64,000 nt of DNA from Anolis carolinensis (Eukaryota): positions 15,120,590 to 15,184,589 of the forward strand of contig NW_026943825.1 in assembly GCF_035594765.1 (NCBI RefSeq), in the 5' to 3' direction. Of this stretch, positions 1 through 64,000 are shown piece after piece. A program made the position numbers and the translations under genes. The notes beneath the pieces are model-generated. The model was not told where the DNA came from and made no database searches. It worked only from the letters and a program-made list of their open reading frames with translations. Every line of letters begins with the position of its first letter. Within the stretch, counting starts at the first letter, position 1.

Positions 1-339
1 AAATCCCAGCCAGTTCACCAGCTGTTAGGATTTCTGGGAGTTGAAGGCCAAAACATTGAGGACCTACAGGTTAAGAACCACTGTTCTATGAGCAAGCAAA
101 TGAAGACTGGTATATAGCATATGTTCTGGATCTCCAAAACTAGAGCTGATGGAATGTTTGGAATCAGCTGGTCAAATATACCCAGAAACATCGCTAATAT
201 TTGAGACATCAAAATGGGTCTTGGCCAGTGTTATGGCTCCCAACATCTCCCACACTTACATATTTCAGCAATTGTTTTTCTATTTGTGAGCCCTATACCG
301 TATAGATAGCACTCCATATGTCCATACAGCTTAGAATAC

Positions 340-585
340 CACCCTTTGCTGCTGCTGCTCAGTTGTTTAGTCATCTCCGACTCTTGGTGACCTCATGGAC
401 CAGTCCACACCAGAGCTCCCTGTCGGCTGTCACCGCCGCCCAGTTCCTTCAACGTCAACCCAGTCCCTTCAAGGATACCGTCCATCCATCTCGCCCTTGG
501 TCGGCCTCTCTTCCTTTTTCCTTCCATTTTCCCCAGCATCGTGATCTTTTCCAAGCTTTCCTGTCTCCTCGTGATGTGGCCAAAA
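340..585 (-). mobile_element. RTE/BovB-type LINE 3' fragment
   Basis: Minus strand reads like the RTE 3' end (LGKxxxxRKRGRPRARWMD...gaggtcaccaagagtcggagatgactaaacaac); related copy on + at about 10735-10890. Confidence 0.65.
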
Positions 586-1754
586 TACCACCCTTTGCAG
601 TCCTTCTAAAAATGTCGCCAGAAGAAAATAGAAATATTTGACCATGCTATGGACATGCAACCCACTAAGACTAGATGGTCCTTGTGATTGGACCCGATTC
701 CCCCTTTGACTTCTTTCTACTCTAAGGGTCTATTATTCTTTTGAGAGCTCCAGTGGAAGAACTTGATCACTTCAGAGTTAATGCCAATGTCAGTGAAGAC
801 TTTCCAGGAAAAAGTATATAGACCAAGAGAACCTAAATTGGTGACTCTTCAAGAGGAATGTCTGTCTTTAGGTCTGCTTTGGTGCTGACATCTTCACTCA
901 ATTATGCACTTTTTTGTTAGTTTTAGTAAAGCAGGATTAGATCATGGCGCCTCATTTTGTTCCACAACCAGTCCAACCCGAATCTTGAGCCATGATGTTC
1001 TTTGACGCTACATCAGCAAGTCCAATATTCCAAGTGTTTGACCAGGAAGTGTTGAACAACAGAGGTGTGGACAGGAGTGGAAGATACAACCTGGAAGACA
1101 GTATTCCCAAAGATGATGCATCTACTTCCATTTCCTCTAATTACGAATTGGCTGGGTCTTTATGTACTTAAGAAATAAATTAATTAGTCCATAATTTTAG
1201 CCATAATTGTAGCCATCATCATACAATGTTTGAACTTGTCTCCTGTCCTGAAGACTGGAAACGTCTGTGGAGACTCCCAGCTTGAGTAGACCCACTGAAT
1301 CATGTTTTAAGATGAGTCAGTTCGTAGGTCCAGTGGCTCTACATCAACTGAGACTAACAATAGTCCCAACTTAAGTAGAGCCACTAGACTTATTGGATTG
1401 AGACCTAACAATAGGATTTGAGCCTTTGAAATGTGTCATTCCTGTGTATGAGAACAAAATAAGAATTGGATGAACTCGAAACCGACATAATCGAGATACG
1501 GTTCCATTAAACTTTGGTGGAATTAGGCTTACTTTTTCCACCTCTCTCACCACAATCATCCATGGTCTCCATACCTTCAACAAGAGGGTCCTCAGCTGTC
1601 CAAAGAAGCTTTGTAGATGGTAGTGGAACATCAAGAGGAAGTCGTTCTCCAATTTTGGAAGTAGAGTCAACTGGTTGCTTCCATGAGGTGATGGGTCTGC
1701 CTGGATTTTGTCCAAGCTGTAAAAGAGCCAACAGAAATGTTTAACCCCCTTTGG

Positions 1755-2320
1755 GAATCATCGAGTTGGAAGGAACGGCAAGGACCAGCTAGTCCAACCC
1801 CCTTGGATTCAAGAACTACACAAGTAACAGTATATCACTTCCAGAAATGGCCACTAACCTCTGTTGGAAGGTCTCTGTTGGAAGCCCACCACCCTCCAAG
1901 GCAGTCCATTTCATGGTCGAACATAAGGTTCTTCCTGGTGGAATCTTTTTCCTTGTAACTTGAAAGAGAGTCCACCACCATCCAAGGCAGTCCATTTCAT
2001 GGTCGAACATAGTTTTTCCTGTAGAATCTTTTTCCTTGTAACTTGAATCCCTTTAATCATGTTCTAGTCTCTGGAGCAGCAGAAGACATGCTCCATCCTC
2101 CACATGACAACCCTTCCAATGTTTAAATGGCTATCATATCAGCTCTCAATCTCTCCAAATCAAATATACTCCAGACTTCTTGTCCAACGAGTTGCCCTCC
2201 TCCAAACGTGTTCCAGTTTGTGAATATCTTTATCAAATACTGAAGCCCACAATTGGACACAATACCATTGACCTATCAGGGCATTTAGTGTTACCTTGGG
2301 ATCTGCATGGTTACTTCTGC
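1755..2320 (-). mobile_element. CR1 LINE 3' fragment
   Basis: YCVQLWASVFDKDIHKLEHVWRRATR motif and CR1-like 3' UTR; internal duplication of about 80 bp. Confidence 0.7.
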
Positions 2321-2332
2321 ATTTATCTAACT

Positions 2333-3050
2333 CAGTGGCTCCCAACCTGGGGTCTGCACACCACCAGTGGTCCACAGGAACGAAAATATGGTCCGTGGTC
2401 TCACTGTTACTACACCGTTGCCTCTAAAAGGGTTACGAATCAGTTTTTGGTCAACTTTAGATTTGGTTTCTTTATTTTGGGTGCTGATTCAGAAAATTGC
2501 ATTGGATAGACCACATCAACCTGACCAGGGATCACTTTGATCAGGGACCACTTGACAAGGGACCACACTCCAACATTAGTACCAAAGGGTTATAAATCAG
2601 TCTTTGGTCAACTTTAGACTCGGTTTAGTTATTTTGGGGTGCTTATATATGGTTTTCTGTGGGCAAGCAGATGGTTACTACTGGATGGCATATGTTCTGT
2701 GTCAAAAACAAGAGCTGATGTGGTCTATCCAATGCAATTTTCTGAATCAGCATCCCAAATAACCAAACCAAATCTAAAGTTGACCAAAGACAGATTCATA
2801 ACACTTTTGTTACTAATATTGGAGTGTGGTCCCTGCTCAAAGCAGTCCCTACTCAAGTGGCCCCTTCACCAGGGACCACTTGACCAGGAACCACTTTTAG
2901 TACCAAAAGGGTTACAAATCAGTTTTTGCTCAACTTTAGATTCGGTTTGGTTATCTGGGGTGCTGATTGGGAAAATTGCATTGGATAGACCACATCAGCT
3001 CTAGTTTCTGATACAGAACAGATGCCATCCGGTAGTGACCAACTGCTCAC
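2333..3050 (+). mobile_element. Non-autonomous hAT-like DNA transposon, rearranged copy
   Basis: Starts with terminal motif cagtggctcccaacc; shares internal blocks and caagtggtccctggt repeats with copies at 4488-4960, 6917-7321, 11476-11883, 14600-15699 and 44127-44836. Confidence 0.65.
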
Positions 3051-3952
3051 CCTATAGTTGTCAGGATGTGAAAGCCCAGCACTCATAACAGCTGAACTCT
3101 CCACATCCCATCAGAGCAATGGGGGGTGGGAGATAATCTAATTGATAAGAGCCATCTGGCCAGGAGGATGGGTTTTATGGCCTGTTCTGGTTTTTCAAGC
3201 CTGGGAAAGGACTACATAACAGATATGTGTGAATATGAAAAGGGTAGGAGGTTGATATACTTGGAGTTTGGCGGGAATACGTTAGTTCTAGCTACGTTTT
3301 CAACTTGTAAAGAAGGTCTTCAATAAAGCATTTCCACGGAACTGCCTGTGTGAGCCTGCTTTGAGTCCTATAGCTTTCAAGAGCTGACAATAGTGCTTCG
3401 GCACTATAAGATGGTTTTGTGAGACCAGTCACTCTCATTGCAACAGTATAGTAACGGTGAGGACGTGGACCATATTTAGTTCTTGCGGACCACTGGCAGT
3501 CCACAGACCACAGGTTGGGAACCATTGATTTACTTCATTTATATCCCGCTCTTCTCACCCCTTGGAGGACTCAGAGCGACGTTAACTCTGAACGACTGGT
3601 ATATTTTTCCCGGGAGTCTCCCGTTATCGTCTCGTGGGTTTTTCGTCTCAGGAACATGTTGAGTAAGTACATTCCATTTCTTCTGTTAAAGAAACAAGGG
3701 GGGAGATCAGACAGATAATGTCCACAATATTACTCTTTTGTTGAATCTCTAGGTGGAGTTGTTGCTGAGTATGTTAATATTCTAGCCTCAAAGCAAACCT
3801 TGCTAGCCAAATGGAAATAAGGCTTAGCCCTATGACAGATGCCACATGAATAGGCTTAGATTGCACAAGGACCAGGGAGGGCGTTCCCTAAATGTTTTGA
3901 GGCATGTGCATCATAGGCTTTTTTCTATGCAAACATCCACTTTCGGGTGGCA

Positions 3953-4037
3953 TATAAATCACTCCTCATCTCCCCAGGCTCCTCACTCCGCTTTGCTGCA
4001 ACGCACCGTGTTCAGTCTTGATTCTGCCTTCCTTGTG
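3953..4037 (+). promoter_or_regulatory. TATA box and non-coding exon 1 of the Pro/Cys/Gln-rich EDC gene
   Basis: TATAAA at 3953-3958, pyrimidine-rich initiator-like stretch about 3982-3990, strong donor GTG|gtaagt at 4037/4038. This is the usual layout of simple EDC (SEDC) genes. Confidence 0.75.
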
Positions 4038-4487
4038 GTAAGTAGACTTTGGTATTTTCCTAATTTGTCACAAAATTGAAATGGGGTTCGTTTTTTCCCC
4101 CCTCGATCAAGTGGGGTCTTGGAGAGATCCCCGAGGAGCAGGTTATCCAAAATATACCATATTGGATGCTCAAGACAGAGTTTAATATTTTCTTGTGAAG
4201 CTTTAGAATGGGTTCCAGAAATGCAATCTTGGGGGTGGGGGCATTATTATTATTTTGGGAATGTTCTTTTGAAACCATCCAGTCTGAATCCTTTGGCCAA
4301 ATCCTAGTTCAACCCATTGGATCAATCGTTGAATAGTTGGCCAACACATGGGAAAATTCAGTTGATCCATTGACCCTGGTTGGGGGTAATAATAGGATCC
4401 AAATTCTCACTCTTCCTTAGAGAGATAGTGAAAGAGAAGAAAATAGATGATGGATAGATAGCTACAGAAATATAAATGGAGACAGAG

Positions 4488-4962
4488 CAGTGGTTCCCAA
4501 ACCAGAGGTCCACAAGAAGTAAAATATGGTCCTCACTGTTACTGGACCGTTTCAACGAGAACAACTGGTGTCGCGTAACCGTCTTATGGTTCTGTGGCTT
4601 AATAAATTTGGTTTTCTGTGGGCAAGCAGAAGGCGACTACTGGATGACATATGTTTTGTATCAGAAACTAGAGCTGATGTGGTCTATCCAATGCAATTTT
4701 CTAAATCAGCGCCCCAAATAACCAAACTGGATCTAAAGTTGACCAAAATTTGATTTGTAATGTTTTTGGTACTAAAAGTGGTTCCTGGTCAAAGTGGTCC
4801 CAGGTCAAAGTGGTCCCTGGTCTAAGTGGTTCCTGGTCAAAGTGGTCCCTGGTCAAGTGGTCTCTGGTTAAAGTGGTCCCTTGTCAAGTGGTCCCTGGTC
4901 AAACTGGTCTCTGGTTAAAGTTGTTCCTGGTCAAGTAGTCCCTGGTCAAGGTGGTCTCTGTT
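4488..4962 (+). mobile_element. hAT-like non-autonomous element with (caagtggtccctggt)n array, in intron 1 of the EDC gene
   Basis: Terminal motif cagtggttcccaaacc; 15-16 bp tandem array at 4778-4962. Confidence 0.65.
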
Positions 4963-5446
4963 CAAAATGCTTAGCCCTGCATTCTGGGAAATGTAGTTTA
5001 GGGCAGGGCCTTTTGCATTCTCTGCCGCAGGGGGCCTTGCCTTCCCAAACTACATTTCCAAGATTTCTATGTTCTCCATCTCCCGCCCATTAACATTCCT
5101 AGTCCCGCCCCCAGTGCCTTCCTTATGGCGATCGGGCCAATGAAAAAGGATTGGTTTTTGAAACACTTGATGTTCTCTTGATTTTACCAAAGTTATCTTT
5201 TACTATGCTCTTATTTTAATTGTGTTTTTTTTAATAGATTGTTTTGCTTTTATGTTTTGTGGGCATTTTGACACATATGTAAGCTGCCCTGAGTCCCTTC
5301 GGGGAGATGGTGGTGGACTATAAGAATGTATTTATGGAGCCCCAAGGTCTCCATGGAGCACACTTTGAGAACCGTTGCCATCAACTGATAGAGAGATTGA
5401 CTGTGTTCTCTTCGTTGTCTTCTAGGTGTCTCTAAATCTTCAGAAG

Positions 5447-5932
5447 ATGTCCTCTGATAGCTTCCAGTGCACGCAACCTTGCAAGGCACCTCCCCAGTGC
5501 AAGAAAACTGTCCCTCCCCCTCAGGAGTGCTGTCCACCTCCCCAGAAGTGCTGTCCACCTCCACAGGAGTGTTGTCCACCTCCTCAGAAATGTTGTCCTC
5601 CTCCTCCACAGAAATGCTGTCCTCCTCCTCAGGAGTGCTGTCCTCCTCCTCCTCAGAAATGTTGTCCACCACCTCCTCAGAAATGTTGTCCACCACCTCC
5701 TCAACAATGTTGTCCACCTCCTCCTCAGCAATGTTGTCCACCTCCTCCTCAGCAATGTTGTCCACCTCCTCCTCAACAATGTTGTCCACCTCCTCCTCAG
5801 CAATGTTGTCCACCACCTCAGGAGTGTTGCCCACCCCCCCAGAAATGCTGTCCACCTCCTGAGCAATGCTGCATACCCCAATGCCCACCTCCTCAGCAGT
5901 GCTGTCCACCTCAGAATCCCAAAGGCTTCTGA
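5447..5932 (+). CDS. Single-coding-exon epidermal differentiation protein rich in Pro, Cys and Gln (EDPQ/SPRR-like SEDC protein), 161 aa
   Basis: Acceptor ttcgttgtcttctag|G at 5425/5426, ATG at 5447. Protein MSSDSFQCTQPCKAPPQCKK followed by about 17 PPP(P)Q[K/Q/E]CC repeats, ending PQNPKGF*. Lies next to EDKM, where lizard EDPQ genes are recalled to sit; exact paralog number not assigned. Confidence 0.9.
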   Translation: MSSDSFQCTQPCKAPPQCKKTVPPPQECCPPPQKCCPPPQECCPPPQKCCPPPPQKCCPPPQECCPPPPQKCCPPPPQKCCPPPPQQCCPPPPQQCCPPPPQQCCPPPPQQCCPPPPQQCCPPPQECCPPPQKCCPPPEQCCIPQCPPPQQCCPPQNPKGF

Positions 5933-6916
5933 GAGACCACTGGAAACCATTTCCTCGAGGGCCTACGACAAGGAGAAGAACACACAATTGATGCTGAAAT
6001 GTACCTTCGATGACCCACCTTGGTGGACATCCATGCAGATGTGGGCATTATTACAACCGCTTCTTGCTGCCTCTTCATCTTCCCACCTTCTCTAATGCTT
6101 GCGACAATGAAGACAGAATCCAGAAATTGACGCATCCAAGTGACGGTGGATCTGCTTCCAGGCAGTCTTGTTCCGTTGACATCAACAGATGCTCTGCTTT
6201 TGCTTTGCAAGCCTTTACCTTGGAGTAAACATTCACCTTTGGTTGTCCTTTGTGATAGGTGAATGTTATCAAACGGCATACCTGTAAAGTCTATCCCTGC
6301 AAAGAGCTTCCTCTTATAATGCTCCAAGTTCTAACTATATGTATATGGTATGAATATATAAAAACAATGCCTGCTCGATGATCATTCTGTTGTCTAAGTG
6401 TTGTTCTTCTTTAAGTATTTCTCCCATTTGGGACCCAAAGCAGCTGTGGTTGTCATCCCATTGAGCAATTACATATCCATATCCTGGTATTCATGTTTAC
6501 AATTGCGGCACAATTGCCACAGTCGCAAAGGCATCAATCTACCTTAATGTAAGTATTATCGTTCAATGAATAGTCTCCCTTTTTTCCAACGAACTTTATT
6601 GCTAGTACACAGAAGGGATGCTGGAAGGTTCTACATGATTATGTTTTACATTGCAGGTCAATTGTACCCGGGATCATAAATCACACACATCTCAACTCAG
6701 TAAGAGAAAGGGCTTTCTTCTCCTTCCAAGATCATGGGACAATCACCATTTTATGGTTTCCTGATTATACTTTGAGGGTTCCTGACTTATGACCTTCTCA
6801 CATTCACTACATATCCACATTTGTCTGCCCAATGACATGTCCAAAGGATTATTTTTGTAGTTGTAACACTTAGCAATCACCAGAGAGATGTTTGATGGAG
6901 GTGTCTTCTACTAGCA

Positions 6917-7321
6917 CAATGATTCCCAACCTGTGGTCCATGGACCACCAGTGGTCCACAAGAACAAAAATATAGTCTGTGGCATCACTGTTACTACTAC
7001 GGATAATAACACAGTCCAACCCAAAAATAATTCTTGGTGTCTTCATTTTTAGGCCTGTTCAGAAAATTGTCTTGGATAGACCACATCAGCTCTAGATTAT
7101 TAAATATGGTTTTCTGTGGGCAACTTCTGGATGGCATATGTTCTGTATCGGAAACTAGAGCTGATGTAATCTATCCAAGGCAATTTTCTGAATCAGCACC
7201 CCAGATAACCAAACTGAATCTAAAGTTGACCAAAAACTGATTCTTAACCCTTTTAGCACTAATGTTGGAGATTGGTCCCTGGTCAAGTGATCCCTGGTCA
7301 AAAAAAGGTTGGGAATTACTG
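6917..7321 (+). mobile_element. hAT-like non-autonomous element, 8-bp TSD TACTAGCA
   Basis: TIRs caatgattcccaacc / ggttgggaattactg; TSD at 6909-6916 and 7322-7329. Confidence 0.8.
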
Positions 7322-7367
7322 TACTAGCAGGATGATGTCTCCATATCATCCCATCAGTGATCATGAC

Positions 7368-7656
7368 CAGAGCCGGCCCTAGGTATTATTCAAGTGTAAG
7401 CGAACAGAATTTTGGCGCCCCCGCCCCCCAACCAATCACTGAAAAATAAAAGCATTGGATAAGCGAAAATGTTGGATAATAAGAAGGGATTAAGGGAAAG
7501 CTTATTAGACATCAAATTACATTAAGATTTTACAAATTAAGCACCAAAACATCATGTTTTACAAGAAATCAACAGAAAAAGCAGTCTCGACTGCGCCCCC
7601 GTATGTTTTGCGCCCCAAGCGACCGCTTAATTCGCCTCATTGTTGGACTGGCTCTG
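7368..7656 (+). mobile_element. hAT-like MITE, second family (cagagccggccc termini)
   Basis: Near-perfect 8-bp TSD atcatgac/atcataac; same family at about 39257-39606 (-) and 43238-43553. Confidence 0.75.
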
Positions 7657-8154
7657 ATCATAACACAACACTGACAAGAACAATGGATCCAAATTGGATT
7701 TGATCATATGGGAAATATGTTTCCTCTAGAAATCTCTACATCCTCCAGCACTTTTGCCAGAAGTTCGTCTTCTATTTGTTGTAAGAAAAGCTTTGTTAGA
7801 TCAGTGGTTTGGAGTGTGGAGTGCCTCCATGTAGATAGACACAACACTGCAAATAGAAATGGTTGTTTCATGTGTATTTCCCATTCACCAGTAAAACCCA
7901 TTATGTTCAATGAAAAGATTATGATCTCTATAAATTAAATATCAGCTTGGAGGAGGGTGGAACTGATGTCTCCATCTTGAAAATGCATATGCATATGAAT
8001 GCATTTGTTTCTGCATTTTATTCATGTCTATTTACAAATTTTTACATACAGCTTGTGCACACATTAAAAAGCACATTCAAATCGGTGTACATCAACATGC
8101 CATAAAAATACACAACACACAAAATGCAAATGTGGGGAGAGGCGATATCCTTAT

Positions 8155-8970
8155 CCTTTTTTTGTAATAATTTTTATTAGAAGTTTTCAAGCTACTTATA
8201 CATCGAAAGAGGGGGAACAATATTTATAGGAAAGTTAAGAAAAATAGAAAGAGAGACAAAACAAAAAATTAATAATAATAATAATAATAATAATAAAAGT
8301 CCTAGAGAAAAAGAAAAAAAGTTTTTTGAACTTCCGTTTAACTCTTGTTCCTGTTCAATTTTCTTTTATTCTACTTCTTTTTAATTCTCTCCCGTTTGCT
8401 TAAAAAGAAATTTTTTCCCCTACTATTCTTTAAGGATTGTACTTTAAATTCATATACTCTTCAAATATCGACCAGACAGTCTTCTTTATGCCCTTGCCAG
8501 TATTTCTCTTCAGATAGTATGTTAGCTGGTCCATATCTTTTATCTCCCATACTTTTTTTAACCAATCTTCTCTATCTGGTATCTTCTCCATCTTCCACAT
8601 CTTTGCAAAGACCATCCTTGCTACCGTTGACAAGAATATAACTAGTTTTTCTTTATTGATATCCTGAAAAATGTCTTTATCCAGAATGCCCAAAAGGTAA
8701 GTCTCTGATTTCATTGAATAGTTCATCTTTAAAATTTTCTGACTTTCACCATGCACCATATTCCAGAATTCTTTTGCTTTATTACAAGTCCACCAACAAT
8801 GGTAAAATGTGCCCTCCTTGATCTTACATTTCCAACATTTATTGTTGGCTTGTTTGTACATTACACTTAGGTTTTGGGGGGTCAAATACCATTTATGTAT
8901 CATTTTTAGACAGTTTTCTTTTAGATCCATGGCATAAGTAAACTTCATTCTTCTTGTCCAAATCTCCCTT
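8155..8970 (-). mobile_element. L1 LINE 3' fragment (ORF2 C-terminus)
   Basis: KMIHKWYLTP...CWKCKIKEGTFYHCWWTC CCHC knuckle followed by an A-rich tail. Confidence 0.85.
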
Positions 8971-9049
8971 ATCCTGATTCATCAAAATCATGTGATGGTT
9001 ATTGCCGTATAGTCAATGGTGTTTTCCTATAAAGGAAATTATGAATAAT

Positions 9050-9278
9050 GTGTTGTCGAAGGCTTTCATGGCCAGAATCACAGTGTTGTTGTGTGTTTTC
9101 CAGGCTCCAACAGACAAGAGTTCTTTCCCCCATCCTGGACCTTCCACAGATATATAAACCTTCCTTGCTTGGTTTCTCCATGCCTCACAACCTCTGAGGA
9201 TGCCTACCATAGATGTGGGCGAAACATCAGAAGAGAATATTTCTGGAACATGGCCATACAGCCCGGAAAACACACAAC
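9050..9278 (+). mobile_element. Penelope-like element terminal fragment
   Basis: ctctgaggatgcct...gggcgaaac...catggccatacagcccggaaaac block and ttgtcgaaggctttcatggcc end. Other copies at about 17440-17615 (+), 38995-39140 and 52440-52545 (-). Confidence 0.65.
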
Positions 9279-9905
9279 TATTGTGGCAATCTCTGAGCAG
9301 TTAGACTCAATTTAACCCTCTCTGGGGGAGATTCCACCAAAAATCAGCAGAGCAGCAAAAGCAAAGCTTTGAAATTCAGCAGTTACTTACACGGGGTGAG
9401 CAAGAGAAGCCTTTGACTATTTAGGATTGCAATGGACTGCAGAGTCTCAGTAAAAGTTCAAAAAGTATTTATTCAGGAAAAAAGAACTCCATTGTAGATA
9501 GAAAGGCTTGGGAGCTGTCTAGTCTACTCTAGACTGGTTTCTAAGGAAAAATAAGAAAGGAAAAATAACAAACATCTAAATAGTTACATCTTGCCAGGAG
9601 GGATGGCGAGACGTGTTGTTAGCTAGAAGAACAAAGGGAGAAGAGACTGAACCAAAATGGTTCCAACCTCATGGTTCAGTTTATTGGGGCCATAAAAGAA
9701 ATTCTGACCAATGGGAAGTTAGTGTCCCTAAAGATTCACATTTCTACTAACTTCAAAGTAAGGGATGTGACGTACACAGGATAGAGTGAAACACAGTAAA
9801 GCCTGTCTAGGCATGCTTTGGAAACAGGGAAAGGATTCCCTCAATCTAACTCTATCATCTATCTGACTACATTTAGACTTGAGTAGTCCAGGGTGATTCC
9901 CAACA
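9279..9905 (-). mobile_element. Probable solo LTR inserted in a Penelope fragment
   Basis: Flanked by 5-bp direct repeat ACAAC (9274-9278, 9906-9910); imperfect inverted termini (tattgtggcaatc ... gattcccaaca); AATAAA on - at 9473-9468. Confidence 0.5.
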
Positions 9906-11475
9906 ACAACAATCCTGAAATTATGAATCCCATGAGGATTGGAATTCATCTTCCATGTTTAGTGGGGCAAGACCAAGGGGAACACGAGTATGGCCACCCA
10001 CACCCTGGCCTCTGCCCTCATAAAGCCAGTCTCCAAACGCAGGGTGGCATTAGAGAGGTCTCTATGTCATCTACTTTTCTGATTTGTGGTGGCTATTGGA
10101 GATCTTCATCCACCAGCAGAAGACACCTTCCTTCAACCAGAGATGCAATTCTTCACTAATGGAAGCAATTTTAACCATCTTTTTTCACCTTTCCAAGATA
10201 GTATTCAAAATGCGAAAATTCGCATTTTGGGATTTATTCTGCACAAAATTCACAAAATATTTTCAGTGCAAAAAAAAATAAAACCCAGTTCATATCTTCT
10301 TCTGTACAAAATTCACTTTCCACAAAGGACATTGTTTTCAAAACAGGAAACAGCTGGTTTTATTCTCAAAGAAAGCGATGAGTAATTTTAAGCATTTTCT
10401 ACCTGTTCCAAGATGGTCTTTGAAATGTGAAATGTGAAAAATCACAGATTGGGATTTCTTCTGCACAAAATTCGTTTTGCATTTAAAAAAACACATTCTT
10501 TTCAGAAAATAGCTAATTTTATTCTCGGAGCAAGTGATGAGTTATTTTCTTCGTGCTTATTTGTTTTATTTGTTTTATTTACAGTATTTATATTCCGCCC
10601 TTTCTTCTCACCCCAAAGGGGACTCAGGGTGGATCACAGAATATACATATGCGGCAAACATTCAATGTCATTTTATACACAGAGAAGATAGACAACTGAA
10701 CATAGATAAAGGATATAGGGTTTTTCCCCATCTTCAGGAAGAGCAAGATGGATGGACGGTATCCTTGAAGTGGCTGGCTTGACCATGAAGGAGCTGGGAG
10801 TGGCGATGCCCAACAGGAAGCTCTGGTGTGGACTGGTCCATGAGGTTATGAAGAGTCAGAAGTGACTGAACGAATAAACAACAACAACCCCATCGACTTT
10901 CTTGGAGGCTTTCTTGCTCGATTCCGGCCACTGGGGGTGCTGTTGCTCCATCTACCTTCATAATTTCCTCCTTTTTTATTGGCTGGCATTTACTTTTATG
11001 AGTGCCTTAATACCTCCCCACTTTTTAAGCAATGCCTATTTATCTACTCACATTTTGCTTTCAACCCACTAGGTAGGTGGAAGCTGGGCTAAAAGTCAGG
11101 AGCTCACCCTGACCCAGACTTCAAACTGTCAACCTCTTGACTGACATGATTTTATTGCAGCTGATGATTTAACCAGCTGCACTAAAGCCTGGCTTAATGA
11201 AGTCTTTTATTGCTACCCAGTTTCTATTTACTAAGGGCTTATTCTACATGATATTCTGGATCTGGGTCCTTCAGATATGTTGCACTTTAACTCCCACCCA
11301 CCATTCTAGAATCTAAAGTCCAAAGTATCTGAAGGAGAGAAGCTCTTACAGCCATATAAAGAGACTGGGTTGTTTGTTTGTTTTTCATTTGGATGGGCTT
11401 GATCTAGATAGAGGTGGGTTTTATTCTGACCATAAAAATGGAGAAAAATAAGAGAAGGGGTGGATTCATCTACAC

Positions 11476-11883
11476 CCGTGATTCCCAACTCTTTTTTGAC
11501 CAGGGACCACTCGCCAACATTAGTACCAAAAGGATTACGAATCTGTTTTTGGTCAACTTTAGATTCAGTTTGTTTATTTGGGGTGCTGATTCAGAAAACT
11601 GCATTGGATAGACCACATCAGCTTTAATTTCTGATACAGAACATATGCCATCCAGTAGTCACCATCTGCTCACCCACAGAAAACCATATTTAATAATCTC
11701 GAGCAGATGTGGTCTATCCAATGCAATTTTCTGAATCAGCACCCCAGATAACCCCAGGAACAGGCCTGAAACCAAAGACACCAAGAGAAAATATTATCTG
11801 TAGTAGTAACGGTGAGGCCATGGACCATATTTCAGTTCTTGCAGACCACTAGTGGTCCATAGACCACAGGTTGGAAACTGCTG
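11476..11883 (-). mobile_element. hAT-like non-autonomous element, 8-bp TSD ATCTACAC
   Basis: TSD at 11468-11475 and 11884-11891; family TIRs. Confidence 0.8.
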
Positions 11884-12003
11884 ATCTACACTGTAAAATG
11901 AATGCTGTTTGACACCACTTGAACTCAGTGCTATGGAATCCGAACTACAATCCCCAGGATTCCATAACATGTAGCCATGGAGATTTAGTGGTGTTAAGCA
12001 GCA

Positions 12004-12555
12004 TTTATTCTGCAGACCGGTCATCTATTGCCACCTTCACCAACCTTCACAAACCAGATCTTTGGGTTTGTGTAACATTTACTTTTACCATATGGGTTGA
12101 GCTTCCTAACCCATGAGTTCAATGGCAACACTATACAACTGATGTAGAAGTTGACATGTGACCAAATGGACAGGCAATATGGTTGCACTTGTATTTTCAA
12201 CAATACCACAAATACAATTTTCACTCTGTTTATCTAAATTAGATAAAAGTGTCTCTGACTTCGGACGCACCATACAATGTGTAAGGCACTTGCAGGATTC
12301 AATCCCTGAGCTCTCATAAACCCTACAATCTCAACCTGATAAGGTTTCAGACTAAATAAAAACCACATACACAGTCCTTTTTTCACAATTGCTAAGTCCC
12401 CCCCCCCCCCCCAGGGAGGAAAAAAAATCATAATTCCTTCTGATAGAAAACACCTCCTTCCCAACTTCCAAAAATGCATGGATTCTTGAGCCTGTTTTGT
12501 TTCATCGACTGTTGGGGAAGATGTGTCTATACATTCTTCAGTGCAAGTTGGAGAC
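12004..12555 (-). other. EDKM: Putative non-coding last exon (3' UTR) of EDKM
   Basis: Donor GAAG|gtaata at 14381/14380 downstream of the stop, strong acceptor ccttttgttcttttttatag|G at 12556/12555, AATAAA on - at 12009-12004. Confidence 0.5.
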
Positions 12556-12796
12556 CTATAAAAAAGAACAAAAGGCATGATTCACAATTCACTGGAAAAA
12601 AATGTTCATCCCAGCAGAAAGCTGCACTGTAAACTCTGCCCAGAAAGGTTGTTGTTGCACATAGTTCAATGAGGTCTTCCATTCAGTGTCACCATGAAGC
12701 CGACTTGATGCTACTTGACAAGAACCAACATCAATATGTTGCAATAAAGGAGTTGTGTGCTAGTTGTAACAATCTGATTGTATTTCTTATGAACAA

Positions 12797-13255
12797 TGGA
12801 TGTGGCGCAGCTGTTGAGCAGCTGCCTTAAATCACTCTGACCATGAGGTCATGAGATCGAGGCCAGCCCGTGGCGGGGTGAGCACCCATCAATTAAAAAT
12901 AAAAAATAGCCCCTGCTCGTTGCTGACCTAGCAACCCGAAAGATAGTTGCATCTATCAAGTAGGAGATAAGGTACCACTTATAAAGTGGGGAGGCAAGAT
13001 TAACTAATTTACGACCTGGAGTGAGGAAGTGCCGTCAGAGTGGATGATGAAGCAGCTGCTCCCCCCTGTGGCCAGAAACGAACATCCCCTCAGAAGAAGG
13101 TTAACTTGCCTCTGCGTGTGTCTCTCAGTCTCTGTTTGATGTGTTTATGGGCATTGAATGTTTGCCCTATGTGTGTTATAATGTGATCCGCCCTGAGTCC
13201 CCTTCGGGGTGAGAAAGAAGGGCGGAATATAAATACTGTAAATAAATAAATAAAT
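12797..13255 (+). mobile_element. tRNA-derived SINE with L2-like tail (AnolisSINE2-like)
   Basis: A/B-box-like head (tgtggcgcagctg...gagatcgaggcc) and tail ccgccctgagtccccttcggggtgaga...aataaataaat. Related copies on - at about 10560-11190, 13870-14310 and 34890-35620. Confidence 0.7.
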
Positions 13256-13269
13256 GTTACCACGCAGTT

Positions 13270-13317
<48 letters not shown>

Positions 13318-13850
13318 TCAACAACAACAACAACAAATACCAATGAACAGTCACAGAAGCAGCAAAAATAAAGCAAAGTGAAGAACCTGCTTTGATTGAA
13401 GTAAAAAAATCAGAAACTCCTCGAAGCACAGAAGACAAAAAATCAGTACAAGAAAACCGCACTACAAACTAGAGCTGACAGCTGGCACAACAAAACATGG
13501 CATGGAAAGTTCCTTGACAAAATTGAAGGAAAAGCTGATCAGGAGAAGACCTGGCTCTGGCTCACAAATGGGACCCTGAAGAAGGAGACAGAAGGCCTGA
13601 TCCTTGCAGCCCAGGAGCAAGACATCAGGACAAAGGCAATTAAGGCCAAGATGGAAAAATCAGCTGATGACCCAAAATGCAGACTGTTTAAGGAAACCGA
13701 CAAAACCATGGATCATATCCTCAGCTGCTGTAAGAAAATCGCACAGACAGACTACAAACACTCGGGAAGTGTTCGACTTGCGATTTTGTGATACGAAATC
13801 CAGCATATCTATCTTGTTTGCTATGTTATAATAAAATAATAATAATAATA
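13270..13850 (+). mobile_element. R4/Dong-clade non-LTR retrotransposon fragment in a (TAA)n tract
   Basis: Encodes HGKFLDKIEG...LKKETEGLILAAQEQDIRT...CRLxKETD..DHILSCC; flanked by TAA repeats. Confidence 0.75.
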
Positions 13851-14413
13851 ATATCAACAACAACAACACTTTATTTATATTCCGCCCTATCTCCCCAAGG
13901 GGACTCACAGTACACATACACAACATTCAATGCCATTTGGACAGACAGGACAGAACAGAACAGACAGAAAGGAGGTAAGTTGTGTTTGAAGTCCAGTTTT
14001 GGTGCCCTGAAGATTGTGCTCAGATTCAGCCACAGGAGGGTGCTATTGTTCCATTCTCTATGGCGAAGAGCCATCAGGACTTCCTCCTTACATTTGATCA
14101 TCGGCATTTTATGGTGTTGTAAAATACCTCCCCCGCTTAATTAGCAGTACCTAATTTCTCTACTTACACCTCTAAGTTGTTTTCGAACTGCTTAGGTAAA
14201 CAGTGAGCTGGACTTGATGGTCAGGTGCTCACCCCGACCGGGATTCAAACTGGCCACCTTTCGGTTAGTAGATCTTATTACTGCTGGTGATTTACCAGCT
14301 GTGAGAAAGCCCAGTTTCCAAGAGGAGACCCATATAAATCACCTTATAGAAGTCTAAACTAAGTGAAGTGCCCATATTACCTTCATTTATGGTTGCTCTG
14401 CATGAAACGGATT

Positions 14414-17084
14414 TCAATAAGCACAGGGTACAGTTTCTTTGTCTGTCATCAGTTCAGCATCAGAGTCAAGGGCATTCTTCATATTTTTGTACTTACTGCT
14501 GCTGGATCGCTGGACCTGCGTCATTGGAAGGTGGAGAAAGAGAAAGAGGAGAAAAGAAAAGGAAAACAATGGTCACCTGACATCTATCTCTGTCTATATC
14601 AGTGATTCCCAACCTTTTTTTGATTATGGACCACTTTGACCAGGGACCACTTTGACCAGGGACCACTTTGACCAGGGACCACTTTAACCAGGAACCGCGT
14701 TAACCAGGGACCACTTTGACCAGGGACCACTTTGACCAGGGACCACTTTGACTAGGGACCACTTTGACCAGGGACCACTTGGCCAGGGACTAATTTCATC
14801 AGGGACCATTTTGACCACAGACCACTTTGACCAGGGACCACTCTCCAACATTAGTACCAAAAAGGTTCAAATCACTTTTTAATCAATTTTAGATTCGTTT
14901 TGGTTCTTTGGGGTGCTGATCAGTGATTTCCAACCTGTGGTCCATGGACCACCAATGGTCCCCAAGGACTAAAATATGGTTCACAGCCTCACAGTTACTA
15001 CACCATTGCAATGAGAGCGACTGGTCTCGCACAACCCTCTTATCGTGCTGAGGCAACAGGGATATCCGAGGGGAGAGGCTGATTACCAATGAAATGTGCA
15101 ACAACAAGCCTCCTGACTGCTGCTTCTCCTCCTCCCCCCTATCCCTGAGCGGAGCCGTTCCATATGGTGCCTGGAAGCAGGGGCACCTTTGTGCTTTCAT
15201 TTTTCAGCACATTCCTGGGGTTATTTGGGGTGCTGATTCAGAAAATTGCATTGGATAGACCACATCAGCTCTAGTTTCTGATACAGGACATATGCCATCC
15301 AGTAGTCACCATCTGCTTTCCCACAGAAAACCATATTTAATAATCTAGAGCTGATGTGGTCTATCCAATGCAATTTTCTGAATCTGCACCCCAAATAACC
15401 CTAGGAACGGGCCTAAAAATGAAGGCACGAAGGTGTCCTCGCTTCCAGGTGCCACATGGAATGGCTCCACTCAGGGAGAGGGAGGAGAAGGAGAAGCAGC
15501 AGTCAGGAGGCTTGTTGTCATGCCTTTCGTGGGTGGTCAGTCTCTCCCCTCCCGACATTCCCATTGCCTCGGCACTATAAGAGGGTTTCATGAGACCAGT
15601 CGCTCTCATTGCAACGGTGTAGTAACGGTGAGGCTGCGAGCCATATTTTAGTTCTTGAGGACCACAGCTGGTCCACGGACCACAGGTTGGGAACCAATGA
15701 TCGATATAGATTCAATTTGTCTCTACTCTGTAGATTGAATACACTTTGAGTACTCTGTTTCTTTCTTATCCACCTTTGCCTATGGATCAAGGCAGGGATC
15801 AACCAAAGATTAATATATATACACACACAATATAATTTACAATAATATATAATAATTATAACATATTGTATATACATATAATATTCATAATATTATATTG
15901 TAATACGATATAATACTAATAATACAATATAATAATATTAATTATATATTATATTTTACATGTAATATCTATATATATAAAAGGGTAATGAAATTTCAGC
16001 CTAGGACAAAACAACAAAACGACACATCCCAGAAACACTAAACTTGGCAGCACAACCCCTCATCCATGCCTCTACGTTCATAAGACAAAAAGAAAAGAAA
16101 AATAAAGTCCTAATTAGAGGGAGAGGAATAATTGTTTTTATCCAATTGCTGCCAGTTAGAAGGCTAAGCTCAGTCAGGGGAAAACCTATACCCTTTACCT
16201 TAACTACCACCAATACCTCAATACTTTATTTCCCATACTACCATACTTCGCCATAGAAACGGAATATATTGATACAGTACAATATAGTAATTTATTACCA
16301 GTATTGTACTATGCTAATATAATATTATATGTAAATTTAATTTGTAAGCCGCTCTGAGTCCCCTTCGGGGTGAGAAGGGCGGCATATAAATGTAGCAAAT
16401 TAATTAATTAATTAATTAAAATATGTCAATAGGTTCGACTTATAACATCAGTGAAAAACACATAACAGCTGTAAAAAGAACATATATAATCAATACATAT
16501 TTAAAACAACCACTTATAATTTGAAAAACATCTGGGTAGACCTGCCAGAAGAATTCAGTCTGTTGAAGTCCTTCTGGCAGGTCATTCCACTATTTTGGGG
16601 TGATCTCGAGGTAACCATCTCCTGTCTAGTCCTGGATGACTGGACTCAAGGTTACCCAGATGACCTAAATATTTGGGTTGGATTACACAGAAGAACGCTT
16701 TCTCCCTTGCATAGTTCCAGGAAAAGTTACTTTTTGCTTATCTCCAAAAGAAGGAAAGCTGGACCAAATTGTATATGACTTTAAAGGTAATGACCAACTA
16801 TTTATACGTTGCTCTGAAAGTAATTGGAACCTAGTGGAGTGATTTTAGTATAATTACAGTATTATCACTCCTGGATTTGTTTCTCCTCTAGGATTGATGA
16901 CCCTAAGGTTTAGTTTCCTTAAGTCATTATACTTGACAAATATTACCATGACTGGTGACAGCTCCTGTTGGATCAGCTTCTTGAATTCGCTCTTCTTGAA
17001 CGTCTCTGCCTCCTTCACTTTCTTAGGGTTGGACTTATGGTTGCCTTCCATCATGTCCGTGAAGGCCCTGATCAGCCTGGACAT
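14414..17084 (-). CDS. EDKM: EDKM, epidermal differentiation protein rich in Lys and Met, 79 aa, two coding exons (17084-16947; 14515-14414)
   Basis: Exon with acceptor ctcttcacag at 17107/17106 encodes MSRLIRAFTDMMEGNHKSNPKKVKEAETFKKSEFKKLIQQELSPVM|gtaata (phase 0). Next exon after a long pyrimidine tract and gacgcag encodes VQRSSSSKYKNMKNALDSDAELMTDKETVPCAY*. K/M-rich composition and position beside PGLYRP3 match sauropsid EDKM. Confidence 0.85.
14600..15699 (-). mobile_element. hAT-like non-autonomous element(s) in an EDKM intron
   Basis: Family TIRs, (gggaccactttgacca)n array at 14628-14842, internal second terminus at about 14921. Confidence 0.7.
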
Positions 17085-18495
17085 CTTTGGGTTCCTTGAT
17101 GTTCTCCTGTGAAGAGCAAATGGAGATGGGTCATAGAGTAGCCCCGAGAAGGCAACTTAGATAGAAGAGACGGGAGCAGCCAATGCTTCCAGGCTTTGTT
17201 TCTTCTTGCCTCTCCTCTACTCCGGTCCAGCGATTGCCTCACCAAGCGTCGCGTCCCAACTCTAAAATTGGAAAACTAGGGAGGTGAGAAGCTGAGAGGC
17301 AAATCCAGTGGTGAGTCATGCCACAAGTAGGGCATCTTTTGTCCCACACACGTTGTCCAGGCAGGCTGCCAGTTCCACAGAGATCAACACAGAGAAGCTG
17401 TAGGACAGGTTCTCGACCTTTATTGACAAGCACAGGAACATTATGGGTAAGAGATGGAGCCAGCTGCCTTCAATCTTCCACAGATAAACCTCGCTAGCCT
17501 GCTTTCCAATATACCTCACAAACTCTGAGGATGCCTGCCATAGATGTGGGCAAAACATCAGGAGAGAATGCTTCCGAAAGTTGGTCATACAGCCCAGAAA
17601 ACTCACAGCAATCCTCTTTGATTGGTTGCTCCATGGATTGCTCTGGCAAGTGCCATTTGATTGAATGGCACTCTTGACTTCCTACTTGTGGGTCTTGAGA
17701 CTGGATCACTCTCCCTGTCCTGGGTGAAATTGTTATTTAGCATTACAATGGGGCACAAGTCACCTTTTAGTTGTTGCCAGAGCTCCCAGCATCCATGACC
17801 ATTGGCCATGCTGGATAGCTGGGCCTCAGGGGAGTTGCCAGCTACCTTCAACCTAGAGCAGCGGTTCTCAACCTGTGGGTCTTGAGGTGTTTTGGCCTAC
17901 AACTCTCAGAAATCCCAGCCAGTTTGCCAGATGTTAGGGTTTCTGGGAATTAAAAACCAAAACATCTGGGCACCCCAGGTTGAGAACCACTGACCTAGAG
18001 CTTTCCAAGATATTTGCATCATGTCCAGATATTTTAGACCTCAGCTCTCAGAATTTTTAACTGTTGGCCAGGTCAACTAAGGTAGTGGTTTTCAACCTGG
18101 GGTGCCCAGATGTTTTTGGCCTTCAACTCCCAGAAATTACTAACAGCTGGTAAACTGGCTGGGATTTCTGGGAGTTGTGGGCCAGAATACCTGGAGACCC
18201 ACTGGTTGAGAACCACTGATCTACACTATGTATTGCTCCCAGTCCATCAAGAAGTTCTTTCTAGAGTTTAGTTGATGTGCTGTGCCTCCAAACCAGTAGA
18301 CCTGTTTCCATCAGACCTACCCCCTCCTCTCTGGGGATGCCCTTGAGATATTTAAAGAGGTATTTCATGTCACACCTCCATCTTCTGATTCTATTGTCTG
18401 TGGTTCTACGTTCTCCAAAAGCCTCTAATGCCAGCCCCAAAGGCAATTCCCATTTCCAAACCAATACCAGAGAGCAAGGAAATACCAAGACTTAC

Positions 18496-18545
18496 CCAGG
18501 TCTTCAGCAATGAGCAGCGGGGAAGCAGGGAAGGAAAGGCACCAT
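18496..18545 (-). other. EDKM: Putative non-coding upstream exon of EDKM
   Basis: Consensus donor CTGG|gtaagt at 18496/18495. No clear TATA box found, so the 5' boundary is uncertain. Confidence 0.4.
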
Positions 18546-18868
18546 ACACATCAACCTCTGGCTTCCTTGCAGTTTGGGAAAGTGGGTGGTGGATGATGAA
18601 GTTGCCTTCTGGTCAAACCTGCTCTGCTATTGTTGTCGATCTTCACTGTTTGGTTGGAATCCTCCCAGATGATCATACGGTGATTAGAAGGCATCTACCC
18701 ACAAGTGGGTGGAAGGTAGTGTGGAAGTGGTCAGCCCTTGGCCTCGGATGGAATTGAGGAAGACACAGAGGGAGAGTCTTTCCTACCCAATGGAAAAGAG
18801 AGAAATGAGGAAATGGTGGCCCATGGACCACCATATTTGTCAGTGGAAAAGGCATGCTTGGAGGGCAG

Positions 18869-19430
18869 TGGAGGTCTTTGAGGAGAGGTTGGATGGCCAT
18901 GGAGGGCGGTGGAGGACTTTGAGAAGAGGTTGGATGGCCATAGAAGGCGGTGGAGGTCTTCGAGAAGAGGTTGGATGACCATAGAGGGCGGTGGAGGTCT
19001 TTGAGAAGAGGTTGGATGGCCATGGAGGGCGGTGGAGGACTTTGAGAAGAGGTTGGATGGCCATGGAGGGTGGTGGAGGTCTTCGAGAAGAGGTTGGATG
19101 GCCATAGAAGGCGGTGGAGGTCTTCGAGAAGAGGTTGGATGACCATAGAGGGCGATGGAGGTCTTCAAGAAGAGGTTGGATGGCCATGGAGGGCGGTGGA
19201 GGTCTTCGAGAAGAGGTTGGATGGCCATGGAGGGTGGTGGAGGTCTTCGAGAAGAGGTTGGATTGCCATAGAGGGAGGTGGAGGACTTTGAGAAGAGGTT
19301 AGATGGCCATAGAGGGAGGTGGAGGTCTTTGAGAAGAGGTTGGATGGCCATGGAGGGCAGTGGAGGTATTTGAGAAGAGGTTGGAAAGCCATGGAGGGCA
19401 GTTGAGGTCTTCAAGAAGAGGATGAATGGT
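18869..19430 (+). repeat. 41-bp minisatellite (about 14 copies) derived from a CR1 3' end
   Basis: Unit ggaggtcttcgagaagaggttggatggccatggagggcggt matches the CR1 segment ggaggcttttaagcagaggctggatggccat (compare 30557-30590 on -) and runs into a CR1-like tail. Confidence 0.8.
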
Positions 19431-19843
19431 CATCTTTTGGGAGTGCTGCAGTTAGGTATCTATGTATAGAAAGAGGTTGGACTCTTGGGGGTCTTTAAAA
19501 GTGATTGTTCTATGATTCCATGTTTTACATGGACTCTAGATTTCTGCTAGACCCCTACTTCCAAACCTCACTACACCCCAAATTGAAGGTTAGTGATGTA
19601 ACCTACATTCAGTAAAGCACCATCCCAGGAATGGGGGCGGGATAAGGAATAGTTTTGGGAATGAAATCAGGTCAATGGAGAAGGTCCATGGCTAAACCTT
19701 TCACTGTTGTGACTCTAACAGAAGCAGACCAACCACTGTAAATATCCTTTTACTATAACAGTAGCATTGGTCAAGTGGTCCCTGGTCAAGTGGTCTTTGG
19801 TCAAAAAAAAAAGCTTGGGAACTACTGAGATAGATATCTAGAG

Positions 19844-20357
19844 NNNNNNNNNNNNNNNNNNNNNNNNNNNNNNNNNNNNNNNNNNNNNNNNNNNNNNNNN
19901 NNNNNNNNNNNNNNNNNNNNNNNNNNNNNNNNNNNNNNNNNNNNNNNNNNNNNNNNNNNNNNNNNNNNNNNNNNNNNNNNNNNNNNNNNNNNNNNNNNNN
20001 NNNNNNNNNNNNNNNNNNNNNNNNNNNNNNNNNNNNNNNNNNNNNNNNNNNNNNNNNNNNNNNNNNNNNNNNNNNNNNNNNNNNNNNNNNNNNNNNNNNN
20101 NNNNNNNNNNNNNNNNNNNNNNNNNNNNNNNNNNNNNNNNNNNNNNNNNNNNNNNNNNNNNNNNNNNNNNNNNNNNNNNNNNNNNNNNNNNNNNNNNNNN
20201 NNNNNNNNNNNNNNNNNNNNNNNNNNNNNNNNNNNNNNNNNNNNNNNNNNNNNNNNNNNNNNNNNNNNNNNNNNNNNNNNNNNNNNNNNNNNNNNNNNNN
20301 NNNNNNNNNNNNNNNNNNNNNNNNNNNNNNNNNNNNNNNNNNNNNNNNNNNNNNNNN
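19844..20357. other. Assembly gap
   Basis: Run of N. Confidence 1.
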
Positions 20358-22549
20358 ACTTTACAGCAATGCATTAATCCAAGGGTGGGCATCTTGAGGC
20401 TTTCCAGATAGTTTCCTATTGCAACCCCCATAACATCTCAACATGTTATGCTGCTAGGACTTATGGGATTTGGAATTCCACCTTAACGGAAGTCTACCAC
20501 TTGCTGATACATGTACAGATGCACCAACATTTCTAAATATATATAGATACACAAATATATCCTGAATGTTCCTTGTTGGTTCCTACTAGAGTCAGTTCCA
20601 ATTTATGGTGACCCTAAGATGAAGCTATCTTGGTAAGGCATGTTTTGAAAGGGTTTGCCTTCCTCTGGGGGCCAATAAAGTATGACACACCCATCATCAC
20701 GCCTGAATGAGGGATTGTGCAGAATATCTTCATCCATAAGATCTAGGTCCAGGTCTAAGTTTAGTTCAACCAGGAGGTTCAATGGGAACTTGGAGCTAGT
20801 TGCTGTCCCAAAACATGACCAGATGTTGGGGAGATAAAACAGAAGGATATAGTCTTAACCCTTGGAGGAAGTTTTGGGTCGTTTCAACATATTAGTTCTG
20901 TCTCCACCTGAAAACCCACACAATTTCCTGAGAGCATTCCTAAACACAGGCATGATTTATTTAATCGCAATTATTTCAATTCCAAACCCCTCCTTTGTGG
21001 TTTTCCTGTATTATTACACTGACGCATCATTTCTTCAATTGCAACACAGATATTTGCTCCCCAAGGTTCTTCTCCAAAACTCCAAAATCATTCATATGTG
21101 TGTGTATAGCCGCATACAATGGGAGACAGATCATTCAAAATAACTTCCCGTTTGGTGCTGGTTAGGGTTGACATTCTCCATTGGGAAGGCCAGAAGGTTG
21201 TTTCAGAATATATCTACTAGGCATGTCTGATCAATGAAAAAAATGTTTCAATTCTTGTTTCTAAAGTAGGGGGCGTCGGCGCTTCGAAATAGAAATTATT
21301 TCCGATTTTTTCACCCAAACATTTTGGATATTTCCGAAAATTCATAATGATTCTAAATGTTTCCAAATTGGTGGGCGCGTATGCGCAATCACAAAAAAAA
21401 GGCACCCGGGGGGGACTTTTACAGGGCTCTCCCACCCTCATTTCTGGAGCTATCCTCATCAAATTTGGTACAGTGGGAGAACACATTCAACACTCTTAGC
21501 TCAACAAATTGCAGAACATTTCCTGTATCCTATGATTTTTGGAAAATTTTCATAACTTTTTATAATACACTATTTTTTTATATTTGAAGAAACCTGTTCC
21601 TGGTTTGAAAGTCTTATTTCCTGTTTAATTGGGTTTTTATCACTGTGAAATGGACCAGTGACCATGCCAAGCAATGCTCTGACAAGATGTGCAAAGAAAC
21701 TTTGAAAACTAGAAATTCCCTTGCTATATTTGTAAGCAAGAATTCTGGAAATCAATGGTGTCTCTGGCTATGTGATCCCACAAGCCTGAAAGGCAATGCC
21801 TTCTTAATGAAATAGACTACTGATTCTGCAAAGGTATGCTATGATCCAGCAAGAACTATTCTTAACAAAATTGAAAGCTAGATTTTTTTTTTAATAATAT
21901 CGAAAAAATAACCCTGGAATTCACAGCTCTAAATAGCTGAGAGCTACCCAAAATTAACATACTCACAAGAGAAGGAACCAGCAACAAAACCCTAACCCTT
22001 TCTCCAAACCCCTCTGTGGGAACAGCCAGACCGGGCCCCTTCACTCTCTCTCTCACACAAGACACAAAGCTTGCTTGCTCTCCGTTTGCAGACCACCACC
22101 CTCTCCGCGCAAAACCCAGCCCAGAACGGCTCGCCTGGGCTACACAATGGGCTTTTATGGCACTCTTCCACGTGGATGCAGAGGACCCTAGCCCCCACCT
22201 TTGCATCCATCGTGGAAGCTTCTCATTGGCTGGGGAGCGGCAGCCATGTTAGGCTGCGCTAAGCTCCCATTCAAGGTAGGTTGCAGAAACAAAATCCGAT
22301 ATAAATCCGATATAAGATTCAAAATGATTTTTTGGACATACCTAGTATCTACACTACAGAATGAATGCAATTTGTCACCCCTATAACAGCCACGGTTCAA
22401 TGCTTTGGAAGTATTGCCACTTTAATTTTGCAAGGTATCTAGCCATCTCGACCAGAGAGTGCAGAGACCTCACCAACCTAAAACTCCCAGAACAAGTCTC
22501 CATGATAGAGTCTCCAAAAAAAGGGAAACGACTGGCTAGAAGGGAGTCT

Positions 22550-24497
22550 TTAGTTGTGCTTGTAATTCGGCCACTTGGAAATTTCAGCACGGATGGGCTC
22601 TCCTGGTGATGCAATATTGCTGACGTCGCTGTGGGCCATGATGAGGTAGTCTTCTGACAAGTATCCAATCTTCACAGAAAAGTCAAGCAGACATTTTAGG
22701 GATTTCCATGCCTCTTGGTTGGGAAGCTTGTCTGTGAAATCAAAAGTTGATGTACAACCATTACAACGGTGATTATTGCAAGCCTATTCTTATTTATACA
22801 ACACATGTGGAAATTATACAACACATGTGGAAATATATTATTCTAATATATTGGGGAAAATATGTTTTTTCAAGTCTTGAGAAACCTGACTAGACGAATT
22901 CTGGATCGGACAGAATGTTCACAGTTTGGAGCTTTTTCTGGACAAAATTCACATTGGGTTGTTTCAGGCAGAATAGAGCATTGGGAGAAACTAATCTTTT
23001 CCTGGTTTGGAGAGGCAAGTGAAGCAAAGGTTTTGTTCACAAAAAACAGTTTCTTGCAAAAAAAAATTCACGAAGAAGTTTACAAGGACAAGAAATCACA
23101 GATGAACTGAGATCCACACATTCCTTTTCTAAGGAACGTTGACCTAGATTTCTTAGTTGGATACCCATTAAATTAATAGGATTTACTGGGGTATTGATTA
23201 ACCAATGGCTTCTAGCTGAGATGAGCCAATATGATCCAGTCTTACAGAGATCTAATCCAAAGTTAAGTAGGGTACAATGAGACACTGCTTTGACCATGAC
23301 TGTCGTGAATTGCATCCCAGGTTTTGTGGGCTCCCCAAGATGTCAAATGTATTCTGGGTTTAAGACTTGTCACCTTTGAGAGCTCATTTAACATTCAGAC
23401 TGAAACTCAGAGAGGAATCACCATCTCACAAAGTTAGGACCCATCAATCGCAATTAGTGGTCTTGATCCATAGGGTGAAGGACTTACCTGTGAAGGTCCC
23501 TATGAAAGCAATGCCAAGGGAGATGTCATTGTAGCCATAGGTGTGGGCACCTTCGCTGCGCCATCCACGTCCTTCATACACATAACCATCCTCACCAATC
23601 AGGAAGCTAGAAAAGAAGGAAGGAAGGAAGGAAGGAAGGAAGGAAGGAAGGAAGGAAGGAAGGAAGGAGGAAGGAAGGAAGGAAGGAAGTTTTCAGTGTT
23701 AATGATACTTCAGTCCTAATCCAAGAGCAGAGAACCTTCTTCAACCTAGTGGTTGAATCCTATTCCAAAGTCTTCCAAAGTTGAAGACAAAACCTTAATG
23801 CAGTGATGGGCAAGCTTTTGCACTTGGTGTGTCAAAATTCGCTAAAAAACCTAGCATGACTTGGATGGTGTGTCACTTTGAGGGAAAAAAAACCATAATT
23901 TCGCAATATGTATAGTGTAAATAACAAAAATGTATAAGTCTATATATATAAAAGGGTAATGAAATTTCGGCCTAGGACAAAACAACAAAACTACACATCT
24001 CAGAAACACTAAACTTGGCAGCACAACTCCTCGTCCATGTCTCTACGTTCATACAACAAAAAGCTCCAGCTACTCTAGAAAACGGACAGGCTTTGAGACT
24101 GCAAGGCTATTCACTGCTATTACACCTGGTCAACAAAGGATTCCCATAAAGCCACAGCAACGCGTGGCCGGGCAAAGCTAGTTTTATAACTGTATTTAAT
24201 AAATCAAAAACTATTTACTACCGTTATTTCCATGTATGGTACTTCTTGCAGTTTAAGCTTCACAAAGTTTCCACACTGATTTCTCTCTATTCTAGTTTCA
24301 ATATAGTCATGAATAATGAATAATATAATAATAATATAATATAATAGTAATGATATGATAATATACTACAATAATAGAATAATAATAGAATGAATAATAG
24401 AATGATAATAGAATATACAAATATAATATAATGATATAAAATATATTAATAGGATGATATAATAATAGGATATAATAATAATGTATATATATGTATG

Positions 24498-24550
<53 letters not shown>

Positions 24551-25468
24551 TGTTCATTTGTAGGACGGAGTAAACAAAAAAACAACTGGATGAAATGACA
24601 CTAAGTTTGGTCACAAAACACTTAACAACCCAAGAGGTGACCACCGCGTGTCATCAAAAATGGCTAGACGTATCAGTGCTGACACGCGTGTCATAGGTTC
24701 GCCATCACTGCCTTAATGAGATCCAGTTATCTCGTGAAATACAGGCCACCAGCCAGCATTGACGTCAACCAGGTCAACACAGAGGAGGCCATGAGAACTT
24801 GAAGTCTATAGGCATCGTCTTACTTGTAAGCAATGTCACACCATCGTTTGATGCGCTGGTGATAGTCCTGAGCATTCCTGGTCTCCTGGCTGCATTCTTC
24901 ACGGCTGGTGCAGGTTGTGCCTGCAGTATGGCTGATGACAACGTATTCTGGGAGAATGTCATGCAAAGGTGCAGAACAGTTGGCCGGCTTGGCTCCCCAC
25001 TTGGATGGAGTAATGAGTTGGAAACACGCCATGGCTGTGAGCAATAAGCAGAAAAACTATAGGGTCCCTTGATTTCAACATTCAGCCTCCATTCTCTTAT
25101 CTTCTGCATCTAGACTGCCATGCCAGAAAACGAGCAGCCAATCTGCTCTGGGTTTTGGTCAGAACTTTGAAAGAGCCATCAAAGGTGCTGAACCTCTTCT
25201 GAAACTGGGTTTGAGCACTAAGCTTGGCTTCATCAACATTTAGACTATGTCTCAAAGCAAATTCAATAGAATGGCCAACTTTGTTGGTGGGCTTCAGCAC
25301 ATGGATTGAGTCTTCAAAGTTCAGCCACCACCACCAAAGTGGGAGCCAAGAGATCAATTTACTCTCCATATCTATCCATAATTTCTCCCCGCTGGAAGCC
25401 CTTTCTTCCTTTTAGTTACCTTCTGACAACACACACAACACGAACAGAAGAATCTCCGCCTTGACCAT
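22550..25468 (-). CDS. PGLYRP3: Peptidoglycan recognition protein 3, single PGRP domain, 186 aa; coding exons 25468-25420, 25034-24824, 23606-23488, 22731-22550
   Basis: Signal peptide MVKAEILLFVLCVLSEAMA, then CFQLITPSKWGAKP...VVISHTAG...[22 protein letters not shown]...GAHTYGYNDISLGIAFIGTF...AHSDVSNIASPGEPIRAEISKWPNYKHN*. All introns GT-AG with matching phases; total 561 nt. EDC synteny between EDKM and the S100 genes. Confidence 0.92.
23615..23688. repeat. (GGAA)n microsatellite forming the polypyrimidine tract of a PGLYRP3 acceptor
   Basis: Reads (TTCC)n on - immediately upstream of ttttctag at 23607. Confidence 0.9.
23801..24710 (+). mobile_element. hAT-like element with perfect 8-bp TSD CCTTAATG in a PGLYRP3 intron
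   Basis: TIRs cagtgatgg / ccatcactg; TSD at 23793-23800 and 24711-24718; contains AT-rich and (TA)n tracts. Confidence 0.85.
23939..24181 (+). mobile_element. Non-autonomous Helitron nested in the hAT element
   Basis: 5' TC-tatatatataaaagggtaatg, 3' GC-rich hairpin region (gccacagcaacgcgtggc) then CTAG|T. Partial second copy at about 15968-16260. Confidence 0.7.
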
Positions 25469-25563
25469 CTTCTTCGTATTGATGTCCAGCCCAAAGCGCT
25501 CAAGAACAACTTGGAAGAAATGAAGTATCTGCAGAATGAAACAGGTTCAAACAACATTTTTCC

Positions 25564-26080
25564 TCTCTAGGAATCTCTAGGTCCTCCAGGGCAACACTAT
25601 GGTTAATTTAGAGTCATGCTGAAGGATCCAGCGTTTCCTAGAGAGAACATATCTCTAAGAATCTCTAGGGCCTCCAGAGTCATTCCATCAGACATTGACG
25701 TCCTGGAGATTCCTAAAGATATATTATCTCTAGGAATCTCTAGGTCCTCCAGGGCAACACTATGGTTAATTTAGAGTCATGCTGAAGGATCCAGCGTTTC
25801 CTAGAGAGAACATATCTCTAAGAATCTCTAGGGCCTCCAGAGTCATTCCATCAGACATTGACGTCCTGGAGATTCCTAAAGATATATTATCTCTAGGAAT
25901 CTCTAGGTCCTCCAGGGCAACACTATGGTTAATTTAGAGTGATGTTGAAGGATCCAGCATTTCCTAGAGAGAACATATCTCTAAGAATCTCTAGGGCCTC
26001 CAGAGTCATTCCATCAGACATTGATGTCCTGGAGATTCCTAAAGATATATTATCTCTAGGAATCACTAGGTCTTCCAGAA
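25564..26080. repeat. 163-bp tandem repeat, about 3 copies, PGLYRP3 intron 1
   Basis: tctctaggaatc recurs at 25564, 25727, 25890 and 26053; each unit has two related halves of about 80 bp. Confidence 0.85.
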
Positions 26081-26905
26081 CAATTTTGCGGTGGAGGTTA
26101 ACAACAGAATTGACATGGAGGACATAGAGAGTATTAGGAAGGTTTTCTTTCAAGTTGAAAAATAACTCCATTTAAATGCATGTTTTTTCCACTTTCATAG
26201 GAGCCCTGCGTGCCAACCTCAGCGAAAGTGGAGGGCCTACAGGATAGTAGAATTAGAAAAAAAAATACATAGAGGGCAACCCAAAAATGTCTTATTTGCT
26301 GCCACCTTGAGGGTAACATTGGATCTACTGACCTGGAGTTAAGGAAGGATTCATTTCAGTGGAACACTAGGAGAAACATGTTGACAGTAAGTGTCGTGTG
26401 GCAATGGATGCAATTATATAAGAAGGTGCCACTTATGGAATGTGTAGTTTCTATGTGGTACTTAAGAGAGATGTAGTGGTTTGAGCATTGGAGTATCATT
26501 CTGGATTCCAAGGTTTGAATCCTCACTTGGCCATGGAGTCGTATGTTCTCCACAACAGAAGACCCATTCTGGGTCTCCATAAGACATGAAGATTCACAAC
26601 AACAATGGAGAGACTTCGAATTCTTGGCTAGGACACTTCAGTGTCTTTACCTGATCTGCAGCACTTCAATATGTTAGCAAAGACTTTCAAGAAGCTCTAC
26701 AAATCCCAAATCATTAAGGACCATAGACGTCAAAGAGCTAGGTGAGTTCATTTCTGAAGTAGGGCACAGATAGTTTGATCTCCAGAAGCCTAGCCCAGCA
26801 TGACGAATGCTAGAATGCTAGTGGATGATGGGAAGTGTAGTTGGAAGAATCTGGGTGGTCCCCTGCACTGATCAATCCCCAATAAGATATAGTTTTGGAA
26901 CCTAC

Positions 26906-26979
26906 CTCGTCTGCTTTGTCTAAGACCAGGTTCCTGCTCTTCCTAAGAGCGGTGGCTTTCTCATCCCTTTCCTTTTAAA
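26906..26979 (-). promoter_or_regulatory. PGLYRP3: Putative TATA-like box and non-coding exon 1 of PGLYRP3
   Basis: TTTAAAA on - at 26979-26973, donor GAG|gtagg at 26906/26905, splicing to acceptor ttcattctgcag at 25529/25528. Confidence 0.5.
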
Positions 26980-28619
26980 GGCAGGAGTATAGGGAAAACC
27001 GGGATGTTGCAACAAATCCAAATACAGTGGTGAATGTCGATGCCATTGAGGGCGTGACCAGGAGACTGTAGCAACGAAACTCTCAGCTCTGATGTGGAGG
27101 CGAGATCCACAATGTCAGAGAGAAACGGGAAGAGCTTTCTCTCGCTTGGATTAGGGGCATAGGGACCCCAAGAAGGTGAAAATTGTAATTACAGAAATTG
27201 CTAGTTTTTTTTAACCCAAGAGATCACCTCCTTAGGAATTTCTAGGACTTTCAGCAAGACTATGGTGAACGTCTTCTGGAAATCGACAACAGAATCCCAT
27301 TGGAGGACCTAAAGATTCCTAGAGAGAGGTTCTCCCTAGAAATATCTAGGTTCTCCAGCATAGAGTCCATTTTGGAGGACCTAGAGACTAGAGATGTGCA
27401 CGAATTTTTTTGCTTCATTTCCTTCGTGCTATCGTTTTGTTTCGACCGTTCGTCTATTTATTTATTTATTATTTATTTATTACAATATTTATATCCCGCC
27501 CTTCTCACCCAACAGGGGACTCAAGGCAGCTTACAATAAAATGCATATATAAAAAATATACAGTGCAATATAAATCAGTTAAAATTATTATTAACTTACA
27601 TCAGTATTCATAAAACACATTATAAAATACAGGTAGGCATGTTCAGTTCATAAAACTGGGTCTGTCGATTGAGTTCCAGCGTACATGATAATAATTAACG
27701 CTGCCAATTATTATTCAAAAGCCTGGCCCCATAACCAAGTCTACACAAAACGAATGATGAGATTTTTGTAGGAAATGAGAGGCGACATGAAAATGAAAGC
27801 CAGACAAAAATGTGTGTTGTATAGGGGCCCTTTTTCGTTAGCGGGATACGAATACAATAATGAGATGACATGAAAGAAACTACACAAAGTGGGCAGCAAT
27901 TCCACATGAATGCACAACACTACTAGAGACCCCATTTCAATCAAACTGCGTACCTGCATCATGTGCTGAAGTTCTCAGGTTCAGGTTCTAGGTATCTTCA
28001 GCTCCAATGGGAGAGGCATCAGCAACAGCTACTAGGGATGTGTGATCAATTAAAATATGTTTCAAAATCATTATAAAACTGGGGAAGCTGGCATTTCATT
28101 TCAATTTTGTTACTTTTCGTTATAGCAATTGAGCAAGTGGGGAAACTTCAGGAGCTCCTTTCTCCCTCATTTTTAGAGTGATCATGATGAAACTTGCTAC
28201 AATGGTACCACACATTTTCCACTCTTAGCCCACCAAGTTTCAGGACGTTACACTCATCAACTAATTTTAGGGGAAATTCTGAATTTTTTTAAAAAAAATA
28301 TTGCGGAAAATTTTGAATTTTTTTACAAACTTTTTGGGGGGAAAAAACTACAAAAGCTAACTACTTGAATTTTATATACAATGCACAAGATAGCCAGGGC
28401 ATCAATCTCCAGAAGTTTCAGAAAGATTTGCACATCTACAGATTTTTGGGGATTTTAAAAAGTTGAGACAAAATCAATTTATCCCCCAAAAAGCGACCAC
28501 AACAATCCCCTTGAATCTGCCTGTCTTTATAACACACAAACACATAACTTCAACTTTAAGATGGGCCCAAATCTTGCTTTATAGATGCCATAAGATTCTC
28601 CCTCCCGAGCCTGATTATG

Positions 28620-29144
28620 ATCTATCTGTCCTTATGCGATAATATTGAAACCAGGAAATATATTTTATCTAATTTGTTCATTTCCTGTTGTGTTTTTAAT
28701 GCCCAATTCCCATTTTTTTATTATTAATAGATCATTATATTTAAGCCAATTTCCCCACCCTATTCTTCTTCTTTGGGAGGCCTCTAATGGTGATATCCAT
28801 AATGGTGATTTTTCATATAACTTTTTTTATATTTCTCCCATATTTTAAGAATTGAGGACCTTATAAAACGAAATTATTTTCTATCTTTTTTTTTTTCATA
28901 CCAGAGATAAGAGTGCCACCCTAATCTCAGGTCTATTCCCTTCAGATTCAAAAGTTTTGCTATTTTCAAGTTTTGCCCAATCTTTGGCCCACAATAGTGC
29001 TGCCGCCTCAAAGTATAGTTTTAAATCAGGTGTAGCTAGACCTCCCCTCTTTCTTTCATCAATCATGTATTTTACTTTAATTCTGGGTTTCTGTTTCTTT
29101 TCTTTTCTTTTCTTTTGCCAAATAAACTTCATTATATCTTTATA
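28620..29144 (-). mobile_element. L1 ORF2 fragment abutting the solo LTR
   Basis: MKFIWQ...KPRIKVKYMIDERKRGGLATPDLKLYFEAA is a typical L1 post-RT motif. Confidence 0.8.
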
Positions 29145-30299
29145 TGTTATGGTTGAGCCTTATGGCTCCGATACTGGGAGACGTGGTCGTAAGACTCCTC
29201 GGGAGTCAGATACTCTCGAGGAGCGAGAAAGGAAGCGGCTGCGGGACTTATTTGCAGAACCATCTGACGAGGATTCCTTTGAGGGTTTTACTGAGAGAAT
29301 GGAGGAAGAGATGGTTAGCTCAGAGGAGGATGACATGGAATGGACTCGTGTGAGGGAGGATTTGGGTGCCACTGGCAATGATAGTATGGAAGGCGATTGG
29401 GGACCTTCAGGATTAGACCCGTGGACAAGCTGGAGGGATGGGACGGGATCCACAGCTGGGGATGCTGTGGGGCGTAGTCAAAGGTGTTTCAGCTCTGATG
29501 AGGAAAGTGATGAGGAAACGCCTGGAATTAGGGTAACAGCTGATAGTGATGAGGAGCTGTAAACTGGCATAAAATGGGGTTTGGAAGCAATGGCTAATTG
29601 CGTTGGGCAAGGTAATCTGGACGAACGCTTGGGCTCTGTGTGGGAAATTCCTGAAGACGGGTGTGATTCGTTTGCTGACTACGTAAGTTACCAAGGACAC
29701 TGGGCATAGACGGCGGGAGGAACTGTGTGGGCTTTTGTTGTGCAACCTGTGCTTAATCTTAATAGCTTGGACCTCCGTCGTCTTCTTGACGGACGCCATC
29801 TGTTTATTCTGGACTGACTGACTGACTGACTGACTACGGCCTCGGACTCTCCTTCCTGTGATTATCGTTGGACCTGGTGAACTACAAACGTCTGTACCTG
29901 CCTTACGACCTTCGGACCGGATTGGAACTTCGCTGACCGCTTCTGCCCTTGAATGCTGCGTTTGTATCTGGAAATTGCTTGCTGTGTGGAGGAGTAACCT
30001 CTTAGTTACTCAAACATAGCTTTTGGCAGCAGAGAAGCATCTGCTGCCAGTTTTTTGTATTCCTTTGAACCTTTTGTTCACCAGCTTTTGTTTGTTTTAG
30101 TCCCAGGCTGAAGTAAGCTTTTTTGGTTTAACCCGGATTAAACTCCGGTTTAATCCGGTTTATCTTTTGAACGTTTTCCTTGTGTCTTTTTACTTTTAAG
30201 GCCAATGTTTGCCTAGCCCTTGTCTTTTACGGGCATTTTTGGTTCTGTAACTCCAATAAACTTTGTTATATCTTATCTTGTGGCATTCTGTCCTTGACA
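29145..30299 (+). mobile_element. Solo LTR (Gypsy/BEL-like), 1155 bp, 5-bp TSD TTATA
   Basis: TGTTA...TGACA termini; TTATA at 29140-29144 and 30300-30304; CATAAAA at 29568-29574; AATAAA at 30255-30260; CpG-rich, so probably young. Confidence 0.85.
29149..29562 (+). CDS. LTR (U3)-encoded 137-aa acidic protein with a basic N-terminal cluster and an FxGF motif
   Basis: Uninterrupted ATG-to-TAA ORF starting 4 nt inside the LTR: MVEPYGSDTGRRGRKTPRESDTLEERERKRLRDLFAEPSDEDSFEGFTERMEEEMVSSEEDD...SSDEESDEE...DSDEEL*. Expression not shown. Confidence 0.5.
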   Translation: MVEPYGSDTGRRGRKTPRESDTLEERERKRLRDLFAEPSDEDSFEGFTERMEEEMVSSEEDDMEWTRVREDLGATGNDSMEGDWGPSGLDPWTSWRDGTGSTAGDAVGRSQRCFSSDEESDEETPGIRVTADSDEEL

Positions 30300-30466
30300 T
30301 TATATCCATCCTGAGGAACAAAGGCCTCTCCAAGCTCACCACAAGTAAGTTTCTGCTGCTTATGAAACGTGGTTCTGCCACTCTGCTGTATTTTTGAGGA
30401 ATCACCCCAGAAGAGAGTTATTTTGAGTCTAACCACTCAATAGATCCCCAACACCTGCTCTAAATA

Positions 30467-30940
30467 GAATAGTAGAGTTGGAAGAGACCTCATGGGCTAT
30501 CCAGTCCAACCCCCTGTTAAGAAGCAGGAAATCGCATTCAAAGCACCCCCGACAGATGGCCATCCAGCCTCTGCTTAAAAGCCTCCAAGGAAGGAGCCTC
30601 CACCACGGCCCGGGGGAGAGAGTTCCACTGGTGAACAGCCCTTCTCACAGTGAGGAGGTTCTTCCTGATGTTCAGGTGGAATCTCCTTTCCTGTAGTTTG
30701 AAGCCATTGTTCCGCGTCCTAGTCTGCAGGGCAGCAGAAAACAAGCTTGCTCCCTCCTCCCTATGACTTCCCTTCACGTATTTGTCCATGGCTATCATGT
30801 CTCCTCTCAGCCTTCTCTTCTGCAGGCTAAACATGCCCAGCTCTTTAAGCCGCTCCTCATAGGGCTTGTTCTCCAGACCCTTAATCATTTTAGTCGCCCT
30901 CCTCTGGACGCTTTCCAGCTTGTCAACATCTCCCTTCAAT
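30467..30940 (-). mobile_element. CR1 LINE 3' end, young
   Basis: DVDKLESVQRRATKMIKGLENKPYEERLKELGMFSLQKRRLRGDMI...WNSLP...AFKQRLDGHL plus CR1 3' UTR. Confidence 0.92.
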
Positions 30941-31000
30941 AGCTGGATACTGTAGCTCTCATTGGGGCTCTCATCTGATACTGAGCACTGCATTCTGGGA

Positions 31001-31024
<24 letters not shown>

Positions 31025-31042
<18 letters not shown>

Positions 31043-31680
31043 CTTTATTTATACCCCACCACCATCTCCCCAATGGGGACTCGGGGTGGCTTACATGGGG
31101 CCATGCCAGAACAATACAATATAACAAAATATAATAGAACAACAAATCATAGCACATTAAACAACACAATAAAAGAAAATATACACTACATTAAACAAGA
31201 TCAAAGAACAATAAAACCAAGGGCGGGCCACATGAACACTAGATTAAAACTCGAGGTGAGAAAGGAAGTAGGAGTAAAAACCACAGAGGACAGGGTCATA
31301 AAGTGGCGGTGCGATCTGGAGGACAAATATTGAAGGAGAGCAGCAAAAGGGATGTATGTAGTGGTTACTCTCCAAAGGCACAACGGAAGAGCCATGTTTT
31401 CAGGTCTTTCTTAAAGGCTGCTAGTGTGGGGGCTTGCCTAATCTCACCGGGCAGTGAGTTCCACAATCGGGGGGCCACAGCAGAGAAGGCCCTCTCCCTT
31501 GTTCCCACAAAGTGGGCCTGAGATATCGGCAGTGGCGACAGGAGAGCCTCCCCTGACGATCGAAGGGATCGGGCAGGTTTATGATAGGAGATACGGTCAC
31601 GAAGGTAGGTGGGTCCCAAACCGTTTAGGGCTTTATAGGTGATGGTCTGCACCTTGAATTGGGACCGGAAAACAAACGGC
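31025..31680 (-). mobile_element. L2 LINE 3' end
   Basis: ITYKALNGLGPTYLRD...RSLRSS...RAFSAVAPRLWNSLP...FKKDLKTWLF with L2 3' UTR and (TAT)n tail. Confidence 0.88.
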
Positions 31681-32814
31681 AGTCATGGAAATGTAGTTTA
31701 GGGCAAGGCCTTTTGCATTCTCTGCCGCAGGAGGCCTCGCCTTCCCAAACTACATTTCCCAGAATGCTGTGTCTTCAGTCTCCACACATTAACTTTGCTA
31801 GTCCCAACCACAGCGCCTTCCTTATGGTGATCGGGCCAAATAAAAAGGGTTGGTTTACAAAACACTTGATGTTGTCTTGGCTTTACCAAAATTGCTTATT
31901 GCTTATACTGAAAATTAAACTGACCTTGGGAGGCATCCGAATGTTACAGAATCTTAACGAATATGATTGGCGAGTGTTTTTCTATTCTTAAATTCCCCAC
32001 CATCACTACCACCTTTCCTGCATGTTTCTAATATCGATTCATATTTGACAAATTTGATATGAAATACGAATGAAACACAAAATTATGCACATCCCTAATA
32101 CTGACAATAACAACATTGTTGGCTTTAACACATAAGGATGGAGTTTCCTAGCAAATTGTCCCATATTCTGGTGTGAAAGTATTCCCTGTTCATGCCACAA
32201 GGGAGCAGCAATGTCACGAATTGGATTTCCTTTCAAAAACTAGAAAAGAAAAGGAGAAAAGAGGAAAAAATTTCTTTACAGTGACCGTATGGATCTGCTC
32301 TGGGGATTTATCCAAGGACTGTCCAAATAGAATCTGAACCTTGTGGAATCTCAATTTCAGACTAAAACTCAATGCTCCTTTTAGTGTAATGCCGTAGTAT
32401 CGTGGGGATTGTAGTTTGGTGAAGCAACATCCCTCCTTAGCAGAGAAAGTGAGAGTCTTGGAAAAAGTACAACTCCCAGGCTTCCATAAGGTTGAACCAC
32501 CACAGTTAAAGTGGTTCAAAGCTGTGTTCGTTCTCCAATGTAGATGCTCCCTTATTGTAACTCCTTCTCTTTACAGCCTTGATAGCATCATAGGAAAGAA
32601 CTAAAATAAACCATCAATAGAATTAAATGCCATTCCAATGAATTTCTAATGCATTCTTGTGGCCTCTTTATTGCAGAGTTTCTAATTTATTGACCATGTG
32701 TTCATGAAAATTGTCATTTTTTTACAGTTATGAGCCACTTTGGATCTCAGTTCCTGAGATAAAACAGGGTATAAATAAATATTATAGTATAATAATATCA
32801 TGTAATGTAGTACA

Positions 32815-32877
<63 letters not shown>

Positions 32878-33687
32878 CCTACTGGGATCTGCACGCATCA
32901 TCCAAAAATACATCAAACAGTCCTAGACACTTGGGAAGTGTTCGACTTGTGATTTTGTGAAACGAAATCCAGCATATCTATCTTGTTTGCTGTGTCATAC
33001 AATACAATAATAATAATGATGATGATGTTGATGATGATGATGATGCAGACTGTGCAAGGAAGCTGACAAAACCATTGATCATATCCTCAGCTGCTGTAAG
33101 AAAATCACACAGACAGACTACAAACAGAGGCACAACCATGTGGCCCAAATGATTCATTGGAACTTATGCCTCAAGTACTACCTCCCAGCAGCAAAGAATT
33201 GGTGGGATCACAAACCTGCAAAAGTATTGGAAAATGAGCATGCAAAGATACTGTGGGACTTCCGAATCCAGACTGACAAAGTTCTGGAACACAACACACC
33301 AGACATCACAGTTGTGGAAAAGAAAAAGGTTTGGATCATTGATGTCGCCATCCCAGGTGACAGTCGCATTGATAAAAAACAACAGGAAAAACTCAGCCGC
33401 TCTCAGGACCTCAAGATTGAACTTCAAAGACTCTGGCAGAAACCAGTGCAGGTGGTCATGGTGGTGATGGGCACACTGGGTGCCGTGCCAAAAGATCTCA
33501 GCCGGCATTTGGAAACAATAGACATTGACAAAATTACGATCTGCCAGTTGCAAAAGGCCACCCTGCTGGGATCTGCACGCATCATCCGAAAATACATCAC
33601 AGAGTCCTAGACACTTGGGAAGTGTTCGACTTGTGATTTTGTGATATAAAATCCAGAATATCTATCTTGTTTGCTGTGTCATAATAA

Positions 33688-33742
<55 letters not shown>

Positions 33743-33875
33743 GCAATAATCTGTCATCAAATACATCACAGAGTCCTAGACACTTGGGAAGTGTTCGACT
33801 TATGGTTTTGTGAAACAAAATCCAGCATGTCTATCTTGTTTGCTGTGTCATACAACATCATTGTGTCAATAGCAA
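32878..33875 (+). mobile_element. Cluster of 5'-truncated R4/Dong retrotransposon copies in (TAA)n
   Basis: CCHC motif, RHN motif and restriction-like endonuclease PD..D motif (TPDITVVEKKKVWIIDVAIP); each 3' end abuts TAA repeats. Confidence 0.85.
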
Positions 33876-36800
33876 TAATCTGTCAATTGTCTATGACAAT
33901 GTCTTTGGCCAGTCCTTCAACTTCTAATTTTGATATTTTGATCCTCCTCCTTTTTTTGCTTGTCTCAACCCAGTTGAGGAATGTTGCCTCACTTGATGAA
34001 AAAGAGAAGAAGGAAGACTTGTTGAAACTGGTGGTTTCAAGCTTCCACCACTGGGACAGCCCCACGTTGAGGAAATGGATCAGAGATGCTGCCCTGCCCA
34101 CCAAAAATAGAGTTTCATAGGCTCAAGAAAGCCATGAGTTTACAAAGACAGAACAGTAGGGGGAATTGGGGGTCTATCCACTCCACTCTCCTCTACAACC
34201 TCTCAATACAATGTAGGATTAATTCAGATGGACACCACTTTCATTGCCATGGCTCAAAGCTATGGGATCAGGGGAGTTGCAGTTTGGTGCGGCACCAGCA
34301 CTTTTGAGCAAAGAAGACTCCATGGCTGAATCAAGGGTGGACAATGGTGTCTCTCCAGATGTTGTTAGAGCACAACTCAGTGCTAGCCAAGACAGCCACT
34401 GCTTAAGACTAATGGGAATTGTAGTTGAAGAACATCTGGAAGGACTAGCCCAGAGAAGAGGAAAGGAGAGTAGACTGACAGGGGGTTGGCAGAGGGTTGG
34501 ACTGGATGGCCCATGAGGTCTCTTCCAACTCTACTATTCTATGATTCTATGACCTTAACATCATGAAAGAGACTGAGATGGATTAAAATACCTGATATCT
34601 GAGGAGTCCAAGGCGACAGAGCAGGAAGGTGGAGACAGTGTGGCTCTAGCAAGACAGTGATGTCTGGAAAGCCAAGCAAGGGACACTCGGAGAGACTAAA
34701 GTCACTCTTCAACCCTAACTAGTTTAGCGTGTTTTGTTCCCCAAGGGAGAAAAATAACACTTTCTGCCTCTCAAGATGAATGTTGGGTTTGAAAGCAGCA
34801 ATTGAGAAGATGTAATAGCCCATGGGACACATTAGGCCCACAAGACGTCATTTTGGGGGGCCACCAAAGCCACCAGTACATACCTAACTTTATTTACAGT
34901 ATTTATATTCCGCCCTTCTCAGGGACTCAGGGTGGATTACAATGAACACATATATGGCAAACATTCAATGCCAACAGACAAACAACATACAGCATAGACA
35001 GACACAGAGGCATTTAATAATAATAATAATAATAAAACTTTATTTATACCCCGCCACCATCTCCCCAATGGGGACTCGGGGCGGCTTACATGGGGCCATG
35101 CCCGGGAAAAATACAATATAACACAATATAAAAACAACATATCATAATACAGTTACAACAATACAATAAAGAATCATATACAGTACAACACAAAATCCAA
35201 AGAGCAATATAACAGGGCAGGCCGCACTAACACTCAGTTAAAACTCGGGGTGAGAAAAGGATAAGAAAAAGGATAAGAATAAACAAATAAAATTTAACAT
35301 TTTTCCAGCTTCACGATTCCGGCCACAGGGGGAGCTGTTGCTTCACCGTCCACTAGTGGCTGTACTAACTCATTCCTTTCCTCGTGTTTTGCTGGCAGTT
35401 TTATGGTGTTGTAAATTAGTTAAATTAGCCTCCCGCATAAAACGTACCTAAATTTCCCTACTTGACAGATGCAACTGTCTTTCGGGGCTGCATAGGTCAA
35501 CAGCAAGCCGGGCTATTTAATGGTCGGGGGCTTAACCCAACCCGGGCTTTGAACTCATGACCTCTCGGTCAGTAGTGATTTATTGCAGCTGGTTACTAGC
35601 CAGCTGCGCCACAGCCCAGCCACAACTTTGGCCAAGAAAACCCCAAACCATCACAAGAATATGGAAGACTTGATATCTCGAGTTCCCACCCCCACCCCCT
35701 TAAAAAAGAACCCTTAAAATAGCCATATTTCTGCTGATTCCTTCAACAGGAAGTGACATTATGCCACTTCTGGTTCAACAAGCTGCAATGGATAATTTCC
35801 CCCCAAATATTCACTATGACACATTTGCAGGTTTCACTTTTGCTGATTTGGTTACTTGTGGGTTTGATTAGTATGTTGTCTCTAGGAATCACTGGGTCCT
35901 CTGGCACAATTCTATGGTCAACTTCCACCAGTGATTGACTGTAGATTTATACTGGAGGACCAAAAATGCATAAAGGGACTACTTTTCTAGGTGCCTCTGG
36001 GTCCTCCAGCATGGTGCCACAGTTGACTTCCACCAGTCCTTGACCAGTGAGTCACATTTTTGGAAATAGAGTATGCGTAGACCACGATTCTGTGGTCAAC
36101 ATCCACCAGAAGACAGAAAAAAAAGGAAGACCCCATTCTAGATGGATTGAGCCATCCATCTAGAATGGAGTCTTCCTTTTTTTTTTCTGCCTTCTGGTGG
36201 ATGTTGACTACAGAATCGTGGTCTACACATAAAATGTCCCCAGTTTAACAATAATGATTTAATGATACAAGGGTCAAAAGTAACATTAAACGTAGGACAG
36301 TTTTGGTGGACCATCTTAACCAAGATTGAAAGACCCTGGTTAAGACCTAGGGCCCTCCAGTTATTGACCAGTTTCTACTCCCATCAGCCTTAACCAGCCT
36401 GCACCATAGTGAGGTAGCAACGTAGATGGGAAACTGTGTCCCTCCAGATGCCACGGACCCAAGTTTGCAAGACATAAGCAAGGAGATTGAGTTTTGGAGG
36501 ACTCTCATTCATGGGGTCACCATGTGTCAAAGTTGACTTGAAGACACTTAAGAACAATAACAAATGTCTAACACCATACATCAATTCAAGAACATCCAGT
36601 TAAGAGAAAGTACTAGTAGCCAGGGGGTTCTGGGAGTTGTACTCCAAACAAGTACCTTTAGTAAGCACTGGAAAGAAGTTCTGGAGAACTCTCTCACTGT
36701 TCTTCACACCAGCATCCAATTCTTTCTTCCTGCGAATGAGGATAGGTCACTTTGACAGACCATCTGCACACACCCAAATAGAGAGAGTAATTCAACGTGC

Positions 36801-37189
36801 TTGAAAGTGTAGGTAATTTCCAGCAGGACCATCTGGAATAACAGGTTCTCCTCCACAATCGTGCTGAAGGTGACTGAGAAAGTATTGATCTTCAGGTGAC
36901 CCTAGTTACTTCTCCCTAAGCTATGAACAAAAACTTTATCACCTTGGCTCTTTGTTCCTCAAAAGGCCAATAAAGATCTACAACATCAGCTTTGAAGCTC
37001 AGGGAAAGTTGAGCAATTCATTTCGCAAGAGGTGAACAGAAGGTTAGATCTCAAGCTAAATGGAGTGGTTGAAAGGCTGAAAGACTTGGGGCCTTCCAGA
37101 TATTAACCAATTTCAGTTTCCATCGGCCTTAACCAGCCTGGACCACAGTGAGGAAGCAACGTAGGTGGGAAAATGTTCTTCAGATGTTC

Positions 37190-38960
37190 TTCAACCGCAA
37201 TTCCCTAGCTATGCCAGCTAGAACTAATGAAAGTTGCAGTCCAACAATCTCTGGAGAGACATCATTAACCTAGACTTAGCATACTGGACAACAGTCGTGG
37301 AGAACCTACAGTCCTCTAGACATACTACTGACAATGCTGACATCAGAACTGGTCTCCTCAGAAGGGAAACGTTTTGGATTCACAAATTGAGAACAACCAC
37401 ATGATATGAATGATAAACTTGACTTCAGCTGTTTCCTATAATTATATATTTAAACTGTCAGATGACCACTAATGGCTGCTCGCACTATAGAATCCACAAT
37501 CAGCACATAGACATTGCGAACATGTGAGTAGACAATTGTGACTATTCTGCCTGGGAGTAAACACTATGCTAAATATAGCATTTGTTGATATGTCTATTTT
37601 CACCTGGTCTATATAAATCATATGTGATATCTTTATAAAAAGCACTATATTAGACCATTTTCCTTTTATCTTTTTAAGAAAACTTGAAGCTGAGCCAACA
37701 ATACAAATATTCAAAACATTGCCGCTTACCAGATGAAGGGTTAACTGAAACGAGTAAACCTGGGAACCAGTAGTAAACGGCTTATGTAAACAGCTTACTT
37801 CGGCTCACAGCCAGCCACTTTAAAATAACATCTATCTGACCAGGCTTCCTGGCTGGGAACTGTAAATGACTGCAACATTTGTTACAAACTCAAGCTACAG
37901 CCAATTGACTGCGTTTACATCCTGAGGAGTCCTATAGAACTACTCCAAGACTACAGAGACTTTGATTTGTTTTGACTCCAAGCCAGGTTTGAACCAATTG
38001 ATTTGTACACTGATATATTTAGTTTTACAGCATATTACATGCCATTTTGAAGAGACTGAATGTACACATACTGTGTCGCTAACAAACTTTAGTTGGAGTC
38101 TTGTTGATATATGTCTGATATATGTTTTATACTGAAAACTGCTCTGTGTAGCAATTAAATCTGGATGATTGAAGTCTAAAGATCTTTATACTCTGTAAGT
38201 TACGACTGTGTGCCACTACAGCTGACAGAATTGGATAATCAGTTGTATTATTATTTGTATTATTGTTAACATTATTATGTATATGATACTCTAATATACA
38301 TATTGTGTTCTATGTTTTGAACCTTTACTGTGGTGCATATCTTTCAGATATTGTACTTCAGTGTAGATCAGTGGTTCTCAACCTGTGGGTCTCCAAGTAT
38401 TTTGGCCTACAAACTGTTAAGATCTCTGGGAGTTGAGACTCACTGGTGTAGACGATATGAGAATTTGGGTAAGATGAACTGGAAAGGACCACAACTGTAG
38501 GGTCAATGGCTATCATTAGGTTGGCTAGAACATTTCTCCAGGGCCTTCAATACAGGCTATCTACTGCTACCTGCCCCAGTCCACACCTTGATAAAGGAAA
38601 TTGAAGTTGTCCCCCTGTGACAATGTTCTCCAGACCAGAACCTTCTCTGGAACTAACCTTATTGTAACCTGATGGTCCGAACCCCCTACGTATCCACCGC
38701 CAGGACACCACACCTGGAGGACAATCATACTCGGACAACAAGGGATCACCTAAGTAAGTAAGTAAAGTATGTATGTGTATGTGGCATTGAATTGTGCCTT
38801 TTTTTAGAACCGCCCTGAGTCCCCTTCAGGGTGAGAAAGGCAAGATAGAAATGCAGTAAATAATAAATAAACAAATAATACTATTCTCTGGCACTAGCGA
38901 ATTTGACAATCCCCATAATTTGACAAATCTAATGACCTCGAATCCCAAAATTGAGGTGCA
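37190..38960 (-). pseudogene. Remnant of a duplicated S100 gene A unit with the gene body deleted
   Basis: 37190-37320 matches 39910-40045; 38355-38686 matches 40110-40558, including the same MITE and the poly(A) region; 38881-38960 matches 43876-43960. No S100 exons lie between them. Confidence 0.6.
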
Positions 38961-39044
38961 CATTACATTTGCGTAATACGATAAAGACAAGTGGGTTGCT
39001 GTGAGTTTTCTGGGCTGTCTGGCCATGTTCCAGAAGCATTCTCT

Positions 39045-39085
39045 CCTGACGTTTCACCCACATCTATGGCAGGCATCTTCAGAGG
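39045..39085 (-). ncRNA. Minimal hammerhead ribozyme motif in a Penelope fragment
   Basis: Minus strand CCU-CUGAAGAU-GCCUGC-cauagau-GUGGGU-GAAAC-GUC-AGG. Confidence 0.5.
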
Positions 39086-40622
39086 TTGAGGTCTGTTGGA
39101 GACTGGGGAAGAACCTACAGCCCGAAAACCTACAGCAATCCAAAAAATACCAACGCAGTCGGCCTCCCGCCTGGATCCACAGCTATTTCTTTAGGCAGCA
39201 AGGGCTGAAGTTTTTACAGATTTAACTTCTGACAAGGTTCTTACTTCAGATTTATTTTATGTAATTCTATCTTTATTTGCAGTCAATTTGTTAGTAGCCA
39301 ATGTTTTTGTAGTCAATGTTTTCAATACATTGCAATGTTTGGTACTAAATTCATAAATATAGTAATTCCTACTTAACATTACCATGTATTGAACTGCTTT
39401 TTCTGTCAATTTGTTGTAAAATATGATGTTTTGGTGCTTAATTTGTAAAATCATAATGTATTTTGATGTTTAATAGGCGTTTACTTAATCCCTCCTTATT
39501 ATCTAACATTTTTGCTTATCCAACGCTTTTATTTTTCAGTGATTGGTTGGGGGGGTGCCAAAATTTCTGTTCGCCTACACTTGAAAATTACCTTGGACCA
39601 GCTCTGGTAGGGGGGTTCAACCCACTACATAATCTTGGCTGAGCTACTCTCTGAACCGTCGAAGGAGACAATGGCAAATCACTCCTGAATCTGTCTAAGG
39701 CAGGGCTTCCCAATTTTTTTCAGTCACGGAGCCCTTTTTGATGCAAAAGCTTCTCATGGACTGCGGAGTGGCTCAGTATGTTTTGTGGAGTCCCAAGGAG
39801 CACATTTTGAAAACCACCGGTCTAAGGAAACTCTAGACTAGGTTTGTTTATTTGAAGGCCTATGAGGATAATATCAGGGTCTAGCAATGTAACTGGACCA
39901 TTGTTTCCCTCCAGATGTTCTTCAACCTCAACCCCCATTAGGGCTAGGACTGATGAAAGTTGCAGTCCAACAATATCTGGAAACACATCATTGTCTATCC
40001 TAGACTTAGCATACTGGACAATAGATGTGGAGAACCTACAATCCACTACAACTGATCTAATGGGAACTAGAACTATCTTTGGAGAAGCTCCCATTCTTCA
40101 GCCTTATCATATTTCAGTGTAGATGAGTGGTTCTCAACCTTTGGGTCCCCAGGAGTTTTGGGCTACAACTCACAGAAATCCCAGCCAGTTTACCATTTGT
40201 TAGGATTTCTGGGAGTTGAAGGCCAAAATATCTGGAGACCCACAGGTTGAGAACCACTGGTGTAGACGTTATGAGAATTTGGGTAAGATGAACTGGAAAG
40301 GACCACAACTGTAGGGGAAATACTTATCATTAGGTTGGCTAGGACATTCCTCCAGGACCTTCAGCACAGACTATCTGCTGCTACCTACCCCAATTTCCAC
40401 CTTGATAGATGAGATTGAAGTTGTCCTCCTGTTAAAAAAAAACCTGTGACAATGTTCTCCAAACCAGAACCTTCCCAAGAACATGGATGTTTTTCAAAGA
40501 CAACACATGGCCACTTTTTCTGAAACTAACTTTATTGTGACCTGATGGTTCGAACCCCTTTTCCAGGCGCATTGGAGAAACTGGGTTTGCTTTTCCAGTC
40601 CTCTCGGTCTTCCTCAAGGGAC

Positions 40623-41823
40623 TTAGTGCTGGTGGTGGGCGTGCCCATCATCCCCTTCTTGGTGAATGTGCTCATGAGTGGCAATGGTCAACTTGCAGAT
40701 GAAGACCATGAATTCTCCAAAGGACAGTTGATTGTCCTGGTCCTGGTCCAGCTGCTTGAATAATTCTTCAATGGCCTTGGGGTTCTTTTGCTCCTATGGA
40801 AACAATAATATTATTTTTTAATTTTTTTAAAAATATATCAAAGTTTACATATTATAGGGTTTAGGATTGGATCCAGACCCAAATAGAGATTTCCAAGGAT
40901 GAACTATGGACACTTATGGGACAAATATAAATAAAAAATAACAACATGCAGTTAGGATTGTCTGATTTCCTGGGATTTTTAGTTTGGTGAGGGATTTCAA
41001 ATCCTCTTCTGAAATGGTCAACTGTTTTAGTGTATGACAGGGAACAAGAGCTGTCTGGCAAAGAATCTGATATACTCAACCAAACTACAAATTCCAGAGT
41101 CCCATAGGATGGAACTATGGCAGTAAACATGACTGTGTATACATGTGCACCTTAATACATGGGACATCAATGTGTTGAATATTTTTGAAGAAATGACATT
41201 TTTGTTCCATAACCATACTCCCACCTCACCCCTCAGAACCATCCCCAGATTCCGTACGACCCAGAAATATATCTGTTTACTTCTTCAGTCCTTCATAAAA
41301 TGGTGACACGAAGTGATGCATTCGAAATCCCTGAGAAAATTACAACTCTCAGGACTTGTAACCAGTTGTTAAAGTAGTATCGAACCGCCATAACCCCATA
41401 ATGTAGATCTGGAACACGTTAAACCAGGGGGAGTAGAATTTGGTGTTTTTGAGTTAAAACTTCCATAAATCCCAAGCCAGCACAATCAATAGGCAGGTCT
41501 TATGGGACCTGCAGTCCACCTTCATTTGGAAGCAAGCTCTGGTATCACCCAACCCATCGTTCAGTTCCTTCCCTCCCAGATCTATGCGTAGGTCAATAGA
41601 TCTCAACAAGGAAGGGAATGAGGGAATGGGGTTCCTTCTGAAAAATGAGCTTGTGTCCAATGCGTTCCTTGATGCTCACCTTCAACCAATTGGGGAACTG
41701 CTTGTGAACCAGCTGAGACATCTCCTTCTTGCTGAGCTTGTCAAAATGATCCTGGCGCACGGAATATTGGTGGAAGATATTGACAACGGTCTCCATGCAG
41801 CTTTCCATTTGAGTCGGAGACAT
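40623..41823 (-). CDS. Calgranulin-like S100 protein A (MRP-126/S100A12/S100A9-like), 104 aa, His-rich tail; coding exons 41823-41680 and 40793-40623
   Basis: MSPTQMESCMETVVNIFHQYSVRQDHFDKLSKKEMSQLVHKQFPNWLK|EQKNPKAIEELFKQLDQDQDNQLSFGEFMVFICKLTIATHEHIHQEGDDGHAHHQH*. Pseudo and canonical EF-hands, phase-0 intron, AATAAA at 40536-40531. Confidence 0.93.
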
Positions 41824-42794
41824 CTTGACTTGGTGGTTGACCTACAGGAATGAGATTTATTTTAATGTGGGGGAGATATTTCTCAAAATGTGGTCTTCTG
41901 GAAGGCCAGCTTTTTAACATGTGTTTATCTACACCAGTGGTTTCCAATTTTTGGGCTTCCAGGTGTTTTGGATTTCAGCTTCCACAGTTCCTAACAGCTG
42001 GTATTTCTGGGAGTTGAAATCCAAAACAACTGGAGACCCAAAGGTTTGGAACCACTGATCTATACATATAGATACATGTTGATATCCCTTCAAAGATCTC
42101 AACTGAGGACCAATGAGTCCCTTCAGGGCTAAAGGTGGAAGAAGATGAGTCCTTGAGGCCATATTGGATATGAAATTCTTTCTCCGTTAATTCTAGTTAA
42201 GGGATCCCTGCCAATTTAATAGGTCTTCTTTGAAGCATTCCATCAGGCCAAGCAGAGGACAATCCCATGAATAGCTTCTGAACCCTATTCCCACCAAGAT
42301 TGGATGGAGGTCTACAAAGCATGGTAAGGATCTGTAGGCTAGCTCTGAAGAGAAACCAAACTGTGCTGAGAATTCCTAGTCTAAGAAAACCCAAAAAAAT
42401 TCCATGACTTGGAATCGTAGAACCTTGGAGTTGGAGGGACGACCTTGTCCAACCTCATTCTGCTGTAGAAGAATCTCAGAACAAAAGGGAGGATTCATCT
42501 ACAAGGCAGAATTAATGCAATTTTACAACTTTGGACTCAATGCTATGGAATCAGAGAGCTGTTGTTTGGTGGGTCATCAGCACTCTTTAGCAAAACGACC
42601 ACTCTCCTCATCCTCTATCATTGAGCCAAGTCAAGTTGTGTCCATTCCAGTGGTATTGGTCCTACAGATGCCTCAAAAGTCTACAGAATGTTCTGCTTCC
42701 AGCTCTATTCTCTTGGTTGCTATCCCCTTATAGCATAGGAGGGATGCATAGTGTCCCATGAGCAAAGAGAGCAACCAGAGGGTCTTGAACTTAC

Positions 42795-42872
42795 CTGAAT
42801 CAGCGATGAACAGGAGAAGAGGAGTGATTCAAGATGGTGTGAAGACCCCTAGGGTGTAGTCCCTTCTTATAT
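42795..42872 (-). promoter_or_regulatory. TATA box and non-coding exon 1 of S100 gene A
   Basis: ATATAA on - at 42872-42867, donor CAG|gtaagt at 42795/42794, exon 2 acceptor at 41842/41841. Confidence 0.7.
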
Positions 42873-43237
42873 TCTCACCTCCGTCTGAGACAACCCTCTC
42901 CTCCAAGTTGTGCAACTGGCCTCCCTTACCAAACCTGCTTGTCCATCCCAGTATCAGGCTCTTGCCTAAGGCGTGTGACCAGATTCTTCCTGAAATATCA
43001 TCCTCTACAAAAAGCCTACCCCCTTCCCTTGAGCAATTCTCCCGAAGACTTATTTTTCAAACTCATAAAAAGGTCGTAAGGAACCAGCCGATAAAGGTAG
43101 GATGCAACTTTCGCCACAAGAAGTGGACAGTCTTGGGCAAGATCGGCACTGTGTTAAAGATCTTTATGGCAGATGAAGCTCTTGAAGCTCTTGCTTCATC
43201 TCCTGTCTCTTCTCCCTCCCAAACCCCACATCCCGTG

Positions 43238-43553
43238 CAGAGCCGACCCTAGGTAATTTTCAAGTGTAGGCGAACAGAATTTTGGTGTGCCCCCCAAACC
43301 AATCACTGAAAAATAAAAGCGAAAATGTTTGATAATAAGGAGGGATTAAGAAAAAGCCTATTAAACATCAAATTACATTAAGATTTTACAAATTAAGCAC
43401 TAAAACATCATGTTTTACAACAAATCAACAGAAAAAGCAGTTCAATACCTTGCGGAGACAGGCCGCAGGAGACAGGAGTTGCCTTGATGGTGCCCCCAAC
43501 AAGATGGCACCACAGGAAACTGCCTAGTTGGCCTGGTGGTTGAACTGCCTCTG
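43238..43553 (+). mobile_element. hAT-like MITE with perfect 8-bp TSD ATCCCGTG upstream of S100 gene A
   Basis: TSD at 43230-43237 and 43554-43561; cagag / ctctg termini. Confidence 0.85.
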
Positions 43554-44126
43554 ATCCCGTGGAGACGTCATCAAACATCTGAGGCTTCAAAGCAACCGTG
43601 ATGACCATATCTAGGTCCAGGGAACGTATTCAAGGGGAGCCGTGTTGGCCTTGCATCAAAATCCACAAAAGTAGGTCTCACTTTACCACTGTATCTGTCA
43701 CAATATTCTGGGAGTTGTACTTTTACAAGCTCCTGTCATGCAACTCCAATTGTCAAACAATTGACAAACTGCAGTGGGACAAACTGCATTAATTCTGCAG
43801 TGAAGACGCACCAATAGAGGCATTGACCATTGAGGTAATATTGAACAATCAGAGTTAGCAGCTCCCAACCAATACTATTCTCTGGAACTAATGAATTGAC
43901 CCAACCCTCTTAATTTGACAAATCTGATGGCATCGAATCTCAATATATGGGGGCAAAAGCACAGTTGTGAGTACGTCTTTAGGAAAATAGGACCCCAGTT
44001 AGCCCCTGTGCAAAGTGGTATATTTATTTATTTATTTATTTGCAGCATTTATACCCCACCCTTCTCACCCGAGGGGACTCAGGGCAACTATCTGTTTGTC
44101 TTTAAGAAACAAAGCATATCCTACAC

Positions 44127-44836
44127 CAGTGATTCCCAACCTGCAGTCCGTGGACCCACCAGTGGTCCTCAAGAACTTAAATATGGTCCTCACGGTTATT
44201 ACACCGTTGCTACAAGAGCAACTGGCTCGTAAAACCCTCTTATAGTGTCGAGGTAGCGGGGATGTCAGCAGGGGAGAGGCTGATTATCCACGAAAGATGT
44301 GACAACAAGCCTCCTGACTGCTGCTTCTCCTCCTCCCTCCCTCCCCCTGAGCAGAGTCGTTTCATGTGGCTCCTGGAAGTTCCTGGGGTTATTCGGGGTG
44401 CTGAGTCAGGAAATTGCATTGGATAGACCACATCAGCTCCAAATTATTAAATATGGTTTTCTGTGGGTGAGAAGATGGTGGCTACTGGATGGCATCTGTT
44501 CTGTATCAGAAACTAGAGCTGATGTGGTCTATCCAATGCAGTTTTCTGAATCAGCACCACAAATAACCAAACCGAATCTAAAGTTGACTAAAAACAGATT
44601 CGTAACCTTTTTGGTACTAATATTGGAGAGTGGTCCCCATGGTCAAGTGGTCCCTGGTCAAAGTGGTCCCTAGTCAAGTGGTCCCTACTCAAAGTGATCC
44701 CTGGTCAAATAGTTCCTGGTCAAGTGGTCCCTACTCAAAGTGGTCCCTGGTCAAATGGTCCCTGATCAAGGTGGTCCCTGGTCAAGTGGTCCCTGGTCAA
44801 TGTGGTCCCTGATGAAAAAATGGTCGGGAACCACTG
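44127..44836 (+). mobile_element. hAT-like non-autonomous element just downstream of the S100 gene B poly(A) signal
   Basis: TIRs cagtgattcccaacc / ggtcgggaaccactg; caagtggtccctggt array. Confidence 0.75.
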
Positions 44837-45057
44837 TCCTTTACAGAATCAAGTGAAGAAAACCTCAGAGAATGTGCAAGTCAATATATTTTTATTTTCA
44901 TTTTTAATTTGCTGCCGCAATCATTCCATTCCAAGGGGGAGTATTCTGGGAAGGTGCACAAATCTGTATTTCAGAAGATTGCTTTGGTTTGATTTGATTT
45001 TTTTTAATTATTTTTTTTGCCCACACCATTCCCCGGGGTGCTCTTGTGCCTGGCCTT

Positions 45058-45459
45058 TCAGTGGTGATGAGGATGGTCATGGGGTCCACCCTCCTGATGG
45101 TGGAATTTCTCATGGCTGAGCACCACGAATTCCCCAAAAAGTTTCATGAATTCCTCAAAATTGATATGCTTATTTTTGTTTCCATCCACCTTGGCAAAGA
45201 AATTCTCCAAAGCCTTGGGATCACGAACTTGCTGCAAAAAGAAAGAGAGGAGAGCACTGAATGGAATTGGGAAGACAATAATTGCCTGGATCTTTCTATG
45301 CAAGAGATGCTTTGTTCTTAAAAGGTTGGCCACCAGAAAATCTTAAGCCAAAGACGAGAGCAAAAGAAACATTTTCCTTGGAGCAATATTCAGTTCTCCC
45401 TGTGGTCCTCCATTCCTCCCCTCATACCTCTTCCCTGTCTCTTTCTCCCTTCCTTCTTT

Positions 45460-45523
<64 letters not shown>

Positions 45524-47534
45524 TCGTCTTTCTTTCCTTCCACTCTTCATTCTCCCTTCTCCAGCTTTAAAAGAGCCCATCTCTGTGGCAATATGGTTCT
45601 GTGGCTCTTTCCTTCCTTCCTTCCTTTTTTTTCATTGTAAACCTCGTTTGCAACTTTAAGCCTGCCAAGTTTCAGAACGTTTCGGACATCCACTAATTTT
45701 TCAGAAAGTTTTAAAGTTTTTACAAATGTTTTGTCAAAAAAAACTACAAGAGATATCCCCTTGAATTTCTGCACAGTTACTCAACAGAAGAAGGGCATTA
45801 ACCCTGCAAAGTGTCATTCGTCTACTGATCTTTAGGGATTTTAAAAAGTTTTTTTTCTCCTACTAACAACTAGAGTTGTGCACAGAATTCGTTTCTCCCG
45901 TTGCTTTCATTTCTTTCGTTTCTTTGGGAGCACGAAATTGGAAGCCTCCTCCCCGCAGAAAAATCAGCTCAATACGAAAGCTGATCCCAGCTCCAAGCCT
46001 GCTTTCATCTGCAGCCAAGCGCCTTCCAGAACCTATCTCCTTATTTAGGAAAGAGAGTTCATGTGTGGTGTGCAGGCCCAGAATGCATGTACGCCTGCCA
46101 GTACCTGCAGCCGAGCACCTCTTACTCTAGACTAAGAGTAAGAGGCGCTTGGCTGCAGGCACTGCAGGCACTCGCACTTTCCAGGACTGCATGCCATGCC
46201 ACACATGCACTCTCTTTCCAAGGAGAGTGTGTGTGTGGCATGGCGTGGTGTGTAAGCCCAGAAAGCATACACGCCTGCCAGTACCTGCAGCCGAGCACCT
46301 CTTACTCTAGACTAAGAGTAAGAGATGCTTGGCTGCAGGCACTGCAGGCACTCACACTTTCCAGTACTGCATGCCATGCCACACATGCACTCTCTTTCCA
46401 AGGAGAGTGTGAGTGTGGCATGGCATGGTGTGTAGCCCCAGAAAGCTTACACGCCTGCCAGTACCTGCAGCCAAGCACCTCTTACTCTAGACTGAGAGTA
46501 AGAGATGCTTGGCTGCAGGCACTGCAGGCACTCACACTTTCCAGGACTGCATGCCATGCCACACACACACTCCCTTCCCAAGGAGAGTGTGAGTGTGGCA
46601 TGGCATGGTGTGTAGGCCCAGAAAGCATACACGCCTGCCAGTACCTGCATCCAAGCACCTCTTACTCTAGACTAAGAGTAAGAGACGCTTGGCTGTAGGC
46701 ACTGCAGGCACTCACACTATCCAGTACTGCATGCCATGCCACACACGCACTCTCTTTCCAAGGAGAGTGTGAGTGTGGCATGGCGTGGGGTGTAGGCCCA
46801 AAAAGCATACACGCCTGCCAGTACCTGCAGCCGAGCACCTCTTACTCTAGACTAAGAGAAACTTGGCTGCAGGCACTGCAGGCACTTGCACTTTCCAGGA
46901 CTGCATGCCATGCCACACACGCACTCTTTCCAAGGAGAATGTGAGTGTGGCATGGCATGTATGCTCAGAAAGCATGCATGCCTGCCAGTGCCTGCAGCTG
47001 AGCGCCTCCTCTAGAGTAGAAAGCAGGTAAGAAGCCTCCCTAAACCCTGCGCTGGGAAGGCGAAGCCCCATAATAGTCCGATAGAAAACGGATCTTTCGG
47101 GGTCCCATATGGAAAACAGATATCTGCCCTCCCAATTTCGTGAGTCTCTGAAAAAATGGATTGGGCCCACACCGAAAGCGGGTTAAGGTTTACCCAGAAT
47201 GCACAACCCTACTAACTCCACAAGAGACCGGCTTTGTGGAAAGCTGTGTGATTTGCTAACAAGGAAATAAACAGCATGCAACTGCCATTGTCAATCACAT
47301 CAGACCCCTCGCACCCCCATCCCCACCCCAGACAATTACGAAGTACGTTTCATTGAAAGAAACACAGCTTGAAATGCGCTGAAACAACAAATCTTTACTA
47401 ATCTCTGAAATGTTTCAGAGGCTTCTGTTGCATTTTGTAATGCTTCAGAGGGGTCCCATTCCGATTAGTAATTTGGAGATTTGTATTAAATCTCTGAATT
47501 GTGAAACAGACCTTCAAAGCTTGGTATAGTCCAA

Positions 47535-47579
<45 letters not shown>

Positions 47580-47876
47580 CAAATGTTTTGCTGCAGCGCA
47601 TGGGTAAAACACAAAATGGGCATATTATTCGTGAATATTTGGTACCAGAATTCCTAGAAAAGGGGACTTTGAAAGGGGAGAATAAGGGATAGAAGATAGA
47701 TGGCAGGTTAAGTTGGGAAACGTCACCTTGACAAAGTGAGGCAGCTCCACTTCAATCATCTTCTTAAATTCAACTGGATCCAGAGTGTCCTTTTCACTAT
47801 CTTTGGATTGCCCAGAGTAGTTATGGAACATGTCAATGATGTTATCAGCAACTGTCTCCATCTTAGTCTTAGTCAT
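45058..47876 (-). CDS. Calgranulin-like S100 protein B, divergent, 107 aa, His-rich tail; coding exons 47876-47727 and 45231-45058
   Basis: MTKTKMETVADNIIDMFHNYSGQSKDSEKDTLDPVEFKKMIEVELPHFVK|QVRDPKALENFFAKVDGNKNKHINFEEFMKLFGEFVVLSHEKFHHQEGGPHDHPHHH*. GT-AG phase-0 intron, AATAAA at 44896-44891. Confidence 0.9.
46060..47010. repeat. 180-bp tandem repeat, about 5 copies, intron 2 of S100 gene B, inside a TIR-bounded element (about 45870-47212)
   Basis: Lines at 46141, 46321, 46501 and 46681 are in register; termini ctagagttgtgca / tgcacaaccct. Confidence 0.85.
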
Positions 47877-48179
47877 TTTGAATAGTTTCGAGGAGCAACC
47901 TAGAATGAATAAGGAGAAAATGGGCACAATCAGTTCATTTCTCTTTCTATCCACATTCTTTATACAAAACAAATCTTATATACATCTTCAGGATAAGTCT
48001 CTTTTATCTGAAATACTTGGGTGAAGTTTCCTGTATTTTGGATTTGAGGTGGGGGAAGAATGGCTATGATAGAAAACTAGAAAGGAATTGGATATTCTAG
48101 CTGCACAAAAGGGGAATTCCAAACTGAATAGTTCCTGCCTCCCATTTCCATCAACCTTATCTGGGAAGTTGGTGAAGAA

Positions 48180-49400
48180 ACAGACAAAAGAACCTTGGTA
48201 GACAGTAGAATCTTTGGAGGAAACAGAAGAAGAACCTTTGTCTCCAGACAGAAGAAGCTTTAGAGGAAACAATAGAAGAATCTTTGGAGAAAACAGACAG
48301 AAGAATCTTTGGAGAAAAGAGATGGAAGAACCTTGATCTCCAGATAGAATAACACTTGGTGAAAAGAGATAGAAGAACCTTGGTCTCCAGAGATAAGAAC
48401 ACTTGGAGAAAAGGGATAAGAGAACCTTGGTTTCCAGAGAGAATACCACTTGGAGAAAAGGGATAGAAGAAACTTGATCTCCAGAAAGAAGAACCTTTGG
48501 AGAAAAGAGATAGAAGAACCTTGATCTCCAGATAGAATAACACTTGGAGGAAAGAGATAGAAGAACCTTGATCTATAGATAGAATAACACTTGGAGAAAA
48601 GAGATAAGAGAACCTTGGTCTCCAGAGAAAAAAACCTTTGGAGAAAAGAGATGGAAGAACCTTGATCTCCATAGAGAAGAACCTTTGGAGAAAAGAGATA
48701 GAAGAACCTTGATCTCCAGATAGAATAACATTTGGAGAAAAGAGATAAGAGAACCTTGGTTTCCAGAGACAATAACGCTTGGAGAAAAGGGATAGAAGAA
48801 ACTTGATCTCCAGAGAGAATAATACTTGGAGAAAAAGATATAGAAGAACCTTGATCTCCAGACGGAATAACAGTTGGAGAAAAGAGATAAGAGAACCTTG
48901 GTTTCCAGAGAGAATAACACTTGGAGAAAAGTGATAGAAGAAACTTGGTCTCCAGAGAGAAGAACACTTGGAGAAAAGTGATAGAAGAACTTTGGTCTCC
49001 AAATAGAATAACACTTGGAGAAAAGAGATAAGAGAACCTTGGTTTCCAGAGACAATAACGCTTGGAGAAAAGGGATAGAAGAAACTTGATCTCCAGAGAC
49101 AAGAACCTTTGGAGAAAAGAGATAGAGGAACCTTGGTCTCCAGATAGAAGGAGAAAAGAGACAGAAGAACCTTGGTCTCCAGAGAGAAGAAGCTTTGGAG
49201 AAAAGAGATAGAAGAACCTTGGGTTCCAGATGGAAGAAACTTTGGAGAAAAGAGATGGAAGAACCTTGGGTTCCAGATGGAAGAAACTTTGGAGAAAAGA
49301 GATGGAAGAACCTTGATTTCCTTTGTCTCAAAACAGAAGAACCTTTAGAGAAAGCAGATAGAAGAACCTTAGTTTCCAGACAGAAGAAGTTGTGGCAGAA
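48180..49400. repeat. About 47-bp purine-rich minisatellite, about 25 copies, intron 1 of S100 gene B
   Basis: Unit ttggagaaaagagatagaagaaccttgatctccagatagaataacac. Confidence 0.9.
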
Positions 49401-49460
49401 ATAAAAGAGGAGGACATACAGAAGACAGAGGGAAAAGTAAATCTGCTCATTGAAACTTAC

Positions 49461-49534
49461 CTAGCTCAGGATCCAAGAACACCAATGAAAGAAGAATGGG
49501 ATGGAGATGTCAAACAAGGCACGTCTTATTTATA
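49461..49534 (-). promoter_or_regulatory. TATA box and non-coding exon 1 of S100 gene B
   Basis: TATAAATAA on - at 49534-49526, donor TAG|gtaagt at 49461/49460, exon 2 acceptor at 47900/47899. Confidence 0.75.
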
Positions 49535-50029
49535 GCCCAGTGGCCTCTTTTTCTTGGCTCTACCATATCTGCCTCACCCAGTTCTGGTCTGTTCAGACCC
49601 TCCCATCCAAAAAAAAAAAATCCTTTCTTTGAAATCTTCTTTTGGGCGTTGAGCCTCACCTTTTTTTGTCAAGGGTAAAGAAAGGACCAAGATACCCCTC
49701 CCACCCGAATCTCGTGACATTGTCTAAGTAATTGGTGTGTCTGAGATCAGTCCGACCTGCCACTTATTTTGATTGCGTGGCATCAGAGCCAAATGTCACA
49801 ACAAAGAAAGGAGTAGATGGGATTATCGATGCAGATTTATTAGGCATTGACTTGTTTCCTTGAGCTGGGTGGGACAGCAAAAGAGGACAATGCGCTGAAG
49901 GGATTATAGCTGTCCTCGGATTAGTCTTCATTTTGGCAGCATTTGGCGAGTTGTGCAATAGCTTTGTTGGCTGGTGGCCTCAGCTTCTAGAGGCCCATCT
50001 ACACTGACCACTTAAGTTACCCTTTATAA

Positions 50030-50295
50030 TCGAGTATAAGCCGAACCGAATATAAGCCGAGGCACCTAATTTTACCACAAAAAACTGGGATAATTTATTG
50101 ACTCGAGTATAAGCCGAGGGTGGGAAATGCAGCAGCTACGGGTAAATATCAAAATAAAAATAGATACCAATAGAATTTCATTAATAGAGGCATCAAGAGG
50201 TTAAATGTTTTTGGATATTTACCGTATTTCAAAGAAAAGCAATAAACTAGCTCTATAAGTGGAAAAGTAGGGGCAACAAAAACAATATGGTATCA
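50030..50295. mobile_element. Tc1/mariner-superfamily (Tc2/Tigger-like) MITE fragment
   Basis: Repeated cgagtataagccga subterminal motif. Confidence 0.5.
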
Positions 50296-50299
50296 ACAA

Positions 50300-50356
<57 letters not shown>

Positions 50357-50600
50357 CCCCCCCCCCCCGCAGATGCCACCTCAAAGCACAGCAGACAAAA
50401 AAACCAGTACAAGAAAACCGCACTACAAACTAGAGCTGACAGCTGACACAACAAAATATCGCATGGAAAGTTCCTTGACAAAATTGAAGGAAAAGCTGAC
50501 AAGGAGAAGATCTGGCTCTGGCTCACGAATGGGACCCTGAAGAAGGAGACAGAAGGCCTGATCCTTGCAGCCCAGGAGCAAGACATCAGGACAAATAATA

Positions 50601-50638
<38 letters not shown>

Positions 50639-51524
50639 CCCCCCCCCGCAGATGCCACCTCAAAGCACAGCAGACAAAAAAACCAGTACAAGAAAACCGC
50701 ACTACAAACTAGAGCTGACAGCTGACACAACAAAATATCGCATGGAAAGTTCCTTGACAAAATTGAAGGAAAAGCTGACAAGGAGAAGATCTGGCTCTGG
50801 CTCACGAATGGGACCCTGAAGAAGGAGACAGAAGGCCTGATCCTTGCAGCCCAGGAGCAAGACATCAGGACAAAGGCCATTCAGGCCAAGATCGAAACAT
50901 CAGCTGATGACCCAAAATGCAGACTCTGCAAGGAAAGCGACGAAACCATGGATCATATCCTCAGCTGCTGTAAGAAAATCGCACAGACAGACTACAAACA
51001 GAGGCACAACTTGGAACTTATGCCTCAAGTACCACCTCCCAGCAGCAAAGAACTGGTGGGATCACAAACCTGCAAAAGTATTGGAAAATGAGCACGCAAA
51101 GATACAGTGGGACTTCCGAATCCAGACTGACAAAGTTCTGGAACACAACACACCAGACATCACAGTTGTGGAAAAGAAAAAGGTTTGGATCATTGATGTT
51201 GCCATCCAGGTGACAGTCGCATTGATGAAAAACAACATGAAAAACTCAGCCGCTCTCAGGACCTCAAGACTGAACTTCAAAGACTCTGGCAGAAACCAGT
51301 GCAGGTGGTCCCGGTGGTGATGGGCACACTGGGTGCCGTGCCAAAAGATCTCAGCCGGCATTTGGAAACAATAGACATTGACAAACTGCAAAAGGCCACC
51401 CTGCTGGGATCTACAGCATCATCCGAAAACACATCACACAGTCCTAGACACTTGGGAAGTGTTCGACTTGTGGTTTTGTTATATGAAATCCAGCATGTCT
51501 ATCTTGTTTGCTGTGTCATCATAA

Positions 51525-51576
<52 letters not shown>

Positions 51577-51765
51577 GAGATCTCAGCCGGCATTTGGAAA
51601 CAATAGACATTGACAAAATTACGATCTGCCAACTGCAAAAGGCCACCTTACTGGGATCTGCACGCATCATCCGAAAATACATCACACAGTCCTAGACACT
51701 TGGGAAGTGTTGGACTTGTGATTTTGTGAAACGAAATCCAGCATATCTATCTTGTTTTCTGTGTC

Positions 51766-51832
<67 letters not shown>

Positions 51833-51960
51833 ATCACACAGTCCTAGACACCTGGGAAGTGTTGGACTTGTGATTTTGTGAAACGAAATCCAGCATATCT
51901 ATCTTGTTTGCTGTGTCATACAACGTCGTTGTGTCAATAATAATAATAATAATAATAAAA
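50300..51960 (+). mobile_element. R4/Dong retrotransposon cluster in (TAA)n with an internal duplication of about 290 bp
   Basis: Same CCHC and RLE-coding sequence as 33045-33680; several short 3'-end copies separated by TAA tracts. Confidence 0.85.
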
Positions 51961-52493
51961 ACTTCATTTGGATCCCACCCTATCTCCCCATGGGGACTCA
52001 GGCCGGCTTCCAACATAGTAACAGGCAAACATTCAATGCTTATATAAACAATGCAGAGCTAGATATAGATCTATAATTATAGATACTAATTTCACATATG
52101 CTTTCCCCTGAAACATTTGTAAATCTCCTCTGTGTGTGTGTGTGTGCATTTCCCCTACAATATTTGCAAGCCATATATATATCTATCTATCTAGACATGT
52201 CTATATATATTTGTGTGTTCATTTCCCCCCTGTAATATTTGGAAGCCCTATATATAGGTAGGTAAGAATATATTCATATCTATCCAGACATCTCTCTTTA
52301 TATAGATATTTGCAGAGACTTGCAAACATATAAGGGGAAATTCGTATACAAAAATAATGTATATGTATGGCTACAGATACACAGGTACATGGATCTATAT
52401 CTATAAAGGATTTGCAAAGACCTGCAAACATATAAGGGGAAGGGTTGTTGTATGTCTTTCGGGCTGTGTGGCCATGTTCCAGAAGTATTCTCT

Positions 52494-52534
52494 CCTGACG
52501 TTTCGCCTACATCTATGGCAGGCATCCTCAGAGG
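52494..52534 (-). ncRNA. Minimal hammerhead ribozyme motif in a Penelope fragment
   Basis: Minus strand CCU-CUGAGGAU-GCCUGC-cauagau-GUAGGC-GAAAC-GUC-AGG: conserved core, 6-bp stem II, 3-bp stem I, palindromic minimal stem III. Confidence 0.6.
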
Positions 52535-53425
52535 TTGTGAGGTAACAGGGTCTTCGAAAACTGCTAAAAAGTCTGAACTAAATCCCAGAACTAAGTCCAT
52601 CGCCCACAATAGCAACTACGACATACAACTCAACAAAAAAGCCACCTTCGCAAAATCTGTCATGGATGAACTCTTGGCCACCCTGGGTTGTTTGTTTGTT
52701 TGTTTTCCTAATGACAGCCCGGACCATTATCTAGGTGAGGCTTAAGCTCTTGCCATCTTTCGAAATCACATTCCACATGCCTTGGGAAACCAAACCAAAG
52801 CAGAAGGAGGCATCTCCTTCCCCATTCGGCTCTTTTGCAAAAGACAAGCCAGAACTTGCATTTCGGGCACATCTTTACTCCTGGGACTGGATTATCCACA
52901 CTTATTGTGGTTGGTGTTACGATTTTCTGAGTGTCAGGGAAAACTACCCAAAAAGAGCAGAGCATCCAAAAATATGCAAAAACAGGATACTTATAGTTGA
53001 GCATCCAGCTCAGAGCAAGCAGAAAGATAGAACTCTGGATCTTTGATTCCTAAGCTCTAAATTCTTTACAGCCACATGACACTCCACGCTCTGCTTGCTG
53101 TGAGCTGAATGCTCAAACTATAAGTATCTACAGCCTCATGGCACTCCATGCTCTCACAACTGGGACCCACATACTAAAACTTCATTTTTGTTGGCTGGCC
53201 AGAATCCTACAATAGCACACAAAACAGCCCTTTTCCTATTCAAAGCAACACAGCTGAGAATTGCATATTTGGAATCAATTGGGATAAACTGTGGAGGTGA
53301 TGCAGATATTTGACATGAGCGGGATCTTGTTAACAGCTTGTTTATTTTAACTGCTTTTGTACCGCGGGTTGTATGTTGTATGTATGTCTATGTGTTTAAT
53401 GTTTTGATATGGCCGATGGGCTAAT

Positions 53426-53625
53426 NNNNNNNNNNNNNNNNNNNNNNNNNNNNNNNNNNNNNNNNNNNNNNNNNNNNNNNNNNNNNNNNNNNNNNNNNNN
53501 NNNNNNNNNNNNNNNNNNNNNNNNNNNNNNNNNNNNNNNNNNNNNNNNNNNNNNNNNNNNNNNNNNNNNNNNNNNNNNNNNNNNNNNNNNNNNNNNNNNN
53601 NNNNNNNNNNNNNNNNNNNNNNNNN
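53426..53625. other. Assembly gap
   Basis: Run of N. Confidence 1.
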
Positions 53626-53960
53626 TGCCATCCCAGGTGACAGTCGCATTGACAGAAAACAACAGGAAAAACTCAGCCGCTATCAGGACCTCAAGATTGA
53701 ATTTCAAAGACTCTGGCAGAAACCAGTGCAGGTGGTCCCGGTGGTGATGGGCACACTGGGTGCCGTGCCAAAAGATCTCAGCCGGCATTTGGAAACAATA
53801 GACATTGACAAAATTACGATCTGCCAACTGCAAAAGGCCACCCGACTGGGATCTGCACGCATCATCCGAAAATACATCACAGAGTCCTAGACACTTGGGA
53901 AGTGTTCGACTTGTGATTTTGTGATACGAAATCCAGCATATCTATCTTGTTTGCTGTGTC

Positions 53961-54018
<58 letters not shown>

Positions 54019-54103
54019 ATCACACAGTCCTAGACACTTGGGAAGTGTTCGACTTGTGATTTTGTGTTACGAAATCCAGAATATCTATCTTGTTTGCTGT
54101 GTC

Positions 54104-54158
<55 letters not shown>

Positions 54159-54347
54159 ATCACACAGTCCTAGACACTTGGGAAGTGTTCGACTTGTGAT
54201 TTTGTGATACGAAATCCAGCATATCTATCTTGTTTGCTGTGTCATAAAAAAATAAAATAATAATAACACAGTCCTAGATACTTGGGAAGTGTTCGACTTG
54301 TGATTTTGTGATATGAAATCCAGCATGTCTGTCTTGTTTGCTGTGTC

Positions 54348-54415
<68 letters not shown>

Positions 54416-54502
54416 CACACAGTCCTAGACACTTGGGAAGTGTTCAACTTGTGATTTTGTGATACGAAATCCATCATGTCTGTCTTGTTTGCTGTGTCAT
54501 AC

Positions 54503-54558
<56 letters not shown>

Positions 54559-54757
54559 ATCACACAGTCCTAGACACTTAGGAAGTGTTTGACTTGAGAT
54601 TTTGTTATATGAAATCCAGCATGTCTATCTTGTTTGCTGTGTCATAATAAAATAAAATAATAATAATAACACAGTCCTAGACACTTGGGAAGTGTTCGAC
54701 TTGTGATTTTGTGATACGAAATCCAGTATGTTTATCTTGTTTGCTGTGTCATAATAA

Positions 54758-54815
<58 letters not shown>
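53626..54815 (+). mobile_element. R4/Dong 3' fragment followed by six more about 85-bp 3'-end copies separated by (TAA)n
   Basis: Unit cacagtcctagacacttgggaagtgttcgacttgtgattttgtgatacgaaatccagcatatctatcttgtttgctgtgtca plus variable TAA tracts. Confidence 0.85.
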
Positions 54816-54817
<2 letters not shown>

Positions 54818-55231
54818 GAGGGTTGGAAGAGACCCCTTGGGCCATTTAGCCCAACCCCCTTCAGCCTTTGTGCCGTGGGGGCCGGATAAATGGCTTCAAT
54901 GGGCTGCATGTGGCCCGCGGGCTGTAGTTTGATGTCATTCTAGAATCTTGATGTCTCCTTTAGGCCAAGACGGACCTTTCAATACTACCACAAACATAAA
55001 CACGACTAAGAACCTGGATGAAATGTTGCTTTTATTGATGTCTCAATGAAACCATGACTCCAACTTTGACTCTGTGCCCCAATGGCAGGGATCAGGGCGC
55101 CCAGCTTGGCACACGTGCATTTTGTACCCTCTTCATTCTCCTCCTCCTCCTCAATCTTTTTCATCCTCATCTTCTGCTATCTTCTTCTTCTTCTCCACTG
55201 CAGTTGACTCAGCGGCATCTCCGCCTGCCCT

Positions 55232-56959
55232 TCATTGAGCATGAAGGTTGTTATGGGTCGCGACCGTGACCTGGACAACCAACTGCATGAATTCCTGGAA
55301 AGACAGCTCCTTGTCTTGATCTTGGTCCAGCTGCTTGAACATTTCCTCGACAACAAGCGGGTTGACTTGGTTCTGACCGCCAAAAAAGAAAGACATTTAT
55401 GAGACACATCTATACATATGATAAAAGTGAAAATACTCAGGAGGCACCAATGGCCCTCCGTCCAATGACATTGCGGGTTATAGTGAGCACCATGAACATG
55501 TCCAAGAGCTCGGCCAATGACCTCCACAAACACCATCCTGACCACCACCCAAGTGAAGGCAGACAATTTCATCCTAGATTTTCTGTTTTTCCTCCACCAC
55601 AGACATCCCAGTGTTTCTGACTCTCTCCATTAGTGAGGAATTTGCATGATCCCGCCCACTGTCTCTCCCTTAACCCTTTCCTATTCTTTTCTATGGCACG
55701 CAGCAAACAGAGGAATTGATCAGCAACTGAACATGCTAGAGAGCTAGTATCAACATAAAGTCCATCCTACTTGGATAGAATAGGGAGAAAAAAAACCATT
55801 GATTCCTACACTGATCTTCATTCTGCTTATTCAGTTTAGAATAGCTGCTTAGATAATATTAAGATCCACGTAGCTCCTAAATCTTAAAACTCTCATTTAA
55901 TTTGAGAATTTGGCTAACAGCAAGCAGAGCGTGAAGTGCCATGTGGTTGTAGATACTTATATTTGAGCATTCAGCTCACAGCAAGCAGAGCATGAAGTAC
56001 CATGTGGCTGTAGATACTTATAGTTTGAGCATTTGGCTCACAGCAAGCAGAGCGTGAAGTACCATGTGGCTGTAGATACTTATAGTTTGAGCATTCAGCT
56101 CACAGCAAGCAGAACATGAAGTGCCATGTGGCTGTAGATACTTATAGTTTGAGCATTCAGCTCACAGCAAGCAGTGCATGAAGTACCATGTGGCTGTAGA
56201 TACTTATAGTTTGAGCATTCGGCTCACAGCAAGCAGAGCATGAAGTGCCATGTGGCTGTAGATACTTATAGTTTGAGCATTCGGCTCACAGCAAGCAGAG
56301 CATGAAGTGCCATGTGGCTGTAGATACTTATATTTGAGCATTCAGCTCACAACAAGCAGAGCATGAAGTACCATGTGGCTGTAGATACTTATAGTTTGAG
56401 CATTCGGCTCACAGCAAGTAGAGCATGAAGTGCCATGTGGCTGTAAAGAATTTAGAACTTAGGAATCAAAGATCCAGAGTTCCTAGGCCAAAATTTCATT
56501 ACCATTATATATATATAGATGTTACTGGGGGGAGAAGCCCCCAAATGATGGCACAGGAGACAAGATGGAATGGTCTTCACTCTGGCCCCACAGCATCAGT
56601 TCTGAACGCCTGAATATTGCAACTCTATTTAACCATGGAAGCTAGAAACTTCATTTAATCTCGGAATATGCAGTCCATCTAAACTCGGAATATGTAGGCC
56701 CCATTGAACCCTAAATCTGAAAAGAGGGATATTTTCAAGTCATGGACAATGGGGTACAGAGTCCATAGATACACAGAGCTGATGGTGTCCCCCCGCCTGA
56801 CTCCATCCATGCCAGACTCACCTTCAAGAACTCCGCCAGCTCCTTCTGGATCAGGTTTTTGGTCTCGCCTTTGCTCAGCTTGTCCGGATGGGGTTTCTGG
56901 ATCGAATATTGGTGGAAGACATTGATGATGATGTCGATGGCATTTTCCATCTGAGACAT
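55232..56959 (-). CDS. Calgranulin-like S100 protein C (S100A9/A12-like core, no tail), 92 aa; coding exons 56959-56822 and 55372-55232
   Basis: MSQMENAIDIIINVFHQYSIQKPHPDKLSKGETKNLIQKELAEFLK|NQVNPLVVEEMFKQLDQDQDKELSFQEFMQLVVQVTVATHNNLHAQ*. GT-AG phase-0 intron, AATAAA at 55036-55031. Confidence 0.93.
55915..56480. repeat. 61-62-bp tandem repeat, about 9 copies, intron 2 of S100 gene C
   Basis: Unit cagcaagcagagcatgaagtgccatgtggctgtagatacttatagtttgagcattcggctca; inverted copy at about 53030-53155. Confidence 0.9.
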
Positions 56960-57279
56960 TGTTGAGAAAGGTGTCTAGAGGGAAACAACAAGATGGAGAA
57001 GACACGAGATCAGAACAAATCTTGGTCCATGCATGAAACCAAGGCTGATGCTACAATGTCAATTTTAGTGCAGTTTGATCCCACTTCAACAGCTATGGTC
57101 CAAAGCATGGAATTGTGAGAGTTATAGCTTGGTGAGGTCTTAGCCTGATGGTCCAAAGAGACTCAGTTGAAAGAGACCACAATCTAATTCGACCCAACAG
57201 AAACATGAAGTTGGCCAACTATCTACTTGTAGTAGAAAATCCCATAGTTTGGGAGGAGTCACCAAGAAGCCCTCCCTCC

Positions 57280-58615
57280 ATGCCTTCTACAGAGGATCTT
57301 AACACTCAATCAGGCTCATGTTGGAATCGATAGTCTTTCAGATAGTCTGTAAAGGACTTCATGGGACATATCAAGCATTATATGGATCCTTACCCAAGAA
57401 TAATTTGGATGGGACCGAGAAAAAGCCTTCTACAAAGGATCTGAACATTCATATTTATTCCAAAATAAGCCTGATTGAACGTTAAGATCCTTTGTAAAAG
57501 GCTTTCTCTTGGTCCCACCTAAATTATTCTTGGGAACAGATGGTCTTTCAGATAGTCCATAAAGGATTCTATCTAGCATTATATGGATCCTAACCCAGGA
57601 ATAACTTGGGTGATACTAAGAAAAGTCTTCTACAGAAGATCTTAACACTCAGTCAGGCTCATATTGGAGCTGGCAGTCTTTCAGATAGTCTGTAAAGGAC
57701 TTTATGGGACATATCCAGCATTGTATGGATCCTTACCCAAGAATAATTTGGATGGGACTGAGAAAAAGCCTTCTACAAAGGATCTAACATTCATATTTGT
57801 TCCAAAATAAGCCTGATTGAACATTAAGATCCTTTGTAAAAGGCTTTCTCTTGGTCCCACCCAAGTTACTCTTGGGTAAGGATATTGGCATGGACAGTCT
57901 TTGAGATAGTCCATAAAGGACTTTATGGGTCATATCCAGCATTATATGGACCCTAACCCAGGAAAAACATGGGTGATACTAAGAAAAGCCTTCTACAGAA
58001 GATCCTAACACTCAGTCAGGCTCATATTGGAACGGATAGTCTTTCAGATAGTCTGTAAAGGACTTTATGGGACATATCCAACATTATATGGACCCTTACC
58101 TAGGAATAACTTGGGTAGGAGTAAGAAAAAGCCTTCTACAGAGAATCTTAACACTCAGTCAGGTTCATATTGGAATGGATGGTCTTTTGGATAATCTATA
58201 AAGCACTTTATGGGTCATATCCAACATTATATGGACCCTTACCCAAGAATAACTTGGGTGGGACCAAGAGAAAGCCTAAGGATCTTAACATTCATATCCG
58301 TTCCAATATGAGCCTGACTGAACATTAAGATCCTTTGTAGAAGGATTTCTTTTGGTCCCACCCAAGTTACTCTTGGATAAGGATATTGGCATGGACAGTC
58401 TTTGAGATAGTCCATAAAGGACTCTATGGGTCATATCCAACATTATATGGACCCTTACCCAGGAATAACCTGGGTGAGACTAAGAAAAAGCCTTCTACAG
58501 AAGATCGTAACACTCAATCAGGCTTATATTGGAATGAATAGTCTTTCAGATAGTCTATAAAGGACTTTATGGGTCATATCCAACACTAGATGGATTCTTA
58601 CCCAGGAGTAACTTC
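57280..58615. repeat. About 120-bp complex tandem repeat with inverted blocks, intron 1 of S100 gene C
   Basis: Recurrent gtctttcagatagtc...aaggac...atggatccttacccaagaataa...aaagccttctaca, interrupted by reversed segments. Confidence 0.8.
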
Positions 58616-58744
58616 CATCAAACGTATTGGACTTTCTAACATAAGGTTGTGTCTACCACTCAAGTTGGAAATAAGACCCACGGAAGAGTAGGAGACTAAG
58701 GATGCAACGACACTGTAGAACAGGCATCCCCAGACTAAGGCCAC

Positions 58745-59075
58745 CTATGTCTTATGAGATTGTCTAGATGTTCTTTGAAGGTCTCTTTGCTTACCTATGG
58801 TCTTATGAGATTGTCTAGATGTTCTTTGAAGGTCTCTTTGCTTAGCTACGGCCTTATGAGACCATCTAGATGGCTTTTGGAGGTCATTTTCCTTACCTAT
58901 GGTCCTATGAAACTGTCTAGATGGCCTTTGAGGGTCCCTTTCCTTACCTATGGTCTTATTAGATCATCTAGATGGCTTTTGGAGATCACTTTCCTTACCT
59001 ATGGTCCTATGAAACCATCTAGATGGTCTTTGGGGGGCCCTTTCCTTACCTATGGTCTTATGAGACCATCTAGAT
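58745..59075. repeat. About 52-bp tandem repeat, intron 1 of S100 gene C
   Basis: Recurrent cttacctatggtcttatgagaccatctagatgg... Confidence 0.75.
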
Positions 59076-59624
59076 CAGGGGTCCCTAAATGAAAGCCCGT
59101 GGGCCGGATGCGGTCCTCCAAGGTCCTTTACCAGACCCCTGTCCTAAACTTTAGACTTAGGGTTGACCTAAGTCTGAAACGACTTGAAGTCAGACAACAA
59201 CAACAATCTTGGTTTTGGACTATTTCATCCTAGTCTGGCCCCCTAACAGTCTGAGGGATTGTGAATTGGCCCTCTACTTAAAAAGTTTGAGGATCCCTGC
59301 TGTAGAATGAACTCGGGTTGATACCACTTCAATTGCCTTGGCTCAATAGTATGGAATTATAGGAGCTATAGTTTGGTGAGAATCCAACACTCTTTGGCAG
59401 AGAAGACTAGCAAAATTACAGTTCCCAGGATTCTACAGCACTGAGCCATGACAGTTAAGGTAGTGCCAACCCACATTTATTCTACATAGATGCAACCAAA
59501 GTAAGGACTGATGGTAGTTACATACAGCAACATCTGGAAGACTGAACTTTCTTTCCAGTCTTTCTTGAGAGTAAGCATACTCAGATACAAGCACAAGATC
59601 AGAGTCAGCAAAGCTTTGGCTTAC

Positions 59625-59707
59625 CTGGTCTCCAAGCGCTCAGGACCTTCTGCAAAGAGCTGGGGCTGGGATGGAATAGATCCCCTAAGTTTTGGGGAAC
59701 TTTTATA
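59625..59707 (-). promoter_or_regulatory. TATA box and non-coding exon 1 of S100 gene C
   Basis: TATAAAA on - at 59707-59701, donor CAG|gtaagc at 59625/59624, exon 2 acceptor at 56975/56974. Confidence 0.75.
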
Positions 59708-60069
59708 CTTCTCTGAGAAGATCTGATTGATGTTGAAACAATCCCCCTTGGGTTGATAGCCATCAACTGTCAACAAACACCGACTTCTTACCCAACTCCA
59801 ATTTTTCCATCAACACTGTGGACATCAAAGAGGAAAAGAAAATGGCCTTTTGTCCACGCGGCTGGTTTGGTGGGGGAAATATTTTCCAGTGAAGTCTCCT
59901 GCAATCAGCAGATGTTCTTGAGCCAAAGGAAAATTCCAGCAGAGGTAAGTTTCCATCTTCTTTAGATACTTCTTTAGATACATCCTTCCTTCTTTTTTTG
60001 CTCTCAATCAGAGAGGGTTTGGGGGAGACCATTGAGGCCTGGCTTGATGATATGATGGAACTCAACAGT

Positions 60070-61260
60070 GGATTTCCAGGGCTGTTTGGGGGAACCCACA
60101 CATGTTACAGTGCTGTTTATGGAGACCCTCCTAATTTCCAGTGTTATTTTGAAGATCCACCTGACTTCCAGTGTTAGTTATAGAAACCCACTTCATTTCT
60201 CATTTTTTGGAGGTCCACCTAATTTCGAGTATTGTTTTGAAAGATTCCCCTCATTTCCAGTGATATTTATGGAAGTCCACCTAATTTCCAGGGCTGTTTT
60301 TGGAGGTCCATCTAATTTCCAGTGGCATTTGGTAAGACCCCCTAATTTCCAGTGATATTTATGGAAGTCCACCTAATTTCCAGGGCTGTTTTTGGAGGTC
60401 CATCTAATTTCCAGTGGCATTTGGCAAGACCCCCTAATTGCCAGTGATATTTATGGAAGTCCACCTAATTTCCAGGGCTGTTTTTGGAGGTCCATCTAAT
60501 TTCCAGTGGCATTTGGCAAGACCCCCTAATTTCCAGTGATATTTATGGAAGTCCACCTAATTTCCAGGGCTGTTTTTGGAGGTCCATCTAATTTCCAGTG
60601 GCATTTGGCAAGACCCCCTAATTGCCAGTGATATTTATGGAAGTCCACCACATTTCCAGAACTGTTTTTGGAGGTCCACCTAATTTCCAGGGCTGTGTGA
60701 TGAGACTCACTATTCTCCAGTGATATTTCTGGAAGCCCACCAAATTTCCAGGGCTGTTTTTGGAGGTCCACCTAATTTCAACTATTGTTTTGAGAGGTCC
60801 ACCTAATTTTTATGCTGTTTGGTGAGACCTCATAATTTCCAGTGTTATTTATGAAGGTTCAGCTCATTTCTAGGACTGTTTTTGGAAGTCCACCAAATTT
60901 CTAGGGCTGTTTTTGGAGGTCCACCTAATTTCAAGAATTGTTTTGAGAGGTACGCCTGATTTTTTATGCTGTTTGCTGAGACCTCATGATTGCCAGTACT
61001 GTTTGTGGGGGCCCATCTAATTTCTAGTATAGTTTTGAAACATACACCTTTTTTCCAGGGCAATTTTGGGACACCTACCTAATTTCCACTGCTGTTTGTG
61101 GAGGTCCACCTAATTTCAAGATTGTTTGGAGAAGTCCATTTAATTTCAAGCATTGTTTGGAGAGGTCCACCTAACTTCTAGTGCTGTTTTGGTGGAATCC
61201 ACCTGATTTCCTGTGTTGTTTGTGGAGGTCCAACTAATTTCCAATGCTGTTTTAGGAGAC
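60070..61260. repeat. About 30-33-bp degenerate minisatellite (90-bp higher-order unit) upstream of S100 gene C
   Basis: Recurrent ggaggtccacctaatttccag...tgttttt. Confidence 0.85.
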
Positions 61261-61959
61261 CTGTCTTATTTTCATTGTGTTATGAAGCAGCACAATTTGG
61301 TTTGCATTTGAGGCTGCTTGTCAATTAAAAAACAACAACCACTTTCCTCTAAAACAAAGGTGTCCAACTTGTGGCTCTCCAGATATCTGGACCTCCGACT
61401 CCCAGAAGCCCTAGCCAGCTTGTCCAATGGCCAGGAATTCTGGGAGCTGAAGTCCAATATATCTAAAAAGCCACAAGTTTGACCCCAAACAAATGAGTTG
61501 GTTGGACCTCCACTTGGGTTTTGGGTGCGGTTCTTTCCAAAGGAGGTCAACAAGCTTGAATGTGTCCCAAGAAGGACAGCCCAGATGGGTGAAAGGTCTG
61601 GAAACGGAGGCCTGAGAGGTAAAGTTATGGGGCGGTATATCTCCCAGAGATGAGTGAAAGGTGAAAAGATAAGATCTTCAGATATCTGCGGGGTTTTCAC
61701 GTTGGAGATGGCTTGTTTGGGGCTGGGTTTGAATTAGAAGAGAGGTGATTCCAGCCAAAGATCAGATAGAACTTACCACTAATGAAGTTTGACCTTTACT
61801 ACCGTGGCTCAATGTTATGAAATCCTGGGAGTGGTAGTTTGGCAGAGAAGGCTAAAGATCCTGTAAAACCACAGATCCCGGGAATTCCATTGCATGGACT
61901 CATATCAACCAAAGTGGTGTCAAAGTGGTGAGGAAAGCAATATGGCGGGGGGGGGGGGA

Positions 61960-62630
61960 GTATGTAAGGTAATAAAAGAACTATATACTGAAAACAAAGC
62001 TACTATCTCAGTTAACGGGGAACAAATTAGACAAATAAACATTAACAGGGGAACTAAACAGGGATGCCCCCTTTCCCCAGCCCTATTCTCATTGGCCATT
62101 GAACCCTTAGCAAATTCAGAAGGAACAACCCAGCTATTAAAGGTTATAAGGTGGGCAAGGAAGTCACCAAAATTAATCTATACGCTGATGATGTTATGAT
62201 AATTTTAGGGGAGGTGGAGGAGTCACCACAATTAATATTCAGAACAGTTAAGGATTTTGGTAAAACTTCTGGCCTCACAATTAATTTAGGGAAATCAGAG
62301 ATTCTACATAAAAATCTAACATGGGAAGAACTTAAGAAGGTTCAAAACATCATGGGAATACAACTGGGGAATAAGAAGATGAAATACCTGGGAGTAGATA
62401 TACCAAAAATATTAATAATATTATACCAATGAACTACAATCATTTATGGAAAAAATATGAGCAAACAAATCATTTCATGGGGAAAGAAATTTCGAGATAT
62501 CTCCTCAAGGCTAAAAATTTACAAGATGAAGATCTTGCCCAAGTTCTTATTCTTGTTCCAAACCCTCCCGGTGAATATCCCTATCAATTTGTTGAAGAAA
62601 TGGGATAACTCTTTCAAAAATGGGTAGTGG
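61960..62630 (+). mobile_element. L1 reverse transcriptase fragment, frameshifted
   Basis: RGTKQGCPLSPALFSLAIEPLA, KINLYADD and KYLGV motifs. Confidence 0.9.
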
Positions 62631-63129
62631 GAGGAAACAAAAACAGAATTGCTAACATTCCAAAGGATCATTTAAAATGTCATTTAAGCATTAGTTACTT
62701 TTGGTATTATGTATATTGAAATAAGACATGCATCGCTAAAATTTTGTTAATTGTTGGAATGTAATAAAAATTTTAAAAAACCAAAGTGGTGTCAAACCAC
62801 ATCCATTCCATAGTGCAGATGCACTCTAAAGCTGTGCAATGCTTTTTATAGTACTGGACCATCACCATTGAATATTGAGAAGCAAGAATCAGAGGCCAAA
62901 TACAAAATGCATTTAATGGAATTCTTGAAGCGTTGCAAGAAACGAGGAATGCTGAAAGACAGCAATCCAAATGGATTACATTTTGTTGCCTCGCACCTCA
63001 CTCATAAAATCACCTTTCGGGTGAAACTGGAGAAATGCAAACATCACATAATCCTCAGGAGTGATTGTAGTTCAACATGTGAAACCCAAAGGCTGTCGGA
63101 AAAATTAATCCGGGTTCCTCGTCAATAGA

Positions 63130-63700
63130 AAGCAGAAGTTGAAAATTTTGCACACAGGTTGTCTTTTGATCCGCCAAGTACGCCTCTGAGTCTGTTCAGG
63201 GACTTCCAAGTTGCCCATTGTTGGTTTGTCCCTCATGGGGGACCATCCAGTTGGGACTGCCTGATTTTGCTGCTCACAGAGATATTATTGCTGTTGCTGG
63301 AGGAACATTAAGAGGAGTGGTGGTTCTCATGAAACTTTTCCTTGATTTAAGTCTACTGGGAAGAGGTTGATAGCTATACAGTGGGTGGCTTTCGCAGTGT
63401 TCAACCTTATTTCTCTTCCAGTTAGCAGCAACATCAGGGGGGACAATGCCAACTAGCTTATAGAGTCTACCCAGAAGTGTAGGTTTAAGACATCCTGTGA
63501 TTATTCTACATGTCTCATTCAGTGCTATGTCCACCTGCTTCACATGGGCAGACTTGTGCCAAACAGGGCAGGCATACTCAGAAGTTGAGTAAAACAAGGC
63601 CAGGGCTGATGTTCTTATTACTTGTGGGTCTGCACCCTATCCATTATTAGTACGTTTCCGCAGGATGTTATTGCGTGCAGCTACTTTGTGCTTGGTGTTT
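63130..63700 (-). mobile_element. Vingi/Ingi-type LINE fragment
   Basis: YSTSEYACPVWHKSAHVKQVDIALNETCRIITGCLKPT motif. Confidence 0.75.
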
Positions 63701-63714
63701 GTGTTATTTCCCCA

Positions 63715-64000
63715 ACCTTATTTTCCATCTTCCTCGCTATGATACTTCATCTTGTTGATGGGAAGCTTCCCACTGGAGTGGAAATCATCTATCAGACAGA
63801 TGGCAAGCTATTTAACCTCAGCAGACTGAGAGCCAAAACTAAGGTCACAACAACATCTGTTATAGAACTCCAATATGTCGATGACAATGAAATCTGTGCG
63901 CATTCAGAAGAAGATCTGCAAGCCACTCTAAACACCTTTGCAGAAGCATACGGGAAGCTCAGCCTCTCATTGAACATCGAGAAAACCAAAGTGCTCTTCC
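63715..64000 (+). mobile_element. RTE-clade LINE reverse transcriptase fragment
   Basis: DGKLFNLSRLRAKTKV...LQYVDD...LSLNIEKTKVL. Confidence 0.85.

Follow-up and report, generated by a model that had tools for sequence, protein, structure and literature searches.

Introduction

Ty3/Gypsy elements belonging to the Tf1/sushi group (V-clade chromoviruses, Metaviridae) carry gag followed by protease, reverse transcriptase, RNase H and integrase (PR-RT-RH-IN), with SH3_Tf2-1/GPY-F, Ty3 capsid and DUF4939 domains, duplicate 5 bp of their target site and, as described in PMC6317226, prime themselves with an 11-nt primer binding site (PBS) complementary to the 5′ end of their own RNA. Several integrases end in a peptide that tethers them to a host chromatin protein, as for MLV with BET proteins and Ty5 with Sir4, and the review text in which these cases are presented predicts that more will be found (PMC4176367). 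In plant CRM group A elements, a putative targeting motif, the CR motif, is encoded in the 3′ LTR, and no partner is identified for it in the available part of the report (PMC3059260). The best-known tether is that of lentiviral integrase to LEDGF, which the same review text reports as specific to lentiviruses among retroviral genera (PMC4176367). HIV integrase presents a prearranged LEDGF site, whereas the cellular partners of LEDGF use an unstructured IBM (PMC10854676, available text).

These host motifs, or TIMs, are found in JPO2/CDCA7L, MLL1, IWS1, PogZ, MED1 and JIL-1. As outlined in the accessible portion of PMC9987994, a TIM consists of a helix, an acidic linker and an optional FxGF; CK2 is the kinase of the linker, many TIMs work by the helix alone, and no known partner of LEDGF or HRP2 can do without FxGF. 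TIMs can occur as serial repeats (two in JPO2, three in IWS1), and the only viral mimics of TIMs named in that portion are lentiviral integrases (PMC9987994). In Drosophila, JIL-1 is described as engaging JASPer via FxGF (10.1101/624023, available text).

In this study, we analysed an LTR retrotransposon of Anolis carolinensis that combines traits of these systems. It shares with the Tf1/sushi group all the traits listed above, but it has no chromodomain and its Pol runs 138 codons into U3, ending in a TIM-like acidic tail. The tail has the anchored helix, the acidic CK2 linker, the FxGF and, in a sister family, the serial repeats of host TIMs; unlike them, it sits on the integrase of a mobile element, and its binding is a prediction. 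Compared with the lentiviral tether, the predicted host domain and the predicted bias to H3K36me chromatin are the same, but the Anolis element would use the cellular IBM type, on a disordered tail. Like the BET-binding tail of MLV and the targeting domain of Ty5, it would be a disordered C-terminal integrase peptide for a host chromatin protein, although motif and partner differ and the Anolis tail is far longer and LTR-encoded. It is unrelated in sequence to the CR motif, and differs from it in pointing to a named host domain. In the paper listings and abstract openings searched, we found neither a retroelement with a TIM nor a host targeting factor of a vertebrate LTR retrotransposon. The family itself is presumably already catalogued in Repbase or Dfam.

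Results

The window, a stretch of 64,000 nucleotides, contains an LTR of 1155 bp at 29145-30299 (+ strand), with TG...CA ends that form an imperfect terminal inverted repeat and with the target-site duplication (TSD) TTATA at 29140-29144 and 30300-30304. Because the 64 kb hold neither a second LTR nor an internal region beside it, it is a solo LTR; comparison with two-LTR copies (L031, L032, L051-L055) assigns it to subfamily A1 of a Ty3/Gypsy retrotransposon of Tf1/sushi type. Its youth is apparent from DNA matches: a search gave 2836 first-look candidates, and the 40 that were scored are all ~100% identical. The polyadenylation signal AATAAA lies at 30255-30260 (+). Translation of 29149-29562 (+) gives an open frame of 137 codons, acidic (40 D/E) and predicted to be disordered. 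We thereby recovered what the earlier note had reported from the letters of the window, a young solo LTR holding an intact 137-aa ORF with RRGRK...RERKR, LRDLFAEPSDEDSFEGF and TERMEEEMVSSEE.

Several features can be placed along this frame. The basic cluster RRGRK (29179-29193, +) is a possible nuclear localisation signal, in which R11 alone is nearly invariant. A predicted helix (residues 23-35, 29215-29253, +) ends in the hydrophobic anchor LRDLF of the TIM/IBM-like motif LRDLFAEPSDEDSFEGF (29239-29289, +), which comprises the helix end, a P-S-acidic linker with a CK2 consensus site and FEGF. The frame also holds TERMEEEMVSSEE and 13 S/T-x-x-D/E sites. Further downstream are WTRV (29341-29352, +), which corresponds to the helix start of a third TIM repeat of sister family B, the core of that repeat being absent in subfamily A1, and a W-x-x-W-R-D motif (29422-29439, +) retained in families A and B. 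Across these two families W65, W84, W92 and W95 (window 29341-29439) are invariant, suggesting further linear motifs.

Among the 150 best-scoring A1 protein matches, which are young and ranked by score and hence biased toward intact copies, 147 have no stop in the frame. Since A1 copies are 98-100% alike, the intactness of the frame means little by itself.

Elsewhere in the window we noted a Cys/Pro/Gln-rich ORF of 161 aa (5447-5932, +), the only such ORF found by our filter and one that we take to be of the small-proline-rich or epidermal differentiation complex type. Minisatellites lie at 18738-19515 (period 41 bp), 46066-46905 (180 bp), 48174-49424 (47 bp), 55900-56518 (62 bp), 58698-59105 (51 bp) and 60072-61178 (31 bp).

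Natural full-length copies were located via LTR pairs ~5.2 kb apart, and in two of them (L031 and L032) the 137-codon frame is the in-frame end of Pol. In all five copies of a further set, picked for having this frame (L051-L055), an unbroken 1214-aa frame runs from the protease through to the LTR stop, and subfamily A3 shows the same in-frame junction in a frame of 1219 aa. Pfam recognised PR, RT, RNase H, IN-H2C2, rve and SH3_Tf2-1 in the 1214-aa Pol but no Chromo domain (PF00385), and Ty3 capsid and DUF4939 in gag. After the SH3/GPY-F domain, 32 residues cross the polypurine tract (PPT) and lead into the LTR-coded tail, so that Pol continues into the 3′ U3 where relatives have the chromodomain. 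The proposal of the earlier note that the solo LTR encodes an acidic protein was thus mistaken, the frame being the C-terminus of Pol/integrase in full-length copies.

In the seven A1 two-LTR copies parsed (7/7), the PBS is not tRNA-like and is complementary over 11 nt to GCGTTGGGCAA at 29600-29610 (+) of the window; the A3 copy examined (1/1) has the same 11-nt complement. Self-priming by a PBS that pairs with the 5′ end of the RNA is given as a trait of the Tf1/sushi group (PMC6317226, available text). Because the self-primer lies ~30 nt past the TATA-like CATAAAA (29568-29574, +), the RNA is predicted to start at ~29600, which makes 29145-29599 (+) the U3 region and places the entire coding tail in it. 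With the frame upstream of the LTR's own predicted promoter, a solo LTR would not transcribe it. As read from sequence, the solo LTR of the window is a passive relic, and the tail would be synthesised within Pol, from the 3′ LTR. Contigs from sequencing runs (three presumed RNA, one presumed DNA) span the junction and U3, and are silent on the start, strand and level of the transcript; in two of these contig sets the predicted R region is covered more deeply, the types of run being guessed.

Two LTRs, gag, the PR-RT-RH-IN order and a PPT characterise the element as Ty3/Gypsy, and together with its PBS they identify it as a self-priming Tf1/sushi-type retrotransposon of A. carolinensis. It is not a chromovirus in the strict sense, the family A element having no chromodomain at the integrase C-terminus; at that very end it has in frame a motif of the kind expected of an integrase targeting tail. 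Neither is the frame an accessory gene of nef/sag type or a stand-alone LTR gene, since it is fused to Pol, is entirely contained in U3, upstream of the predicted start, and has no ATG in family B. TSDs of 5 bp were found in 18 of the 29 loci parsed from 50, in which no target-site motif was visible by eye. Our integrase tree has 14 rows, does not include reference sushi-ichi or Tf1 elements, and leaves the backbone unresolved; the Pfam domains SH3_Tf2-1, Ty3_capsid and DUF4939 agree with membership of the group.

We measured selection on the tail by comparing one natural A1 copy with one natural copy of A3, which is also young (150 matches listed, at 97-100% identity). Over 138 codons, the tail has a dN/dS of 0.20 (Fisher p 6e-10), with 38.5 synonymous and 38.5 non-synonymous differences distributed 19/13/45 over the three codon positions; the values for RT-RH and integrase are 0.03 and 0.04. 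The 20 codons of the motif region hold 10 synonymous versus 4 non-synonymous differences, and the part of the tail after the motif has a dN/dS of 0.25. The tail contains one indel, of 6 nt, as opposed to 14 gaps in the non-coding LTR, most of which are not multiples of three. The observed pN/pS of 0.28 lies below the neutral means of 0.63-0.87 obtained from simulations with transition bias, 86-93% of which acquire a stop. As the dS of the tail (0.64) is lower than that of RT and IN (1.1-1.4), promoter constraint or exchange between LTRs also acts on it. In family B, N/S is 0.39 for variants common to at least three copies versus 0.65 for private ones (p 0.02); for B1 alone, with few shared sites, the two do not differ (0.57 versus 0.55), and the net B1-B2 ratio is 0.50. 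Altogether, these comparisons indicate that the tail is under purifying selection, and the neutral evolution that would have undone the reading of the earlier note is not what we observed.

The TIM-like motif is well kept. FxGF is present in 30/30 A1 and 17/18 A3 frame-kept copies, and over 15 motif units, P, F, G and F are invariant (15/15) and a CK2 site P-[ST]-x-x-[DE] is found in 13, in the same register as in the M1 motif of JPO2. The structural model of the tail contains one helix, formed by residues 23-35 directly before the linker (pLDDT 75-82 in those blocks); the rest is disordered (mean pLDDT 57, pTM 0.21). A short predicted helix with hydrophobic anchors, an acidic CK2-type linker, FxGF and a disordered context are thus all present. 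The motif is more than a chance product: over all six reading frames of the window a TIM-like pattern matched at this place only, and it matched none of 200,000 shuffles of the ORF (1727 for FxGF alone), a figure that is optimistic because the pattern was written after the motif was known.

When a profile of 21 whole tails was compared with 177,635 PDB sequences, the only match at E<=10 was 6EMO, the complex of the LEDGF IBD with JPO2 M1. The match falls on the JPO2/CDCA7L peptide with an E value of 0.2, which is not significant by itself. A profile of the 15 single motif units retrieved the same peptide at E 0.0029, a value to be taken with caution because the units were hand-picked by FxGF. 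The single window peptide matched designed helical proteins only, and not 6EMO, in the PDB, and single-sequence searches with the ORF gave nothing meaningful in Pfam or Atlas. Selection, the triplication of the motif in family B and the profile match to 6EMO all back the resemblance to TIM/IBM motifs claimed earlier.

The likeness to CDCA7L is real but short. The JPO2 peptide in 6EMO reads EVADIFNAPSDDEEFVGFRDD, and the lizard CDCA7L exon, which itself finds 6EMO at E 0.0006, reads LADVFNAPSDDEDFFGF, identical to the window motif at 9/17 residues without gaps. The CDCA7 exon of the lizard is identical at 8/17; its TIM-like segment (L048, minus strand, ~8069-7980) ends in FCGF. The alignment to CDCA7L that the earlier note gave from recall therefore holds for the core, as both the 6EMO peptide and the lizard exon attest; we dropped its x9-SSEE extension, since the lizard CDCA7L exon has SPED there and family B repeats lose the spacing, the human x9-SSEE region lying beyond the end of the 6EMO chain. 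At the DNA level, the window motif and CDCA7L share 30/51 nt, with 7/9 third positions identical (70/109 over 15 related units), and outside the 51-nt motif we found no likeness, blastn giving nothing better than 14-17 nt at E 0.73. Because the DNA likeness ends with the motif and third-position identity is modest, the motif may have been captured from CDCA7L or may have arisen by convergence: of the suggestion that the element captured or mimics a host motif, the resemblance is supported, and for capture from CDCA7L the flanking DNA adds nothing. As to possible host partners, LEDGF is present in Anolis and an HRP2-like exon lies on contig C9. We also observed an intron-less PSIP1/LEDGF processed pseudogene (L038:1501-1803, G000:C2:143718346) with one stop inside the integrase-binding domain.

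Sister families in the Anolis genome give the tail a wider context. Family B was defined from a distant LTR met by chance near CDCA7L and has 1202 candidates. Its tails are ~35% identical to that of the window; its LTR begins TGTTGTAG, in which GTA (Val) replaces the ATG that subfamilies A1-A4 keep at LTR base 5, and the same frame is kept. A search with a PPT-plus-LTR pattern yielded seven distinct loci, three of which have integrase upstream: in L083 and L086 it enters the LTR in frame, and in L088 the junction is the same but lies beyond a frameshift. All family B copies read with internal sequence are old and broken; B is the older sister. Its tail consists of three diverged repeats of helix, P-S/T-acidic linker and FxGF, and all three FxGF are intact in 8/10 B1 and 14/19 B2 frame-kept copies, after 17/27 B1 and 1/20 B2 were dropped as frameshifted or unparsed; family A retains the middle one of these repeats and, from the third, its initial WTRV. 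Conservation of the motif, as FxGF, in related LTR families, on which the reading of the earlier note depended, is thus borne out by A3 and, threefold, by family B.

Family C (L138-L167) has many open frames of 1553-1604 aa, with neither chromodomain nor tail, and stops 10 residues past the SH3 domain in the 30/30 loci read. Since it thrives, the tail is not needed to transpose. A splice-acceptor-like polypyrimidine-CAG tract with an ATG at the start of its LTR was considered and rejected, as it opens just 6 codons. Another tail-less and chromodomain-less Gypsy family, related to C, adjoins a family B copy (L133:1-2826). Family D has a canonical chromodomain and, in 12/12 loci read, the same PPT/GDSVM junction followed by a different LTR-coded tail. 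The junctions of A, B and D indicate that read-through into U3 is common to the group, the TIM families being those without a chromodomain. Family D (L168-L179, e.g. L174:2038-2640, +) is young and its Pol runs ~90 codons into the LTR; its tail, with DEEENLGF/NWGF and a C-terminal RRSARI or RRSLRI, has no match in Pfam or the PDB. To us this RRSARI/RRSLRI end recalls the nucleosome-binding core of HMGN proteins.

Outside A. carolinensis or near-identical records, the tail had no match in protein sets of 5.8 billion and 1.8 billion, and all 20 sequencing runs with the tail come from one organism; this apparent restriction is weak evidence of absence, because transposon proteins are poorly annotated. 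FxGF follows the SH3 domain in 5 of the 149 integrase-end relatives read. Two of these, P0149 (two motifs, residues ~278-345) and P0186 (one, ~478-497), have W-x3-F-acidic-FxGF: the FxGF is preceded by a hydrophobic stretch and by an acidic linker, and the whole follows a Pfam chromodomain and apparently lies before the PPT. PF00385 is present in family D, P0149, P0186, P0170 and P0189. The aromatic cage of chromodomains is described as three residues (PMC3059260, available text), and read by eye, the first and third of these positions look replaced in P0149 and P0186. Their integrases are 43-45% identical to that of family A and ~69% to a Podarcis muralis fragment, and they form a separate branch on the unresolved backbone of the 14-row tree. 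The motif stretch of P0149 matched no TND complex in the PDB; its Atlas match (0.75) is a lead only, and the Anolis tail profile scores P0149 weakly. The FxGF motifs of P0149 and P0186 are possibly an independent gain of TIMs.

Finally, contig-level counts, read by eye from score-ranked lists, gave no sign of gene-rich targeting. Among the matches listed, few copies of the TIM families lie off the six large contigs (31/450, these other contigs being 15.3% of the genome), the counts for families C and D being 22/150 and 4/90. A depletion specific to the TIM families was rejected, with p 0.007 against family C but p 0.49 against family D: as the chromodomain family is likewise scarce there, the scarcity says nothing specific. 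Contig C7 had no match in the five ranked lists (matches listed), and flank GC showed no clear difference.

Discussion

Once the frame is known to be fused to Pol/integrase, the options listed in the earlier note (tethering to H3K36me chromatin, recruitment of elongation factors, evasion of silencing) narrow to one leading mechanism, an integrase tether. On balance we favour the reading that the frame is an integrase tail whose motif would bind the TFIIS-N-type domain of LEDGF/HRP2 and tether the integration complex to H3K36-methylated chromatin. Pol would be made from genomic RNA by gag-pol frameshift and the tail would stay on the processed integrase; CK2 would phosphorylate the acidic linker, the motif would dock in two pockets of the LEDGF/HRP2 domain in the way of host TIMs, and the PWWP reader would then bias insertion toward H3K36-methylated chromatin.

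The motif could also bind LEDGF/HRP2 without choosing a target, by holding the complex on chromatin, by stimulating catalysis, or by recruiting or sequestering readers and so delaying silencing. The TIM sequence evidence fits this equally, we have no targeting signal at contig level, LEDGF is reported to stimulate lentiviral strand transfer in vitro (PMC4176367) and HRP2 and LEDGF are said to serve as histone chaperones (PMC9987994; available sections of both). We nevertheless find it rather unlikely: the tail occupies the exact place of the targeting domain of chromoviruses (PMC3059260, available text), and multiple repeats would suit the avid tethering of a multimeric intasome. That the tail is functional but serves another partner, either a TND protein (TFIIS, IWS1, elongin A, PNUTS, MED26) or an unrelated protein, would give its tryptophan motifs or acidic end more weight than FxGF. 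This agrees with the four tryptophans invariant across A and B, with purifying selection over the whole tail including its post-motif part, and with the many TIMs that use the helix alone; it seems quite improbable, however, given that what stays invariant across three diverged repeats is F-x-G-F and that the accessible review text ties FxGF to LEDGF and HRP2 specifically (PMC9987994).

We regard as very improbable that a separate protein of 137 aa is translated from solo LTRs, beginning at the ATG at LTR base 5, and works in trans in the manner of an accessory protein. This ATG, kept in A1-A4, is flanked by a purine at -3 and a G at +4, and 147/150 best-scoring A1 copies are open, though young and score-ranked; yet the frame is upstream of the predicted start at 29600 and fused to Pol in full-length copies, the ATG codon is inside the terminal inverted repeat, and family B retains frame and motifs with GTA in its place. 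Hardly credible at all is that frame and motif have no role as protein and simply come along with the promoter sequence of an LTR that amplified recently. The near-identity of A1 copies and the success of tail-less family C would fit it, but the codon-position bias, the low dN/dS, the in-frame indel and the FxGF kept in three diverged repeats do not, and the A1-A3 selection test with the neutral simulations largely refutes it.

Returning to the integrase tether, its extension to a wider group appears to us about evenly balanced: squamate Gypsy elements, possibly more than once, would have replaced their chromodomain by host-type TIMs that bind LEDGF/HRP2, or added such TIMs to it, on the tail of the integrase. 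There would be one to three of them, encoded by U3 in Anolis and placed after a chromodomain that looks degenerate in P0149 and P0186.

Tethering to LEDGF has been treated as a lentiviral speciality, and a JPO2-like motif on the integrase of a young, high-copy lizard family would be a second, independent route. If true, these elements would be the first case of a retroelement that exploits the HIV cofactor by mimicking its cellular linear motif, and would converge with lentiviruses on H3K36me targeting. Within one genome, family A with one TIM, B with three, D with a chromodomain and C with neither can serve as natural comparators, which makes the choice of insertion sites by vertebrate Gypsy elements directly testable. 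In these elements, U3 also serves as coding sequence, where integrase tails evolve motifs like those of the host.
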